A stretch of 64,000 bases of DNA. Origin: Candidatus Obscuribacteraceae bacterium. GTDB taxonomy: Bacteria; Cyanobacteriota; Vampirovibrionia; Obscuribacterales; Obscuribacteraceae. The notes below the pieces were generated by a model. That model was not told the origin of the DNA. It was given only the letters and a program-made list of their open reading frames with translations, and ran no database searches. Both the position numbers and the translations under genes were made by a program. Positions 1 to 64,000 of the stretch are shown one piece after another. The DNA lies in contig JBGASG010000004.1 in the NCBI GenBank assembly GCA_044229845.1, forward strand, positions 1 through 64,000. Reading direction: 5' to 3'. Position 1 is the first letter of the stretch; every line of letters begins with the position of its first letter.

Positions 1-838
1 AGATCTTGAAGTTGGTCGGGTCTAATTCCGCCGCGCGATTTAAGTCATGAATGGCGCGCGGCACTTTGCCGTTTCTGATCAAAGCGATCGCGCGGTGCAA
101 AAGTGCCGCCGGAAAGTCAGCCTTCAACTTGACCGATTGCTCGAAGTCTTCCAGGGCGGCATCATGCTCACCCAGTTCGTCGCGCGCCACGCCGCGCACA
201 AAATATGCTTCAGCGAAATTTGGATTGATGCGCAACACCTGATTGCAATCAGCGATTGCTTCCTGGAACTTGCCCAGTTCGCTGTAGCAAAAGCCTCTGT
301 GCCAGTAGGCATTGAGGTTGTCCGGCTGCGAAACAATCGCTTCATCGAGGTCGGCAATCGCCCGTCGATATTGACGCAGCGAACTGTAAGCCTGTCCGCG
401 CATGAGCAGCGAATTGGCATCGCCGGGAGCCAGCTGCAATGCGATGTTGAAGTTGTCGATCGCCAGCTCGTGCTCACCCAGTTCGCCATACGCAAAGCCT
501 CGCCCAAAGTAGGCTTCAACAAACTCCGGCGACAAGCGAATCGCCTCGTGATAATCGTTGATCGCCTCTTCGAAATGCTTGAGCTGCGCATGGCAAAGGG
601 CGCGACGGTAATGCGCGTTGGCGCGCTCCGGCTGCAAGCGAATCACCTGGGTGAAGTCACCGACCGCATCTTCATAAGCAGCATTGATGCTGTTGGCTAA
701 ACCACGCAAATAGTGAGCTTCTACTAATTCGGAATCCAGACCGATGGACCGATTGAAGGCATGCAACGCTCTTTTCGGATCGCCACTTTCCAGATAGCCG
801 ATGCCTCGCTTAAGATGCTCGAGTGCCTTTAGATTCAT
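1..838 (-). CDS. TPR-repeat protein (partial, runs off window start)
   Basis: Not in ORF track. Manual translation from ATG at 838: MNLKALEHLKRGIGYLESGDPKRALHAFNRSIGLDSELVEAHYLRGLANSINAAYEDAVGDFTQVIRLQPERANAHYRRA..., ending AIHDLNRAAELDPTNFKI at the edge; repeated TPR-like helical units. Confidence 0.85.
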   Translation of the reverse strand, partial: MNLKALEHLKRGIGYLESGDPKRALHAFNRSIGLDSELVEAHYLRGLANSINAAYEDAVGDFTQVIRLQPERANAHYRRALCHAQLKHFEEAINDYHEAIRLSPEFVEAYFGRGFAYGELGEHELAIDNFNIALQLAPGDANSLLMRGQAYSSLRQYRRAIADLDEAIVSQPDNLNAYWHRGFCYSELGKFQEAIADCNQVLRINPNFAEAYFVRGVARDELGEHDAALEDFEQSVKLKADFPAALLHRAIALIRNGKVPRAIHDLNRAAELDPTNFKI

Positions 839-973
839 GTTACTCAGTTTGCTCTGCTCGGATGCCGGTAGTGAACTATAGAGGCTCAATCCAGCGATTG
901 TTATTTGATACTAATAATGTTCGTAAATTCGTGATCAGTTGACGTCCTGATAACGTGTGGTTGAATCATAGGG

Positions 974-1918
974 ATGCACAAATCAAGAGTTTCACCAGTT
1001 TCAATAGTGATCGTCAACTGGAAGACGCCGGAGCTGCTGGCCAGCTGCCTGGACTCTGTCTTTGCCGACAGCAACAGTTCCACGTTCGACGTCTGGGTAG
1101 TGGACAACGCCTCCGGCGACAATAGTCTGCAGATTCTTGCTGAACGGTTTCCGACGGTCAACGTCATCGCCAATCAGGAGAATGTCGGCTTTGCGCGCGC
1201 CTGCAATCAGGCTTTCACCCGCGTGCGCGGCAGGCACATCTTGCTCCTCAACCCCGACACGTTGGTCGTGGGTGACGCAGTCAGCGCCATGCAGGAGTAT
1301 CTTGACACACATCCGAGCTGCGGCGCCGTCGGTCCGAAGGTGCTCAACATGGATGGTACTCTGCAGTTAGCTTGCCGGAGATCGTTTCCGTCGCCAACAG
1401 CCGCTTTCTTCCGACTTACCTATTTGAGCCGCCTCTTCCCGAACAATCCAACGTTCGCTCGCTACAACCTGACCTACGCCGACCCCGACACAGAGCTGGA
1501 AGTCGATGCGTTGTCCGGTGCCTGCATGATGGTGCGGCGCCGAGTTATCGAACAGGTTGGCCTGCTCGACGAAGCCATCTTTATGTTCGGCGAAGACATC
1601 GACTGGTGCTGGCGCTTCAAGCAAGCTGGCTGGACGGTCAATTACTTGCCGCAGGCCGTTGTCTTCCACTATCACGGAGCATCATCGCGCTTGCGCCCCG
1701 TTGGTGCCACCATCAACCTGCACAAGGGTATGGATGTGTTCTATCGCAAGCACCTGGCGCCCAACTATCCGGCACCATTCAACTGGCTGGTTTATGCCGC
1801 CATCTGGTCGCGAGCCGGGCTCTTCGTGGCGCTCTCGACCATTAAGGGCGTGCGGCGCGCACCCAAGGCTGTGGACATCGATTCACTCGTCGCCGCAGGT
1901 GAACGCACGGCGCGATGA
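974..1918 (+). CDS. Glycosyltransferase family 2 (WbbL/rhamnosyltransferase-like)
   Basis: SIVIVNW, VVDNASGD, NVGFARACN, LLNPD, SGACMM, FMFGEDIDW motifs. Confidence 0.9.
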   Translation: MHKSRVSPVSIVIVNWKTPELLASCLDSVFADSNSSTFDVWVVDNASGDNSLQILAERFPTVNVIANQENVGFARACNQAFTRVRGRHILLLNPDTLVVGDAVSAMQEYLDTHPSCGAVGPKVLNMDGTLQLACRRSFPSPTAAFFRLTYLSRLFPNNPTFARYNLTYADPDTELEVDALSGACMMVRRRVIEQVGLLDEAIFMFGEDIDWCWRFKQAGWTVNYLPQAVVFHYHGASSRLRPVGATINLHKGMDVFYRKHLAPNYPAPFNWLVYAAIWSRAGLFVALSTIKGVRRAPKAVDIDSLVAAGERTAR

Positions 1919-2898
1919 TTCTGATCACAGGTGCGAACGGACTGATTGGACGAGCGCTGACCGCGCTTTACCTGAAATCAGGTCAGTCGCTGCGCTTGCA
2001 CGTGCGCAGCCGCGCCGCCTTGATCACCGTCTTTCCAGACATCGACAAGCATCCCAATGTGGATATTGTCGAGCAAGAACTCGGGGCTGCGAAGTTTGAC
2101 GACATGCGCAAGCTGGTCACCGGATGTGACACCATCGTCCACACTGCGGCGCTTGTGCACAACGCGCAATCAAGTGCCGACAGCTACCGCATCTTAAATC
2201 TGGAAGCGACCCAGCTGCTCGCACTGGCAGCCCGCGAGCTGGGCGTCGGCACGTTTGTCTTTCTCTCCACAATTGCGGTATACGGACCCGGTCCGTACGA
2301 GAATATCGGTGAAGATGCGGTGCCCAATCCCGACACGCCGTACGCCATGACTAAGCTGTCCTGCGAAAACGCATTGCGTCAATTGCCTCCCGCTCAGCGC
2401 ACAATCATCTTCCGCTGTTCACTGGTATTTGGAGAGGGTGATCGCGGCAACATGCTCTCTTTAATCCGCCAGATCTCGCGCAAAAGGTTTGTCCACCCAG
2501 GCGCGTCGCGCGCGCGCAAGAGCTTGATTTACGCAGGCGACGTCGCCGATGCCATCGCTCACAGCATCGAGAAGGTGGACCCCGGAGTGCACACGTTCAA
2601 TCTGGCCAACGAACATGCACCGGATGTGCGCACACTCGCCGAAATGATTCGCGAAGCGGTGGGCACGGAGCGTCCGATTCCGACAATACCGCCGGCGGTG
2701 CTAACTGCCAGCGGTTTCGTCATGGAAAAGGTACTCGGGCACAGGGCACCTTTGACGCGAGAGAAATTGCGCAAGCTGGTGACATCCAATTCTTGCTCGG
2801 TCGGGCGGCTGCGCGAAACCGGTTTTGTGGCGCGCACGCCGTTGCGTTCGGCGCTGCACGCCGAGGTAGTCTGGGCGCGGGAGAACGGATTGCTCTAG
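1915..2898 (+). CDS. NAD-dependent epimerase/dehydratase (extended SDR)
   Basis: ILITGANGLIG Rossmann motif, YAMTK catalytic YxxxK; ATGA overlap with upstream GT2. Confidence 0.9.
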   Translation: MILITGANGLIGRALTALYLKSGQSLRLHVRSRAALITVFPDIDKHPNVDIVEQELGAAKFDDMRKLVTGCDTIVHTAALVHNAQSSADSYRILNLEATQLLALAARELGVGTFVFLSTIAVYGPGPYENIGEDAVPNPDTPYAMTKLSCENALRQLPPAQRTIIFRCSLVFGEGDRGNMLSLIRQISRKRFVHPGASRARKSLIYAGDVADAIAHSIEKVDPGVHTFNLANEHAPDVRTLAEMIREAVGTERPIPTIPPAVLTASGFVMEKVLGHRAPLTREKLRKLVTSNSCSVGRLRETGFVARTPLRSALHAEVVWARENGLL

Positions 2899-2917
2899 AG
2901 TTCCGGGGCTCTGGAGT

Positions 2918-3766
2918 TTAGGGACTTGCCTTCTTGGACAGGGGCAAGATTTTCGCCAGCTCAATGACGAAGCCGGTGCGTCCGTTCTCTTTGTAATTGG
3001 GAATTTGGAAGCCGGCATACAAAGTGTAGTCGCGTGGGAATGCGTAGGAAAAGCCTGGAATGAAGAGTCCCAGCGAATGGCGTCCGGAAAACCAGTCAAG
3101 TTGCAGGTCCATATTTTTAGTCAGGTCGTGCTCGATACCACCGATGAAGCAGACTACGTCGCGTCCAAATATCTGGCGCGTGCCGGCAGACACGCCGGCA
3201 GTCACGCGTGACCGCAACTTCGGCAAGCGACCGCTCACGTGCGCGTACGTCCACGATCCGCAACTTTGATCGCCCTGCAATTGAATGGGCAACAGCTCGC
3301 CGACCGTAATCTTGTAGTCGCGTACAGGAAATCGATTTTTGAAAATCGGTATGCAGGATTTCGCTCCCACTCCCATCGATATATTGTGTGTACTGGGCGC
3401 CGTTATGTTCAGCATCGTCAAATCAAGTTCGGTGTTGGCGCCTATTCCAACAGCCTGGTACTGAGTTCCGGCATAAAACTCTCCGGGCGGGTAGGGACGG
3501 AACTGTCCTTCGTTCTGAAGGAACACTTTTCCCTTCTCGGTTACGGTGGCACTGGGGACGTTAAAGATTGTCTGCTGCGCTGCGGACTGAGGTGGAGTCA
3601 AAAACAAGAGTAAGGAAAGAAAAGACAGCGTCAAACAGCAGAGCGAAGCGGGATTGTCTAGTCCTCGCGGCGCAAATAATCCGCTAAAACCCAAATCGCC
3701 CGAACGGGCCAATCTACTAGTAAACAGGCTGCCTTGCACGCGAAGATCATAGATCGCCAAGGTCAA
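2918..3766 (-). CDS. Hypothetical exported, beta-strand-rich protein (true start probably downstream of 3766)
   Basis: Long ORF; hydrophobic signal-like stretch ending SAAQQ, then alternating hydrophobic/aromatic strands. Confidence 0.6.
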   Translation of the reverse strand: MTLAIYDLRVQGSLFTSRLARSGDLGFSGLFAPRGLDNPASLCCLTLSFLSLLLFLTPPQSAAQQTIFNVPSATVTEKGKVFLQNEGQFRPYPPGEFYAGTQYQAVGIGANTELDLTMLNITAPSTHNISMGVGAKSCIPIFKNRFPVRDYKITVGELLPIQLQGDQSCGSWTYAHVSGRLPKLRSRVTAGVSAGTRQIFGRDVVCFIGGIEHDLTKNMDLQLDWFSGRHSLGLFIPGFSYAFPRDYTLYAGFQIPNYKENGRTGFVIELAKILPLSKKASP

Positions 3767-4122
3767 AAAAGCGTAAAAGCCAGCCGGCTGGCAAGATGCA
3801 AATGTGCACGCTCTGTGCCGTGGGTTCGTCGCAGTTCCTGTCGCGACTTGCGACCAATCTTATCTGACAGTCCCTATATATAGGATTGCCGATCGTCGAA
3901 ATTCACCACTTGAGTACTTGGGGATTTCTTGGTAGGCTCAGCGAGTAGTCCTAGGGGTTAACCTGTAGTGCCGGGTTTGCTTTGACAAGCCGGTGCCTCA
4001 CGTATTGGCGCATTCGGGGCTTCGGTCTTGTAACAAAATTGAAAAGATTAAAATCAAGGGTTTTTCTCGATTTGAGTCGGGTTTAATATTAAAGACTTGC
4101 GTTTGGTACGAGGTGAAGGTTC

Positions 4123-4697
4123 TTGAAAATCCTCATAATCGAAGATGACGTCAACATCGCCCGCCTAATTGAATTGGAATTAGGTTACGAGGGCTATCAG
4201 GTGTGCGTCGCCCACGAAGGTAATCAGGGCATTGATGTGTTCAAAAAAGAGCAGCCTGACCTCGTGCTGCTGGACGTCATGCTCTCGACAGCGGTGCTGA
4301 CGACTACCTAACCAAACCATTCGCAACCGAAGAATTACTCGCCCGCATCCGCGCAGTCATGCGCCGCAAGCCGCAAGAGGGCATTCTCACTTACGCAGAC
4401 CTCTGGATGGACCAGTTGAATCGGGTAGTCAAACGCGGCGAGCGTCAACTCGACCTGCGCGCCAAAGAATTCGACCTGCTCAGACTGTTCATGCAGTATC
4501 CGGAGCAAGTGCTGTCGCGCGAATTCATTTTCGACAAAGTCTGGGGCTATGACTTCATCGGCGAATCAAACGTCATCGAAGTGTATATCCGATATTTGCG
4601 CTCCAAGCTGGAAGACGGCAACGCCAAGCGCCTGATCCAGACAGTTCGCGGCGAAGGCTATGTCCTGCGCGAGGAAGAGCCGGCTACCGTCCGGTAA
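4123..4697 (+). pseudogene. OmpR-family response regulator (NblR/MprA-like) with internal deletion and frameshift
   Basis: Frame 1 KILIIEDD...LVLLDVML jumps at ~4284 to another frame reading [23 protein letters not shown]...[21 protein letters not shown]; central receiver segment absent. Confidence 0.85.
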
Positions 4698-4722
4698 TCT
4701 CCCACAACCAGTATATGTATTC

Positions 4723-4750
4723 AAAAGGCGGCCCTCGCGGGTCGCCTTTT
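4723..4750 (+). terminator. Intrinsic terminator (possibly bidirectional)
   Basis: AAAAGGCGGCCC-TCGC-GGGTCGCCTTTT just after the regulator stop. Confidence 0.8.
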
Positions 4751-4765
4751 CATTTCGTGGTTGAA

Positions 4766-4801
4766 CCGAAAAACTGAATTGATATCAATTCAGTTTTTCG
4801 G
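4766..4801. repeat. Perfect 36-bp palindrome, no spacer
   Basis: CCGAAAAACTGAATTGAT|ATCAATTCAGTTTTTCGG. Confidence 0.95.
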
Positions 4802-5002
4802 CGCGGCTCCCTCCGAGCAGGCGCGGCATTACGGAATGTGCCCGAAAACGGCTACCAAGTGGGAAATTCTCTCTCATGCCATGCAGACAAGTGGCGATTA
4901 GTCAACCCCCTTTAGATATTTTCGTTGTCTACTAAACATATCAATCCCTGCGCTTAACAATCGTTCTTGGGAAAATCCGCATAGGAACATGAGTTATGGC
5001 AC

Positions 5003-5037
5003 TTGCACGGTTTACCCGTGTAAAGTTATGATAACTT
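5003..5037 (+). promoter_or_regulatory. Putative sigma70 promoter overlapped by an operator-like dyad
   Basis: TTGCAC-N18-TATGAT; dyad AAGTTAT-G-ATAACTT at 5023-5037 covers the -10. Confidence 0.45.
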
Positions 5038-5081
5038 CATAAGGTTGGCTGTCCCGGCCAGCGAAGGAAACGAGGTTCATC

Positions 5082-5354
5082 ATGTCCGCGGCCCGAAACA
5101 CTCCACGCACTTTCTCCTCCCACGAGCCATACTTCCTGGAGATTCTTTCGCAGAACTCTCAAGGATGGCAGATCTGCTTGCCGCCCGGCTTGCAGATTCA
5201 CCAGGGCGAGCTGGAGTTGTTGCTCAACAAAGTATTCGGTGGACGCCCGCACACCTCGGACAATCTGGAACTGGCTCAGCAACTGACTATCAATTGGTGT
5301 GTCTCCAAATGCCGCAAAGAAGGCATCAAGTTGGAAGACTGCTGGCCTAGATAG
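5082..5354 (+). CDS. Small hypothetical protein (90 aa)
   Basis: GAGG RBS upstream, candidate promoter upstream, terminator downstream. Confidence 0.65.
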   Translation: MSAARNTPRTFSSHEPYFLEILSQNSQGWQICLPPGLQIHQGELELLLNKVFGGRPHTSDNLELAQQLTINWCVSKCRKEGIKLEDCWPR

Positions 5355-5387
5355 CCCCCAGCTCGATCAGCAGCCTCCATAGAAAAG

Positions 5388-5422
5388 AAACTCGCGGCGC
5401 ATGACCGCGAGTTTGTGTTTTT
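5388..5422. terminator. Bidirectional terminator between convergent genes
   Basis: AAACTCGCGG-CGCATGA-CCGCGAGTTT with A-rich and T-rich flanks. Confidence 0.75.
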
Positions 5423-5440
5423 GCGCCTAGTCCGGCAGGG

Positions 5441-7918
5441 TTACTCTTCGCCGCCGCCTGCTTCGTTGTCGGCTTGTCCTTCGACGAACGGCGTGACGTT
5501 CATGACGCTGTCGTCTTCCGCCAGCTGTTGCAGGCGCACGCCTGTCGCCATGCGGCCCTGGGCACTGATCTGGTCTGTCTGCTGACGGACGATCACACCA
5601 TTTGCGGTGGCAATCATTACTTCGTCACCCGGCTGCAGGAAGCGCAAGCAAGCCATGCGCGACTGCGCGTTCTTGAACTTGGTGCCGATGATACCGATAC
5701 CGCCGCGTCCTTGTTGGCGGAACTCGTCCAGTTTGACGCGCTTGCCGAAACCGTCGTTGGTGACAATCAGGACATAACCGTCCGGCTTGGCTTCAACTAC
5801 ATCGAAGCCGACAATCTTGTCGCCTTCACGCAATGTGATGGCGCGCACACCGCGCGCGGAGCGTCCGAGCGGACGCAGCTCTTCTTCGCTGTAGCGAATG
5901 CACATACCGTCGCCGGTGCCGATAATGATGTCGCACTTGCCGTTGGAAGGACGCACCCAGCCTAATTCGTCGCCGTCGCCGAGTGTGATGGCGATGATGC
6001 CCGACCGGCGCACGTTGGCGAAATCGGTCATGGCGACTTTCTTGATCGATCCCTGCTGGGTGAGCATGACGAAATACGAGTCGTCGCCGAATACCGAAAC
6101 GGGAAGCACCGCGGTGACTGATTCGTTTTGTTGTATCGGAATCAAATTGACGATCGCCAGACCGCGAGCGTTGCGGCTGCCTTCCGGTACGTCCATCACT
6201 TCAATCGAGTAGACCTGACCACGGCTGGTGAACACGAGCAGTTTGTCGTGCATGTTGGCCGTGAAGAAGTGCTGCAGATCGTCCTCGTCTTTTGTCTTCA
6301 CGCCGCTGACGCCGCGGGTGTTGCGACGCTGCTTGCGGAAAGTATCGAGCGGCACGCGCTTGATGTAGTCTTGCTTTGTGATGAAGACGGCCATCGGCTC
6401 GTTGGGAGTGAGGTCTTTGCGATCCAGTTCGAGATCGGCGGAGCTGCCTTCAATTTTGGTGCGGCGCTCGTCACCGAATTTTTCTTTGAGGGCGCGCAGT
6501 TCGCCTTTGATGATGTCGAGAACGCGTTGACGATTAGCCAGAATGTCTTTGAAGTCTTTGATCTGGGCGACGAGCTCGTCGTGTTCCTTTTGCAACTTGT
6601 CGCGTTCTAATCCTGTCAACCTGCGCAGTTGCATTTCTAGAATCGCGTTGGCTTGCACCTCGCTCATCTTGAACTTCGCGATTAAGCCCTGCCGCGCTTC
6701 GTCGACTTCTTTAGCGCCGCGAATGATCTTGATGACGGCGTCGATGTTCTCTTGCGCTTTGATCAAACCCTCGACGATATGCAGGCGATCTTCGGCTTTC
6801 TTCAAGAAGTAGCGGGTGCGCCTGGTCACCACTTCGATGCGGTGATCGATGAATTCCTGGATCAGGTCTTCCAGCTTCAAAGTAGCCGGACGTCCACGCA
6901 CCAGAGCCAGCGTGTTGACCGGGAACGATTGCTGAAGCTGAGTTTGCTTGTACAGGTTGTTGAGAATAACTTGCGGGTTTGCGTCACGTTTCAATTCGAT
7001 AACGACACGCAGACCGGTGCGATCCGTTTCGTCGTTGACATCGCTGATGCCGGTGAGCTTTTCATCTTTGACCAGGTCGGCAACACGCTTGGCGAAGGCT
7101 TCCGGACCCACCATGTAAGGCAGCGAGGTGACGATGATACCGGTGCGCGATTGCCTGCCACCACTGCCGGGAATCGTGTCGATAGCCGCGTCACCGCGGC
7201 ACATGATCGAACCTCTGCCCGTGGTGTAGGCTTCGACGATACCGTCCTGACCCATGATCGTTCCACCATGCGGGAAGTCAGGGCCTTTGACGTACTGCAT
7301 CAGTGAACGCGAATCCATGTCGGGATTGTCGATTTTGGCGATGCAACCGTCCACGACTTCGCTCAAGTTGTGCGGCGGAATGTTGGTTGCCATACCGACG
7401 GCAATTCCGGAAGAGCCGTTAAGCAAGAGCGACGGCACGCGGGTTGGCAGAACTACCGGTTCCTTTTTACTGTCGTCGAAGTTGGCGCGCATATCGACCG
7501 TTTCCGCTTCGATATCTTCGAGCGTCCAGGTCGCCATCTGCGAAAGACGTGCTTCCGTGTAGCGCATAGCAGCCGGCGGGTTATCGAGGTCGCCGAAGTT
7601 GCCGTGTCCATCGACCAGCACATATCGGCTTGCCGACGGCTGTGCCAGGCGAACCAATGCTTCGTAAATGGCCGAGTCGCCGTGCGGGTGGTAGTTACCC
7701 ATCACGTGTCCGACGGTCGTCGCCGACTTCTTGTACTTTTGATCAGGATAAGTGTTCTGCTCGTGCATGCCGAAGATGATGCGCCGGTGCACCGGCTTCA
7801 AGCCGTCGCGGACGTCGGGAATGGCGCGACTGACAATGACTGACATTGCATAGTCAATGAACGACTTGCGCATCTCATCGCGCAATTCGACCGAAACAAT
7901 TCTTTCGCCGCTAGTCAA
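5441..7918 (-). CDS. gyrA: DNA gyrase subunit A
   Basis: [37 protein letters not shown] (catalytic Tyr), GyrA-box-like QRRNTRG, C-terminal pinwheel repeats; TTG start with GAGGAG RBS. Confidence 0.97.
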
Positions 7919-8201
7919 TTCGATTCTCCTCAGATGCCCTGAAATTGGCGTTGGCGGTCATCTTCAGCGTGACATTTGGTTTAGAAACAACTAAACGCGC
8001 CATCGACTGGCAATGTCTGCCCAACGCGAGCAAAACCTTCGAAATCCGCATGGAGCCTGATTCCGAAACCCTGAATAAGTATAACATGCAACGTTTCAGC
8101 CGCTCCTGAAGCCCAGTTCAGCCATATATAATGTCCATCTGTCGCCAAAATAAGTTGTTGAGTGACGCGCAGCACTCTGTTTAAGATCCCCGGGAGCACC
8201 G

Positions 8202-9767
8202 ATGAAAACTGTATCTAGCGAGGACAAGGGGCAAAAGCCGGCCATGGACATGGAAGCCGAAAGCAATCGTTTTCGTGAAGAAAAGCTGCGTAAACTCAAC
8301 CAGCTGAAGGATTTGGGCATCAACCCCTATCCATATCGCTTCGAGCGCACCCACAAGGCAATCGAGCTGCAGGAGCTTTTCGCTGATTTGGAAGCAGGAG
8401 CCGAAACCGACACCCAGGTCAAGGTTTGCGGACGCATCCTCAACGAGCGCAACACCTGGATGTTTGCCGATCTTTACGATGAATCGGGCAAGATTCAGCT
8501 GTTTCATCACAAAGAAAGCCTGCCCGAAGACAAGCTGAAACTGCTCAAACTCTTCGACAAGGGCGACTTCCTGGGCGCCACGGGCACGGTGCGCCGGACC
8601 AAAGCCGGCGAGCTGTCCATTCGTGTCACCGATTTCGAACTACTCGGCAAGTCACTGCAGATGCTGCCGGACGGCTGGGAGGGTTTCAAGGATGTGGAAG
8701 CCCGCTATCGCCATCGCTACCTAGACTTGATCATGAATCCGGAGCAGCGAGAGAAACTGCGCAAGCGCAGCCTCCTGGTGCGGACGATGCGCGAGTATCT
8801 CGACAGCCGCGGTTTCTATGAAATCGAAACGCCGGTTTTGCAGACCGAAGCGGGCGGAGCCGATGCGCGCCCGTTCATCACGCATCACAACACGCTCGAT
8901 ATAGACATGTATCTGCGCATCGCCACCGAACTGCACCTGAAAAGACTGATCATCGGCGGCTTCGAAAAGGTCTACGACATCGGGCGCATCTTCCGCAACG
9001 AGGGCATTTCCACCAAACACAACCCCGAGTTCACCATGATGGAGTTGTATCAAGCCTACGGTGACTACAACGATCTTATGGAACTGGTCGAAGAGATGAC
9101 ACTGAATATAGTGCATGTCGTTTGCGGCGGCGAAAACAAAGTCAACTATCAGGGCACCGAAATCGACTTCAGTCGCCCCTGGAAGCGAGTGACGATGGCG
9201 CAAGCTATTAAAGATGCCACCGGACTCGATGTGGAAACGCTGGCCGATTTCGAAGCAGCCAAAGCAGCCGCACACAAGTTGGGCATCGAGATCAAAGATG
9301 AGGATTCGAGGGGAGGAGTAATCAACCGCATCTTCGAAGAGAAAGCCGAAGAGACGCTGATTCAGCCGACCTTCCTGCTCGACTACCCGGTTGAGATTTC
9401 ACCCTTAACGAAAGTGCACAGGGAAAAGCCAGGTCTGGTGGAGCGCTTTGAACTTTTTATCTATGGTCGCGAGCACGGCAACGGCTACAGCGAATTGACC
9501 GATCCGCTAGACCAGCGCGCTCGTTTGGAGGATCAGCAGCGCAAGAGATCCGCCGGAAACGAAGAAGCACAACCTATGGATCAAGACTTCATATTAGCCA
9601 TGGAATACGGAATGCCGCCTACAATGGGAGTAGGGATCGGCATCGATCGCCTGTGCATGATCCTCACTGACTCACCGTCAATCCGGGACGTCATCGCGTT
9701 CCCAACCATGAAGCCCCTCGGCCCGCAAGCCGGCGGCGCAGACTCGGCAGACCCAGGCGAGAGCTAA
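8202..9767 (+). CDS. lysS: Lysine--tRNA ligase (class II)
   Basis: RYRHRYLDL, GGADARPF, YLRIATELHLKRL, FRNEG, HNPEFT, YGMPPTMGVGIGIDR. Confidence 0.97.
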   Translation: MKTVSSEDKGQKPAMDMEAESNRFREEKLRKLNQLKDLGINPYPYRFERTHKAIELQELFADLEAGAETDTQVKVCGRILNERNTWMFADLYDESGKIQLFHHKESLPEDKLKLLKLFDKGDFLGATGTVRRTKAGELSIRVTDFELLGKSLQMLPDGWEGFKDVEARYRHRYLDLIMNPEQREKLRKRSLLVRTMREYLDSRGFYEIETPVLQTEAGGADARPFITHHNTLDIDMYLRIATELHLKRLIIGGFEKVYDIGRIFRNEGISTKHNPEFTMMELYQAYGDYNDLMELVEEMTLNIVHVVCGGENKVNYQGTEIDFSRPWKRVTMAQAIKDATGLDVETLADFEAAKAAAHKLGIEIKDEDSRGGVINRIFEEKAEETLIQPTFLLDYPVEISPLTKVHREKPGLVERFELFIYGREHGNGYSELTDPLDQRARLEDQQRKRSAGNEEAQPMDQDFILAMEYGMPPTMGVGIGIDRLCMILTDSPSIRDVIAFPTMKPLGPQAGGADSADPGES

Positions 9768-9817
9768 AATCAGATCAGTGCGAAAACAGGTATCCCGCGC
9801 TCCACAGGTAACCCGCT

Positions 9818-10336
9818 ATGGGTCTTTCACGTTTCTATCTCTACCAAGGTTACGTTGTCGTTCCCACCGTCGCGCAATCAGCTGAAGAAGGCTTCTACAT
9901 GGATGTGGAGCCGATCCGCCTGGTTGACTCCAATCACAAAAACGAACTGCATGAACTGCTAGTGAATGCACTCACCAGCGAAAACCCGGTAGTTCCGACC
10001 CCGGATATTCACGAGAAGGGCAGCTCGGCTGTCCTTGAGCGGCTTGGTCTCAAAAAATGGATGCACTTTGAGAAACTGGCCACCATGTACACCGTGCATC
10101 GCAGTGACACCGCCCTGTCCGTGTATCGCACAGGACATGGTCCCGACGAACTGTGGACCAAGGATGATTCCAGCGACCGCACATTTCCATCCGACGACGC
10201 TGAAAGCGCGGCCATCTACATCATGTCCGACATCGCTGCAATCGAAGCGCTCAAGCCGGCTCCTCTGGGGCTGCCCGGCCCGGTGTCGCGCGGCATTCTG
10301 CTCGGGCCGCCGCGCGAAAAGACAACGCACTCCTGA
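9818..10336 (+). CDS. Hypothetical protein
   Basis: 172-aa ORF following lysS on the same strand; no motif recognised. Confidence 0.65.
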   Translation: MGLSRFYLYQGYVVVPTVAQSAEEGFYMDVEPIRLVDSNHKNELHELLVNALTSENPVVPTPDIHEKGSSAVLERLGLKKWMHFEKLATMYTVHRSDTALSVYRTGHGPDELWTKDDSSDRTFPSDDAESAAIYIMSDIAAIEALKPAPLGLPGPVSRGILLGPPREKTTHS

Positions 10337-10343
10337 AGAAAAC

Positions 10344-11228
10344 TCAGCTCGACATCATGCTGGCCCATTCCTGAGCCAGTGCTGCCGTCTTCTCACGAAA
10401 CGCGCGCAGCGCCTGTACGCGCTTCATGGCTGGACCAAGTGCTTCCATGCCGCCCTTCTTCAGGGCGTCCATGCCTACTTGCTGCATGCCCATGATTTCG
10501 GAGTCGACGGCATCCAGAATGGAGATCAGTGAATACGTAATCACATCGGCGTTGTTCTGCTCCCCGCCGTCTCCGCCTTCCGCATCAACCGATTCGGGCG
10601 GTGCTTCCAGACTCAGTGGTTCGGTGTCGCCGACTTCGCCCCGCGAGACTCGCATCAAACGGGCGAAGATTCTCTTGGTGAGATAGGGCAACTGAGCCAG
10701 TCGCAGAGGCTTGCCATCGGATGACCAGCGGGGTTTCTCACCAGTCGGTTCCACAAGTAGTTCAATGAAAACACTCGGCTTGGCGGTTGGATCCACCGCA
10801 AGCACTTCCGGAGCGATAAAGGCGAAACGAATGCTTTTGTTGTCGCCGCTCACCATCATTGCCCGCACGCTATTCAGTAGCGAGCCCTGATAGAGCGAGC
10901 TGGCATCTTCCTTGTTGCTCGCCTTGGGTCTGTGACAGGTGATCGTAAACGCTTTGCTCTCTTCGGTTTGATTGAATTGATAGGCATAGCGATAGAAATC
11001 GTCAAACAAGCGATCCATCAATTCGACCATGCCGAGCTGGCAAAGCGCACCGTCCTTAGCGGCGCCATCCACATTTACATTTTCGCTGACATCGGACAAC
11101 CAGGCTCGCGTCTCATCTCCAACAAATGTATTGCTCATCGAGGAGAGGATTTTTTTCGAGAGCTCTTCCGATTGCCGTTTGCGTATCTGGTCGCGTACTT
11201 GCCCGTATTGCTGTTCGTTGGTGGTCAT
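10344..11228 (-). CDS. Hypothetical protein with helical C-terminus
   Basis: ATG at 11228 with GGGAG RBS, 19 bp after the kinase stop. Confidence 0.75.
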   Translation of the reverse strand: MTTNEQQYGQVRDQIRKRQSEELSKKILSSMSNTFVGDETRAWLSDVSENVNVDGAAKDGALCQLGMVELMDRLFDDFYRYAYQFNQTEESKAFTITCHRPKASNKEDASSLYQGSLLNSVRAMMVSGDNKSIRFAFIAPEVLAVDPTAKPSVFIELLVEPTGEKPRWSSDGKPLRLAQLPYLTKRIFARLMRVSRGEVGDTEPLSLEAPPESVDAEGGDGGEQNNADVITYSLISILDAVDSEIMGMQQVGMDALKKGGMEALGPAMKRVQALRAFREKTAALAQEWASMMSS

Positions 11229-11247
11229 CTCACTCCCGCCTCTTGAA

Positions 11248-12972
11248 TCAAAACACTTCGTCAACCACGCGTCGCAGCCCTTTGATTTTGTCAATCAATC
11301 CCCGCTTGCGCTTGCGTACCGGTTGTTGGACCTGGACTTGCGGCTGAACTGCCTTCGCTTTGCGAGGGGGCGCAGCCTTCTTGACCGCAGACTTTCGTTT
11401 TCGCTGCTCCGCAGCACGCTTCTGATTATCGGTTCCCTTTGCGGCCGGCATTGAACCGGTCGCCGCGTTACCATTTGCCGGAGCCACAATTGAGTCGGCT
11501 GATACTCTACCGTCCGGAGGCGAAGCGGCGGGCGCCTGTAAAGTTTCTTGCATAGGCGGCGGCGTTGCCCGACTAGAATCGACCGGCTTGTCCTGGTGGT
11601 TGAAAGCGAGGAACGCGCCGCCGGCAGCCACTGCCATCAGTGCAAATGCTACTGCTGCCAGGATTAGCTGTTTGGGCGACTTGGCGGGCGCGGGCGCAGC
11701 AGCCGCCGCCACAGGTTTCAAAGCAGGCTGAGCGGACACCAGCGTACTGCTCAGGTCAGCCACGTTTGGCATTTGACCGGACAGTGATGGCGGCACCACG
11801 CTCTCACCTCTATCTGGTGGAGACGCCGCCGGGGCTTCCGGCTCCACAGGCACGGTCCAACCACCTGTCGTTTTCGCATCCGAAGCCGGCGCTGCCTGGT
11901 TAGCACCATTGGTGGTATCAAGCTTCGCTACTTCAGAACTGACAGCGCGATAGGTTTTGGTACCGGAGCCGGTCTGTGTGGAGCTTTGCGCTGGTTCAGC
12001 CGCTACCGCTGCTGCACTTGCCGCCGGTGGATCTGCCGACGGCGGAGTGCCGGCAGCTTGCACTACCGGCAGCGGATTGACCGGAGTACCCTCGAATTGC
12101 CGGCGCACCTGCTCCAACTGCTCGCGCACCATTGTCATCGAAGCCGGCCGATCGTCGGGCGTCGGCGCCAGACAGGCAAGCGTAATAGACTCCAGCTGCG
12201 GGCAGTACTTCAGATCTTCAGGAAACGGTGCCGGCTGCTCCGTCGATTTCAAATAAGCAGTCTCGACAAACGATTGACCGCGAAACGGAACATCACCGGT
12301 CAGACATTCGTACAGAATCACACCCAACGAATAAATGTCGGTGCGCTGGTCTGGAAGTGCCTTACCAACACACTGCTCCGGGCTCATGTAGAGCGGACTG
12401 CCGATCATTTGTCCTTGATGCGTGAGCGCTTCAGTGTTGGGTTCGGCAGACTTAGCGATGCCAAAATCCAGAATTTTCACGAAGTCCGGGCGAACATCAC
12501 TGGTGAGCATGATGTTGTCAGGCTTGAGATCGCGGTGAATCAATCCGTTGGCGTGCGCATACTCCATGGCCTCACATACCTGAAGCAAGATGTTCACCGC
12601 CCGCTGCGGCGTCAGTTTGCCGTGCTCACGCAGTTGCTGCTTGAGGCTGATGCCCTCAATCAACTCCATGATCAAGTACGGCTGCGCTTCCTTCGATATC
12701 ACCATATCGAACAAAGTAGCGATGTGCGGATGCTTCAAATTAGCCATGGAAGTGGCTTCGCGCTGCAGGCGCTTCAGACTCACTTCATTGCTCATATGAT
12801 CTGGAGACAACAGCTTCACTGCGACGAAACGCTTGATGCGCCGCTGTTCAGCTTTGAATATCAGCCCCATGCCACCCTGCCCGAGCGGCTCGACCAGCAC
12901 GTATTGATCGATAACTTTGCCAATGTATTGCTCAACACTGGGGTGCCATGAAGGTTGCTTGTTATCACTCAT
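11248..12972 (-). CDS. Hanks-type Ser/Thr protein kinase with Pro/Ala linker, TM helix and basic C-tail
   Basis: LGQGGMG, VAVK, HRDLKPDN, DFG, SPEQ, DIYSLG; TM LILAAVAFALMAVAAGGAFLAF. Confidence 0.93.
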   Translation of the reverse strand: MSDNKQPSWHPSVEQYIGKVIDQYVLVEPLGQGGMGLIFKAEQRRIKRFVAVKLLSPDHMSNEVSLKRLQREATSMANLKHPHIATLFDMVISKEAQPYLIMELIEGISLKQQLREHGKLTPQRAVNILLQVCEAMEYAHANGLIHRDLKPDNIMLTSDVRPDFVKILDFGIAKSAEPNTEALTHQGQMIGSPLYMSPEQCVGKALPDQRTDIYSLGVILYECLTGDVPFRGQSFVETAYLKSTEQPAPFPEDLKYCPQLESITLACLAPTPDDRPASMTMVREQLEQVRRQFEGTPVNPLPVVQAAGTPPSADPPAASAAAVAAEPAQSSTQTGSGTKTYRAVSSEVAKLDTTNGANQAAPASDAKTTGGWTVPVEPEAPAASPPDRGESVVPPSLSGQMPNVADLSSTLVSAQPALKPVAAAAAPAPAKSPKQLILAAVAFALMAVAAGGAFLAFNHQDKPVDSSRATPPPMQETLQAPAASPPDGRVSADSIVAPANGNAATGSMPAAKGTDNQKRAAEQRKRKSAVKKAAPPRKAKAVQPQVQVQQPVRKRKRGLIDKIKGLRRVVDEVF

Positions 12973-13035
12973 GGTTAAATACCAGTGGTCCGCTTGGCAA
13001 CGACGGGTTTGGTTCCATCACCATTATGTACCCAT

Positions 13036-13704
13036 CTAGGGACGCTTGGCTCGCATTCCTGCATGCTTCAGCTGGTCAAGAATCCAGGACCTGACCGCAC
13101 CCATACTGTCCTCTTCGGAAAGGATGGTTGTGTCGAGCAAAGTCATCTTCGGCGTGCTGGTTTCGGCGTTTTCCTGCAGCCAGCGGTTGAACTTCGTCAT
13201 ACGCTCTAACACTTCGTCGGAGCCGGACTTTCGCCACTGCGGTCGCGCTTGCAAGCGCCTGATCAGCTCATCTTCATTGCAAACCAGCGCTAGATATACG
13301 CTGTCGCTGAAGTAACGGTATTCGTTGCAGCGCTCAAACTGCCCGGGCGTAGAGCTTCCGAAAAGAACAACCGGCCTGCCCGCTTGATTGATGTTCTTGG
13401 CGATGCGCAGCCAAAGGTTTCGATAATCAAGATAGTCATCGTCGGGCTTATTGAATTCATCGCGCCAGAGGATATCGCTCTCCATACAAACGCACTCCTC
13501 CATCATCGGAGCCAGTTGCAAAGCCACCGTTGACTTGCCGGTGCCGCTGGCACCGGTCACCACCAGCAGTGGCAGCCGCCGAAATCGGTGCTTGCTCCCA
13601 CATGATTGACAGACAGCAAATGCTTGCACCGGTGTCGGTACGACCCATGGCTCGATCGCCTTAACGTCGCTGTACTCACCGCAACCGGGACAAACGTTGA
13701 ACAT
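13036..13704 (-). CDS. P-loop (nucleotide-kinase-like) protein with N-terminal zinc ribbon
   Basis: CPGC...CQSC, then LVVTGASGTGKS and a lid-like RRLQAR. Confidence 0.8.
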   Translation of the reverse strand: MFNVCPGCGEYSDVKAIEPWVVPTPVQAFAVCQSCGSKHRFRRLPLLVVTGASGTGKSTVALQLAPMMEECVCMESDILWRDEFNKPDDDYLDYRNLWLRIAKNINQAGRPVVLFGSSTPGQFERCNEYRYFSDSVYLALVCNEDELIRRLQARPQWRKSGSDEVLERMTKFNRWLQENAETSTPKMTLLDTTILSEEDSMGAVRSWILDQLKHAGMRAKRP

Positions 13705-13713
13705 CGCTTTCTG

Positions 13714-14187
13714 TCACTTCGACGACTTCGTAGAGTCAGTAGACTTGGTAGGCTTAGTAGGCTTAACCGGTGGTTTCGGCTTCAACTGCTCTTCTGCTTT
13801 GGCCAGAATATCCGCCGCCGGCTTGTTGGCACTGTCGATTTGAATGGCTTTTTTTAAGACGGGAATGGCTGCTTCATAAGAACCCTGTTTGTACAACTCG
13901 TCTCCATGACGCAGCAATGCCGAAGAATAATTGGTCTTGAATGTTTTGTTGTTGGGCTCCCCCTTTATCGCCACCTCGTGCTCTTTAAACGCCTGCGCCC
14001 ACTTTCCCTTCATCCCCAGCTCGACGCCTCGATTGTTGTGCTCGAGCGGCGTCTTGGGCTCCGGTGTTTTCAGCTTCAAGTAATCCAGATTATTGGCAGG
14101 CGGCATGTCAGCCAGGGACGGTGCCACCACGACCGGTAGCACGGACAACAGGGAGCAGATGATGGCGGACTGTTTGACAGCAGACAT
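13714..14187 (-). CDS. Exported TPR-repeat protein
   Basis: Signal-like N-terminus; HNNRGVEL...AIKGEPNN and GDELYKQGSYEAAIPVLKKAIQID TPR-like units. Confidence 0.75.
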   Translation of the reverse strand: MSAVKQSAIICSLLSVLPVVVAPSLADMPPANNLDYLKLKTPEPKTPLEHNNRGVELGMKGKWAQAFKEHEVAIKGEPNNKTFKTNYSSALLRHGDELYKQGSYEAAIPVLKKAIQIDSANKPAADILAKAEEQLKPKPPVKPTKPTKSTDSTKSSK

Positions 14188-14197
14188 GTTTCCTCGC

Positions 14198-15580
14198 TTA
14201 TCGTTTGATGAGCCGCATGGGCAGCCCGTTTTTGGGAATCAAAGTAAAGGTGGCGTCTGGTTCGACTACGCTGTGCGGCAGAAGTTCAAACCGATATTTC
14301 TGTCCGAGCGAACTTAAGACGAGCATGCCCTCCAGCATGCCAAAGTGCTGACCGATGCAAACGCGAGAGCCGCCTCCAAATGGGAAGTAGGCATATTTAG
14401 GTCGACCGGCTGCAGCAGCCGGTTCAAACCGTAGAGGACGAAACTTTTCCGGTTGCTCCCAGAATTCCGGATGGCGATGCGTCACCCACTGAGAAATCGA
14501 AATGACGGCACCCTTAGGCAAGTGATATCCATCGATCTCATCCGCTTCGATCGCCTGGCGCGGCTGTCCCCAGGCGGGCGGATAGAGGCGCATCGACTCT
14601 TCGAAAATCATCCGCGTATAGGGCAGTTTTTCCAGGGAAGAAACATCGGGTGGTGCGCCCGTTAAAGCGGCACTCACTTCGTCGAAGAACTTCTTATCTT
14701 CATCAGGGTTCTGAGACAACAGATAGAACGTCCAGGAAATGGCGGCGGCGACGGTGTCGTGTCCAGCGACAAGCAAAATGATCGCTTCGTTGACCACGTC
14801 GTCATCGGTGAAGCCCAGACCAGTTTCTTCATCGCGAGCTGAAAGCAATATGTCCAACAGATCCTGCGAACCGGCACCACGCTTGCGACGCTCTGCCACC
14901 ATTCGCTTGACTGTAGAAACCATTTGCGCGTGCGCGCTTTTGTAATTACGATTGCGCTCACTCGGGAACCAGAGCGGCTGCGAAAATGGCGTGTTCATCT
15001 TATAGTTGACCAGCTTCAACACTTCGCGTACGGCAGTTGTGAATGATTCAATCTCGTCACTCAAGTCGGATGAGAAGAGCGCTTTTGCCACTGTCGTCAG
15101 CGTGACGCCAATCAGCTCTCGATGCAGATCGACGGTCTGCGGTTTATCCCGCTCCCACCGCGTCAACAATTCGCCGACGCACTCGGCGATCAATGGACCG
15201 AAGTTGTTGATCACGTTGCGATGTAGCATCGGCTGATAGAGACGGCGCCGGCGCATCCAGGCATCGCCTTCCGCGCTAAAGAGATTCTCGCCGGCCAGAA
15301 GTCGCACCGAACGCAAGAAGAATTCGCCCTTACTGTAATTTTTCTGGTTAGTCTGCAGAATCCGTTCGGCAGCCGCCGGATGCGTCATGTGATACCAGTG
15401 AAAAGTCATCGGCGCCGGAAAAGTCGAGAACCGAATGTAATCTCCATACTGCTCGCGCAGCTGCAAATAATACGGCAGCGGGTTGACGGTCGTGTAGCGC
15501 AGGTGTCCGAAGAACGGCTCGCCAGGCGGGCTGGCGAACTGCTTGCTCGGTGCTGCCACCTTCTCCCGGCTGACGGCCAT
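14198..15580 (-). CDS. Cytochrome P450
   Basis: I-helix AGHDT, ExxR (ESMR), heme motif FGGGSRVCIG. Confidence 0.95.
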   Translation of the reverse strand: MAVSREKVAAPSKQFASPPGEPFFGHLRYTTVNPLPYYLQLREQYGDYIRFSTFPAPMTFHWYHMTHPAAAERILQTNQKNYSKGEFFLRSVRLLAGENLFSAEGDAWMRRRRLYQPMLHRNVINNFGPLIAECVGELLTRWERDKPQTVDLHRELIGVTLTTVAKALFSSDLSDEIESFTTAVREVLKLVNYKMNTPFSQPLWFPSERNRNYKSAHAQMVSTVKRMVAERRKRGAGSQDLLDILLSARDEETGLGFTDDDVVNEAIILLVAGHDTVAAAISWTFYLLSQNPDEDKKFFDEVSAALTGAPPDVSSLEKLPYTRMIFEESMRLYPPAWGQPRQAIEADEIDGYHLPKGAVISISQWVTHRHPEFWEQPEKFRPLRFEPAAAAGRPKYAYFPFGGGSRVCIGQHFGMLEGMLVLSSLGQKYRFELLPHSVVEPDATFTLIPKNGLPMRLIKR

Positions 15581-15582
15581 GA

Positions 15583-18500
15583 CTACTTAAGCAGTCCAGC
15601 CGGCAAAGCGAGATTGGGACGCTTGTCGAATTTGGGCATCACCACAGGCTTATCCTTAAGTGCTTTCATAGCCAGCTCGATGCCTTTGTCGAGTTGAGTG
15701 TCGACCTTGCGCGCATAGTCCTGCGGACGGATATCAACTTCGATATCCGGATCGGTGCCGTAGTTTTCCACATTCCAACCCACATCCTGGAACCAGAACG
15801 AGTATTCGGGCTGCGTGGTGATAGTGCCGTCGACCAGGCGATGTTTCGGCCAAATGCCGATGACACCACCCCAGGTGCGCTTGCCGACCATCGGACCCAG
15901 TTTGTAGAGCTTGAAGCAATGACTGAAAATGTCGCCGTCGGAGCCGGCAAACTCATTGGTCAGTCCTACTAGCGGACCCGCAACCGACTCAGGCGGATAC
16001 GGTTGTGGTGTGCTCCAGCGAGAGATGTCGTAGCCGACGCGTTTGCGCGCCAGTTTCTCCAGCAAGAGCGGCGAGACATGCCCGCCACGGTTGTAGCGCA
16101 CATCGACAATCAAGCCTTCGTACGAGTACTCCATTAAATAACCGCGATGGAACTCGGCAAAACCAGCCGGACCCATGTCGGGAATATGCAGATAACCCAC
16201 TCGTCCTTTGGTTTTCTCGTGCACGTAATTGCGATTGGCTTCCACCCAACTTCGATACCGCAGCGGCGCTTCAGAATTGAGCGTCTTTACGACAATCTGC
16301 TTGCGCTCGCCCTTCTTGTTGGTCAGCGTCAGCTGCACATTTATGCCTGCGGAGTTGAGCAATAGCTCATCGACGGTCAGATCCGTTCTGACAGTCGTGC
16401 CATTCACCGCCACAATCACGTCGCCTGCTTCCACCTGCAGACCAGGCTCGGCCAGCGGCGAATCAGCGTTTCTATCCCAGGAGTCACCACGCATGATGTT
16501 CTCGATGCGGTAGCCCTTTTTCTTCGCCTCCCAGACAAAGTCGCAGCCGAGGAATCCTTTGTGGTAGTCGTGCGGACGGCGATGGTCGCCGCCGAACTCG
16601 TAAGCGTGCGATGTGCCCAGCTCTCCCTGCATCTCCCAGATCAAATCCGAAAGCTCGGTGCGCGTCCTGATGCGCGGCAGTATCTTGTTGTAGCGCTGGA
16701 AGACCGCGTTCCAGTCAATCGAGGACATCTTCTCATCCCAGAACTGCTCGGACTGCAGACGCCAGGCTTCCCGATACATTTGCGCCCACTCAGCCCGCGG
16801 GTCAATCAGCACACGCGCACGCCGCAGGTTCAACCAGCCGGAATGCGGACCGGGCTCTTCCGAAGCTGGCGGAATTGCACCATCACGCGGCACAGGATCG
16901 GTGACGTTGATCGCACGCAGCCTCCACTTAGTTGAATAAATACCTGTCTGACCATCAGCAGCGACGCGCAAGTCCATGGCGTCGTTGACAATACGTCCAG
17001 CGCGTTGCTCGTCCAGATCGTAAGCCCACAACTCGCCCGACTCCGAGTTTTCGTCGGACCAGTGACTTTCTTTGATGCCTTTGACAAAGAAGCGCGTGAA
17101 GAAGACGCGATTGCGCGCTGCTGCCATGCCTCCGAAACGCCCTTCCTCAACATCGGCAAACACAAGAATACGATCTTCGATGCCGTCGAAATCAATCTCG
17201 ATCGGCTTCGGTTCGTCGCCCTCCGCCTTGGGCGGTTCGCCTTTGGCGGTGGTGGCAGTTCCATCTTTGCCGGCCGACTTGCCGGACACTTTGGCTTTGG
17301 TGCTCTTGCTTTTTGCAGGTTTGCCATTGGTGTGCGCACCATCGGGCGGAGCTTCAGGCTCGACCGGCGGCATTGGCGGCGTCTTCGGCACGACACCTTT
17401 CGGCTTGTGCGCAAAGGGCGACGGCACATCTTTCCGCAAGGTCACAAGATATGGTCTTTCCGCATTCAGGAAACTCAAATCAAATTGAACGTTGTCGTAG
17501 ATCGGAAAGAAGTCGCGCGACGAGACGAAGTAGAGGTAGTTGCCATCCGGGTCCCAGGCTGGCGACCTGTCTACGCGCAGCGGGCGCGTCACGTTGTAAG
17601 TCTTGAAGTTTTTGGTGTCACAGATCTTGATCGAACGCTTATCGTGATTTTCCGAATAGCTGTAGGCAAGCCAGCGTCCATCAGGTGACCAGGCAAGTTC
17701 ACCGACGAACAGTGCCGGGCTACGGTCCACCACCTTCACCGTTTTCTTCTCGGTATTAACGATGACGAGCTCATACTTGTGATTGCCGACCGCAATCAAA
17801 TTGTTCTTAGTAGGCGAGACTGCCATCGACATGACGCGGCCCATGTCGGTATTGGTGACAATCTCCGGCGCCTTGGATTGATCTTTGTGGTGAATCTCCA
17901 GCTTCTCAAATTTGTCGCGGTCGTTGACGACAACGAAACGCTCGCCGTCCGCCATCCACTCCAGAAGCCGATAGCGAACAGCGCTGCCGGCGCCATATTG
18001 CACCGCCGGTCCGCCGAACAGTCCCATCACCATCGGCTGTCCGCGGGCAATCAATCCCACCGACATACCATCCGGGCTCGGCGCCCAGTGCTCGTGCGAA
18101 TATTCGACGTCTACAAATTTGCGGTTGATCTGCACCGTAGTAGGTGGCGCCGCCACTTCTACTTTGCGCGGCTTGCTTTCCCCGGCTTCCAACTTGTAAA
18201 GGTCTGCGCCGGCCGAATATACGATCGATTCACCATCAGTCGATGGAAACCGCACGTAGTAGTCGGTGTGATTACTGTGGCGCTTCAGGTCGCTGCCATC
18301 GGGTTTCGTTGAATAGATATTGCCGACGCCCTGATGGTCTGACAGGAAGTACACGCGACCGCCGACCCACATCGGCCAGACCATGTTGCCGCGCAACTTG
18401 ATCAAGCGCTGAAACTCGCCCTTACCTCTGGCATCAACCCAGATTTCGCCGGCAGTGCCACCGCGATAACGCTTCCACATAGCCGGGTCAGCAGCGTTGC

Positions 18501-18951
18501 GCCCGAGAGCGGTTTGCCCTTTTTCGTTCTGACTTATAGACTGCGCCGGTCCGATATCGATAACCCGCGGCACACCGCCGGTGGTCGGAATGGCAAAGAT
18601 CTTCGTGTGCTTGAAGAATGGCGACTGCGCATCGGAAACAAATAGTATCTCGTCTCCCTTAGCCGACCAGCTGCAAACACGCATGACCGCCGGTCCCAGG
18701 TAAGTGAGCCGCTTTTGCGGACCACCGGCTGTCGGAATGATGTGGACTTCCGGATGCCCTTCGTCCTGTTGAACGAAAGCCACAGTCTCGCCATCCGGAG
18801 ACAGCCGGGGAAAGCTGCAGGCACTGACGCCGGTGGTTAGCCGCTGCGCGTGTCCGCCCGCGGCATCGACAGCAAACAGATCGTCTTCGCAAGCAAAGAC
18901 GATGGTGTCGCCATTGATGGTGGGATAGCGATAATAACCCTGGTCAGTCAT
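15583..18951 (-). CDS. Tricorn protease homolog (S41B: beta-propellers, PDZ, catalytic domain)
   Basis: YYRYP..GDTIVFACEDDLF, WKRYRGG, TSHAYE, DVRYNRGGHVS, AGSDGD (catalytic Ser), GKRTWGG; no signal peptide. Confidence 0.95.
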   Translation of the reverse strand: MTDQGYYRYPTINGDTIVFACEDDLFAVDAAGGHAQRLTTGVSACSFPRLSPDGETVAFVQQDEGHPEVHIIPTAGGPQKRLTYLGPAVMRVCSWSAKGDEILFVSDAQSPFFKHTKIFAIPTTGGVPRVIDIGPAQSISQNEKGQTALGRNAADPAMWKRYRGGTAGEIWVDARGKGEFQRLIKLRGNMVWPMWVGGRVYFLSDHQGVGNIYSTKPDGSDLKRHSNHTDYYVRFPSTDGESIVYSAGADLYKLEAGESKPRKVEVAAPPTTVQINRKFVDVEYSHEHWAPSPDGMSVGLIARGQPMVMGLFGGPAVQYGAGSAVRYRLLEWMADGERFVVVNDRDKFEKLEIHHKDQSKAPEIVTNTDMGRVMSMAVSPTKNNLIAVGNHKYELVIVNTEKKTVKVVDRSPALFVGELAWSPDGRWLAYSYSENHDKRSIKICDTKNFKTYNVTRPLRVDRSPAWDPDGNYLYFVSSRDFFPIYDNVQFDLSFLNAERPYLVTLRKDVPSPFAHKPKGVVPKTPPMPPVEPEAPPDGAHTNGKPAKSKSTKAKVSGKSAGKDGTATTAKGEPPKAEGDEPKPIEIDFDGIEDRILVFADVEEGRFGGMAAARNRVFFTRFFVKGIKESHWSDENSESGELWAYDLDEQRAGRIVNDAMDLRVAADGQTGIYSTKWRLRAINVTDPVPRDGAIPPASEEPGPHSGWLNLRRARVLIDPRAEWAQMYREAWRLQSEQFWDEKMSSIDWNAVFQRYNKILPRIRTRTELSDLIWEMQGELGTSHAYEFGGDHRRPHDYHKGFLGCDFVWEAKKKGYRIENIMRGDSWDRNADSPLAEPGLQVEAGDVIVAVNGTTVRTDLTVDELLLNSAGINVQLTLTNKKGERKQIVVKTLNSEAPLRYRSWVEANRNYVHEKTKGRVGYLHIPDMGPAGFAEFHRGYLMEYSYEGLIVDVRYNRGGHVSPLLLEKLARKRVGYDISRWSTPQPYPPESVAGPLVGLTNEFAGSDGDIFSHCFKLYKLGPMVGKRTWGGVIGIWPKHRLVDGTITTQPEYSFWFQDVGWNVENYGTDPDIEVDIRPQDYARKVDTQLDKGIELAMKALKDKPVVMPKFDKRPNLALPAGLLK

Positions 18952-19014
18952 GAGCTCCTCCCGAATGGCAGGGGCGAAGCCATGCCTCGCCCCCTATGAG
19001 TTGTTGTCGGCTTG

Positions 19015-21606
19015 CTAGCTGAAGCAGGACTTGAACGATTCGCCTTCCCGTTCTTTGAAGACAACCGCCACGTGCAACCGCTCCATATGCTGATCGATAA
19101 GCTTGTTGCCTTTCAGCTTCGGATCGGCGCTGAGGAACGCCACCACATCTTTCTCCCACTCAGGTCGGGCGAGCGCGATGACGCCCTCGACCATGCGAGA
19201 GATGGAGTTGTCGGGGAATTTGACGGTTATGTCTTTCCAGTTGTCCTTGGTGAATTTCCAGGCGGTCTCGCGACCGGATGTGTTCATCATCACCGATTTG
19301 ATCAGGTATGGTCCGTTTTGTGTGCGCACCTCGCCGTTCAACGTCAGTTGCAGCGTCTTCTGCAGCAAGCCCTTGTCGTTGAAGGCGGCCAGCGCATACA
19401 TGTAGCGGTCTTCGTCCTGCGGAGTCTTGGCGTTTCTGTACTCGTTAAGAAACTCATCGTACCGGGCAGTGTCCCCGGCAGCCGCCAGGATCTGCACCAG
19501 GGCCGGTGCCACATCGGGATCGACGGACGAGTTGTCTTTCTTGTAATTGGCGTAGAGTTCCGCAGCCTTCTTCTGGGTATCAGGGTCTTCAGCAAGGCAG
19601 CCCATGCCGGCCCAGATCATGCCACGCAGTTGGCGCGTGCCGGCATCTTCGTCAGCCTTGCCGCTCCAAGTGAGCTTGTTGGCGATACCCGAAATCAGGT
19701 CTTTGACGAATGCCTTGAACTTCGGTCTGTCGGCGTCATCGATCTCGCGCTCGAGATAAGCGAGCGAAGAAATGATGGTTTGCCAGACGTTCTTGTCGGT
19801 TTCTTCCTTGAACATGCTGGCCATCTTCAGGTACTCGCTCAGTTGAACGTGCCCGGCCACAACCATCGCCCACGTGTCGTTGACGAGATTGAAGCGCTCG
19901 ATGGGGGTGAAGATCTCGAACGGCTTGGCGATCAGCGACTTGAACAGATCAGGCGAATAGCGCGATCTGTAGAAACCGGAACCGCCCTCGTTAACGACCA
20001 CATAAGCCGGCTTGTAGCCGAGATCGACTTTCATCGACTTCTCGGTGAGCAGCACTTTGCGATGTTCTACATCTTTGCCGTTGGCGCTGACGCGCAGCAG
20101 CACCGGCACCTGGAAGAGCTGGTCCTTGCTCTTGCTGTCGCCATCTTGCAGGTAGAAGAAACGTTGTTGCGAAAGCACCAGCGTCTTGCCGTCGCTCTCC
20201 ATTTCGGCGGTCACCATCGGATAGCCTTCGTGGAAGATCCACGAATCCATGATTTTAGTGATCGGCTCTTTAGATGCGCCTTCAAGCGCACTCCAGAGAT
20301 CGCTGGTTTCGGTGTTGGCAAACTGGTGTTTGTCCAGATATGCACTGATGCCTTTGCGGAACACTTCAGCGGTCAGGTATTGCTCCAGCATACGCAGCAC
20401 TGATGCACCCTTCTGATAGGTGAGCACATCGAACATCGCTTCGCATTCTTCAGGACGGCGGACAGGAAACTCGATAGGACGCGTGCTCTTCAGTCCGTCG
20501 ACTGCATACGCAGCGGCGCGCGAGACACCGAAGGAATCCCAGCGCTTCCATTCCGGCTTCCAGGAATCGACAGCCAGCATTTCTGCAAAAGTAGCGAATG
20601 CTTCGTTTAACCATATACCGTTCCACCAGCTCATGGTGGTCAGGTCACCGAACCACATGTGCGCCAGCTCGTGAGCGACCACGTCGGCAACGCGCTCTTG
20701 CTCGGCATGCGACGATTTTTTCTCGTCGACCAACAAGGCGGTCTCGCGGAACGTCACGCATCCCAGGTTTTCCATCGCGCCAAATGCGAAGTCGGGAATC
20801 GCGATCATGTCCAGCTTGTCGCCGGGATAGGGGACGCCATAGAACTTCTCGAAGAACGTCAGCGAATGCACGCCGATGCCTTGAGCGAACTTGGCGAGGT
20901 TGCCTTTGCCTGGCGGCGCATAGATGCGCATCGGGGTTTTACCGGCCATCACAGGTTCCGTAGCTTCCAACTCGCCGATCACGAATGCCACCAGATAAGT
21001 CGACATCTTGATCGTGTCTTTAAAGGTGACTTCCTTTTTGCCGCCGGCGATTTTCTTTTCGCTTTCAATGCCGGCGTTAGAAACAGCCGTCAATCCTTCG
21101 TCGACAACCAATGTCGTTTTGTAGACGGCTTTGAATGCAGGCTCGTCCCAGCAAGGAAACGCGCGGCGCGCGTCGGTGGCTTCGAACTGGGTGGTGGCCA
21201 TTACCTTGTCTTTGCCGGATGCATCTTTATAAGTGCTGCGGTAAAAGCCGCGTAGCTTGTCGTTGAGAGTGCCGGTGAATTTGACGAAGAGCTTCCACTT
21301 GCCTTTGGCGACCTCTTGAGGAAACGTGAGAACGACGCGTTGGTCTTCTTCTTTTATTTCGACTTTGGCATCGTATTTGGTGCCATCTTTTTCAATATGA
21401 GCGTTGTGAACTTCCAGTTCCAGCGCATTCATCAAAATCTCTTTGACAGGCTCCTTCACCTCGACGGTGATGGTTTCTTCCCCATCAAATTTGAAGGTCT
21501 TGAGGTCGGGAGCCAGACGCAGCTCGTACCTCTCCGGAATGACTGTCTGCGGCAGTCGATAGCTCGCCACTTCCGGTTCGGCAACTGCGGATTTGTTCGG
21601 GGCCAT
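19015..21606 (-). CDS. pepN: M1 family aminopeptidase (puromycin-sensitive/PepN-type, ERAP1-like C-terminus)
   Basis: TQFEATDARRAFPCWDEP, GAMEN, HELAH-x18-E, YQKG. Confidence 0.95.
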   Translation of the reverse strand: MAPNKSAVAEPEVASYRLPQTVIPERYELRLAPDLKTFKFDGEETITVEVKEPVKEILMNALELEVHNAHIEKDGTKYDAKVEIKEEDQRVVLTFPQEVAKGKWKLFVKFTGTLNDKLRGFYRSTYKDASGKDKVMATTQFEATDARRAFPCWDEPAFKAVYKTTLVVDEGLTAVSNAGIESEKKIAGGKKEVTFKDTIKMSTYLVAFVIGELEATEPVMAGKTPMRIYAPPGKGNLAKFAQGIGVHSLTFFEKFYGVPYPGDKLDMIAIPDFAFGAMENLGCVTFRETALLVDEKKSSHAEQERVADVVAHELAHMWFGDLTTMSWWNGIWLNEAFATFAEMLAVDSWKPEWKRWDSFGVSRAAAYAVDGLKSTRPIEFPVRRPEECEAMFDVLTYQKGASVLRMLEQYLTAEVFRKGISAYLDKHQFANTETSDLWSALEGASKEPITKIMDSWIFHEGYPMVTAEMESDGKTLVLSQQRFFYLQDGDSKSKDQLFQVPVLLRVSANGKDVEHRKVLLTEKSMKVDLGYKPAYVVVNEGGSGFYRSRYSPDLFKSLIAKPFEIFTPIERFNLVNDTWAMVVAGHVQLSEYLKMASMFKEETDKNVWQTIISSLAYLEREIDDADRPKFKAFVKDLISGIANKLTWSGKADEDAGTRQLRGMIWAGMGCLAEDPDTQKKAAELYANYKKDNSSVDPDVAPALVQILAAAGDTARYDEFLNEYRNAKTPQDEDRYMYALAAFNDKGLLQKTLQLTLNGEVRTQNGPYLIKSVMMNTSGRETAWKFTKDNWKDITVKFPDNSISRMVEGVIALARPEWEKDVVAFLSADPKLKGNKLIDQHMERLHVAVVFKEREGESFKSCFS

Positions 21607-21820
21607 ACCTTACCTTCCTCCTTGTTTACCGCCGTGTGAGGCGGCTGCAAAACGGGCGCGACGGCTGGGTGCCTCTCGCCACAGGCATCTCGATTTTAGA
21701 AATGAGAGGAAGCTTACCACATGCAATCAATTGATGGAGGTTCGGATATGATCTGTATCCGTTTTACACAGCTCGCACGGATCACTTTTATTCCTGGCGC
21801 GTATTTCAAGGGGATGGTCA

Positions 21821-23671
21821 ATGGTAGAAACTCAAGTCGCAACAGTAGACACCTTGCGTCAACTGGCGCAACAACTGCGCGTCGACAGCATTCGCTGCAC
21901 GACCGAAGCCGGATCAGGGCATCCCACCTCGTCGATGTCAGCCGCCGATTTAATGGCTGTGCTGATGTCCAAATATCTGAAGTACGACTTCAGCACTCCA
22001 GAAAATCCGAATAACGATCACCTTGTCTTCTCCAAAGGCCATGCCTGCCCGCTTCTGTATTCGATGTACAAAGCCGCCGGCGCTATCGACGACAAGGAAT
22101 TGATGAGCTTGCGCAAGTTCGGCAGTCGTCTGGAAGGTCATCCGGTGCCGCAAATACTGCCCTGGGTCGACGTCGCCACCGGCTCGCTCGGACAGGGTCT
22201 GCCGATTGCAGTCGGCATCGCCCTCGACGCCAAGTATTTGTCCAAGTCGGGCTATCGCACCTGGGTATTGCTCGGTGACAGCGAAATGGCCGAAGGCTCC
22301 GTATGGGAAGCATTCGCCACCGCCTGGCACTACAAGCTCGACAATCTGATCGCCATTCTCGACGAAAACCGTCTCGGACAGCGCGGCGAGACAATGCTGG
22401 GCTGGAACTCTTCTATTTATGCGGAGCGCGCCCGCGGCTTTGGCTGGCATGCCATCGAAATCGATGGTCACAATCTTGACGCCATCGACAAGGCCTACGC
22501 TGAAGCGCTCAAAGTCACCGGCAAGCCGACCGTGATCATCGCCAAGACCGAAAAAGGACATGGCTACTCTAAGATAGCCAACAAAGACGGCTGGCATGGC
22601 AAGCCGCTCAACAAAGAACAAGCTGAAGAAGCTATCAAAGAACTGGGCGGCAACCAAACCGTCAAGTGCGATGTGCAAAAACCGGCACCAGGCAAACATG
22701 CACCGCCCGCCGTCGGCAAATACAACTCGCCCGTCTACGACAAACCGATTGCCACCCGCGAAGCTTATGGTGACGCGCTCAAGGCTCTCGGTGCCGCACG
22801 TCCAGATGTGGTCGTTCTCGATGCTGAAGTCTCCAACTCCACATACGCTGAGAAGTTCAAAGAAGCTTATCCCGACCGCTTCTTCGAGACATATATTGCA
22901 GAGCAACAACTGGTCGGCGCCGCCGTCGGTCTGCAAGTCGTGAAGAAGATACCTTTCTGCTCCACGTTCGCAGCCTTCTTTTCACGCGCTTACGACTTCA
23001 TTCGCATGGGCGCTATCTCGCGTGCCAACATTCATCTTTGCGGCTCGCACGCCGGCGTGTCCATCGGTCAGGACGGACCGTCGCAGATGGCGCTGGAAGA
23101 CATCGCCATGATGCGCGCTGTTCACGATAGCGTCGTTCTTTATCCATCGTGCGCCAACACCGCCGCCGCGTTGATTGGCATGATGCCTGACCATCCGGGC
23201 ATCTCCTACATGCGCACGACACGCGAAAAGACTCCGATTCTCTACAAAGGCGATGAGAAGTACGAGTTCGGCGGCAGCAAAACGCTGCGTTCGTCGGATA
23301 AAGACAAATGCACACTGATCGCTGCCGGCATCACACTGCACGAAAGCCTTAAAGCTTACGACGAACTGAAAGCAGCCGGAATTGAAGTGCGCGTCATCGA
23401 CCTCTACTCGGTGAAACCGATCGATGAGAAGACGCTGCACAAAGCGGCTAAGGAAACGGGTCTTCTGATCGTCGTCGAAGATCACTGGCCGGAAGGTGGA
23501 CTCGGCGATGCCGTCATCTCTGCCTTCACCGGTGGTGGCGAAGTGTTGCCTAAGGTGATCAAGATGGGCGTCCAGGGCATGCCTGGCTCCGGCACTCCGC
23601 AAGAGCTCATGGATGCTGCCAAAATCAGCGCCAAGAGCATTGTGGAAACGGTCAAGAAAGCCGTTAAGTAA
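21821..23671 (+). CDS. tkt: Transketolase (short, animal-like subtype)
   Basis: SGHP, SKGH, TGSLGQG, GDSE TPP motif, IAEQ, GQDGPSQM. Confidence 0.93.
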   Translation: MVETQVATVDTLRQLAQQLRVDSIRCTTEAGSGHPTSSMSAADLMAVLMSKYLKYDFSTPENPNNDHLVFSKGHACPLLYSMYKAAGAIDDKELMSLRKFGSRLEGHPVPQILPWVDVATGSLGQGLPIAVGIALDAKYLSKSGYRTWVLLGDSEMAEGSVWEAFATAWHYKLDNLIAILDENRLGQRGETMLGWNSSIYAERARGFGWHAIEIDGHNLDAIDKAYAEALKVTGKPTVIIAKTEKGHGYSKIANKDGWHGKPLNKEQAEEAIKELGGNQTVKCDVQKPAPGKHAPPAVGKYNSPVYDKPIATREAYGDALKALGAARPDVVVLDAEVSNSTYAEKFKEAYPDRFFETYIAEQQLVGAAVGLQVVKKIPFCSTFAAFFSRAYDFIRMGAISRANIHLCGSHAGVSIGQDGPSQMALEDIAMMRAVHDSVVLYPSCANTAAALIGMMPDHPGISYMRTTREKTPILYKGDEKYEFGGSKTLRSSDKDKCTLIAAGITLHESLKAYDELKAAGIEVRVIDLYSVKPIDEKTLHKAAKETGLLIVVEDHWPEGGLGDAVISAFTGGGEVLPKVIKMGVQGMPGSGTPQELMDAAKISAKSIVETVKKAVK

Positions 23672-23703
23672 GCAAGCAATAAGGGCACCCCGCCCCACAG
23701 AAA

Positions 23704-23733
23704 GCGTCGGCGTCAATGCGCCGACGCCTTTTT
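23704..23733 (+). terminator. Intrinsic terminator after tkt
   Basis: GCGTCGGCG-TCAATG-CGCCGACGC-C-TTTTT. Confidence 0.85.
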
Positions 23734-23841
23734 GCAACAGAGGCGCCCAAGAATGTGTTGTGTGTTTCAAAAACCATTACGCAGGCGAATTGCGTGCTAC
23801 CACCTCAGCCTACTATAATTAGAGACTTGGAAGGAATCGCC

Positions 23842-24066
23842 ATGGCAGACTTTAGCGAACGAATAACGATCAACTCTCAGCAGTGCGGTGGGCGTCCGTG
23901 CATCCGCGGAATGCGTATTCGAGTAATAGACATTCTCGACTTGTATGCCGCTGGTCTGTCCGCGCAGGAAATCCTAGCGGAATTGCCTGATCTAGAAATG
24001 GAAGACCTCGCGGCGGCATTGAAATACGCGGCCAGTCGCCTTGATCACCCCATCGTAGCGGCATGA
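23842..24066 (+). CDS. DUF433 antitoxin
   Basis: RITINSQQCGGRPCIRGMRIRV...AALKYA signature; AAGGA RBS. Confidence 0.92.
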   Translation: MADFSERITINSQQCGGRPCIRGMRIRVIDILDLYAAGLSAQEILAELPDLEMEDLAAALKYAASRLDHPIVAA

Positions 24067-24401
24067 TCGTTTGGCTTGATGCCCAACTCTCGCCAGCTCT
24101 AGCTCCTTGGATCGAATCCACTTTCGGCGTTGAGTCGTACGCCTTAAGGGACTTAGGACTACGCGAAGCAACTGACGAAGAAATCTTCCAAGCGGCTAAG
24201 GCGGCCGGCGCAGCGCTCATGACCAAAGATAGCGATTTTGTCAAAATGCACCACCTCAGAGGAGCGCCGCCACAAATAATTTGGCTAACGTGCGGCAACA
24301 CTTCAAACGACTACTTACGGAATCTCCTCACGACAGCCTTTCCAGCTACTCTAAAGCTACTCCAAGATGGCGAGGCTCTTGTGGAAATAATCGCATCATG
24401 A
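24063..24401 (+). CDS. DUF5615 PIN-like toxin
   Basis: WLDAQLS, ATDEEIF, MTKDSDF, LTCGNTSN; ATGA overlap with DUF433. Confidence 0.9.
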   Translation: MIVWLDAQLSPALAPWIESTFGVESYALRDLGLREATDEEIFQAAKAAGAALMTKDSDFVKMHHLRGAPPQIIWLTCGNTSNDYLRNLLTTAFPATLKLLQDGEALVEIIAS

Positions 24402-24454
24402 AGTAGAGGAGATAGTCAGTGCGGATAGGGGCGGGCAAGATGCCATGAGTCAGC

Positions 24455-25177
24455 ATGAGAGACGACCACAACTTTGATCTAGAGTCTCTGACCGAAACTG
24501 AACGTGCTGGTTCGGGGAAGCAACGAAAGACTCCTATTGCCACAGGCGATCGTGGACGTCTCCGAACGGTCATTGGTCATAAAAGCCGAGCTTTTCGCCT
24601 CGCCCTGCCAGTAATGCTGGAGTCGCGAATTCAATTGGTCTGGGACACGCATGATGGGCTTGAAGCAGTGGAAAAAGTTCAGTTGCTGAGACCGGAACTC
24701 GTCCTAATGGACATTGACTTGGACGGTATGCATGGAACACAAGCTTGCCGCGAGATGATCAAACACGTCCCAGACCTGCTGGTCATCGTGATAACTGATT
24801 CGTATCGTGCGATTTTGAATCGTTCCAATGTTGTCAGAGCTGGAGCGCGGGCCCTGTGCCTCAAATCTTCAGGGCCAGGCGTTTATATCGAAGCTGTAAA
24901 GCAGGCGGCTGCCGGCTTTCAGTATGTTGATCCACTCATCGCGGCGTTATTAGATCATCCCCCACTCGGTCTGCCTCCGGACCTCACTGATCGTCAGTTT
25001 GAGATTTTTATCCGTCTCGATCTTTCAGATGACCAGATTCTACAAGAACTCAACATGCGGCGACGTACCCTAGAGCTTCAAATCCAGGACATTATCAGGA
25101 AACTCAGAGTACGGACAAGAGGCGATGCCATTGCGATGGCATCAGAAGCAAAAACAGCGTTGTCCGCTGAAAAATAA
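24455..25177 (+). CDS. Atypical NarL/LuxR-type response regulator
   Basis: DGLEAV...PELVLMDIDL, LCLKSS; C-terminal LTDRQFEI...IIRKLRVRTR HTH; N-terminal acidic pair absent. Confidence 0.75.
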   Translation: MRDDHNFDLESLTETERAGSGKQRKTPIATGDRGRLRTVIGHKSRAFRLALPVMLESRIQLVWDTHDGLEAVEKVQLLRPELVLMDIDLDGMHGTQACREMIKHVPDLLVIVITDSYRAILNRSNVVRAGARALCLKSSGPGVYIEAVKQAAAGFQYVDPLIAALLDHPPLGLPPDLTDRQFEIFIRLDLSDDQILQELNMRRRTLELQIQDIIRKLRVRTRGDAIAMASEAKTALSAEK

Positions 25178-25242
25178 GAACACTTGCCACAATGATCTCA
25201 AATCGCAGTGTCAAACCCCGTGTAGCATCACAGGTGGTGGCG

Positions 25243-25533
25243 TTAGAAACGCTCGACCTGCAATTCGTTTACCACGTCATCTACACCGCTGACGCTCCAG
25301 GCGGCATCGCCGGCCAGACGTCGATTTTCCCAGCAAGCGACATTACCTGTCAGCGTTACGGTTCCTTCGCGGACTTGAACGGAGATTTGATCGCCAGCCA
25401 GCGACGGGCAGTGTCCTAGCGATTCCTGCACTTCTTCGCGAATGGAATTGTCAGACTTGTTGGCGCGGGCTGTGTGATTCGCCCAGGGAAGTCTGAGGCT
25501 GAAAGTGGCTCGTGAGTAGGAAAAACTGCGCAT
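25243..25533 (-). CDS. Single BON-domain protein
   Basis: DNSIREEV...ISVQVREGTVTLTGNV...AWSVSGVDDVVNELQV. Confidence 0.8.
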   Translation of the reverse strand: MRSFSYSRATFSLRLPWANHTARANKSDNSIREEVQESLGHCPSLAGDQISVQVREGTVTLTGNVACWENRRLAGDAAWSVSGVDDVVNELQVERF

Positions 25534-25665
25534 AACAAAACAATGGTTTGTGTAAACAAGATTACGGGCTCTGATCTAACAAGCATTGTGCCTCTCTTAG
25601 TTCGAGAAACGCTTTGCTTTAACCCTGTTTTTATTATGTGATTGTCGAGACGTTCCAGTTACGCC

Positions 25666-26508
25666 CTAGTCCCGCATCTTGTCCAGCAGCGGCGCCAGGA
25701 GCGACCGCGATGCCGGCGCCGGCAATATCCACGTGTTGGAGCCGAAGTTGCTCGCACTGTCCACCCAGGGCGTGGAGATATATTGAGATCCCTGGGAACT
25801 GAGCGGTGTAGAAAAGGTATTGGTGGCTGTTTTGGCTGAAAATAGATTTGGTCCGATACCCAAACCGGTACTGGTCTCGGTCGTGCCGCTCATGCTCATC
25901 GTGCCGTTGCCATAAATGACCGGCATGTAGGGCATCGGCGTGGCAAATCCGAAGGGCGCCACGCTGAAAGGCACTGCCGGCTGCCCATACCCTGAGCCAT
26001 AGCCCGGATAGCCGTAGCCATAGCCCGGATAACCCAATCCCGGCAAGCCGAGATTCAGTCCCACTCCAAAGTTTCGTCCACCGATGCCCAGCCCGATGTT
26101 TCCTCCCACCGGTCCGACCGGATACCCACCGATCGGTGCGCCGTAGACCGGACCGAACATCGGACCATAAGGCGGAAAGCCAGGTCCGTAAATAGGTACG
26201 CTGCCGTACGGAGTCGGCACGTAGACTTCCGAGTAGGCGTCCGTGCGGCTTTCCTGCACCTGCACCGGCGGTGCACCCTGGTTAATGAGCGGGATAATTC
26301 TGCCGTTTTCATCAACCTGCACACCGACGCTTTGCAGGTCGAGGTTGAGATTGCGCGGCGCCCGCGGTTTCGGCTGCGGCTGGGTCGTTTCTTCCATGAA
26401 GATGTTGCCCTGCTCGTCTTTAATCGTCTCCGCCCGCACTGCACCACAGGTAGTGGCTAGCATGGAAAGCGTCGCGCAACTGATGACCAACAGTTTTTGT
26501 GATCTCAT
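25666..26508 (-). CDS. Secreted Gly/Pro/Tyr-rich hypothetical protein
   Basis: Signal peptide ending AVRA; GYPGYGYG low-complexity core. Confidence 0.7.
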   Translation of the reverse strand: MRSQKLLVISCATLSMLATTCGAVRAETIKDEQGNIFMEETTQPQPKPRAPRNLNLDLQSVGVQVDENGRIIPLINQGAPPVQVQESRTDAYSEVYVPTPYGSVPIYGPGFPPYGPMFGPVYGAPIGGYPVGPVGGNIGLGIGGRNFGVGLNLGLPGLGYPGYGYGYPGYGSGYGQPAVPFSVAPFGFATPMPYMPVIYGNGTMSMSGTTETSTGLGIGPNLFSAKTATNTFSTPLSSQGSQYISTPWVDSASNFGSNTWILPAPASRSLLAPLLDKMRD

Positions 26509-26680
26509 CGTCTCGCACCATCCGGTATTACTAGATGCCATCGAACCGGCACCGCTATTGTAGATTCCCCTGCACTTTACCCGCTATTGGCGCGTCCAAC
26601 ACGCTTTGAGCGATGCAAGGCAGCAGCCCCTCCACAGCCGGACCGGTGGCAGGTAAGATGGAGATCTGAGGGGTGTTCTC

Positions 26681-27667
26681 ATGTCTTCTGACGGACAACA
26701 TGAGGATAAGCGCGTTGACCCGCGACAGCTGGGCGGAGGCGAGCTCGGCCGTGGTAAAGAAACGGGCGATGAGAAAGGCTTTGACGGTGCGGAGTATGTC
26801 GCCGATGCCGGCGGCAATCAGCCAGCGGTCGTGCCTGACTCAACCAATGACCATCGCTTTTTGCCGCAGACTACAGTCGAAGTGCTGGATGCATCAGCAA
26901 ACCGCTTCACCTTTGCCGATGGGCGCACGCGCGAAGTGCACCGCCGACCCGACGGAACCATCGACAGCGTAGTGGATTCAGCGGTTGGCCCGCCGGTGGC
27001 ACGAGGTCTGGAGGTTATTCAAGTGTGGCGACGGCGCGAAGACGGGCGCTATGAGGGGCTGAAAGCAGACGGCAAAGGCGGCTGGCAGGTAGCGACGGGC
27101 GGTTGCGACGATTTCTCGGTGGGCGAGGACGGGTCGATTTCGTTCAAACCAGTTGAAGGACTTTCATCCGGTGCCACCTACAAAATCTCGCCCGATGGGT
27201 CGCTGACCACGACCACGAACACAGCGGGCGAATGGCGGCAGACAGTCAGCACCGAGGGTGGTGCCAGAGAAAAAGTCGAAATTCGCTACGGCGACGGCAC
27301 CACGGTAACCGCTGCCGGCAAGACTGTCGTGCGCACAGAAGGGGGAGTGAAGACGCAAGTGATCGATGCCGATAGCGTGCAGATAGCCAGCGGTGGCGGA
27401 ACCATCTCACTAACCCGCGATGCGGGCGGCGCCATCGTGCAGGAATCGATAGATCCGTGGGGCAGGCGAGCCGTGGACAAACGCGACAACGTCGACATGG
27501 CTGACTACACCAGCAAGCTCACCTGGCGCAACGGTGCAGTCAAACTCGAGTGGTATAACAACATTCTCGGTGTCAATTACCGGATGTTCGACACCCGCGA
27601 AACACCGATCGAATACATGAAGAAACGCTTTGACGTCGCCGGACCTTTACGTCCGCTACCGCTTTAG
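26681..27667 (+). CDS. Hypothetical protein with beta-hairpin-like (xxDG) repeats
   Basis: 328-aa ORF, GAGGG RBS; recurring PDG/ADG/EDG turns. Confidence 0.7.
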   Translation: MSSDGQHEDKRVDPRQLGGGELGRGKETGDEKGFDGAEYVADAGGNQPAVVPDSTNDHRFLPQTTVEVLDASANRFTFADGRTREVHRRPDGTIDSVVDSAVGPPVARGLEVIQVWRRREDGRYEGLKADGKGGWQVATGGCDDFSVGEDGSISFKPVEGLSSGATYKISPDGSLTTTTNTAGEWRQTVSTEGGAREKVEIRYGDGTTVTAAGKTVVRTEGGVKTQVIDADSVQIASGGGTISLTRDAGGAIVQESIDPWGRRAVDKRDNVDMADYTSKLTWRNGAVKLEWYNNILGVNYRMFDTRETPIEYMKKRFDVAGPLRPLPL

Positions 27668-28161
27668 TGTGCAGCCGGAGCGGGAGCTGGAGCGGCTTCC
27701 GCAGGTTTAGTTCCAGCGGCTTTGGCAGCAGCTTCTTTGGCTTCTTTCTCTTTCAATTCGGCAGCCACTGCTTCGACTGAAGTCGGATTGGGCGGCGACT
27801 TGTCGGCAGCGCCAATCTTGTCGGTTTCTTCCGCGGTCCACGGAGTGTTGCCCTGGGTCATGAGCTTGTTGCGCTCTTTCTGATCTTCGCTGATGCGTCC
27901 GGGTAACTCGATGGCTGCCACCGGTTTGTGAACGCTTTCCTTCACTTCCCACGGCAGAACCGGACCGGCATCGGTGCCGTCGGCAGGTTTATCAGCATGA
28001 TGCTTTTCAGTGACGTGCTGTAAGCCCAGTGCCACCAGGAATGCCACCGAGACTAGCGACAACACAATCAACCAGATCAACGCCCGCCGTTGATCGCGGG
28101 TGTTTACGTTATCGTCGACGCTGTAGTTTTCGCCTGCTTGTGTTTTGTCTTCGGTCAGCAT
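27664..28161 (-). CDS. Single-pass membrane hypothetical protein
   Basis: ATG at 28161 with GGGGAG RBS; TM ALIWLIVLSLVSVAFLVALGL. Confidence 0.65.
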   Translation of the reverse strand: MLTEDKTQAGENYSVDDNVNTRDQRRALIWLIVLSLVSVAFLVALGLQHVTEKHHADKPADGTDAGPVLPWEVKESVHKPVAAIELPGRISEDQKERNKLMTQGNTPWTAEETDKIGAADKSPPNPTSVEAVAAELKEKEAKEAAAKAAGTKPAEAAPAPAPAAH

Positions 28162-28395
28162 ATCTCCCCCGCTCAACATCCCCGCAATCAAGGGAGATGC
28201 ACCGCGCACCATTGCCCCCATATTGTAGCGCCTGTCGGCACTAGCGAAAGGGCTTGGCAAGGGGACACCCCGACAAAGCATTAAGGAGACAAAAGGCAAC
28301 AACAGGAGGGAAACACACTCCGCCTGGGCGGTCTGGCGCCTTGGAGGAGGTCTTGCTTGACCAGATCCGCCCACGCTCTAGCGTGCAGCAAACCG

Positions 28396-28728
28396 CTATT
28401 TGCTCTGCCCGTCGTGCTTCTGACCGTAGATGTTTTTGTTCAGTCTGTCTTGCTCGACTTCCAGGCGCGCCGCTTCGTTCTTGGAGAGTCCGTTGCCGGA
28501 GGCGCGGAATTTTGCTTCCTGGATGGCAAGGGCTGTTTGTTTCTTCTGCAGGCGACGATATTCTTTGCCGTTCAGGGCTCCACTTTGAACGCCGTTGTAG
28601 AGGCGCTTTTCCTGGCGATACTGCCGATGATTGACGCGATTCTTATAGTTGGCTTCCGCAGGCAGCGTGGACACGAGCACGCCGCCTATCAGGCTAAGCA
28701 ATAGGCTTAAGGCGATGGTATTTTTCAT
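28396..28728 (-). CDS. Small secreted basic helical protein
   Basis: Signal peptide ending AEA; repeated SG.L...E..RL units; GAGGG RBS. Confidence 0.75.
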   Translation of the reverse strand: MKNTIALSLLLSLIGGVLVSTLPAEANYKNRVNHRQYRQEKRLYNGVQSGALNGKEYRRLQKKQTALAIQEAKFRASGNGLSKNEAARLEVEQDRLNKNIYGQKHDGQSK

Positions 28729-28902
28729 AACGTCCCTCGAATTGGGTTTGGGGTGACCGTACATATCTTGAAACGTCGGACCCCCGGAAAAAGTTCAATG
28801 GTTTAGATTAAACCCTGCTCTTTTTTCCTTAAATTTCCAATAGTGGGATTAACAACCGAGCGCAATGGCACCACATTTAATACCAGTAAGAAGCCAACCG
28901 CA

Positions 28903-29361
28903 TCAAACCGACTGCAATTCCTGCGCTTTTTTTATCTCTTCTTGCGTAATTAAGAAGTGGCGAATCCAGTTTTGATCGGTGTCGTCGTCGAGGCAGTTGT
29001 CCGATTGGGCACTCTGCCACTTTTTCTCTGCACTAAGCAACGAATCGACGATCTCCTCCAAGAGGGCAATCTCCAGCGCAGCATGGGCATGCTCGCGGAC
29101 ACTAACCGCGTACGGGTCACTGAGCTGCTGATGCTGCAGTGAATCAGTCCAAAAACGCAGAGCCCACTGTTCACTGTTATGCTCGCGGGTCAGCCGCGCC
29201 CGGTTTTTGTGGAAGGCCGATAACAGATCGTCGCAACGCACGCAATTACAATTGCGTGCTCGCTCCAAACGCATGTTGATAAGGCGCGGAAGCATTTTGC
29301 CGTTTAAAGGTCTTTGATTTTCCCCATTCTGGAGGTTCTCGGTATTCGAATTGGAAGACAT
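28903..29361 (-). CDS. Hypothetical protein with CxCxxC motif
   Basis: GAGGAG RBS before ATG 29361; CNCVRC. Confidence 0.6.
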   Translation of the reverse strand: MSSNSNTENLQNGENQRPLNGKMLPRLINMRLERARNCNCVRCDDLLSAFHKNRARLTREHNSEQWALRFWTDSLQHQQLSDPYAVSVREHAHAALEIALLEEIVDSLLSAEKKWQSAQSDNCLDDDTDQNWIRHFLITQEEIKKAQELQSV

Positions 29362-29525
29362 ATTCTTTCTCCTCAAACGCGTAAACCATGCCCACAACGA
29401 GCAGGTCGGGTCTCACACTGCCATCATGAGCGGAGCGACGGCCGAGAGCTTCAACCGAGATAGGTATCAAAACTGTTGTTCGAGGACTAATCTCAGCTGT
29501 ATGGGATTAATCTCTGAAGTGAGAC

Positions 29526-30701
29526 TCAGCGCAATGCTTTCAATGACTCGCGCGCCGCACGGGCCAGCTCTTTCGCCTCGTCGGGATACTTAGCAAGCGC
29601 GGTAATATGGCCCATCTTCCGCCCGGGGCGCGCATCGCGCTTGCCATAAAGATGTAGATGCACGCCAGAAGTGAGTGCTCGCGACCAGTCAGGGAGCCCA
29701 TCGTCCCAGACGTCGCCGAGTAAATTCGCCATGCAAGCGGCCCCTTCCACGTGCGTCTTGCCTAAAGGCAGCCCGGTGATCGCGCGCAGGTGCTGCTCGA
29801 ACTGGCTGACACTGCAGGCTTCGATGCTGTAATGCCCTGAGTTGTGCGGACGCGGTGCGACCTCATTGACCAGCAGCCGCTCGTCTTCAGCGAGGAAAAA
29901 CTCGACGCAAAGCAGTCCCACTACGTCGAGTTTTTCCATCAGACTGCGGGTGATTTTGATCGCTTCTTCTTCCAGAGACCAGGACAGTTTGGCCGGAACA
30001 GTGGAAAGATCGAGAATATGGTTCTTGTGCTGATTCTCTACCGGGCCGAAAGCTTTGAATTCGCCGGATATTGAACGAGCGCCGATTACAGAGATCTCGC
30101 GCTCGAAAGGAATAAATTCTTCGACAATCAATTCGCTGGCATTGAGGCTTTTCCACGCTTCGGGAGCGGCTTCCGGAGCGCGCACCACGCGCTGTCCCTT
30201 GCCGTCATAACCAAAACCAGTGGTCTTCAACACAGCCGGAACGCCGAGGGTATCGATAGCTTCCTCCAGCTGGCTTTCCTCCTTGACGACGATGAATGGT
30301 GCGACTTTGAAGCCGTTGTCTTTGAGAAACGTTTTCTCGCGCAATCTATTTTGCGCGATGTGCAGAACCTGCGGGCGCGGTCGAACCGGCTTCAGTTGCG
30401 CCAATAAATTGGCGGTCTCAACCGGGATGTTCTCGAATTCGATCGTCACCACATCCACTTTGGCGGCAAAACGCTTGAGCGCTTCCTGGTCTTCGTATTG
30501 GGCACAGATGGTCTCGCCGGTAACCTGGCTGAGCGGCGAGTTTTCTTCAGGCGTAAAGCCGATGACGCGATACCCCAGTTGTGCCGCGGACAGCGCAAAC
30601 ATGCGCCCCAGCTGCCCACCACCCAGCATGCCGATGGTGGCACCCGGGTAGATAATGCCGCCGCCCTGCAAAACCGTAACCTCGTTGCTCTCAGCGCTCA
30701 T
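29526..30701 (-). CDS. purK: N5-carboxyaminoimidazole ribonucleotide synthase
   Basis: GGGQLGRM, TIEFEN, GYDGKGQ, NEVAPRPHNSGH, YGK..RPGRKMGH. Confidence 0.96.
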   Translation of the reverse strand: MSAESNEVTVLQGGGIIYPGATIGMLGGGQLGRMFALSAAQLGYRVIGFTPEENSPLSQVTGETICAQYEDQEALKRFAAKVDVVTIEFENIPVETANLLAQLKPVRPRPQVLHIAQNRLREKTFLKDNGFKVAPFIVVKEESQLEEAIDTLGVPAVLKTTGFGYDGKGQRVVRAPEAAPEAWKSLNASELIVEEFIPFEREISVIGARSISGEFKAFGPVENQHKNHILDLSTVPAKLSWSLEEEAIKITRSLMEKLDVVGLLCVEFFLAEDERLLVNEVAPRPHNSGHYSIEACSVSQFEQHLRAITGLPLGKTHVEGAACMANLLGDVWDDGLPDWSRALTSGVHLHLYGKRDARPGRKMGHITALAKYPDEAKELARAARESLKALR

Positions 30702-31189
30702 CAATCGAGCACCTCGGCTTCCACGCGCGCAGCCGCCAGCGCCCGGTGTTCGCGCAGCGTTTCTCGCAGATCAGGATCGGCAAGTCCAAGAATTGACGCC
30801 GCCAGAAGAGCCGCGTTGATCGCGCCGGCGCGACCGATTGCCAGCGTACCGGTGGGTACACCAGCCGGCATCTGCACAATTGAGAGCAGACTATCCATGC
30901 CCTTGAGCGCGTGGCTCTCCACGGGCACACCCAATACCGGCAAGATCGTGTGCGCGGCGATCATCCCCGGCAGGTGGGCGGCACCGCCGGCACCGGCGAT
31001 GATCACTTGCAAGCCCTCTGCTTCGGCGCCTTTGGCGAAAGCGGCCATCAAGTCGGGTGTGCGGTGAGCGGAGATGATTTTGCAGATGTGGGGGATGCCG
31101 AACTCGGTCAACTTATCATCGGCATGTTGCATGGTTTCCCAGTCGGACTTGCTGCCCATCACAACTGCCACCAGTGGCTTTTCGCTCAC
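30701..31189 (-). CDS. purE: N5-CAIR mutase
   Basis: [33 protein letters not shown]. Confidence 0.97.
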
Positions 31190-32196
31190 GCTGTTTCACC
31201 TCGCATTTGTAGTTGGTCTGACGCCGCTCGCTGCAAGCGGTCTGCAATGCCGGTCCAGGCACCGCCCGGCGGCACCCGTTCGACAACAATCAAATCGGAC
31301 TTAGTCTGATCGAGCTTGCGCAAGTTGCGGTAGAGCTGGCGGGCATACTCCGCGGAATCCGAAGAGGCGACTATCGCCGCACCGGGGGTGGTGCCAATAC
31401 CGCCGCCGGACACCGGCCGAAAACTCAGCAGCGCGACCTTTTTGCCCCCAGCAAGTTCCGTCTTCACAGTTTCATCCAGTTGATCGGAAGAAACCAGCAC
31501 CAGCTTCGTCTGCGGCGCATAGTGACTGGGCAAGCCGCCGGAAACACGCGGCGCGGGCTTGCCGCTCGGCAACGAAAGCGCTTTACCAAGCACTGCTTCG
31601 ATGTGATCGGCCAGAATCATCCCGGGCCGCAAGATTCGCACTTCAGAGGTGGTCACATCGACGATCGTGGATTCAATGCCTACATCGCACGGACCGCCGT
31701 CCAAAACCATCGCCACTTCGTCGGCGAAATCGGCAGCCACATCTTGAGCGGTAGTCGGGCTCAGTCTGCCGAACTTGTTCGCTGACGGCGCTGCCACGCC
31801 GCCACCGAACGACCGCAACAACGACAAGGCCAGCGGATGATTGGGGATGCGCAGCCCGACCGTATCCTGACCGCCCGTCACCTGATCGAGCACGTGCGGG
31901 GCGCGAGGCATTATGAGCGTCATCGGTCCCGGCCAGAATGCCTCCGCCAGCGCCTTTGCTTCGGAAGAAACGGCGGCAGCCCACTCCTTCAGCTGTTCTG
32001 CGTGATGCAAGTGGACGATGACCGGATGGTTGGTCGGTCTGCCTTTGACCTTGTACAGCCGCTCCAGCGCGGTCAGACTGGAAGCGTCAGCGCCCAGCCC
32101 ATATACCGTTTCCGTAGGAAACGCCACCAGCTGTCCTTGCCGCAAAGCTTCGACAGCTTTCTGCACTCTCTGCAAATCCAGATCAGTGTTTGACAT
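31186..32196 (-). CDS. sua5: L-threonylcarbamoyladenylate synthase, Sua5 type (YrdC + SUA5 domain)
   Basis: [25 protein letters not shown]-terminal SHYAP...DRLQRAA. Confidence 0.93.
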
Positions 32197-32276
32197 GCGA
32201 ACGTGGCGGAGGTGAGAAAATACTGGGGCTATTGTGGCACGCAGGCTCTGCACCCGAGAAAAACGAAGCTGGCAAG

Positions 32277-33184
32277 TTGACCAAACTTAAATCGTACTTC
32301 GTAGCGTTGAACGTAGTGCTGGGCGCGGTTTCGTGCGCGTCAGACGGCGCACGACGCGCATGGGCAGCCGAGAACGGCGGCATCTCCGCGACGGAGCGCG
32401 CTAATTTCCAGGCTGCTGCGGAGTATTCACGGCATCACAACGGCGAAGCGACGCTGGTCCTGAGAGACGGTGATGTAGTTTTCGAGAGCTACTACAACGG
32501 CTATGACGGAAAGTCGCCGCATGACTTAGCCAAATAACAATTCGTCAGTTGTTGACTTTGACGAGCGGACTTGAACCGGCGCTAATCTTGTTGGATGGGC
32601 CGCGCGTCGGCAACAAATACAAAACAGCTCTGAACTTGCCGATGATTGCCGCACCGGGAGCCCAGTTCGACTACGGACCGGCCGGACTTTTCGTCTTCGG
32701 AGAATTACTGAAGCGCAAGCTCAATCGCGATCCCGTGCAATTTCTGCGGGCGCGAATTTTCAAACCAGCGGGAATTGATGTCGGCTGGTGGCGCAACGAT
32801 CGCGTCGGCAATCCGTCGATGCCGGCCGGGTGCGCAATGACCGCGCGCAACTGGGCGAAGTTTGGATGGCTGGTTGCCAACGACGGCAAAATCGGTGGCA
32901 GAACGGTGGTCCCGCCGCAGTTTCTTCACAAGTGCTTGTCCGGCACCAAGGCGAATCCCGCTTATGGACTGGGTTTCTGGCTTACCGCACAAGATCCGTT
33001 CGGCACTTATGCCAACCAGCCCCAGATGTTCAAACCACCGGCCGACACGATTGCGGCCGCCGGTGCCGGAAATCAGAGGCTGTTCATAATTCCCTCGCGC
33101 AAGCTCGTGATCGTCCACTTCGGAAAAGAAGACGGCTTTCGCAGCGACGCCTTTCTCTCAGTTCTGCTAACCGGAAAGAAGTGA
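32277..33184 (+). pseudogene. Serine hydrolase (beta-lactamase family) with internal deletion removing SxxK, frameshifted
   Basis: ...SPHDLA(K*) joins out of frame to SQITIRQLLTLTSGL at ~32528-32533; later PGAQFDYG, MTARNWAKFG, YGLGFW, AAAGAGNQ. Confidence 0.8.
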
Positions 33185-33393
33185 CGATCGGCTTAGAAGC
33201 TGGCACCACTCGCGGTGCCACGCACGGTCGCGTCAGCATTAGTTGCCGATCACAATTACTGCGCGAGCCGCGCGCACGGCATCACATTTGATACCACTTC
33301 CTGCCCCAAAAACCGGCCGTCAACCCCTGTTGTCAGTTGCCGAAAAACACGACAGACGGATACGTTTCATCAACCCTTGTTAATCCGATCTGA

Positions 33394-33423
33394 TTGACTT
33401 CACTTTCTGGTCCTTACTAGGGT
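33394..33423 (+). promoter_or_regulatory. Putative sigma70 promoter for the structured leader/M28 transcript
   Basis: TTGACT-N18-TAGGGT. Confidence 0.4.
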
Positions 33424-33473
33424 GAAGGGTACACCTCATGTTTCTCAACCCAAAGAAAAACCAAACCACAGAC

Positions 33474-33680
33474 ACAAAAAAACCGTACTGACCACGCCAA
33501 TCTGGCTTCTGCGTTCAGAACTCTCGAGTAAATCGAGGAGCGGTTTTTGTTGGACGTTTCGGTGGGATCGTTTCCACGCTGCAAGGCTTCGCACTTAGCG
33601 ATGTTTGCGCAGCCTTTGTGGCGCGGTCAAGGGTTCTGAAGGTTTCAACAAGAACCGTTCGGCAATCAAGCCGGACACAG
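33474..33680 (+). ncRNA. Unclassified highly structured RNA leader (multi-pseudoknot candidate)
   Basis: Complementary pairs 33489-33499/33619-33629, 33514-33524/33630-33640, 33538-33554/33644-33660 plus local hairpins; G-U pairs favour the + strand. Confidence 0.55.
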
Positions 33681-33700
33681 CTATCACAAGGAGCACGACT

Positions 33701-34831
33701 ATGTTCCAGGCATCACTTGGTGTGAGCGACGCTTTCGCGTTCGTTCTCATCGTCCTTGCCGCGATTGCTTTTGTCGCGGCATTTCGTTTCCTCCGCCGGA
33801 CCACGCCCATCAGCAAGGTCCACCAGCGGCCCCACCTGCACCTCCACCCCGCCAAGAACTGCAAGTTCGACGAGGAGGAAGTGCGGCGCACCCGTCACCT
33901 GGCTACCCCGCCCATCGACACGAGCAACCTGCCCCCGGCAGATGCCCGCATCGTTGCGGCGATGGCCCAGATCACGAAGGCTGACGTCGAGCAAATGCTC
34001 CGAGAGTTCTCGGGCGAGGTCGACACGGTCGTTCGCGGTCAGACGGTGCGCATCCGTTCCCGCAACACCTTCGGCGGCGACATCATTCACGCACACAACA
34101 AGATCTTCGACTGGTACAAGGCGCTCGGCTTCGAGGTGGAGCTGCAGTCGTACAAGTACCGGGGCAAGACCCTGTACAACGTGATCGCCAAGAAGAAGGG
34201 TTCCAAGACCCCCGACAAGTGGCTCTTGCTCGGCGCCCACACCGACTCCACCGCCGGCGACACCGGTCGTGCAGAGCCGGTCGCTCCGGGCGCTGACGAC
34301 GATGGCTCCGGCACCGTCGGGCTGCTGCTCATGGCGAAGCGCATCGCCGAGCTGGATCTGGGCGTCTCCGTGATGTTCTGCCACTTCTCCGGTGAGGAGC
34401 AGGGGCTCTGGGGCAGCGCGGTGCACGCCGACAAGGTCGCGGCTGAGAAGCTGCAGATCGTCGGTCAGTTGCAGTTCGACATGATCGGCTACTGCAACAA
34501 GCCCGGCAACCGTCTCGACATCCACGACGACGTGGATCGCAACGGTAGCCACTCTCTCGTGGTTGCAGCTGTTCGTGCCGCCAAGCGGTACGCGCTCAAC
34601 CTCAAGGTCGTGGACACCCACAACCGTGCGGTGACGGGTCGCAGCGACCACGCCAGCTACCAGAATCACGGGTACAAGGCTGTGCTCTTCTCCGAGGAGT
34701 TCTCGGACGACGGGTTCAACCCCAACTACCACTCGACCGGTGACCGCGTTGCCTCGTGCAACCTGGACTTCATGGTCGAGGTGATCAAGCTCGGCATCGC
34801 CTGCATCGCCGACCTCGGCGACCTGCGGTAA
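33701..34831 (+). CDS. M28 family metallopeptidase (aminopeptidase-like), N-terminal TM/signal
   Basis: GAHTDS, PGADDDGSG, SGEEQGLWGS, DMIG, SDH, YHSTGD; AAGGAG RBS before ATG 33701. Confidence 0.92.
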   Translation: MFQASLGVSDAFAFVLIVLAAIAFVAAFRFLRRTTPISKVHQRPHLHLHPAKNCKFDEEEVRRTRHLATPPIDTSNLPPADARIVAAMAQITKADVEQMLREFSGEVDTVVRGQTVRIRSRNTFGGDIIHAHNKIFDWYKALGFEVELQSYKYRGKTLYNVIAKKKGSKTPDKWLLLGAHTDSTAGDTGRAEPVAPGADDDGSGTVGLLLMAKRIAELDLGVSVMFCHFSGEEQGLWGSAVHADKVAAEKLQIVGQLQFDMIGYCNKPGNRLDIHDDVDRNGSHSLVVAAVRAAKRYALNLKVVDTHNRAVTGRSDHASYQNHGYKAVLFSEEFSDDGFNPNYHSTGDRVASCNLDFMVEVIKLGIACIADLGDLR

Positions 34832-34921
34832 TCCGAAGACGCAGAACCTTATCGGGCAGCAGCAGCTGTCTGCTCAGGATCTGGAAGTGCTGCCTTCTGG
34901 GCAGTCCTTCGGTAACGCATT

Positions 34922-34990
34922 GGAATTTGCAGCCAGACAACGGAGGTGGCACAACGCCGCTCCCACTCTGGCTGCATTTTCCTTTGTCTA
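34922..34990 (+). terminator. Long terminal hairpin followed by T-rich tract
   Basis: TGCAGCCAGA (34928-34937) pairs with TCTGGCTGCA (34967-34976), inner GTGGC/GCCGC stem, then TTTTCCTTT. Confidence 0.65.
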
Positions 34991-35287
34991 TGTCTACTAT
35001 TTCTTTTAGTATTTACGAGTCGGCGAAATCAGCTAACGGTTTACGTGGCATGTATGAGTTGCTGGATCCGCACATTTTGCAGCCTCGCGTGCGCAGTTTG
35101 GGCACTAGAGGCTTCGTTTTAATGTCTAAGTGAGCACGGAAAGGCTCAAAATGTGCGGATCCAGCAATTTGGTTGATGGAAAGCGTTCGAGCGGCGACGT
35201 GCGCAATGGGTATGATGCGGCTAGAAAGTGCTCCCAACGGATTTCCCCGTGCCTTCGTCCGCCGATAAACCTCCTCGCAGCACACGC

Positions 35288-37990
35288 ATGGTCTGCCCGA
35301 AATGCGGCAAGACCTACGAAGACGCGCATCAACATCCAGGGGGCGTTTGTCCCCTCGATCAGGCGCTGCTGCAGTCACTGGAAGCCGACCCGCTAGCCGG
35401 GCAACTGATTGCCGAGAAATACCAGCTGATTCATCCCATGGAAGCCGGCGGCTGGAGCGTGGTTTATCGGGCCCGCCATGTGCACCTGCAGAGAGACGTG
35501 GCAGTGAAGGTGCTGCACTGGCACCTCAGTCTCAACGAAGACAAAGTCAAACGCTTTCATCAAGAGGCTGAAGCCGCCAGCAAACTCAATCACCCCAACA
35601 TCGTCTCAATTTTCGACTACGGCACTCTCGAAACCGGGCAGCCTTACTTCGTGATGGAACTGGTGCAGGGCGAGAGCCTCAAGGACATTCTCGAACGCGA
35701 CGGACCGCTGGATGCCACCCGCGCCGCGCAGCTGTTTCGTCAAGCCGCACTGGCTCTGGCTGCCGCGCACAAGCACGGCGTCCTGCACCGCGACCTCAAA
35801 CCAAGCAACATGATGGTCACCCGGCAAGACGCAGAGCTGACGCCCTCCGCCGAGAATCTCAAACTGCTTGATTTTGGCATAGCGAAAATCATGACCGACG
35901 TCGCAGACGATGAGAAACTGACGCTCACCGGAGAAACCGTCGGCACACCGCGCTACATGAGCCCGGAACAATGTCTCGGCAAGCCGCTCGACGCGCGCTC
36001 CGACATCTATTCATTGGGTTGCGTCATGTTCGAGATGCTCTCCGGGCAGGCTTGCGTGGAGGGCGCTACAGCTTACGACTACATGCATGGACACGTGGGG
36101 ACGGAACCCCGCAGCTTTAAAGACGTGCGCGCCGACCTGGATATTCCCAAACCCCTTCAGGACGTCATCTACACCATGCTCGCCAAGCATCCGGACGACC
36201 GGCAGCCAAGCATGGAGGCAATGGCCGGCGAACTTGAGCAGGTCGTGCGCGGCGAATCAACGTTCCACTTCCGACGGCTGCGCTTCCGGCGGGAGTTGAA
36301 GACCAAAGCCAAGCAGATGGTGCTCTTTGTGCTGGTACCGGTGGTGGTCAGCGCGCTGACAGCCATCGCGCTCCGCTCTTACTTGAACCCACCAGCTGCC
36401 GCTCCCGATGAGGGCTTGCGCACAGTTAGCATCGACCCCACGAAAGACGACGGAAACAGCGTGAACACCCGGGCGGAGATGGTGACTTCAGTGAATGCGC
36501 CCGAGTTTCCGTCGGGCGATGCCTGGCTCAATGTCAAAGAGCCACTCCGCATGCAGGACCTGAAAGGCAAGGTGGTCTTGCTCGATTTCTGGACTTATTG
36601 CTGCGTCAACTGCCTGAACGCCATGCCACAGGTGAAGCGGCTCAAGCAAAAATTCGGCGACCGGCTGGTTGTAGTTGGAGTGCACTCGGCCAAGTTCGAG
36701 AACGAGAAAGAAACCAACAACATTCGCCAGGCGATAGTGCGCTGGAACATTGATTTTCCCGTGGTCAACGATGCCGACTTCAAAATCTGGAAGTCCTACG
36801 GCGTCACCGCCTGGCCGACGCTGATCGTGATTGGACCGGACGGCAAAATCGTGCACCAGAACCCCGGCGAAGGCAATTTCAACGTGCTTTCGCACATCAT
36901 CGAAGACGCCATCCAATCAGCCCCGGAAGCGGGGGATGCACCAGCAGCCAGGCTGCCGGTACCGACTCTCGAACGAGACAAACAGCCGGCTTCGCCATTG
37001 CTTTATCCAGCGAAGATCTGCGCTGATCCTGCCGGTGACCGCATATTCATCGCCGATTCCGGACACAATCGCATTGTGATTGCCCGCCCCGACGGCACAG
37101 TGCTGGAGACAGTCGGCACCGGTACCCCCGGCAAGCAGGATGGACGCTTCGAACAGGCGACTTTCAACGAACCGCAGGGACTTTGCTACAACAACGGTGT
37201 TATCTACGTTGCCGATACCCTCAGCCATGCCATTCGCACAATCGACCTTTCAACGCGCAGTGTTGCCACCATCGCCGGCACCGGCAGCCGAGCCGCCATC
37301 CTCCACAAACGAGGCGGGCAAGCTCTGAAAACACCAATCAACTTCCCGCGAGATCTGGTCATCATCGGCGACAAGCTCTACATCAGCATGGCCGGCTTCC
37401 ACCAGCTGTGGACCCTGGACCTGAAAACGCATGAGGTGGGAACATTCGCCGGCAACGGCAAGCAGAGCCTGATTGATGGTCCACCGCTGCGGGCGGAGCT
37501 GGCCCAACCGTGCGGTATCGCCACTGATGGCAAACGGCTTTACTTCGCCGACAGCGAAACGAGCGCCATACGCAGCGCCGATCCGGTTTCAGGCAATGTC
37601 ACGACCCTGGTCGGGCACGGACTCTACGACTCTGGAGATCGCGACGGTCAATTCCCCGCCAGTCGCCTGCAGCACCCGATCGGCATCGCTCCCTACAACG
37701 GGCTTCTCTACATCACCGATGCTTTCAATCACAAAATCAAAGTGCTGGATCCGCAGAAAGCGACCGCCACGACGCTTGTCGGCAGCGGCAAGGCCGGCAG
37801 AGCCGATGGTGACTTTGCCGAGTTCTTCGAACCGGGGGGACTGGTTGTTCTGCCGGACCAGGTGTTGATCGCCGACACAAACAATCACGTGATTCGCAGC
37901 GTGTCCTTGAGCACCGGCAATGTTTCTACCTTGCCACTGCAGGGATTGAAGCCGCCACAGAGCGCACCAACCAAGCCCTCACACAGCTGA
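35288..37990 (+). CDS. Ser/Thr kinase - TM - thioredoxin-like (CCVNC) - NHL beta-propeller fusion
   Basis: N-terminal CPKC..CPLD; VAVK, HRDLKPSN, DFG, SPEQ; TM ~36317-36373; KGKVVLLDFWTYCCVNC, GVHSAKF; NHL repeats IADSGHNRI, FNEPQG, ADSETSAIR, LQHPIG, ADTNNHVIR. Confidence 0.92.
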   Translation: MVCPKCGKTYEDAHQHPGGVCPLDQALLQSLEADPLAGQLIAEKYQLIHPMEAGGWSVVYRARHVHLQRDVAVKVLHWHLSLNEDKVKRFHQEAEAASKLNHPNIVSIFDYGTLETGQPYFVMELVQGESLKDILERDGPLDATRAAQLFRQAALALAAAHKHGVLHRDLKPSNMMVTRQDAELTPSAENLKLLDFGIAKIMTDVADDEKLTLTGETVGTPRYMSPEQCLGKPLDARSDIYSLGCVMFEMLSGQACVEGATAYDYMHGHVGTEPRSFKDVRADLDIPKPLQDVIYTMLAKHPDDRQPSMEAMAGELEQVVRGESTFHFRRLRFRRELKTKAKQMVLFVLVPVVVSALTAIALRSYLNPPAAAPDEGLRTVSIDPTKDDGNSVNTRAEMVTSVNAPEFPSGDAWLNVKEPLRMQDLKGKVVLLDFWTYCCVNCLNAMPQVKRLKQKFGDRLVVVGVHSAKFENEKETNNIRQAIVRWNIDFPVVNDADFKIWKSYGVTAWPTLIVIGPDGKIVHQNPGEGNFNVLSHIIEDAIQSAPEAGDAPAARLPVPTLERDKQPASPLLYPAKICADPAGDRIFIADSGHNRIVIARPDGTVLETVGTGTPGKQDGRFEQATFNEPQGLCYNNGVIYVADTLSHAIRTIDLSTRSVATIAGTGSRAAILHKRGGQALKTPINFPRDLVIIGDKLYISMAGFHQLWTLDLKTHEVGTFAGNGKQSLIDGPPLRAELAQPCGIATDGKRLYFADSETSAIRSADPVSGNVTTLVGHGLYDSGDRDGQFPASRLQHPIGIAPYNGLLYITDAFNHKIKVLDPQKATATTLVGSGKAGRADGDFAEFFEPGGLVVLPDQVLIADTNNHVIRSVSLSTGNVSTLPLQGLKPPQSAPTKPSHS

Positions 37991-38311
37991 TCGCAACAGC
38001 GCCGAGTCCAAATGCATACGACAAGAAATTTCGCTTGACAAGCCGTCATTCCTGGTGCAGGATTGTACGGCACGAACCCCGCCTTGCCATAAGAACAGCT
38101 GTGTATGCGATGCATACGGGCTGAAGCAGGCCGTGCTACCAGGAAGAAGAACTTCAGCATGTCAGTTGTTGGCGCACAGCCGGCTGAGTTTCGCCGCACC
38201 CACTAACGTGAACACACTTACCACACAGCTGCGAAACGGCGTCGCATTGCCGTTTCCGCTACATGCCTCTGCCTGCGAAACAATCGCGGTCGGCAGAGAA
38301 GGAGCAACGAA

Positions 38312-39892
38312 ATGGCACCACTTCCCGATGCCGGTGATAGCAAGAGTCCGAGCGCCCAGGGCGACACCACTGCACCCACTACGGTACTGTACGACGATGT
38401 GAACACGACGCGCCAGCAGCAACGCACAGGCACGGGCAGTGGCTCCGGTGCCGGGACTGACGGCAAAGACAAGGACGACAAAGATAAGGACAACGAAGGC
38501 GGCATCCTGCACATCGACTGGAAAAAAATCTTCGGCGATATGGACGAAGACCCTCAGCCCAACACCGAAAAGCCAAACCCAGACGCAGTCGATGCTTTCA
38601 ACAAGTTAAAGGAAGAAGTTCGAAAGCGCATCGCCGAGGGCATCAAGGGCGAATTCGAGAAAAAACCACAGTCCAAAGAAGATCCCTGGGGCGGCAAGTC
38701 GCCCGCAGAATCGATAACCGCCTCGGCGATCAATCAAGGCGGCAACCCTGATTGTTTCTTCGAATCGGCTCTGGCGTCACTCGCCAACACCAACAAAGGC
38801 AAGGAAATGATCGAGAAGATGATCACTGCCAACGACGACGGCAGCTTCACCGTCAAATTCCCAGGCGCCGACAACGCGGTCACCGTTACCAAACAAGACA
38901 TCGCCGACAGCGGCACCACCAACAACGAGCCATGGTCGAGAGCCATGGAAGCCGCATTCCTCAAGTACAACGCGCAGGATTGGCATGGCAACCCGATCAC
39001 AGACGGCGTGGGCGCCTTCCTCGACGTGCGCACCATGAACGACGCCGTCCGTCTGCTCACCGGCAATCAGGTAGCCACTACGCAGTTCGCCTTCACCGAC
39101 CTCGGCTCCGGCAAGCTGTCACTCGGCTCTATATCCGAAGACAACGTCGAGAATCAGCTGAAATGGGCGATGGAACACGACGCCGTCGTCACGGCCGGCG
39201 CCAGCCCCAGTTTCGCAAAATGGGTCGGAGGTAATGACCCGGGCGTGATTCCCGACCAGCATGCCTACAGTGTCCTGGCTTACGATGAGAAGACCAAAAC
39301 AGTGACAGTGCGCAATCCCTGGGGAAGCAACCCCAAACCATTAGACAAGGAAGGCGCCACTGCCAACGGTATCACCAACGCCGGCGACGGCAAACTTACC
39401 ATGTCCCTCGATACCTTCTATCACACGTTCAGCGACATGTCCGTCGAAGGTCGAAGCGACCTGTATAACACCGTTGAGAACACGATCACCGACGCCATTA
39501 ATGTGCCGAAAAACATCACCGAAGCCGGTTGGGACCTGCTGCACGGCGACCTAAAAGGCACCGGCGCTCACCTGGTACACGCTTTCGATTCGTTCATGCA
39601 CGGTCAGCAAAACGGGCTTAATGGCGCCAGTCACCTCTTCTTCGACTACCTCGGCTACGCCGCCAAGCACCCGCTGCTCAACTTCATTCCTGGCGCAACT
39701 CCGATTGCGTTTACCGTCGACCAGGCTAAGCAAGCCCTGCCACTCGTCGTTGACAAAGTCGAGGATCTGGGCGAATCCGTAGTCGAAGTCGGCAAAGATG
39801 TAGTCGATGTCGGCAAAGACGTGGTGAGCACCGGCACGAGCATAGTTACGGCCCCGATCAAGGGACTGGGCAAGGTGTTCGGCATCGGCTAA
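38312..39892 (+). CDS. Calpain-like (C2 family) cysteine protease
   Basis: QGGNPDCFFESALASL (Gln, Cys), HAYSV (His), RNPWG (Asn); AAGGAG RBS. Confidence 0.85.
   Translation: MAPLPDAGDSKSPSAQGDTTAPTTVLYDDVNTTRQQQRTGTGSGSGAGTDGKDKDDKDKDNEGGILHIDWKKIFGDMDEDPQPNTEKPNPDAVDAFNKLKEEVRKRIAEGIKGEFEKKPQSKEDPWGGKSPAESITASAINQGGNPDCFFESALASLANTNKGKEMIEKMITANDDGSFTVKFPGADNAVTVTKQDIADSGTTNNEPWSRAMEAAFLKYNAQDWHGNPITDGVGAFLDVRTMNDAVRLLTGNQVATTQFAFTDLGSGKLSLGSISEDNVENQLKWAMEHDAVVTAGASPSFAKWVGGNDPGVIPDQHAYSVLAYDEKTKTVTVRNPWGSNPKPLDKEGATANGITNAGDGKLTMSLDTFYHTFSDMSVEGRSDLYNTVENTITDAINVPKNITEAGWDLLHGDLKGTGAHLVHAFDSFMHGQQNGLNGASHLFFDYLGYAAKHPLLNFIPGATPIAFTVDQAKQALPLVVDKVEDLGESVVEVGKDVVDVGKDVVSTGTSIVTAPIKGLGKVFGIG
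39779..39820 (+). repeat. Two imperfect 21-bp tandem units (VVEVGKD/VVDVGKD) in the calpain C-tail
   Basis: GTAGTCGAAGTCGGCAAAGAT GTAGTCGATGTCGGCAAAGAC. Confidence 0.8.
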
Positions 39893-39913
39893 ATCCCGGC
39901 CGCATCAGACTTA

Positions 39914-40642
39914 CTATGTCGCCGGCTTCTTCAGCAGGTCACGGCTCTTATTTACGAAGTCCATCAACTCAGGCACACGCTGCTTAACCGCTTCTGGTGA
40001 GAGCTTTCCATCACCATACAGGCGCTGCACGGCTAGATCGTTTGCTTGCTCAGGCGACACCAAGGCTTCCTCCCGGCTCAACACCGTGCTGGACGAAAAG
40101 AGGCTGACCACTGGGATGTTCTGCCAGTCACGGTCGCCCGCCAGAGCCGGAAACATTTTGTCTATGTAATCAGCATACCGATGCTCGTCCAGGTTGCGCG
40201 CCATCCCGTGCAGGGTGCGACTGACGATGTTCTGATGAACGCCGAACAAGTCCTTCGTCATCATCCCCCAGGAGTTGAGCATGAAGTCGCGCGCCTCCTT
40301 ACCCATCAACTCGCCCTCTTTCTTGAACTCATAGATGTCGGCCGCGGTGTCGAAGTCAATTTCGCTGATAGTCTCCGGATCACCAGTGGCGCTGGCAATA
40401 GAATTGAAATGCTGGCTGACGGCCTGGACAAACTCAGGTCGCAGGCTCGTTTGATTGGGATTGCGGCTGAGAGCGTTGACTTCCGAACGTTCCACGCTGC
40501 CGTTGCCGTCCAGATCCATGCGCACAAACGCTTCTTTGTAGGAGGATTTCATCGTCCAGGTGTCTGAAACGACCGTATCCAGAGCGCGCTCCAGAGGCGA
40601 GGCCGCCTGGCGAAAAGTAATCCCGTCTTGTTCCGTTCCCAT
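39914..40642 (-). CDS. EF-hand-containing hypothetical protein
   Basis: DLDGNGSVERSE canonical EF-hand loop. Confidence 0.7.
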   Translation of the reverse strand: MGTEQDGITFRQAASPLERALDTVVSDTWTMKSSYKEAFVRMDLDGNGSVERSEVNALSRNPNQTSLRPEFVQAVSQHFNSIASATGDPETISEIDFDTAADIYEFKKEGELMGKEARDFMLNSWGMMTKDLFGVHQNIVSRTLHGMARNLDEHRYADYIDKMFPALAGDRDWQNIPVVSLFSSSTVLSREEALVSPEQANDLAVQRLYGDGKLSPEAVKQRVPELMDFVNKSRDLLKKPAT

Positions 40643-40644
40643 CT

Positions 40645-41448
40645 CTAATTCCTCTGGTTGGCGGCAATTCTTTGGGAATCTCCCGGCAGTTCTTTGAGAA
40701 ACGCCCGGATGTCTGCGTGGTCACGACTGTTGTAGTAGCCGCCGTTCCACATGCCATAAGCCTTGCCGGTCGTCGACTGGCGTTCTGCCATTTCTCGTCT
40801 CAGATAGTGGTTGGCGATCATGGCGTCGGTCATCGCTGTAGCAGTCATGGCATTGACGTCATCGAGCATGATGCCGTGCTCCAACTCGGTATTGCGTGCT
40901 ATAAAACCACGAGACGCATCCGGGCTCAGTCCGGCTATGTCGTCTTCGCGCTGGAGAAGATAGGTGGCTAGTATTTTCTCGTCTCCGGCCGACACCTCCT
41001 TATTGTTGAGCAGCTCAGCATGTTGCAGACTGCCATCACCGTTTATGTCTATCCGGCGAAAATTCTCCGCGGCGTATTTCTTCGCCGCATCCGCCAGAAT
41101 CAAGTCCTGCTGCTCGCCGGCATGGAATTTAGCTAACCGCTCCACGCCCGCACCGGTTATATCTGACCCGCCCTCACCCAGTCCAGCTATGGCACTGAAG
41201 TGATTATGCATCGCCTGCAACGCTTGCTTTTGACCGGCGGGCAGGTAGTCAGCTTCCAGGAGTCCCCGCATGGCGAATTGCCCCATGCCATTTTCCATCG
41301 GGTGAATGGCATTGATGAGAGTAGCGCGATATTGCAGCGACTCCAGAGAAATGGCCGCCAGCGTCTTTTGCAGCGGGCTGTCCGGATCGCTGGTCTTTTC
41401 GGGCGTGAGGAAACTGCCGCCTTGCAGGCGGTCCGAGAATTCAGCCAC
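40645..41448 (-). CDS. EF-hand-containing hypothetical protein
   Basis: DINGDGSLQHAE EF-hand loop; GTG start with GGAGG RBS. Confidence 0.7.
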   Translation of the reverse strand: MAEFSDRLQGGSFLTPEKTSDPDSPLQKTLAAISLESLQYRATLINAIHPMENGMGQFAMRGLLEADYLPAGQKQALQAMHNHFSAIAGLGEGGSDITGAGVERLAKFHAGEQQDLILADAAKKYAAENFRRIDINGDGSLQHAELLNNKEVSAGDEKILATYLLQREDDIAGLSPDASRGFIARNTELEHGIMLDDVNAMTATAMTDAMIANHYLRREMAERQSTTGKAYGMWNGGYYNSRDHADIRAFLKELPGDSQRIAANQRN

Positions 41449-41634
41449 GGGTTAACCTCCGCGGGCGCACAGGGAAGGAGTGTCGCCAATTACCTCGTGC
41501 TTATATGCAAGTCAACGGATTTCTAGACACGCCTTCCGTAACCAACGCCTCGAAATTGGAAACAAACGCTTGCCATTCGCGACCGCTACCCTTAACATAG
41601 CCCGGCAGTGGTGCATTTGGCGCCCGGAGAAAAA

Positions 41635-41724
41635 ATGCTGTCAATCGCGACAATCGCAAATAGCTGGTGGTGGACCCGGAATGAACAGGGTGAGCCAATG
41701 GCTTGTCGCGTTTCGGCGCCGTAA
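41635..41724 (+). CDS. trpL: trp operon leader peptide (29 aa, WWW)
   Basis: GGAGA RBS; MLSIATIANSWWWTRNEQGEPMACRVSAP*; TGGTGGTGG at 41665-41673, just upstream of trpE. Confidence 0.85.
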   Translation: MLSIATIANSWWWTRNEQGEPMACRVSAP

Positions 41725-41744
41725 CTATTAACTAGATACAGCAC

Positions 41745-43151
41745 TTGGACACCTGTACGCCGGTTTCAGCCTTCCACACACTCACCCAGGGGTCGGACAG
41801 CCCGGCGTTTCTGCTCGAAAGCAGCGAAGGAGACCACCGCCTGGCGCGCTATTCATTCGTAGGCATCGACCCTTGCGAGACGATTTCCTTACGCGGCGGC
41901 ACAGCGACGATTAGCGATCTCGTGCATGGGCAGCCGCCCCGGAAAGAAACTTTTGCCAATCCGCTCACCATACTGCAAGCAGCGGTGGAACGTCACAAGC
42001 TGGAAGTCACTGCCGAGAATCAGCTTCCCTACCCGTTCTCAGGCGGACTGGTTGGCTACTCCGGCTATGGACTGACCCAATACTTCGAAGGCATTCAGCA
42101 GCAAAAAGCCGATCCATTCCAGGTGCCTGACGCCTTCTATGGCGTTTACGACGCGGTTGTAGTATTCGATCACCAGTACCGCCGCATTCATATAGTGTCA
42201 CGCCGCGGACAGGCGCACGCCGATCAGATTGCCGCCCGCCTGCGCAACCCCAGCTCCCTACCCGCCTTACCGGTTCCATCCACCTATCAGCTGCCGCCGT
42301 CTGAAGAAACTTGCGCCCTCAGCCCGGAAGAATTCAAAGCCCTGGTGCAAGAGGCGCAGGGCTATATAGCCGAGGGGCAGGTGTTCCAGATTGTCGTCGC
42401 CCAGCGCTTCGCGCTGCCGGCGGTGGCGAGTGCGCTCGATATCTACCGCATTTTGCAGGCGCTCAATCCCTCGCCCTATGCCTACCTGCTGCGTCTGCCC
42501 GGATTTGAATATCTGGGGTCGTCGCCGGAGACTTTCGTCAAGTGCGAAGAAGGGCAAGTGCTTTTGCGCGCCATTGCCGGCACGCGGCGCCGGGGACGCG
42601 ATGCCGCCGAAGACGCGCTCATGGCCGAGGAATTGCAGCAAAGCGAAAAGGAACTCGCCGAGCACCACATGCTCGTCGATCTGGGACGAAACGACCTGGG
42701 GCGCGTTTGCCGCGTCGGGTCCGTCAAGCCGGGCGCGCTGGCGCAGCTGGTTAAATACACGCACGTCATGCATCTGGCGACGGAGATCTCAGGCGCGCTT
42801 GCGCCCGACAAAACGTGCTTCGACGTGTTCCGCAGCTGCTTCCCGCGCGGCACAGTATCAGGCGCGCCGAAGGTGCGGGCGATGGAACTGCTTTCCAGAC
42901 TCGAGAAAGAACGCCGCGGCGTTTACTCCGGCGTGGTCGGATACTTCGATTTCCGCGGCAATATCGACGGCGCCATCGCCATAAGGTCTGCACTGATCAA
43001 GGACGGCGTCGCCCACGTTACCGCCGGAGCAGGCGTTGTGTTCGATTCCGTCCCCCACGAAGAATACCTGGAGACGCGCAACAAGGCACGCAGTGTACTG
43101 CAATCGATTGCCGTCGCCAACACACTGGCTCAGGGAGGGCAACTGGCATGA
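41745..43151 (+). CDS. trpE: Anthranilate synthase component I (start uncertain)
   Basis: TPVSAF, LLES, ARYSF, NPSPY, SSPE, IAGT, AEHHMLVDLGRND, GTVSGAPK. Confidence 0.93.
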   Translation: MDTCTPVSAFHTLTQGSDSPAFLLESSEGDHRLARYSFVGIDPCETISLRGGTATISDLVHGQPPRKETFANPLTILQAAVERHKLEVTAENQLPYPFSGGLVGYSGYGLTQYFEGIQQQKADPFQVPDAFYGVYDAVVVFDHQYRRIHIVSRRGQAHADQIAARLRNPSSLPALPVPSTYQLPPSEETCALSPEEFKALVQEAQGYIAEGQVFQIVVAQRFALPAVASALDIYRILQALNPSPYAYLLRLPGFEYLGSSPETFVKCEEGQVLLRAIAGTRRRGRDAAEDALMAEELQQSEKELAEHHMLVDLGRNDLGRVCRVGSVKPGALAQLVKYTHVMHLATEISGALAPDKTCFDVFRSCFPRGTVSGAPKVRAMELLSRLEKERRGVYSGVVGYFDFRGNIDGAIAIRSALIKDGVAHVTAGAGVVFDSVPHEEYLETRNKARSVLQSIAVANTLAQGGQLA

Positions 43152-43735
43152 TTCTCGTGATCGATAACTATGACTCTTTCACGTACAACCTCTATCAGAG
43201 CCTGCAAGCACTGACTCCAGAGCCTGTCCTAGTGCGCCGCAACGACCAGATCACGACGGACGAGATTGCCGAGATGAAGCCGACGCATATCGTCCTCTCG
43301 CCGGGACCTGGGCACCCAGCCAACGCACGTGACTTCGGGGTCTGCGCGCAAGTGATCGACAGACAAGAAGAATTAGACTGCGCAATCCTCGGAGTCTGCC
43401 TTGGTCATCAGGGTATCGGGCATCACTTCGGCGCCAATGTCGGGCGCGCGCCCTCAATCGTGCACGGCAAGGCTAGTGAGATCGACCGCGACGAAACGCC
43501 GCTGTTCCACGGCGTGCCCGAGACATTCAAGGCGATGCGCTATCATTCGCTGGTCGTCAATGAAGACGCCGACTTCCCTGACTGCTTGCAAGTGCTCGCC
43601 CGCGACCGGCAGCAAAAGCTGGTGATGGCAATGCGTCACAAAACCCGCCGCCTGTACGGCGTACAATTTCACCCAGAGTCTATTGGAACAGCAGACGGCA
43701 ACACCATTCTGGAGAACTTCCTGACGCGATGCTAA
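43148..43735 (+). CDS. trpG: Anthranilate synthase component II
   Basis: IDNYDSFTYNL, SPGPG, GVCLGHQ, RYHSL, QFHPES. Confidence 0.95.
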   Translation: MILVIDNYDSFTYNLYQSLQALTPEPVLVRRNDQITTDEIAEMKPTHIVLSPGPGHPANARDFGVCAQVIDRQEELDCAILGVCLGHQGIGHHFGANVGRAPSIVHGKASEIDRDETPLFHGVPETFKAMRYHSLVVNEDADFPDCLQVLARDRQQKLVMAMRHKTRRLYGVQFHPESIGTADGNTILENFLTRC

Positions 43736-44751
43736 GCTCCTCCATACCTGGCATGCAATCGGAGCAGGAGCTGTCCCAACTGGCTGAGCAACTGGTCTTT
43801 CAAGAGCTGTCTGCGCCGCAAGCGCAAACACTTCTGCTGGAATTGACGCCGGAGAAAATCACGCCGGCTGGCTTTGCCGCCATCGTGTCCGCCGTGCGCC
43901 AGGTCGTGAGCAATGAATATGCCGGCTTCGCGCAGTCTTCCCGCTCCTTCGACTGCTGCGGCACAGGCGGCAGTGGTTTGCCGCACTTCAACACGTCGAC
44001 GACGGTGGCATTTGTTTTAGCCGCCGCAGGCGTGCAGGTAGCGAAGTTCGGCAATCGCAAAGCCACAGGAAAGAGCGGCAGTTTCGACCTGTTGGAGGAA
44101 CTGGGCTTTCCGGCGCAGATCCCAGCTGCAGCAGCGCAGCGAGTCATGGAAGAAACTGGGCTGGTGTTTCTTTTCGCGCCCGCCTGTTATCCGGCACTGG
44201 CGCATTTGAGTGCCGCCCGCCAGGCACTCGGTCAACGGACAGTCTTTAACTACATTGGCCCCTTGCTCAACCCTGCAACGCCTGCCCGTCGACTGATCGG
44301 CGTCTCCGACCTCAATATGCAGGAGTGCATCGCGCACAGCCTCTGCCTGGAAGGCACCACCGAGAAAGCGCTGGTGGTGCGCTCCGCGAACGATGTCGAC
44401 GAGCTGGAGCCGGGTTCGCTCAATCACATGGTCCACATCGAGGGTTCTAATCAATCAGCTCTCCAGCACGATTTCGCTCAGTTCGCCGCTACCGGCGATA
44501 GTTTGTCCGGCGGCAAGCAGCATCTAACTCCAGCGCGCAACAAAGAACTGTTTGAACAGATCATTGGCGGCATCGACCGCCAATCGCCATATGCAGCGCT
44601 CGTGCGCGTCAACGCGGGGGCGGCACTTTTTGCTGCCGGCAAGGCAGCCAGCCTGGAGTCCGGTCACGACCTGGCAGCGTCGCTTCTGGCAGACGGCACC
44701 GTACAACAGCAGTTCAATAAGGTGAGGGCGGCGTATGCGCGACATTCTTAG
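43729..44751 (+). CDS. trpD: Anthranilate phosphoribosyltransferase
   Basis: DCCGTGGSG, FNTST, AKFGNR, RTVFN..GPLLNP. Confidence 0.92.
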   Translation: MLSSSIPGMQSEQELSQLAEQLVFQELSAPQAQTLLLELTPEKITPAGFAAIVSAVRQVVSNEYAGFAQSSRSFDCCGTGGSGLPHFNTSTTVAFVLAAAGVQVAKFGNRKATGKSGSFDLLEELGFPAQIPAAAAQRVMEETGLVFLFAPACYPALAHLSAARQALGQRTVFNYIGPLLNPATPARRLIGVSDLNMQECIAHSLCLEGTTEKALVVRSANDVDELEPGSLNHMVHIEGSNQSALQHDFAQFAATGDSLSGGKQHLTPARNKELFEQIIGGIDRQSPYAALVRVNAGAALFAAGKAASLESGHDLAASLLADGTVQQQFNKVRAAYARHS

Positions 44752-45493
44752 CGAAATTGTCGAACACAAAAAGGAAGAACTGCGCATTCGCAAAGCCGCA
44801 GCCCGGCGCAGCGCTTGCGAGATCAGCCGCGCCAGCGGTCGTTTCTTCAAAGCGCTCTCCGGTTCTGGATTGAGATTGATAGCCGAGGTCAAACCTAAAT
44901 CGCCGTCGGCTGGACAATTAAGCCAGAACAACCTGGAACAGCTGCTCGCCGCATACGGCAAACATGCTCATGCCCTCTCGGTTTTGACCGACGAAAAGTA
45001 CTTCGCCGGCAATCTGGATTTGTTGCGGACCGCCGCCGAGAAAACCGGACTGCCGGTCTTGTGCAAAGACTTCTTCATCGATGAGTTTCAAGTGCATGAA
45101 GCGTACGATGCCGGCGCCGATGCCATTTTGCTGATCGTCAAGATCCTCACGGACGAAACGCTTTCGGCGCTGCACACGCTCGCTCTGCAGCGGGGCATGA
45201 CGCCGGTCGTCGAAATCCAAAATCAGTCTGAGCTGGAACGCGCATTGTCACTCAATCCGCAGGTGATTCTGATCAACAATCGCGATCTGACGACGTTCGA
45301 CATAGACTTTGAAACGACCAGAAAACTGGCTCCCAAAATTCCGGAATCAGTTCTGGTCATCTCGGCCAGCGGTGTCGACACCCGCGCCAACATCGAGTCT
45401 CTTCTGCCATGCGCGCAGCGCTTTCTGGTCGGTTCATCCATAATGCGCAGCGAAAACCCTGAAACCAAGTTGCAGGAGTTGCTGGGACTATGA
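44735..45493 (+). CDS. trpC: Indole-3-glycerol phosphate synthase
   Basis: IAEVKPKSPS, SVLTD, LCKDF, INNRDL. Confidence 0.93.
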   Translation: MRDILSEIVEHKKEELRIRKAAARRSACEISRASGRFFKALSGSGLRLIAEVKPKSPSAGQLSQNNLEQLLAAYGKHAHALSVLTDEKYFAGNLDLLRTAAEKTGLPVLCKDFFIDEFQVHEAYDAGADAILLIVKILTDETLSALHTLALQRGMTPVVEIQNQSELERALSLNPQVILINNRDLTTFDIDFETTRKLAPKIPESVLVISASGVDTRANIESLLPCAQRFLVGSSIMRSENPETKLQELLGL

Positions 45494-46122
45494 CCTTCCA
45501 AGTGAAGATTTGCGGCATCACCAACGTCGACGACGCGCTGATTGCAGTTGAAGCAGGCGCAAATTACATCGGGCTGATATTTGTTGAAGCAAGCCCCCGC
45601 TGCATTTCGCCATCCGCCGCCGCGTCCGTCGCCGCGCAGTTGCGAGGCAGCGATTGCCGCCTGGTGGGAGTGTTTCTGAATGCAGATCAAGCCCACATCG
45701 AAGCTGTGAGAGAAAGCGTGGCGTTGGATTTCGTGCAGCTGCACGGGCAAGAAACCCAGGCGTTGTGCGCGGCCGTCGCACCGGCGATCAAGGCTGTCAC
45801 CTCAGTGGAAGATGCCCTGTCCTTCAAAGATCACGCCGATATGATTCTGCTCGACCGCCCTAAAACCAGTGCCGACGCACAATTTATCGAGAGCATCGCG
45901 GCACATCCTTCACTGCCGGTGGTACCACCTTTTCTTCTAGCCGGCGGCTTGAACCCGGACAATCTCGCCGCCACCATCGAGATGTTTCGTGACTGCCCGA
46001 CACTTCTGGGCTTCGATGCAGCATCGGGAGTGGAGGAAGCGCCCGGACGAAAAGATGCAGCCAAAGTAAAAAGGTTTTGTGAGATCGCGCGCACTGGAGG
46101 AAGATATGCAAGCACAAGGTAA
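45490..46122 (+). CDS. trpF: Phosphoribosylanthranilate isomerase
   Basis: VKICGIT, QLHG, LAGGL, SGVE..PGRKD. Confidence 0.93.
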
Positions 46123-48190
46123 ATTCGGCGACTTCGGAGGCACTTACGTTCCAGAAACGCTGGTGCCGGCGCTCGATGAGCTGCAGCATGCATTTCTAGA
46201 ATGCCAGTCGGACAGCGCGTTTCTCGCTGAGCTCAATGACCTTTTGCGCAACTGGGGCGGCAGGCCGACGCCGCTTTACTTTGCCAAAAATCTGTCGCAG
46301 GCATTCGGTGCCAACATATTCTTCAAGCGCGAAGACGTGATGCACGGCGGCGCTCACAAGACCAACAACGCGCTCGGGCAAGCGCTCTTAGCGAGGCGGT
46401 TGGGCAAGAAACGGATCATCGCCGAGACGGGCGCCGGACAGCACGGGGTTGCCGTGGCTATGGTTTGCGCCTTGCTGGGGCTGCAAGCCGAAATATATAT
46501 GGGCGAAGTTGATATGCAGCGGCAAAAACCCAATGTCGATCGCATGCACCTCTTGGGCGCCAAGGTGCACCCTGTGACCACTGGCGGACGCACACTCAAA
46601 GATGCGATCAATGAAGCGCTGCGCGACTGGGTGAGCAATTTGTCGACCACCCACTATCTGCTGGGAACCGCAGCCGGTCCACATCCTTTTCCCACCATGG
46701 TGAAGTTTTTCCAGAAGTTGATTGGCGAGGAAGCGCGTCAGCAGTTTGCCGAAGTTGCAGCAGAACCAGACGCATTGCCTGATTATGTGGTTGCTTGCGT
46801 CGGAGGCGGCTCCAACGCGATCGGTATATTCGCAGGTTTCGAAGCCGATCTGAGAGTCCGGCTGGTGGGCGTAGAGCCCGCAGGCAAGGGGCTTGATACC
46901 AGTGAACACGGGGCGGTGCTGGCATTGGGAACACCGGGATGTTTGCACGGTATGAAGAGCTATGTGCTGCAGACCGAAGATGGTCAAATTCTGGAAACGC
47001 ACAGCCTGTCAGCCGGACTGGACTATCCATCGGTGGGACCGGAGCATGCGCACCTGAAGCAAATCGGACGCGCATCGTACTTCAGCGCCACCGATGAAGA
47101 GGCAGTCTGCGCCTTCGAAGAGACCTCACGCCTGGAAGGCATTATTCCGGCTCTGGAAAGCGCGCACGCCATCGCGTATGCGAAGCAGTTGGCGGCCCGC
47201 GCGCCAGGCTCCAAAATCCTCGTCTGCCTTTCAGGCCGCGGCGACAAAGACCTGGAACACGTCGCGGCATACAGGCGCGGCTCAAAAGCGGCAGCGGCAC
47301 ATAATCCTGCCGGTGGTATTGCCACCACGGCGGCGGCGTGCCCAGCGGCTGCACGGGCGTTCGTCACAAAACCAGCAAGTTCAGTGGTTGATAGATACTC
47401 GTTACTCTCGGAAAGGCTGAAGGCAGAGAATCGGCAAGCATTCGTCCCCTTCACCGTACTGGGCTGGCCTGATAAAGACGAGTCGCTCGCTTTAATCTCG
47501 TCACTCATCGAGTCAGGCTCCGACGCCCTTGAGCTGGGCGTTGCCTTCAGTGAGCCGGTCGCGGACGGCCCCGAAATTCAGCGCGCCGTCAATGAAACTC
47601 TGGCGACAGGATTTACGTGCGACGACGCATTCGAACTGATCGCCGCGGTACGCAAGCAGCATCAAGAGATTCCAATTGGTCTGCTCGTTTATTACAACGT
47701 CGTGCTCAAGCGCGGAGTTCGCAACTTCTATGCGGCCGCTCACCAGGCAGGCGTTGATTCAATCCTGATTGCCGATCTGCCCGTGGAAAGCGCCGATGAA
47801 GTGTCCGCCGCCGCCGGCGAGTTTCACATCGCGCCCATCTTCATCGTTTCTTCACTGACCAGCGACCAACGGCTGGCGGCTATCGCCGGTCTGGCGCGCG
47901 GGTACATCTATGTGGTGTCACGATTGGGAATTACTGGCGTGGAAGAGCGTTACGATGCAGACCTGCAAAATTTGCTTTTGCGCTTGCGTCGCCAAACGAA
48001 GCTGCCGCTGTTTGTCGGATTCGGCGTATCGACGCCGGAGCAAGCGCAAAAGATAGTGGCGCTGGGAGCCGACGGAGTGATCACCGGATCGCGCGTTATT
48101 CAATTGGCGCGCAGCCAGCGCTCGTCCGTTGCAGAGTACATTGAGTCTATGAAACAGGCAGTCGGTCCCAGATCTGGAGCGCCAGTCTAA
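46106..48190 (+). CDS. trpBA: Tryptophan synthase beta-alpha fusion (TrpB N-terminal, linker, TrpA C-terminal)
   Basis: TrpB: HGGAHKTN (PLP Lys), [20 protein letters not shown]; no stop; ~37-aa Ala-rich linker; TrpA: AFVPF, LELG, ADGP, GITG, VGFGVS; GGAGG RBS before ATG 46106. Confidence 0.9.
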
Positions 48191-49317
48191 AGCTCCGGCT
48201 TATCCGTAGCCGCCACCTTGCTGCCCATACCAAGCAACTTGCGAATCTCAGGCAATGCGCGCTCGGTCGCTTTCTCACCTTCGGCAATTGCTCGCTTGTA
48301 GTCGGACTTTTTATTGGAGAGAATGGAAATCCCCTGCACGTTCGGACTGACCACAACATCGGCAAACTTGAGCTGATGCGCATCGGTGACTGCAAGCACG
48401 ATATCGGCGAGGCGAATCGTCGTGTTTTTGATCGAGCGGAATCGCTCTTTGGGTTCCTGCACCAACGGTTCGTCGACCAGGACAGCGATGACGATATCGG
48501 CACCGGTGTCGCGAGCGGAAAACGCAGGCAAGTTAGTGCGCACCCCACCATCGACATAGAGCTTGTTGTCGATTTCAACTGGCTGCAGCAGCGGCGATAT
48601 GCTGGCGCTGGCCCGCATGGCGCGCGGCAAGTCACCTTTGCTCAGTCGATATGAACGCCCGTCCAGTAAGTTTGTCGCCACCGCCGAGAAGCGGATTTTT
48701 GTGTGCTCGAGATCTTCCTGGTCATCCGGGATGACATCGCGCAGGTACTTCTCGAACTTCTTGCCGGTAAACAATCCAGCGTACTCCTTGGTGAACAGAC
48801 TGCGCACCTTGATGATCGGTGCCATCAACAGGCGCGGAGGAATCCCGCCAGGCATGTAGGCTTTACGAATCGAGCCGTCGAGGGCACGCTTTTCCAGATC
48901 TTCTGGTGTGCTACCGCTGGCGTAGAAGCCACCGATGATTGCACCCATCGAATTGCCGACGATGTAATCGATGGGAATGCCCTCGCGTTGAAGCACTTTC
49001 AAAACGCCGATATGGGCCGCGCCTCTGGCTCCGCCGCCACCCAGTGCCAGCGCTACAGATTTGCGCTTCTCTTCTTTTTTGACCTCTTTGATCTCTTCTT
49101 TGAGTTCGACTTTGGCTTCCGGGTCGTGTTCTTTGATGCCGACCGCTTCAGCCGGTGACTGCGTCTTGCGCGCATCAGCTTCTTGCTGAGTCATGGGCGC
49201 TGTCTGCTGCTGCGTTGTTGGCGCGCCATCACCGTCGGTGGTGCTGGTTTCGCAGTAGCCAGCCGGTGACAGCAATAGCGCTAGGAGACTGGACGCAAGA
49301 ATTGCGCGGCTGAGCAT
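48187..49317 (-). CDS. Patatin-like phospholipase with signal peptide
   Basis: GGGGARG, GNSMG, DGG motifs. Confidence 0.9.
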
Positions 49318-49626
49318 ATGTTTTCTCCGGGTGAAACTCTACAGAACACTGGAGATTGGACGCGCTCAGTGCAATCCTGTTCCGTTCCGCGATCAATGCA
49401 TTGCCGGGCGGCGCACGCTCCCGCGGCCCAGTTCTGACGCAGGAGCGCCCGATTTTGCTTGCGACTTGCAAAAGTGTGAAAGCGGCGAGTGGCCCTGGGA
49501 CATCTTTGGCCAGGGGACACCGCCGTTTCTGCAATAACTTTGGCACGCTGATGTGAGGCGGCGCATCCCGCATTTGGGGGATGTCCAGATAAAATTAGTA
49601 TCTTCATTTGCAAACAGAGGTATGGC

Positions 49627-51507
49627 ATGTCTCAAATCAGTCGCCGGTTCAACCTGACCGCGCTCTCAATACTGCTTCTGACATCCACGGCGTTGCCGCA
49701 GGCTTTCGGTGCGGGCCTCGCGACCGCGAAGTCAGAGACATCAGCGACAGCTGCCGCAGCAGCGCAGGCGATCCCCTGGCAGCATAACTGGCCGAAAGAT
49801 CTATTCGAGACGGCAGGCAAAGAGAAGAAGCTCGTCATCCTCGATCTGGAAGCGATCTGGTGTCACTGGTGCCACGTAATGGACGAGAAGACTTATGCCG
49901 ACCCGGCGGTGGCAAAAATCCTCAATCAGCACTTCATCTGCGTGAAGGTCGACCAGGACTCGCGCCCGGATCTCTCAAACCGCTACGAAGAATACGGCTG
50001 GCCGGCGACGATCATATTCGATTCGCACGGCAAAGAACTGGCCAAGCTCTCCGGATACATTCCCGCTGACGAAATGAAGGGGCTTCTGGAAGCGTTCGTC
50101 AAAGATCCGACGCCCGGTCCGTCTGCGAAGGAACGCGCGCCGATCAAATATTCGGATGCCAGCGCTTTGCCGGCAGCGTTGAAAGCCGATTTGCTGAAGC
50201 GGCACGTGGAAGGTTTCGACGATAAATATGGCAGCTGGGGTACTTTTCACAAGTTTCTCGACTGGGACAGCGTCGAGTACGCACTTTTGCGAGCGCGCCA
50301 GGGCGACGCGCGCGCCAAGCAAATGGCCAGGCAAACACTGACTGAACAGTTGCATCTCGTTGATCCTGTTTGGGGCGGCATCTACCAGTATTCGACCGAC
50401 GGCGATTGGGACCATCCGCACTTCGAGAAGATCATGCAGTTTCAAGGCGAGAACATGAAAGTGTATGCGGAAGGTTATGCCCAGTTTCGCGATCCCAGAT
50501 ATCTTGCGGCCGCTAAAAGCACGTACGGTTTCTTGCAAAACTTTTTGCAGAGTCCTGATGGTGCCTTTTACACCAGCATGGATGCCGACATCGTTCAGGG
50601 ACAGCATAGCGACTGGTACTACAAACTCGACGATGCCGGCAGGCGTAAGCATGGCATCCCGCGCGTCGACAGAAACATCTATGCACGCGAAAACGGCTGG
50701 GCGATCGCCGGTGTCGTTGCGCTTTATGCGGCTACGGGCGACGAAGACTATTTGCATGCCGCAACCAAAGCCGCCAACTGGATCATCGACAACCGCGCAT
50801 TGCCGGGTGGCGGTTTCGCACACGGATCGAAAAATGACACCGCTCCGTATCTCGGGGACAACGTCTACATGGGTCGCGCGCTACTGGCACTCTACGCGGC
50901 AACCGGCGATCGCAAGTGGCTGGAGAAGGCGGAAGGCTGCGCCGATTTCATCAGCCAGCATTTTGCCCAGCCAGGCGGGCAGCCCGGCTATGTCACGGCT
51001 GATACCCCATCTGGTGGCATGAAGGCGGAGCCTCTCCTGGATGAAAACATCGCAGCAGCGCGTCTTTTCAATCAGCTCTTCCAATACGACGGCAAAGAGA
51101 AATACAAAACAATGGCGCAGAACGCCATGAAGTATCTGTCCACCCCCGAGATTGCCAGCAAGCGGCGCGTGCTGGTAGCGGGCATTTTGCTTGCCGATGC
51201 CGAGCTGGCGAATGAACCGGTGCATGTGACGGTGGTAGGCAAAAAGGACGACCCGGCAGCCAAAGCCCTGTTCGTGGAGGCCATCCAGTATCCCGATGTG
51301 TACAAGCGCATCGAATGGTGGGATGCGCGCGAGGGTCCGTTGCCGCGCACCGATGTCGAGTTGCCGGAGTTGCCTGAGGCAGCTGCGTTCAGCTGCGGCA
51401 ACGGCCGCTGCTCTCGCCCGGCGCGCAGTCCGGCAGAGCTGGTTTCGCTTCTGGACCAACTGCACGCGGAGAAGCCGGACACACCGCCCACAGCGCAGGA
51501 CAAATAG
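49627..51507 (+). CDS. DUF255 thioredoxin-like + alpha/alpha-barrel protein (YyaL/SPATA20-like), exported
   Basis: WCHWCHVM, KVDQDSRPD, GWP, DPVWGG, PHFEK; N-terminal signal. Confidence 0.85.
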   Translation: MSQISRRFNLTALSILLLTSTALPQAFGAGLATAKSETSATAAAAAQAIPWQHNWPKDLFETAGKEKKLVILDLEAIWCHWCHVMDEKTYADPAVAKILNQHFICVKVDQDSRPDLSNRYEEYGWPATIIFDSHGKELAKLSGYIPADEMKGLLEAFVKDPTPGPSAKERAPIKYSDASALPAALKADLLKRHVEGFDDKYGSWGTFHKFLDWDSVEYALLRARQGDARAKQMARQTLTEQLHLVDPVWGGIYQYSTDGDWDHPHFEKIMQFQGENMKVYAEGYAQFRDPRYLAAAKSTYGFLQNFLQSPDGAFYTSMDADIVQGQHSDWYYKLDDAGRRKHGIPRVDRNIYARENGWAIAGVVALYAATGDEDYLHAATKAANWIIDNRALPGGGFAHGSKNDTAPYLGDNVYMGRALLALYAATGDRKWLEKAEGCADFISQHFAQPGGQPGYVTADTPSGGMKAEPLLDENIAAARLFNQLFQYDGKEKYKTMAQNAMKYLSTPEIASKRRVLVAGILLADAELANEPVHVTVVGKKDDPAAKALFVEAIQYPDVYKRIEWWDAREGPLPRTDVELPELPEAAAFSCGNGRCSRPARSPAELVSLLDQLHAEKPDTPPTAQDK

Positions 51508-51510
51508 CGG

Positions 51511-52677
51511 TTACGGCTGTTGAAACTGGCTGGCCGTCGGCTGGCTGTGCTCCAGCGCATCCATGATGAAGTTGGTGGTCAACGCCTGACGCAAACTGAT
51601 GCCGACGCCGGGCGCCGGATCAGGCAGAATGTTGGGACGGAAGATGGCGGCATTGTTATCGTAGTGTCCAACCAGATGCAATACATGACCGCGCCCGAAC
51701 TGAAACTCGCAAGCCAAAACACCTGTGTACATCGGGTTTTGATTGATCGCGCCATTGCGTGAGGTTGGATCTTGTTTCGCGAGGTTGGTGCTGCGAGCCA
51801 GGACGCGCACGGCATCAGGACGCAGAACACGCACCATCTGACTTTCTTGATCAAGCTTCCAGGTAGAAACATGAATGCCGTTTAGTCCCTGCAACAACAC
51901 CGGATCGGTATCCATGATGCGCGCATCGACGATAGAGCCGTCGCTCTTGCCGCCATTCCATTGAATGTAGCCGGGAAAAGCATTCTCGACGAGGTTGTGC
52001 AAACTCCAGTCGGTAGAAACCAGGTAGCCACCGCGCGACACCCAGTTTCGCAAGACTTGATAGGCTTCTTTGGGCATGCGCCCTTCGCAGTTGACGATAA
52101 TTACTTTGACGCCCGAGAGATTGGCGGTTGTCAACACTTTGCCTTTGACGCTCTCATGCCGAATGCCGAGCGCGCGCAAGGTTTTCGACGCGTCGTCCCA
52201 CTGTCCTTTGATCTCAACAACTGCGTCGGCGATGTTGGCGGTGGCTGACGTTCTATATGTAGGGTGTGTGCGGTCGAGCCAGCCGCGAAACACTTCGGGC
52301 GGCACCGCCACGTTGGTCTGGGCGCGCATCAGTACCTGATCGGCTTCGGCGTCCAGCCGCGCATTGCCGCTGACGCGACCGGGAGCCCCGAGCATGCGCG
52401 GCGCCATGGTCGGCTGGGCGGCACCGAATGTGGTTGCATTGCCCTGCAAGAAACCGCTCTTGGCACCAGCCGTTTGTTTGACGATCGGCGGTGCCGGTTG
52501 AGGCGGCGCATCATTACTATTGCCGTTGTTAGTGAACTGGTTGGGATTGACGGTGAAGGTGGCGCGCTCATCCTCCTCCCAGTCCGACTGAGCGGCCTGA
52601 GCCGGCAGGAACACAGAAGCCGCCGCAAGAGCCAGGCTAAAAGCCAGGAACGGGTTCAATATCCGTGTCTTATTCAA
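51511..52677 (-). CDS. Exported hypothetical protein, possibly class I GATase-like C-terminal fold (start uncertain: 52677 TTG or 52710 ATG)
   Basis: Signal ending AQA; VIIVNC, WVSRGGYLVSTD, FGRGHV..GH patterns. Confidence 0.6.
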   Translation of the reverse strand: MNKTRILNPFLAFSLALAAASVFLPAQAAQSDWEEDERATFTVNPNQFTNNGNSNDAPPQPAPPIVKQTAGAKSGFLQGNATTFGAAQPTMAPRMLGAPGRVSGNARLDAEADQVLMRAQTNVAVPPEVFRGWLDRTHPTYRTSATANIADAVVEIKGQWDDASKTLRALGIRHESVKGKVLTTANLSGVKVIIVNCEGRMPKEAYQVLRNWVSRGGYLVSTDWSLHNLVENAFPGYIQWNGGKSDGSIVDARIMDTDPVLLQGLNGIHVSTWKLDQESQMVRVLRPDAVRVLARSTNLAKQDPTSRNGAINQNPMYTGVLACEFQFGRGHVLHLVGHYDNNAAIFRPNILPDPAPGVGISLRQALTTNFIMDALEHSQPTASQFQQP

Positions 52678-52837
52678 GAGGCAGTCCTGCTGGCTGTATG
52701 AAACGCGCATCCGCCTGCTGGGAGCAGACGCATATAAACAGTATGACGGATGCTCAGCCCAGCTGTTCCTCCTCCGGCCAAATTGCCCACAGATGGCGGA
52801 AAGGCTCGCCTGGTGTGGGCTGGTACAATTACCACCC

Positions 52838-53251
52838 ATGAAATACTGGCTATTAAAAACCGAGCCTGATTGCTACAGCTGGGGCGATCTGGAACGCGAC
52901 AAGAAGACCTGCTGGGATGGCGTCGGCAACAACCTGGCGCTCAAGTATATTCGCGAAATGCGCAAGGGCGACCTGGCGCTCATCTATCACACAGGCGACG
53001 AACGGCAGGCGGTCGGCATCGCTGAAGTGACCAGCGATCCATATGTAGATCCGAAGCTGAATGACCCGAAGATGGCGGTCATCGATGTGAAACCGCGCCG
53101 CAAGCTGGCGACTCCCGTGACGCTGGCGACGGTTAAAGCCAATAACAAGCTGTCCGATTTTCTGCTCGTCAAAATGTCCAGGCTCGGCGTCATGCCAGTC
53201 ACGGACGAGCAGTGGGAAATCATGCTCGGCAAAGAAGCAGCGAAGGCATGA
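52838..53251 (+). CDS. EVE domain protein
   Basis: YWLLKTEP, WDGVGN, MRKGD..LIYHTG, SRLGVMPV. Confidence 0.92.
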   Translation: MKYWLLKTEPDCYSWGDLERDKKTCWDGVGNNLALKYIREMRKGDLALIYHTGDERQAVGIAEVTSDPYVDPKLNDPKMAVIDVKPRRKLATPVTLATVKANNKLSDFLLVKMSRLGVMPVTDEQWEIMLGKEAAKA

Positions 53252-53269
53252 GGAATTAGCTTCGAAAGA

Positions 53270-53524
53270 TCAGGCGGTGCGTCTGGTCGGTCCGCCGCGT
53301 CCTTGTGAGGCGGCGGCGTCTTCATTGACCGCGCGACGGATCGAAGCCAGGGCATCGAGCATCGGCCAGATGACTTCTTTCATTTCGTCGACTTCGTAGG
53401 TGCCAATCTCACCGCGCTCATAGCGGCGGCAAACATCTTCCCACAGCTCGAAGAGCCGTTTGGGATCGACCATCTCTCTGGCCTTTTGCTGGAACTCGAT
53501 GAGATCAAAAGATTCCGGTTCCAT
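53270..53524 (-). CDS. Small hypothetical protein
   Basis: GGAGAGG RBS before ATG 53524 (MEPESFDL...). Confidence 0.65.
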   Translation of the reverse strand: MEPESFDLIEFQQKAREMVDPKRLFELWEDVCRRYERGEIGTYEVDEMKEVIWPMLDALASIRRAVNEDAAASQGRGGPTRRTA

Positions 53525-53825
53525 TTGGGTTACCTCTCCACGCTTATCAGAAGGATGCTGAATTTCAGTGTTCATGTCAAGCCGGATCGCGCCAGCTATT
53601 CATAGTTTCGGACTATCTGTTTTAAGGGTCAGAACATGTGTGAAGCGAAGCTGTTCTATATAGATGTTACATGGAACTGTTCTGTTCCAAAAGTGCCTCG
53701 ATTAAAAACAAGATCGTTATCAGATCGCGAGTCTGTCTGATACCCGGTTTGAGGGGTGACAGTCCGCCGGGGAGCCGCACCGCATGCGGTGCTCCGCTGA
53801 GCGCGCACGCGTAGAGCTGATCTGA

Positions 53826-54386
53826 TCAGGCGATAGCTGTGGAGCGTTGTCCTTGAGGCAAACGCGGATTGACGTAGGTCAACTGGTCATTGCGCGAGAG
53901 CAATAGCTCCTCGCGGCCGTGGGTGAGACGTTCTACCACCCGACCATCTTCGTAGACGGCGACAGTGCGGTTGTATCCATTGACGTTATACGTGCGGGCC
54001 CAGGTGCCTTCCGGCGTGATGCGGGTCGTCATCTCAACCCCATCGGTGTTGACCGCCTGGACGATGTTGGCGAATCCATTATCGATCATCGCTTTCGAGA
54101 AGTTGCTGCCGGGCTGCACACGAGCATCGATCAAATCGCGCGGCGAAGACGGCTCAACGCGAAATGTTCCATGATCTGCGGTCTGTCCTGGTCCGTCCGA
54201 ACTGAGCAACGCAATTGATGTGATACCACTTCGATCGCCGACAACTGTTGTGCTTTGCGCGATGGCCGCGTCTTGCAGCTCGCGCTGCACATCAGCCCAG
54301 CGGTTTGCACGGTCGCCCGACGTCGAGGTCGAGGCATCGTTCTCAAACCAGGAATTAAGTACGGAGTCACCCAAGGGTCCGGACAT
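53826..54386 (-). CDS. Hypothetical protein
   Basis: 186-aa ORF, AGGGTGG upstream. Confidence 0.6.
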   Translation of the reverse strand: MSGPLGDSVLNSWFENDASTSTSGDRANRWADVQRELQDAAIAQSTTVVGDRSGITSIALLSSDGPGQTADHGTFRVEPSSPRDLIDARVQPGSNFSKAMIDNGFANIVQAVNTDGVEMTTRITPEGTWARTYNVNGYNRTVAVYEDGRVVERLTHGREELLLSRNDQLTYVNPRLPQGQRSTAIA

Positions 54387-54550
54387 GATCCACCCTACAT
54401 ACTAAAAAATGCAATGCTAGAGAAACACGAGAAACGTGAAATTTAGGGAGAGGACCACACCTTTGCCAACCCTGAAAAACAGCAATAGGGTGTGTCGCCA
54501 AAACTTCGGATTTTTATTGTGCGACCCTATTATTGGAATGTCAAGCCAAT

Positions 54551-56209
54551 TTAACTTTGCCGCCTGGGATAATCACCATAGAGCATGATTGGCTGGCCGG
54601 TTTCCTTCGCCACGCCTTTGGCTTCCTTAGCGGCGTTCAGCAGAACACCAAGGTCTTGCGTATGCTCTGGTGCGCCGGCGATACCACAGTAAATGCTGAG
54701 CGGACCTGGCAGCCCAAGCGGAGTTGCGGTCAGCACTTCGATGATGCGATTGGCGAACATACGCGACGATTTCGCATAGGTGTTCGGCAGCAGGAAGGCG
54801 AAATCAAAGGTTTCAAAGTGGGCGAATGTGTCGACGGCGCGCTTGATGGTTTCCAGACGTCGTCCGGCATCGCGTACGGTTTGCATGGGCAGGTGATCGT
54901 AGTTATCGCCGCTGAGAAACTTAAGCTCAAGCACAACCAGCGACAACGGCCAGCCGGCAGCAGCGCAACGGATGAACTCTTGTTCGGCAAAGAAAAGGAA
55001 CGCTGGATAGGTGTAGATGCCGGTTTCCTGGCGAGTCAGAAGACGCACCACGCTCTGAATTGCCTGGCGATCGATTTGCGTCGAGGCAGTTGAAATGCCC
55101 GCAGCGACTGCGCCCACACCAACCGATACCAGCCCGCAGCTCATCAGGTTGAACATGATTGGCGCCCATTCGTTCTTGGTCATCGGCACGCGCCGCAGAA
55201 TATCCTGCAGACTGGCGCGATTGTCGACCATCTCGTAGAACTTTCTTTGAGTAGCCAGATCGAGCGGAGCGCCCTTGGTGAGCGCCTCTTTAAACATTTC
55301 GTCGGTGATGCGGTCCTGCTTGCGCAAAAGCGTCGAGTCGACCTTCAGACCAGCTGTATTGAGAAACTTGACCTGGTCGAGAAGCGCGATACCCTCCATG
55401 ATCATGCCGTCCAGACGGCGCTTGATCGTTTTGTCGTCGCATTTGTCGTTGGGGTAGAAACGGAACTGTCCCTGCTCCCAGGTGAGAATTTCGACAATCG
55501 CCGCATCACCCTTGTTCTCGGGTGAATCAGCATGTTGTGGTGCGCCTTCGTGGAAATAGATGTTGCACGCGTTGGCTTCGTGCGTGATGTTGAGCCGGCC
55601 GGTCATTTTGCTCATGTTGATGGACTGCAGCAGGGTCGGCACCTGCATATTCTCCAGCTCGCCCTCCAAAATCGCTTTGGAGCGCTCGCGTGTGGCACTG
55701 GTCTCCAGCTTGAGCGTCTCGGAGGTCGTATGCTTGCCGGCGGGCGGTGCAGCAGCTGAGCCCGGAAGCAGGTTGTGAACAGAACTTTCAGCGGTTGTTG
55801 CAGGCTTAGCTGATGCATAACTCAAATCGAGATCGGCGGGTGAAGCCGAGTCGGGGCAGGCTTGCAGGGCCAGGCTGTGAACCAGGTTAATGTCGCCTGT
55901 GTTGTACTCCCAGAGTTTTTCCGCGTTTGTGTCGTCGCCACCGTACATGGCCCATATCGGTTCGTACGACCCGGATTCCACCCGTGCCGTCAGCATGACG
56001 CTGGTGCTGCGAGTTGCGTTGGTGAACCAGGGCATCTCAATCGTGCGTCCGGCAGTCTTTTGCGCCTCGGTCAGCATGAAGCGCAAGTCGTTCAGACTCG
56101 GCATCGCTTGCTGCTTGAGCAGCCGATGCGCCGAGGTGGAGGTACTTCCTGCTAGGTTATTTCTTTGCGAACGACCGAACATTGCGCCAGTTAGCTGAAG
56201 AGACGTCAT
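54551..56209 (-). CDS. DUF4388 (PatA_N) protein with degenerate GGDEF-like domain
   Basis: LEGEL..MQVPTLLQSINMSKMTGRL...IYFHEG...WEQGQFRF; C-terminal KRAVDTFAHFETFDFAFLLP...GIAGAP...LLNAA. Confidence 0.8.
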   Translation of the reverse strand: MTSLQLTGAMFGRSQRNNLAGSTSTSAHRLLKQQAMPSLNDLRFMLTEAQKTAGRTIEMPWFTNATRSTSVMLTARVESGSYEPIWAMYGGDDTNAEKLWEYNTGDINLVHSLALQACPDSASPADLDLSYASAKPATTAESSVHNLLPGSAAAPPAGKHTTSETLKLETSATRERSKAILEGELENMQVPTLLQSINMSKMTGRLNITHEANACNIYFHEGAPQHADSPENKGDAAIVEILTWEQGQFRFYPNDKCDDKTIKRRLDGMIMEGIALLDQVKFLNTAGLKVDSTLLRKQDRITDEMFKEALTKGAPLDLATQRKFYEMVDNRASLQDILRRVPMTKNEWAPIMFNLMSCGLVSVGVGAVAAGISTASTQIDRQAIQSVVRLLTRQETGIYTYPAFLFFAEQEFIRCAAAGWPLSLVVLELKFLSGDNYDHLPMQTVRDAGRRLETIKRAVDTFAHFETFDFAFLLPNTYAKSSRMFANRIIEVLTATPLGLPGPLSIYCGIAGAPEHTQDLGVLLNAAKEAKGVAKETGQPIMLYGDYPRRQS

Positions 56210-56313
56210 AAACCTCTAACCCAGCCTGGGGCTTTTTATAACGTTTACGAGATGCCAAGGACATGACTCTTATAACTTAGTCCTAGAGATCTCAATTATG
56301 GGACGCCCACAAC

Positions 56314-56343
56314 AAAACGGGGCGGCCGGAGCCGCCCCGTTTT
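56314..56343 (-). terminator. Intrinsic terminator after gdh
   Basis: AAAACGGGGCGGC-CGGA-GCCGCCCCGTTTT. Confidence 0.85.
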
Positions 56344-56367
56344 CTTGAACTCGAAAACCGCGCCAGC

Positions 56368-57651
56368 TTATGGATACAAGCCACGCAGCCGTTTAGCTTC
56401 CGCCAACCGTCCGACACCAATACGCAGTGCCGCCATCCGCGGACGCAATTCGTTTTTCTTGGACATCTCGAAGACCTGATCGCAGGCTCGGCCCATGATC
56501 TCTTCGAGCTTGTTGTTGACCTCGTCTTCAGACCAGAACAGGTGCATCAAGCCCTGTACCCATTCGAAGTAACTGACGGTGACGCCGCCGGCGTTGGCCA
56601 GAATATCCGGCACGATTAACACACCTTTGTCGTGCAAGGTCAGGTCGGCGTCCGGGCTGGTCGGTCCATTCGCGCCTTCGACAATGATCTGCGCCTTGAT
56701 GCGGTGGGCGTTGGAGGAGGTAATCTGTCCACCCAGTGCGGCGGGAATCAAAACGTCGCAGGGCAGTTCGAGAAGCTCGCTGTTGGAGATCGACTCGGTG
56801 CGGGTGAATCCTTCCACCCGTCCCATTTCGCTCATGTAGGCCTGGAGACGGGGGATATCGATACCGTTCTGGTTGTAGATGCCGCCGTGGACGTCTGATA
56901 CAGCGACGATCTTATAACCGGATTCATGCAGCAAACGGGCAGCGATCGAGCCGACGTTGCCGAATCCCTGCACCACCACTGATGGTGCATCGTTCTTCAT
57001 GCCGATGTGCTGAACGGCCCGACGTGTGCAATAGGCGACACCGCGTCCGGTCGCTTCGTTGCGACCGAGTGAACCACCGATGGAGACCGGCTTGCCGGTG
57101 ACCACGGACGGTACGGTGTGCCCGACGTTGATACTGTACGTGTCCATGATCCAAGCCATGGTCTGCTCGTTGGTGTACATATCCGGAGCGGGAATGTCTT
57201 TGTCCGGGCCGAGCAGCGTGATAATTTCGGAGGTGTAGCGCCGCGTCATGCGCTCTTTCTCACCCATCGAAAGATTCCATGGCTCGCAGCGGATGCCGCC
57301 TTTGGCGCCGCCGTACGGCAGTCCCATCAGCGCGCACTTCCAGGTCATCAGCATAGCCAGCGAAGAAACCTCTCCCAGGTTCACTTCTGGATGGAAGCGG
57401 ATGCCGCCTTTGGCAGGTCCGAGGGTGGTGTCGTGTTGAACGCGATAGCCAGTGAACGTTTTCACCTGCCCGTTGTCCATTTTGACCGGCACAGTGACAA
57501 TCAAGGCTCTCTTTGGATAACGAAGACGTTCGTGCAGTTCAGCGTCTAGTCCCATCTCCTCTGCGATTTCATCGAGTTGCCGCTGCGTCATCAAGAAATG
57601 CTCTGTTTCGCATTCCATCGTCGGTCTTGGAACCGACTGTTTAACTGCCAT
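56368..57651 (-). CDS. gdhA: Glutamate dehydrogenase (Glu/Leu/Phe/Val family)
   Basis: GYRVQH, KGGIRF, MTWKC, GGAKGG, DIPAPD, QGFGNVG, EGANGP, NAGGVTVSYFEWVQ. Confidence 0.93.
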   Translation of the reverse strand: MAVKQSVPRPTMECETEHFLMTQRQLDEIAEEMGLDAELHERLRYPKRALIVTVPVKMDNGQVKTFTGYRVQHDTTLGPAKGGIRFHPEVNLGEVSSLAMLMTWKCALMGLPYGGAKGGIRCEPWNLSMGEKERMTRRYTSEIITLLGPDKDIPAPDMYTNEQTMAWIMDTYSINVGHTVPSVVTGKPVSIGGSLGRNEATGRGVAYCTRRAVQHIGMKNDAPSVVVQGFGNVGSIAARLLHESGYKIVAVSDVHGGIYNQNGIDIPRLQAYMSEMGRVEGFTRTESISNSELLELPCDVLIPAALGGQITSSNAHRIKAQIIVEGANGPTSPDADLTLHDKGVLIVPDILANAGGVTVSYFEWVQGLMHLFWSEDEVNNKLEEIMGRACDQVFEMSKKNELRPRMAALRIGVGRLAEAKRLRGLYP

Positions 57652-57884
57652 TGGACCCCTCCCTGGGTGATTGTGGTCACCGCGTGAAACGTACATATCC
57701 AGCGCGTTTCACTTGTATATGTTTCGCGTAATGTTACCAAGGAGGATACGAAGGATGGTGAAAGTCCCCGGGGCCGGCCGGTTAAGTTTTTCTGACCTCG
57801 TATTTGGTATCACAAAGGCGGCCTTTCAACGATGCCAAGGCTCTTTTAAGCTTGTCTATTGACAACCGCTGTGGCAGCGAAGCT

Positions 57885-59198
57885 CTAGTGGCTTTCCAGC
57901 TGCGGATGAGTGTCCGTCACGGTTTGCCCGTGAGCTGGTGCTGGTTCCGCCGGGAGGGCCGGCACCGGCTGGCGGTGATGTCCGCCACCGCCGTGCCCGC
58001 CGGCAGCCCGATGACGCAGAGCCGGTGACATGGTGTGGCGGGGCAACCCTACCGGTGCATCTTTCGAGGGGTCGACGGCGAAGAAAAATGCCGTCCCCAA
58101 AATCGTGTACACCGCCAGCAGCTGGACGCCTTCCAACCAGTTGGATTCACCGTCGGTGGCGATGTAGGAAAGAATGATCACCGAGACCACCACCGACAGC
58201 ACTTCGAAAGGCGTGAAGTTGAGGTTCATGGGAATGTGCTGCATGGTGTTGGGATCGACAGGACCGAAGAAAAACGAGAGAAACACCAGAATCGGCGCCA
58301 CTAATAAAGCAATTTGCGCACCTGATCCCAGTGCGATATTGATTGCCAGGTCCATCTTGTTCTTCATCGCCATCATGATCGCCGTGCTGTGCTCGGCGGC
58401 ATTACCGATGATGGCAACCAGAATCACTCCGATGAAGACCTGGCTCATGTGCAACTGTTGACCGGTGTTTTCCACCGAGCCCACCAGCACTTCCGAGATC
58501 ACCGCCACCAGAATCGTTGCGACGGCGAGAATGAAAATCGACTTCTTGACGCCCCACGTCCCCACCCCGATAGCATCTCGTGCGTCATCATCAACTTCAC
58601 GGGTGTACAGATGCTTGTGCGTCTTCAAACTGAAAAGCAGACTGCACAGGTAAGTGAACAACAAAACAATCGCGATACCCAGCGCCAGGTCGTCTTCGAA
58701 GTCCGAGCTTTTCGGATGGGCAAAGTGGAACGTCGCCGGCACCGTCAAGCTGATAGCGCCGAGAGCCAGCAAAGTAGCGGAAGTAGCAGCCGCCGTGCGA
58801 TTGAAATACTGAATGTCATATCGCAAGCCGCCCGCCAGCACGCTGGCCCCGAGAACCAGCAGGATGTTTCCGATAATCGACCCGGTAATCGAAGCCTTGA
58901 CGATATCGTAGAGCCCGGCACGCATAGCAGCGAAAGCGATGATCAGTTCGCAGGCATTGCCGAACGTGGCGTTCAGCAGCCCGCCCAACCCCGCGCCCAC
59001 CTTATCGGCCAGATACTCAGTGGCCTTGCCCATCAAACCGGCCAGGGGAATGATGCCCAGACAAGCGCAGACAAAAACCCCTACGTGATACTGCGGCACA
59101 TGCTCGTTCTGCCTGGCCAGCCATTCCGCAACAAAGGTGAGCGGAACAAAGATCAAGAGCAGATCGAGTGCAGATAAGCCTTTTAGCCACTGGGGCAA
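57885..59198 (-). CDS. cax: Ca2+/H+ exchanger (CAX) with His-rich C-tail
   Basis: NATFGNACE and GNAAEH alpha-repeats, [16 protein letters not shown]. Confidence 0.92.
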
Positions 59199-59301
59199 CG
59201 CCAGAGACCTCCCACGGTTTGTAAGTAATAATACCCGCGCCCGCGCTTGTTATTCTTCTGGGATCTAAACTTATTGAGTTGCGAATTTCAAAGAGGCCAT
59301 T

Positions 59302-59970
59302 GTGGGAAATCAGCAAGACCTGCTGCTGATGTCAATGTTCGTCCTGGGGCTGCGCCATGGTTTCGATTGGGACCATCTGGCGGCGCTGGCTGATATCTCC
59401 AGCGTTTCCTCCACACGCGGATTCTGGCTCTGCTTTTTGTATGCCGCCGGCCACGCGGCAGTTGTGCTGGCACTGGGAATAGTGGCGGTGCAGATCGGCA
59501 ACCGCTTGCCGCCCGGGCTGGACACAGTGATGGAGCCGCTGGTCGGCGTCACCCTGGTGGCACTGGGATTCTGGCTGATTTTCACCCTCTGGCGCAAGAA
59601 TCGCTCACAAGCAGCGGAAACGCCGCCCACTAGCGGATTTCAACGGAGCATTTCGGTGAGCGCCGCCCTCACCACCGGCATCGTACACGGCATAGGAGCT
59701 GAGACTCCCACCCAGATACTGGCGCTGCTCGCTGCTGCATCGGCAGCGCATGGGGCGCGATCGCTGGCACTGGTTTGCATCTTCGTTGCCGGCATCTTCA
59801 TCTCGAATATGATCCTGGCGGCATTGTTCGTTAAAGGCTTCGCCTTGACGCAGCGCCGGCTCTGGCTCAGTCGCGGACTGGGTATCTTGACGGCGGTGTT
59901 CAGTCTGGCGATCGGCGTAGCATTTTTGACCCGTTCCGCCGCCAGTTTGCCACCACTGTCCGGCGCCTGA
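59302..59970 (+). CDS. NiCoT/HoxN-like nickel/cobalt transporter family membrane protein
   Basis: LGLRHGFDWDH, GH, GIVHG motifs; multiple TMs. Confidence 0.8.
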   Translation: MGNQQDLLLMSMFVLGLRHGFDWDHLAALADISSVSSTRGFWLCFLYAAGHAAVVLALGIVAVQIGNRLPPGLDTVMEPLVGVTLVALGFWLIFTLWRKNRSQAAETPPTSGFQRSISVSAALTTGIVHGIGAETPTQILALLAAASAAHGARSLALVCIFVAGIFISNMILAALFVKGFALTQRRLWLSRGLGILTAVFSLAIGVAFLTRSAASLPPLSGA

Positions 59971-60003
59971 GGCACCACTAGCGGTGCAGAGGAGAAATTT
60001 TAA

Positions 60004-60766
60004 ATGCCCGAGCTTCCTGAAGTCGAAACCGTTCGTCGCGGACTGCAGAAGCAGTTGCCCGGGCGCACGGTACTTTCCGCCCAGGTGCTGCGCCCGGACT
60101 CGGTGGGGCATCCGTCACCGGCCGCCTTCAGCAAGCAAGTAGTCGGACACCGGATCATCTCCGTCGAACGGCGCGGCAAGTATTTGCTCATTCATCTCGA
60201 TCGCGGCGCATGTGCGCATCATTCTCACCATGGATGGTGGCACTCAATTATGGTTCGAAGACATGCGGGTATTCGGCCGCATGTGGTACGTGCCGCCCGG
60301 CAAGGCGTTCGAAGACGTTGTCGGAGGTCTTGCCGATCTGGGCATTGAGCCGCTCAACGGCGAACTGGACGGCAAGTTTCTCAAAGCCGCGTTTGCCAAC
60401 CGCAAGCAACCAATCAAATCGGCGTTATTAGATCAGACGGTGATTGCCGGCATCGGCAACATCTATGCCGATGAATCGCTGCATCTCAGCCTGATCAAAC
60501 CCAACAAGCCGGCCCGCTCGTTGACCGCGAAACAGTACGAAACGCTGGCCGCCAATATTCGCCAGGTGCTGTCCCAGGCCATCAAATTGGGAGGATCGAG
60601 CGTGCGCAATTACGTAGACGCCGACGGCGTCAACGGCAACTATCAGCGCACGGCTTATGTTTACGGTCGCGAGGGCGAGCCCTGCCTGACCTGCAAGAAA
60701 ACAGCCATAACGCGCATCAAATTAGCCGGGCGTTCGTCGCACTTCTGCCCGCACTGCCAGCGCTAG
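60004..60766 (+). pseudogene. mutM: Formamidopyrimidine-DNA glycosylase with internal deletion and frameshift
   Basis: MPELPEVE, RRGKYL in frame 1; at ~60209 continues in another frame HVRIIL...DMRVFG, GIGNIYADE, zinc finger; HLRM(S/T)G segment absent. Confidence 0.88.
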
Positions 60767-61434
60767 GCGTCCAGCTTATAGCCGACACCGTGGACGGTGC
60801 CGATGATGGAAGGCTGTCCGGTGGTGTCGATTTTCTGACGTAAACGTTTGACGTAAGTTCTGATCGTCTCGGGCGAGGCATCGGAGTCGGAGGCCCAGAC
60901 CCGGTCGAGCAGCGCCTCGGCGCTGAAAACCTGATTGGGGTGACGCATCAAAAACTCCAGCAGCGCAAACTCCTTCGGCAGAAGCTGAATGTCTTCATCC
61001 TCGCGGGTCACTTTGAAGGTGCTGGTCTCCAGGACCAGATTGCGCGCTTTCAGAACATTGCCGGACATAGCGGCCGGGCGCCGCAACAGGGCGCGTACGC
61101 GGGCGGAAACTTCCTGGACATCGAAGGGCTTGGTCAAATAATCATCAGCACCGGCATCAAGCGCGAAGATTTTCTCGGTGGTCTGCTTGCGAGCTGTGAG
61201 CATCAAAATCGGTGTAGTGCCGCCGCCTGCACGAAACTGTTTGCAAACTTCAACGCCTTGCAAGCCCGGCAGCATCCAGTCGAGGATGATCACGTCGTAT
61301 TTGTAGAAACGCAGTCGCTCCAGGGCCTCCAATCCGTTGTCCACCACTTCGACGATGTGGTGTTCGTGCATCAGAAACGCCCGAATCGGATCGGAAAGGT
61401 CAGGCTCGTCCTCGACTATCAGTATTTTTGCCAT
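60763..61434 (-). CDS. OmpR-family response regulator
   Basis: [24 protein letters not shown], winged-helix C-terminus GVGYK. Confidence 0.93.
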   Translation of the reverse strand: MAKILIVEDEPDLSDPIRAFLMHEHHIVEVVDNGLEALERLRFYKYDVIILDWMLPGLQGVEVCKQFRAGGGTTPILMLTARKQTTEKIFALDAGADDYLTKPFDVQEVSARVRALLRRPAAMSGNVLKARNLVLETSTFKVTREDEDIQLLPKEFALLEFLMRHPNQVFSAEALLDRVWASDSDASPETIRTYVKRLRQKIDTTGQPSIIGTVHGVGYKLDA

Positions 61435-61566
61435 CGGTGTTAGCTTACTATGACTATCGCTCTTTGAGTATTCCACTGAGAGACGACAGACTAAACAGGC
61501 TGATAAATTTTGACTTCCTTCGGTGAAGCAGCGCCGCCAGCCTGCAGCTTCTCACCGTATGTGGTG

Positions 61567-62619
61567 TCACACGTCCTGCTGACGGCGCCCACTCAGCAAC
61601 GATTGCCACAGGAAGCAGGCGCCCGCCACCACACAAATAACCAGCACGAAGCAAAACAGGTGCAGCGTGGTCGCCACTGCCAGAGCCAGGTCCGGATCGA
61701 CGTGCGCAACCATCACCAGGGCTTGTTTGACCAGCAGATGGAAAGTGCCGACCGACCCGGGGGTGGGCACCAGCACCCCAGCTGAGCCAATCGTGAAAAC
61801 CATCAGCGTATCGCCGAGTGACACTCGATTAAGCAGATCGAAGGCTCCGATAATCCAGTAAAAATTCAGCCAATAACAAAACCAAATGGCCAGGCTCAGT
61901 CCACCGATAGCCGGAAACGCAATCGGATTGGTAAGCGATTTGGTGCCGGCGTCGAACTGTGCGGACAGCTCGCCCAACTTACCGAAAACCTTGTCCGGCA
62001 CTTTGCTCTTTACGAGCGGCTGCTCCAGAATCATGCGCATGATGCGTCCGACAAACGGCAGCAGAACGAAGCCTACAAATGTTGCGGCACATAATCCGAT
62101 GCCGCCTGGCACCAGCCAGGGCATGGCGGTGCGCAGATCGGCAGGCAGAAAAATCAGCGTGATCCCGAGCAGCAACGCCAGCATTGCGATGTCGAGAATG
62201 CGATCGATGAACAAGGTCGGCAACACACCCGCCAGAGGCAGCTTTTCCGTGCGCGAGATGGTCACCAGCCTGACGATTTCACCGCCGCGCGGCAACGGAA
62301 TGTTGACCACATAGCCATACATGATGGCGCAAAAAGAATTCCAGAAAGAAATCTTGCGTCCGGCCACCGGCTCCAAAAGGATGATCCAGCGCACGGCCCG
62401 CAGCAAGTGACTGCACAGACAGCTGAGACAGACACCGGCGACGAAGAGCATATTGAGATGCTGCATGTGGCGCCAGAGCTCTTTCAAATTGGCGCTGCGA
62501 AATGCGAAGTACATGAAAATCGCAGCAAACAAAAGCCCCAGGAGTTGTTTGAGTATGGCCTTAGTTTTGCTCTGTGCTGCCGGCGGAGTTTCGGCATTGC
62601 TGTCCGAGGGAGATTCCAT
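61567..62619 (-). CDS. Lysylphosphatidylglycerol synthase TM / UPF0104 flippase-like protein
   Basis: LRAVRW, PRGGEIVR, IDRILD, PTPGSVGTF; multi-TM. Confidence 0.85.
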   Translation of the reverse strand: MESPSDSNAETPPAAQSKTKAILKQLLGLLFAAIFMYFAFRSANLKELWRHMQHLNMLFVAGVCLSCLCSHLLRAVRWIILLEPVAGRKISFWNSFCAIMYGYVVNIPLPRGGEIVRLVTISRTEKLPLAGVLPTLFIDRILDIAMLALLLGITLIFLPADLRTAMPWLVPGGIGLCAATFVGFVLLPFVGRIMRMILEQPLVKSKVPDKVFGKLGELSAQFDAGTKSLTNPIAFPAIGGLSLAIWFCYWLNFYWIIGAFDLLNRVSLGDTLMVFTIGSAGVLVPTPGSVGTFHLLVKQALVMVAHVDPDLALAVATTLHLFCFVLVICVVAGACFLWQSLLSGRRQQDV

Positions 62620-62628
62620 GTTGTTTCT

Positions 62629-63801
62629 TCAGTCCCCGGCCGTCTGCCCGTAAATCGAGAGCGGCACTTGAATCGGCTGGTCCAGATGAATGGTCATCGG
62701 CGTCCCGGCCGGCAACATAACGTCACGCCCGCGGCGCATCGTCAAGTCTTGCAGCGCACCGGTACCGGCGCCCAAGCCGGTGCCCATCAACATGCTGCTG
62801 GCATACGATCCATGCCCCATTACACCACCCAGGACACTGCCGATCGCCATGCCGCCACCGGCACCAATGGCGGTGCGGAGAGCGAACTGTCCGAGCTTGG
62901 TGCCCCAGCCTTCGCCGCGATATTCATCGCTGTCGCCGATCGCCTTGTTGGCGTACTTGCCGATATCGCCGACAGTATGCGCAGACATGCCAACCACCGC
63001 ACCATTGGGGAAGCGCATCTGGTTGAAAACCAGACTGAGACTGCCGGAACGGCTAAAGTATCGGCCGCCGGAAGCCTGCGAAACTTCGCCGTTGATCACT
63101 GTACCGGCCGGAATATAGGCACCGCCGCTGAGGGCAATGTTCTTTTGCAAGACCGCCTGTACATAGTCGCCGGCATGGGCAACGCTGGTGGCAATCGCCG
63201 TGTTCAATACGCAAGGAATGATGAATCCCTCCGGAGCGGTGGCAACCCGCGGTTTGCCCGGATACCAGGCCGGCTGCTCGGTGATTTGTGTCTGTCCGTA
63301 AACCGGCCCCGCCTCGCTCTGCCCGTATTGTCCTTGCCCGTAAGCAGGTTGCCCGTACTGTCCTTGCGGTGCCTGTCCGTACTGCCCCTGTCCATAACCG
63401 TTCTGTCCATAACCATCACCGTTCTGTCCACCGTCGCCGGCGGAGTTCGGGTAGCCGACCGGATTTTGATACGACGAGCTGGGATGAGGATAGGCGAATG
63501 GATTGGCGAAGCTGTGATGCGGGTAGGCGATCTGTCCTGTATAACGGCGCGTCACCGGCATCGGGTTTACGAAGGGCGGCGGCTCATATTGCGGCTGGGA
63601 ACTGTACTGGTACTGAGGCGACTGATTGTAACCAGGCGGCGTCTCCATCGGCATCTCACCGGCCGGCGGCTGCACGTCGTTTATCTGTTGAACCGGCGGC
63701 GCGTTGTTGACACCCGGCGCTGTCTCGTATTCCTGAGCATGCACAGCCTGCACCACCGACAGTGGCAGCAAAAGAGACGCACCAATGACAGCGGCTTTCA
63801 T
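62629..63801 (-). CDS. Secreted protein with Gly-Gln-Tyr repeats and TrbI/VirB10-like beta domain
   Basis: Signal ending VHA; YGQ repeats; IPAGTVINGEV, GSLSLVF, glycine-zipper, LPAGTPM. Confidence 0.7.
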   Translation of the reverse strand: MKAAVIGASLLLPLSVVQAVHAQEYETAPGVNNAPPVQQINDVQPPAGEMPMETPPGYNQSPQYQYSSQPQYEPPPFVNPMPVTRRYTGQIAYPHHSFANPFAYPHPSSSYQNPVGYPNSAGDGGQNGDGYGQNGYGQGQYGQAPQGQYGQPAYGQGQYGQSEAGPVYGQTQITEQPAWYPGKPRVATAPEGFIIPCVLNTAIATSVAHAGDYVQAVLQKNIALSGGAYIPAGTVINGEVSQASGGRYFSRSGSLSLVFNQMRFPNGAVVGMSAHTVGDIGKYANKAIGDSDEYRGEGWGTKLGQFALRTAIGAGGGMAIGSVLGGVMGHGSYASSMLMGTGLGAGTGALQDLTMRRGRDVMLPAGTPMTIHLDQPIQVPLSIYGQTAGD

Positions 63802-63813
63802 GCGTCCTCCAGA

Positions 63814-64000
63814 CTACAAATTGATGGTTCCCACATAGGCTTCGAATTCATTGAAAGCCCGTCTCAACTGGTTCTGTTTACCGGTGATGTTGTCCCAGTT
63901 TTCAGCATGTGCGTCGCCTTCGATCTGCATACTGATGTTGTGCAGATCATGGATTGTCATGGTGACCGCCAATCCCTTGAGTTGGTGCGCGGCAGCCGCC
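63814..64000 (-). CDS. C-terminal Hpt domain (partial, runs off window end)
   Basis: Not in ORF track. Manual translation AAAAHQLKGLAVTMTIHDLHNISMQIE...VGTINL*; HxLKG phosphotransfer motif. Confidence 0.75.
   Translation of the reverse strand, partial: AAAAHQLKGLAVTMTIHDLHNISMQIEGDAHAENWDNITGKQNQLRRAFNEFEAYVGTINL

Follow-up and report, generated by a model that had tools for sequence, protein, structure and literature searches.

A single-gene M28 peptidase unit and the codon-defined gene class to which it may belong in Obscuribacterales

At positions 33,394–34,990 of the window (the whole stretch of 64,000 nucleotides analysed here, from a Candidatus Obscuribacteraceae bacterium), an M28 peptidase gene lies between a leader and a trailer that carry short complementary segments. 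Is such a gene cargo looped out of a structured RNA, or does it belong to something else? An earlier note on this DNA favored the first answer and proposed a cargo-carrying RNA cassette in the form of a stabilized, packaged, or mobilized mRNA; the version weighed here is a mobile, packaged, or circular RNA cassette with paired ends and interchangeable cargo ORFs.

The M28 aminopeptidase ORF (33701–34831, + strand) encodes 376 amino acids, starting from an ATG at 33701 that lies behind an AAGGAG sequence, and its N-terminal segment is hydrophobic; as judged from its sequence, the peptidase is probably membrane-anchored. The assignment of the ORF to M28 in the earlier note holds: a Pfam search matched it to PF04389 at E=1e-31, above the cut-off, PDB 1AMP was matched at E=2e-23, and the metal-ligand motifs HxD, GADDD, EE, D, and H are conserved in an alignment. 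PF04389 and these motifs are shared with the leucyl aminopeptidase of the Vibrio/Aeromonas type (PDB 1AMP; LapA-like). What sets the window protein apart is its hydrophobic N-terminus, a CKFD region specific to the family, and a score far short of the cut-off of the LapA equivalog (72 vs. 600 bits). The enzyme itself is an ordinary M28 member. In one orthologue (L020:1015–2139), the central segment with HxD and GADDD has moved to the C-terminus, through either rearrangement or misassembly.

The earlier note credited the gene with a candidate promoter and terminator of its own. A promoter is predicted at 33394–33423 (+ strand; −35 TTGACT at 33394–33399, 18-bp spacer, −10 TAGGGT at 33418–33423), with the transcription start inferred from sequence. 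Although a strict sigma-70 scan did not pick up this promoter, the pattern TTG(A/C)(C/T)T-N17/18-TAnnnT recurs 214–469 nt ahead of the start codon in most M28 orthologues, across many genera. The leader of ~270 nt (33430–33700, + strand) has a pyrimidine-rich start, an A/C-rich, G-poor stretch (about 33450–33490), a long hairpin domain predicted by folding (about 33537–33660), and the Shine-Dalgarno sequence AAGGAG at 33688–33693. Its folding is moderate (z=−2.3; 2 of 100 shuffles were as structured). The trailer of ~155 nt (34832–34985, + strand) consists of two hairpins, a terminal stem, and a U-rich tract running to about 34985; the terminal stem (34922–34937/34967–34982) and U-rich tract form a predicted intrinsic terminator. 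Trailer folding is strong (z=−7.3; none of 200 shuffles), which bears out the hairpin-dense 3′ flank described earlier. For the coding region, the fold z was −4.5 and −2.7 relative to dicodon shuffles.

RNA contigs from three studies matched 33447–34908 without differences and left the flanks almost uncovered, although the missing flank cover is weak evidence, since the runs were picked for containing 33200–35200. Contigs over the unit start at 33447, 33524, and 33610 and stop at 34859 and 34908, positions from which true ends cannot be read. A fourth run, of unrecorded kind, covered all 30 bins. Agreement of the RNA contigs with a single-gene transcript is a matter of consistency only.

Three features occur in the surroundings of the unit. 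The upstream beta-lactamase-family gene (PF00144; 32190–33184) is split into two ORFs in the window and is a single ORF in L067. The intergenic segment 33277–33298 contains a motif around CACATTTGATACCAC that has several near copies elsewhere in the genome; a sigma-54-like motif near 33277 was considered and dropped, as the expected spacing shows no excess. A palindromic repeat of ~110 nt with 40-nt arms, MITE- or REP-like, lies at 35059–35167, with about seven more copies on contigs C19, C5, C22, C1, and C20.

The complementarities on which the cassette reading was built are real as letters, and both had been located correctly. Trailer segment 34838–34846, which starts 6 nt past the stop codon, complements leader segment 33507–33515 through eight Watson-Crick pairs and one G-U pair, and 34931–34937 complements 33501–33507. 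Folding of the whole 1561-nt unit places the 9-bp helix in the minimum-energy structure, with pair probabilities of 0.29–0.48, and roughly every second predicted fold contains it. The 7-bp helix has a probability of 0 in the same fold because its arm is taken up by the terminal stem. Without mismatches, the longest helix between leader and trailer measures 8 bp (10 bp with G-U pairs), and these lengths were reached by 127 and 236 of 300 dinucleotide shuffles, respectively; the duplex energy gave p=0.18. Eight of nine foreign trailers bound the window's leader at least as well as its own trailer did, and in a later comparison eight of 26 foreign trailers matched or beat it. Both short pairings at the window locus are thus at chance level, and the ends of long RNAs tend to come together anyway (PMC6193969).

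A different result was obtained for orthologues in two other genera, denoted g36 and g55, in which the ORF is closed by long leader-trailer helices according to sequence comparison and folding, with covariation support in one of them. Co-folding of 44 orthologous loci, each with its own trailer and with nine foreign ones, placed the own trailer first in all seven loci of the g36 cluster, with leader-trailer energies of −15 to −29 kcal/mol. The g36 consensus (13 distinct rows) has 31 leader-trailer pairs, with 391 of 403 cells canonical; 15 pairs are invariant and four have two-sided changes. Of 2000 row permutations, none was as canonical as the real alignment, and the two-sided count was attained by 0.55%, statistics in which the rows are kin and not independent. 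Of the two genera, g36 is the one with compensatory changes. In six g55 loci, own pairing was −11 to −31 versus −6 to −10, through sequences other than those of g36; 13 other loci co-folded alongside these had no clear excess for their own trailers. The two genera are not sisters in a quick protein tree. Over 27 clusters the excess for the cognate trailer had p=0.01, and over the 23 orthologue clusters without g36 and g55, p=0.25. An ORF looped out by end pairing is therefore clear in g36 and g55 orthologues but not at the window locus. In topology, the 9-bp helix of the window is placed like the helices of g36 and g55: its arms lie behind an A/C-rich stretch and shortly past the stop codon. 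This shared placement is suggestive only.

In the g36 consensus fold, the Shine-Dalgarno sequence is unpaired and the end helix lies well upstream of it. Leaders of g36 (L013:1011–1263 and others) also have conserved segments with mutually exclusive pairings, CTCATTGACC/GGTCATGAG versus GAACGGTC/GACCGTTC, which may possibly constitute a switch. In most g55 loci (L207–L211), the M28 stop codon is followed by a small ORF that contains cysteines and is conserved, and no palindrome of the kind described below is present within 300 nt.

The most distinctive property of the window gene is its codon usage. Third positions of the M28 ORF are extremely poor in A (A3 about 0.03; AAG 1.00, GAG 0.88, and CAG 0.91), and this A3 value is the second lowest among 4050 genes, as called by a simple in-house caller. 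The style is common to the 31 top-scoring genes, 30 of which are on contigs C19 and C21. These genes define a class, with thresholds chosen for each genome. A housekeeping style of highly expressed genes was ruled out as an explanation by GroEL, DnaK, EF-G, AtpA, and AtpD, which prefer GAA and often AAA and CAA, and have A3 values of 0.16–0.19. M28 orthologues remain low in A3 amid high-A3 neighbors, with the style relaxed in g17, g29, and g34.

By Pfam, the class includes peptidases (M3, M16, M17, M48, S41, and TldD), enzymes of lipid and nucleoside salvage, a PrkA-DUF444-SpoVR set, and a factor of the sigma-70 type; no Pfam match was obtained for 30 of 53 and for 47 of 66 class genes. The PrkA, DUF444, and SpoVR set is found in class style from L189:17381 to L190:5217 (G061). 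The class sigma factor (L197:10867–11715) is RpoD-like and falls below all RpoD cut-offs, and 19 of its best 20 loci have A3 ≤0.14. Promoters with 18-bp spacing are enriched ahead of class genes in G061 (12/46 vs. 4/53) and G090 (10/46 vs. 4/78), and no enrichment was seen in G000 (1/51). The link between this sigma factor and these promoters is by association only.

Leaders and trailers of class units are long and folded. Leaders of 29 M28 orthologues have a mean fold z of −2.4 (16 below −2), and their coding regions a mean of −1.6 (nine below −2). With a stricter shuffle, class and ordinary coding regions differed at p=0.13, 0.006, and 0.56 in three genomes, significant only in G061. End pairing was rejected as a class property, with values of −8.0 versus −7.8 kcal/mol for 26 G000 genes and p=0.62 for 31 G090 units. 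No private tRNA set was seen in class regions, there being one tRNA gene in 41 stretches. TAA and TTA are more strongly depleted in class genes of G000. Separately, GGCC is depleted about threefold in G000 coding regions of both classes (101 occurrences against 274 expected, and 187 against 567), which suggests restriction-site avoidance on the basis of sequence counts.

Class units have a characteristic ending, composed of a hairpin, a U-tract, about 11 bp, and the palindrome TACTA-N7-TAGTA. In the window, the palindrome is at 34995–35011, ~10 bp behind the U-tract, and is a predicted protein-binding site. Neither this palindrome nor the codon class was noticed in the earlier note. The window's genome has eight palindromes with an N7 spacer and zero or one at each of ten other spacings. 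Summed over 36 family genomes, there are 196 at N7 and 19 at N8, and it is these spacer controls that were relied on, as a reversed-pattern control was as high as or above the bare palindrome in most genomes. A U-tract with palindrome occurs behind 46 of 75 orthologue trailers, compared with 9, 11, and 5 for three control patterns. With the class defined by codons, independently of the palindrome, the ending lies behind 68 of 220 class 3′ gaps and 12 of 1677 ordinary ones in three genomes (18/62, 35/71, and 15/87 vs. 7/1486, 2/60, and 3/131). The class fraction amounts to ~31%, many gaps being internal to operons. The ending is commonest at convergent junctions (41/76) and rare ahead of a class gene on the same strand (8/79), and in G061, G080, G036, and G118 two convergent units share one site at equal distance. 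In 30 aligned G061 sites, chosen by palindrome alone, the T-tract ends sharply 11 bp ahead of the palindrome. The seven middle bases are free and the spacing to the terminator is fixed; a fixed spacing between release element and site is what a roadblock terminator is expected to have.

If the class is real, the palindrome could instead be a pair of back-to-back sigma-70 −10 elements (TACTAT), which would form a promoter firing in both directions, starting transcription anew past the terminator and directing antisense RNA into the unit. The left-arm variants TACTAT, TATTAT, TATGAT, and TACGAT all fit TAnnAT, and g55 retains the left arm alone, well kept, with a degenerate right arm. The conservation profile of −10 elements served as the reference here, and the palindrome has the reverse: at the 68 sites, T at the sixth base is conserved in just 41, against 61–62 for C3, T4, and A5. 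This profile disfavors a −10 element. Furthermore, no −35 is visible, and the preference for convergent junctions is against a promoter. Polymerase that remains on DNA after termination can re-initiate (PMC11364550), which lends the promoter explanation some plausibility. Overall, we consider it unlikely.

The palindromes are also not evenly spread over the chromosome. In three near-complete genomes, they cluster in sectors that make up 13–24% of the chromosome and that each contain dnaA: 41 of 46 matches lie within 2.42–3.06 Mb of G061, 32 of 39 within 1.50–3.12 Mb of G080, and 30 of 32 in 6.17–7.02 plus 0–0.58 Mb of the G103 main contig, which is contiguous only if the contig is circular. 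The N8 control pattern does not cluster (16 matches, one in a sector). Sampled sector stretches of the one-contig genome G061 interleave class and ordinary operons, with genes of A3 <0.12 in 12 of 14 stretches, and six G061 stretches outside the sector have no class operons. Likewise, the 400 kb around dnaA in G090 are bimodal in codon style. The M28 gene sits at the sector edge or 0.3–0.5 Mb outside. The positions of dnaA reject the idea that the sector is the terminus region. G000 gave no dnaA match, and a class-rich stretch of 20 kb in G000 was unmatched in G001, which suggests that genome bins tend to lose the dnaA sector.

Given this location, the palindrome might organize the origin region, as RacA ram sites and matS organize chromosomes, and merely occupy an untranscribed spot behind terminators. 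The clustering around dnaA fits such a role, as does the result of a search for canonical parS, which is absent from four of five genomes and has a single-mismatch match in the fifth. What disfavors a pure anchoring site is that the ending is class-specific, as ordinary genes of the same sector are nearly devoid of it (2/60 and 3/131), and that anchoring needs no fixed 11-bp spacing. We regard an origin-organizing role as decidedly unlikely.

The history of the gene bears on the remaining explanations. M28 homologues were detected at E≤1e-40 in 73 of the 103 genomes of the family, mostly in single copy. A quick tree was built from 69 proteins, leaving aside rows from metagenomes, those that were short or duplicated, and the rearranged L020. 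Each of the 11 genera represented by several rows forms a clade in it, and the tree has 23 changes, the minimum possible. Orthologues have about 50% protein identity and their leaders cannot be aligned between genera. In the only same-genus genome, G001, the M28 locus is almost identical, and L067 encodes a protein identical to that of the window. An alignment scan yielded 77 M28 loci, none above 62% identity; a single-protein scan of metagenome contigs found nothing. Of the 33 long loci with orthologues, a single one shares the upstream purK, purE, and tsaC, and a different upstream gene is common to g19, g21, and loci related to them. These comparisons indicate that the M28 gene is an old resident, and not a roaming cassette.

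Class genes are richer in GC than their hosts (0.59–0.64 vs. 0.45–0.56), as would be expected of GC-rich genes acquired horizontally in ancient times, with ordinary long UTRs and with palindromes that are functionless scars of insertion or excision. Against such an origin, style and site persist behind orthologues of only ~50% identity whose leaders no longer align between genera, and the palindrome keeps a constant distance from the terminator, with its seven central bases left free to vary; we consider it very unlikely.

A second copy of the leader was not found in the window's genome. Among 60 relatives, the leader had a single full-length match, in G001, and two short weak matches elsewhere, and neither the window's own genome nor these relatives had the same flanks around different ORFs. 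An Rfam scan of the window gave no match at the gathering score, and a scan of four loci gave three sub-threshold matches (E≤1) to unrelated families, at chance level. No M28 relative was found in viral contigs by a single-protein scan, and no circular end-to-start joint touches the unit in RNA contigs from three runs, contigs being a form of data that drops rare forms. Group I/II introns and HEARO/OMEGA RNAs were excluded, as their covariance models are unmatched and the loop ORF is a peptidase rather than a nuclease, reverse transcriptase, or maturase. These elements and integron cassettes resemble the M28 unit in having an ORF between structured flanks, and differ in that the unit has no Rfam match, no nuclease, reverse transcriptase, or integrase cargo, its own promoter, both orientations, and vertical descent. 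A mobilized or packaged cassette is hardly tenable: the unit is self-contained, its upstream neighbors vary among most genera, and true end helices exist in g36 and g55, but its flanks surround no other cargo, viral and RNA contigs gave neither relatives nor joints, Rfam gave no match, and the gene is mostly single-copy with a protein tree congruent with the genera.

We read the M28 locus as a vertically inherited single-gene transcription unit that belongs to a second class of genes found throughout this family of Obscuribacterales. The comparisons show its vertical descent and its place in the class, the architecture and spacing of class units and their position near dnaA, and the end helices of two genera; the mechanism is inferred, and we give the explanation as a whole a probability of roughly one half. 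The class is best read as a regulon specific to one stage, in which mRNAs would be stabilized and a protein bound behind the terminator would set a boundary. Class units would be transcribed, from promoters with 18-bp spacers, by an alternative sigma factor that is RpoD-like and itself has the class style, and this transcription would be confined to one life stage, devoted to the digestion and salvage of macromolecules or to dormancy. Class mRNAs would be selected for long life through folded leaders and trailers and, more weakly, folded coding regions. The stabilized mRNA is the part of the earlier proposal that fits best, given the folding of trailer, leader, and coding region, with the long life of the message being presumed. 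The M28 mRNA of g36 and g55 would be further clamped by its leader-trailer helix with the ribosome-binding site left free, and the 9-bp helix of the window would be a weak version of this clamp at most. At the other end, a putative dimeric DNA-binding protein on the palindrome would stand directly in front of RNA polymerase as it terminates, serving as roadblock or boundary, and would insulate class units from their neighbors.

A stronger form of this reading is possible, although we hold it to be doubtful. The class would then be a second, separately coded expression system, interspersed among ordinary genes around the origin of replication, with its own sigma factor, its own synonymous code, storage mRNAs (some of them loops closed by end helices), and a DNA-binding protein at TACTA-N7-TAGTA that either enforces termination or insulates it, a bacterial counterpart of factor-marked terminators, serving a predatory or dormant stage that has gone unrecognized.

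Parts of this picture have counterparts in known systems. Stage regulons driven by alternative sigma factors underlie sporulation and the growth-phase programs of predators; the class similarly has its own RpoD-like sigma factor, degradative genes, and a PrkA-DUF444-SpoVR operon. We know of no stage regulon marked by a distinct codon style and by a palindrome at a set place behind the terminators. Termination assisted by roadblocks occurs with Reb1 and TTF-I of RNA polymerase I, mTERF, and LacI and CcpA roadblocks, where a protein-binding site lies a short, constant distance beyond the release element, as is predicted for the class. What would differ in the class is that a bacterial system spans a whole chromosome sector, with a putative binding protein. 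A roadblock to sliding polymerase is described in PMC11364550. For the end helices, the nearest likeness is to type I toxin-antitoxin mRNAs, such as aapA3/IsoA3 and hok/Sok, in which a long-distance 5′-3′ interaction pairs the ends around the ORF and the 3′ end hides the Shine-Dalgarno sequence of a short toxin ORF (PMC6733600). The g36 and g55 mRNAs resemble these fold-back mRNAs in end pairing and are not members: the g36 helix leaves the Shine-Dalgarno sequence free, and the ORF encodes an enzyme of roughly 400 amino acids. Covariation supports the g36 helix as an instance, beyond toxin-antitoxin systems, of end pairing in the mRNA of a bacterial enzyme.

No description of the class or of the terminator motif was found in the literature searched, in which coverage of subscription papers is thin, and the second gene class in Obscuribacterales is apparently undescribed. 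What deserves to be pursued is the class together with the palindrome behind its terminators, the end pairing at the window locus being unproven. The palindrome, at its fixed distance behind terminators, offers a direct bait for a new factor that acts in termination or as a boundary. Little is known of how Obscuribacterales, non-photosynthetic relatives of cyanobacteria, live, and a gene class that can be read from sequence may provide a parts list for a hidden life stage.

What the first reader, a model, noticed from the sequence alone, without database searches (positions are those of the whole stretch)
33474..33680. 5' leader with three long helices in crossing (a-b-c...a'-b'-c') order: candidate new multi-pseudoknot RNA or switch
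Seen: after an A-rich unstructured stretch, TGACCACGCCA (33489-33499) pairs with TGGCGCGGTCA (33619-33629; 10/11). TTCAGAACTCT (33514-33524) pairs with AGGGTTCTGAA (33630-33640; one G-U). GAGCGGTTTTTGTTGGA (33538-33554) pairs with TTCAACAAGAACCGTTC (33644-33660; 17 bp, three G-U). The three 3' strands lie almost back to back and in the same order as their partners, so the helices cross instead of nesting. Local hairpins fill the gaps (CTCGA-GTAAA-TCGAG, GTGGGA/TTCCAC, AAGGCT..AGCCTT, TTCGGC-AATCAA-GCCGGA). ACAAAAAAACCG (33474-33485) is a competing partner for the c strand. Nearly all deviations are G-U, which points to selection on + strand RNA. I do not recognise a known riboswitch or ribozyme consensus. 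Inference: an undescribed structured RNA class or a multi-state regulatory leader.
Basis: partly seen in the sequence, partly recalled or inferred. Interest (0 to 1): 0.85.

Follow-up and report, generated by a model that had tools for sequence, protein, structure and literature searches.

The report
Folded leader of an aminopeptidase mRNA
The three crossing helices are really in the sequence and lie in a long, strongly folded, transcribed leader of an aminopeptidase gene of an uncultured bacterium, but related leaders do not keep them, so they are most likely alternative pairings of one fast-changing leader and not a new class of knotted RNA.

Summary
The helices are there and beat 1000 of 1000 shuffles. 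They lie in the predicted 271-nt 5' leader of an M28 aminopeptidase gene of an Obscuribacterales bacterium; one RNA contig joins leader and gene. No Rfam family reaches its threshold. The predicted fold is a nested 123-nt rod closed by helix c, favoured on the + strand. Helices a and b compete with it.

The crossing is not shared. None of 69 orthologous leaders reaches this triple. In this genome 5 of 1138 upstream regions match it on the sense strand and 4 of 1138 on the antisense strand. With the rod fixed, two such extra helices arose in 21 of 16,782 shuffles. No close relative's DNA was available, so covariation of a, b and c is untested.

What the family keeps is a promoter, a G-poor start and a hairpin near +85 to +105. 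No modelled state changes access to the ribosome site.

Verdict: a real, uncatalogued structured leader; a multi-pseudoknot class is not supported; a knot in this lineage alone is not excluded.

The parts
33394..33423 (+). Predicted promoter: TTGACT, 18-nt spacer, TAGGGT; start site inferred near 33430
   Evidence: The same hexamer pair and spacing recur upstream of orthologous leaders whose other sequence does not align. The generic sigma-70 scan does not list it. The start site is inferred.
33430..33700 (+). Predicted 271-nt 5' leader of the M28 aminopeptidase mRNA
   Evidence: RNA contig of run X15 covers 33447-34254 in one piece with no differences; orthologous leaders are 126-433 nt.
33430..33488 (+). 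G-poor, weakly folded 5' segment
   Evidence: G fraction 0.07 in the first 60 nt; 0.07-0.14 in six of the first seven 10-nt bins averaged over genera.
33438..33491 (+). 17-codon upstream ORF without a Shine-Dalgarno; its stop codon is the first three bases of strand a. Probably incidental
   Evidence: 21 of 70 leaders (10 of 26 genera) have an early ATG, with unrelated and often 1-2 codon products.
33478..33486 (+). Strand c'': early partner of c (33540-33548); closes a 5' multi-hairpin domain in the growing transcript
   Evidence: pairing probability about 0.8 for transcripts ending between 33550 and 33640.
33489..33499 (+). Strand a (pairs with a', 10 of 11)
   Evidence: probability 0.54 only for a transcript ending at 33650 and 0.001 at full length in a nested model.
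33514..33524 (+). Strand b (pairs with b', 11 bp, one G-U)
   Evidence: probability 0.00 at every length in a nested model; forcing it costs 9.4 kcal/mol.
33523..33537 (+). Small hairpin at about +94 to +108, followed by a G/U tract; positional counterpart of a hairpin near +80 to +110 in orthologous leaders
   Evidence: Mean local folding energy over genera is lowest for windows starting at +86; listed as a weak terminator-like site, at chance frequency.
33538..33660 (+). Nested 123-nt rod closed by helix c (33538-33554 : 33644-33660); the predicted stable fold
   Evidence: -58.0 kcal/mol, z -5.9, 49 pairs; antisense -35.9, z -3.1; c probability 0.87.
33619..33640 (+). Strands a' (33619-33629) and b' (33630-33640), which in the rod pair with 33557-33583 instead
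33657..33676 (+). Hairpin just upstream of the ribosome site; overlaps c' by 4 nt; a similar hairpin is kept in genus g13
   Evidence: 7 bp; same-position hairpin helices in 4 of 6 g13 leaders (alignment).
33688..33707 (+). Shine-Dalgarno (33688-33693) and ATG (33701), predicted in a 6-bp local hairpin that none of the long helices touches
   Evidence: SD unpaired 0.33 in all five modelled states.
33701..34831 (+). M28-family (leucyl-type) aminopeptidase, 376 aa, hydrophobic N-terminus, GC3 0.86
   Evidence: PF04389, E 1.4e-31; nearest solved structures are bacterial leucyl aminopeptidases; match in 71 of 104 family genomes; only 11 of 3912 called genes reach this GC3.

Best explanation
The stretch is the folded part of the long 5' leader of an M28 aminopeptidase mRNA, one lineage's version of a leader found across the family. 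The family keeps the promoter, a G-poor start and a hairpin near +85 to +105, but rebuilds the rest quickly. While the RNA is being made, c first pairs back with c'' to close a 5' domain; when c' emerges it displaces c'' and the RNA settles in a nested rod (predicted, not shown). Helices a:a' and b:b' are mutually exclusive alternatives to that rod, not simultaneous pseudoknots; a may form briefly, b probably not. They are most likely incidental or of value only in this lineage. The likeliest job of the leader is to protect the mRNA and to pace transcription or ribosome loading of a well-expressed gene through nested structure (inferred), not ligand sensing through a knotted core.
For: Shown by computation: rod -58.0 kcal/mol, z -5.9, + strand favoured. 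c 0.87, a 0.001, b 0.00 at full length; order of states c'' then a then c. None of 69 orthologous leaders reaches a triple of -66 or a weakest helix of -18.7; 3 of 69 have triple z < -2; mean z -0.2 over all 70. Antisense controls give as many strong triples (4 against 5 of 1138). The 70 leaders fold on average 9.8 kcal/mol below their shuffles on the sense strand against 4.9 on the antisense strand. Hairpin position peak at +86. In genus g36 plus g4 a nested 5' domain (86% of cells paired, 5 of 30 pairs with two-sided change) and a competing downstream helix (82%, 4 of 13 pairs) are both kept. Transcribed with the gene.
Against: The triple is stronger than shuffles (0 of 1000), and the two extra helices have p about 0.001 even with the rod fixed, so selection for them is not excluded. 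ViennaRNA cannot fold pseudoknots; a rough sum of parts puts a+b and a+b+c states below the rod before loop penalties, which I could not compute. The covariation in g36 is modest (13 and 7 of 500 shuffles reach the score) and comes from 10 related sequences. Own-versus-foreign tests across 26 genera show only weak trends (mean z -0.4 to -0.65). The function named is inferred; nothing here tests it. The nearest fetched orthologues are only about 55% identical in protein, so lack of conservation says little about this genus.
Confidence: 0.62

Rival explanations
1. A lineage-specific kinetic or protein-driven switch: a and b were selected as anti-rod strands. They capture a' and b' as these emerge, hold the RNA in an a (or a+b pseudoknot) state and delay the rod, which changes readthrough or decay.
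For: Each of a', b' and c has two partners. The rod, c'' and a states lie within 3.5 kcal/mol (-98.2, -95.8, -94.7) and a reaches 0.54 at 33650. p about 0.001 for two such helices. b is not a sequence copy of its rival strand. g36 keeps two competing helices.
Against: No output found: SD access is 0.33 in all modelled states; no family-wide anti-SD (mean z -0.14); terminator-like sites at chance level; b costs 9.4 kcal/mol; not conserved.
Confidence: 0.22
2. All three helices form together as a triple pseudoknot or true knot that shields the leader.
For: Lengths of 11, 11 and 17 bp meet the criterion for knot candidates (interleaved helices of 10 bp or more) in PMC4829277 (passages). The 3' strands are back to back and could stack. 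Summed parts are competitive before penalties. The 5' tail is weakly folded.
Against: The same paper reports no knots in over 7,000 RNA structures. The 13-nt b-c linker would have to span about 28 bp plus 3 nt, near full extension (helix rise and backbone reach recalled, not computed), which melts the positionally conserved hairpin. The 3' end is on the polymerase while b' and c' emerge. No orthologue has the pattern.
Confidence: 0.06
3. Ribosome-mediated attenuation: a ribosome on the 17-codon upstream ORF covers c'' and a and decides which fold forms.
For: The ORF's last codons are c'' and its stop codon starts strand a; a hairpin and U tract follow.
Against: No SD; no conserved peptide (21 of 70 leaders have an early ATG, products unrelated); A/C-rich sequence is poor in stop codons; no strong terminator.
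Confidence: 0.07
4. A self-splicing, self-cleaving or mobile element, or a separate small RNA.
For: Long helices whose 3' strands would splint distant ends together.
Against: No Rfam match; single copy; no joint or loose end listed in the leader in three RNA runs and one DNA run, and one RNA contig runs through it into the gene (contigs drop rare forms).
Confidence: 0.03

Closest known systems
Long structured 5' leaders that stabilise or pace abundant bacterial mRNAs (for example E. coli ompA; recalled, no call)
   Same: Long transcribed leader with strong nested structure upstream of an SD-led gene.
   Different: Here the 5' end is weakly folded and the rod lies in the middle; no sequence likeness was tested or expected.
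Attenuators and riboswitch expression platforms with mutually exclusive helices (recalled)
   Same: One central strand (c) with an early upstream and a later downstream partner; predicted strand displacement during transcription.
   Different: No terminator, no SD gating, no conserved aptamer, and no second copy before other genes.
ColIb-P9 repZ and related plasmid leaders with long-stem pseudoknots (listed as knot candidates in PMC4829277, passages; leader-peptide mechanism recalled)
   Same: Interleaved helices of 10 bp or more in an mRNA leader; a short upstream ORF.
   Different: Those pseudoknots open the ribosome site and are controlled by an antisense RNA (recalled). Here no helix touches the SD, the ORF is not conserved and the crossing is not conserved.
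Rfam 15 families
   Same: Nothing at gathering score in the window.
   Different: Best hits around the leader score 10-17 bits against thresholds of 37-80; 20 orthologous loci gave one sub-threshold miRNA hit.

Membership tests
Any Rfam 15 family | Reaches the family's gathering score | tested here: not met
   0 hits in the window; 3 weak hits in 33200-33800; 1 sub-threshold hit in 20 of the 69 orthologous loci.
Conserved multi-pseudoknot RNA class | Crossing helices stronger than chance in this sequence | tested here: met
   0 of 1000 shuffles; 21 of 16,782 with the rod fixed.
Conserved multi-pseudoknot RNA class | Same topology in orthologous leaders | tested here: not met
   0 of 69 reach it; 3 of 69 have triple z < -2; 2 of 69 have weakest-helix z < -2.
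Conserved multi-pseudoknot RNA class | Compensatory changes in helices a, b and c | not testable with these tools
   The alignable copies are identical (G001; run X14). Relatives at 73% and 65% exist as proteins only; searches returned no intermediate DNA.
Conserved multi-pseudoknot RNA class | The helices can form at the same time | tested here: inconclusive
   The nested model disfavours a and b; no pseudoknot-aware or 3D model was available; linker geometry is marginal by recalled dimensions.
Riboswitch or attenuator | Mutually exclusive folds | tested here: met
   Three states within 3.5 kcal/mol (prediction only); competing helices kept in g36.
Riboswitch or attenuator | Expression platform (terminator or SD occlusion that differs between states) | tested here: not met
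   SD unpaired 0.33 in all states; terminator-like sites 3 against 2.3 +/- 1.6 by chance; no family-wide anti-SD.
Riboswitch or attenuator | Conserved aptamer across genera or before several genes | tested here: not met
   Model R1 (g36 + g4) matched 11 of 104 genomes, one copy each, only in those two genera; single copy in G000.
Leader-peptide attenuator | Conserved upstream peptide | tested here: not met
Self-splicing or self-cleaving RNA | Spliced, cleaved or circular product | tested here: inconclusive
   No joint in the leader in the contigs of four runs; contigs hide rare forms; no in vitro test.

The most novel reading that the evidence does not exclude
In this lineage the leader has gained two full-turn helices (11 + 11 bp) that cross each other and the 17-bp helix c, so that part of the mRNA population folds into a true or slip knot: a natural knotted RNA, of which PMC4829277 found none among solved structures. 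It would shield the message or time its folding.
Probability: 0.06. Interest if true: 0.88.

Novelty: new member of a known kind. Interest (0 to 1): 0.3.

Why it matters
As it stands it adds an uncatalogued structured leader from a poorly studied bacterial order. It also shows a leader family that keeps its layout relative to the start site while its sequence and helices turn over. That is of modest interest to RNA comparative genomics and a caution that three long crossing helices in one sequence need not mean a pseudoknot class. If the crossing helices did form together, the 190-nt core would be a cheap test substrate for the open question of whether natural RNA knots exist.

Tried and rejected
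Other copies in the genome: none by BLAST, nhmmer or the genome search. DNA relatives of the leader: only the identical G001 copy; the other matches in 61 and 104 genomes were short (19-57 nt) and weak.

A genome-wide class of knotted leaders: rejected. Sense and antisense tails are equal (9 and 7 of 1138 at z < -4; 5 and 4 of 1138). The seven regions scoring above this one each owe it to one long inverted repeat. In a scan of both strands of the whole genome it ranks 23rd of 433 compact triples.

A same-order triple seen by eye in genus g21: weak, invariant, within shuffle range; rejected.

A class of high-GC3 genes sharing a G-poor leader: not significant (27 against 1055 genes, p 0.13). Thermometer: no change from 10 to 55 C in the model. 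Covariance model R1 does not reach G000 or other genera.

Metagenome scans: one search found no relative; one search gave 80 loci, none above 54% identity, and I did not analyse their leaders. The RNA contigs of X17 and X18 start inside the rod (33610, 33649), and the flanking genes have no RNA cover; contigs cannot show ends or levels and the runs were chosen by this stretch, so no weight is put on this.

Earlier-findings look-ups by place and by Obscuribacterales words were empty. Paper searches (listings only) showed no title on this leader.

Full report
Observation. The best crossing triple sums to -66 kcal/mol of stacking; none of 1000 dinucleotide shuffles of 33474-33680 reached it (mean -42.4, sd 4.2). 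The stretch also folds well as a nested structure (z -3.55, 0 of 200 shuffles).

Context. The stretch lies before a 376-aa M28 aminopeptidase (33701-34831; PF04389; nearest solved structures are leucyl aminopeptidases). An identical protein lies in a record titled as an Obscuribacterales bacterium. A match was found in 71 of 104 genomes of the family. I took 70 leaders (this one and 69 others, 26 genus labels). Left out were the identical G001 copy, one paralogue (L029) and four partial matches; three start sites were corrected by hand. The leaders share a TTGACT-like and TAGGGT-like hexamer pair, mostly 18 nt apart; here it is at 33394-33423, which puts the start near 33430 and makes the leader 271 nt. 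The generic sigma-70 scan does not list it, and its top rank is circular, since it was in the training set. One RNA contig covers 33447-34254 without differences or joints (run X15). This supports one transcript for leader and gene, but contigs show neither strand nor ends and DNA may be present in the library.

Not a known family, and single copy. No Rfam hit at gathering score in the window, only chance-level hits around the leader and in 20 of the orthologous loci. No second copy in the genome.

What it most likely folds into. Helix c closes a 123-nt rod of 49 pairs, 10 of them G-U: -58.0 kcal/mol and z -5.9 on the + strand, -35.9 and z -3.1 on the - strand. In this rod a' and b' already have partners. 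In a nested model c has probability 0.87, a 0.001 and b 0.00; forcing c'', a or b costs 2.4, 3.5 and 9.4 kcal/mol. Folding ever longer transcripts gives a succession: c'':c from 33550 to 33640, a:a' at 0.54 for a transcript ending at 33650, then the rod. The SD is 0.33 unpaired in every state, because it sits in its own small hairpin with the start codon. This model cannot hold pseudoknots. A sum of parts for a+b+c is below the rod before loop penalties, so energy alone does not exclude it. Geometry weighs against it: the 13-nt linker between b and c would be near full stretch (dimensions recalled), and each helix is a full turn or more, so the chain must thread. PMC4829277 (passages seen) names interleaved helices of 10 bp or more as knot candidates and reports no knots in over 7,000 structures.

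Is the crossing more than chance? With the rod fixed and only the 5' segment shuffled, two crossing helices both as strong as b arose in 21 of 16,782 trials (25 more in nested order). Among 1138 upstream regions of this genome, 5 reach a weakest helix of -18.7 on the sense strand and 4 on the antisense strand; by z-score it ranks 8th, behind seven long inverted repeats. So it is about a one-in-a-thousand feature in a genome that offers about a thousand tries. That fits chance, though it does not prove it.

Is it conserved? Not in the leaders I could read. None of the 69 other leaders reaches -66 or a weakest helix of -18.7; 3 have triple z below -2 and 2 have weakest-helix z below -2; the mean z is -0.2 (60 shuffles each; unreliable for the shortest leaders). 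These orthologues are at most about 55% identical in protein and their leaders align only weakly (best local z 6.4). The alignable copies (G001; run X14) are identical over the leader, so a, b and c have no covariation test. Two closer proteins (73% and 65%) could not be tied to DNA.

What the family does keep. The leaders fold 9.8 kcal/mol below shuffles on the sense strand against 4.9 on the antisense strand (8 shuffles each). They start G-poor and carry a hairpin of changing sequence whose window peaks at +86; here it is 33523-33537. In genus g36 plus g4 (10 sequences) a nested 5' domain and a competing downstream helix are both kept, with a few two-sided changes (5 of 30 and 4 of 13 pairs; 13 and 7 of 500 shuffles reach the covariation score). 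This echoes c'' against c' here, but it is modest evidence from related sequences. A model of that clade finds only 11 of 104 genomes, one copy each, in its own two genera. Own-versus-foreign tests over 26 genera show weak trends for 5' and 3' partners of the central strand and none for an anti-SD. The outputs were cut; part was reprinted, and the counts come.

Mechanism. Shown by data: the sequence pairings, co-transcription with the gene (weakly), strand bias of the rod, lack of conservation of the triple. Predicted: the folding order c'' then a then c. Inferred: the leader stabilises or paces an aminopeptidase mRNA through nested structure, and a and b are incidental or local alternatives (0.62). 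A lineage-specific kinetic switch (0.22), uORF attenuation (0.07), a simultaneous knot (0.06) and a catalytic or mobile element (0.03) are less likely.

Novelty. The leader is in no Rfam family, and five paper searches (listings only, except passages of PMC4829277) showed no title on it; subscription papers and the supplementary motif tables of large discovery screens were not read. It is best filed as a new member of a known kind, a structured 5' leader, not as a new pseudoknot class. Interest 0.3.

Noticed in passing
G000 genome-wide; leaders L016, L018, L035, L038, L041, L045, L078 and others: A spaced palindrome, CACCA-N4-TGGTG, occurs 285 times against 14 for the reversed control and 8-41 for other spacings; 83 of 285 are intergenic (14% of the genome). 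It sits at +87 to +96 of the M28 leader in genera g11, g18, g19 and g21. It looks like the site of a global DNA-binding protein; a likeness to the NrdR box is recalled, not tested.
   Followed up: partly
G000:C19:400000-497826 and parts of C21: Genes with GC3 above 0.76 (67 of the called genes of 300 nt or more; genome median about 0.65) cluster here; several look like peptidases or salvage enzymes by eye. The M28 gene has the same codon style though it lies far away. A shared G-poor leader was not significant.
   Followed up: partly
window:32190-33184: A PF00144 (beta-lactamase-fold serine hydrolase) gene is in two pieces here; a contig of run X14 has about 120 more bases at 32532, so the window's strain or assembly has a deletion.
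   Followed up: partly
window:35045-35165: A 25-bp inverted repeat with arms about 67 nt apart, between the M28 gene and the Ser/Thr kinase gene.
   Followed up: no
G000:C3 about 141700-141900, C8 about 299500-299750, C18 (several), C19 about 284200-284460: Two families of intergenic palindromic repeats in tandem or inverted arrays, one with a GATATC core and one with a GCCGCCATGGCGGC core; REP-like.
   Followed up: no
G000:C8:153905-154220: Four tRNA-Leu genes in tandem with four different anticodons, 3 nt apart.
   Followed up: no
window:35228-37990: A Ser/Thr kinase fused to a thioredoxin-like domain and NHL repeats.
   Followed up: no
L019 and nine related leaders (alignment A1, columns 61-72): An invariant 12-nt stretch in the g36 and g4 leaders, mostly unpaired in the predicted 5' domain; a possible protein or small-RNA site in that clade.
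   Followed up: partly
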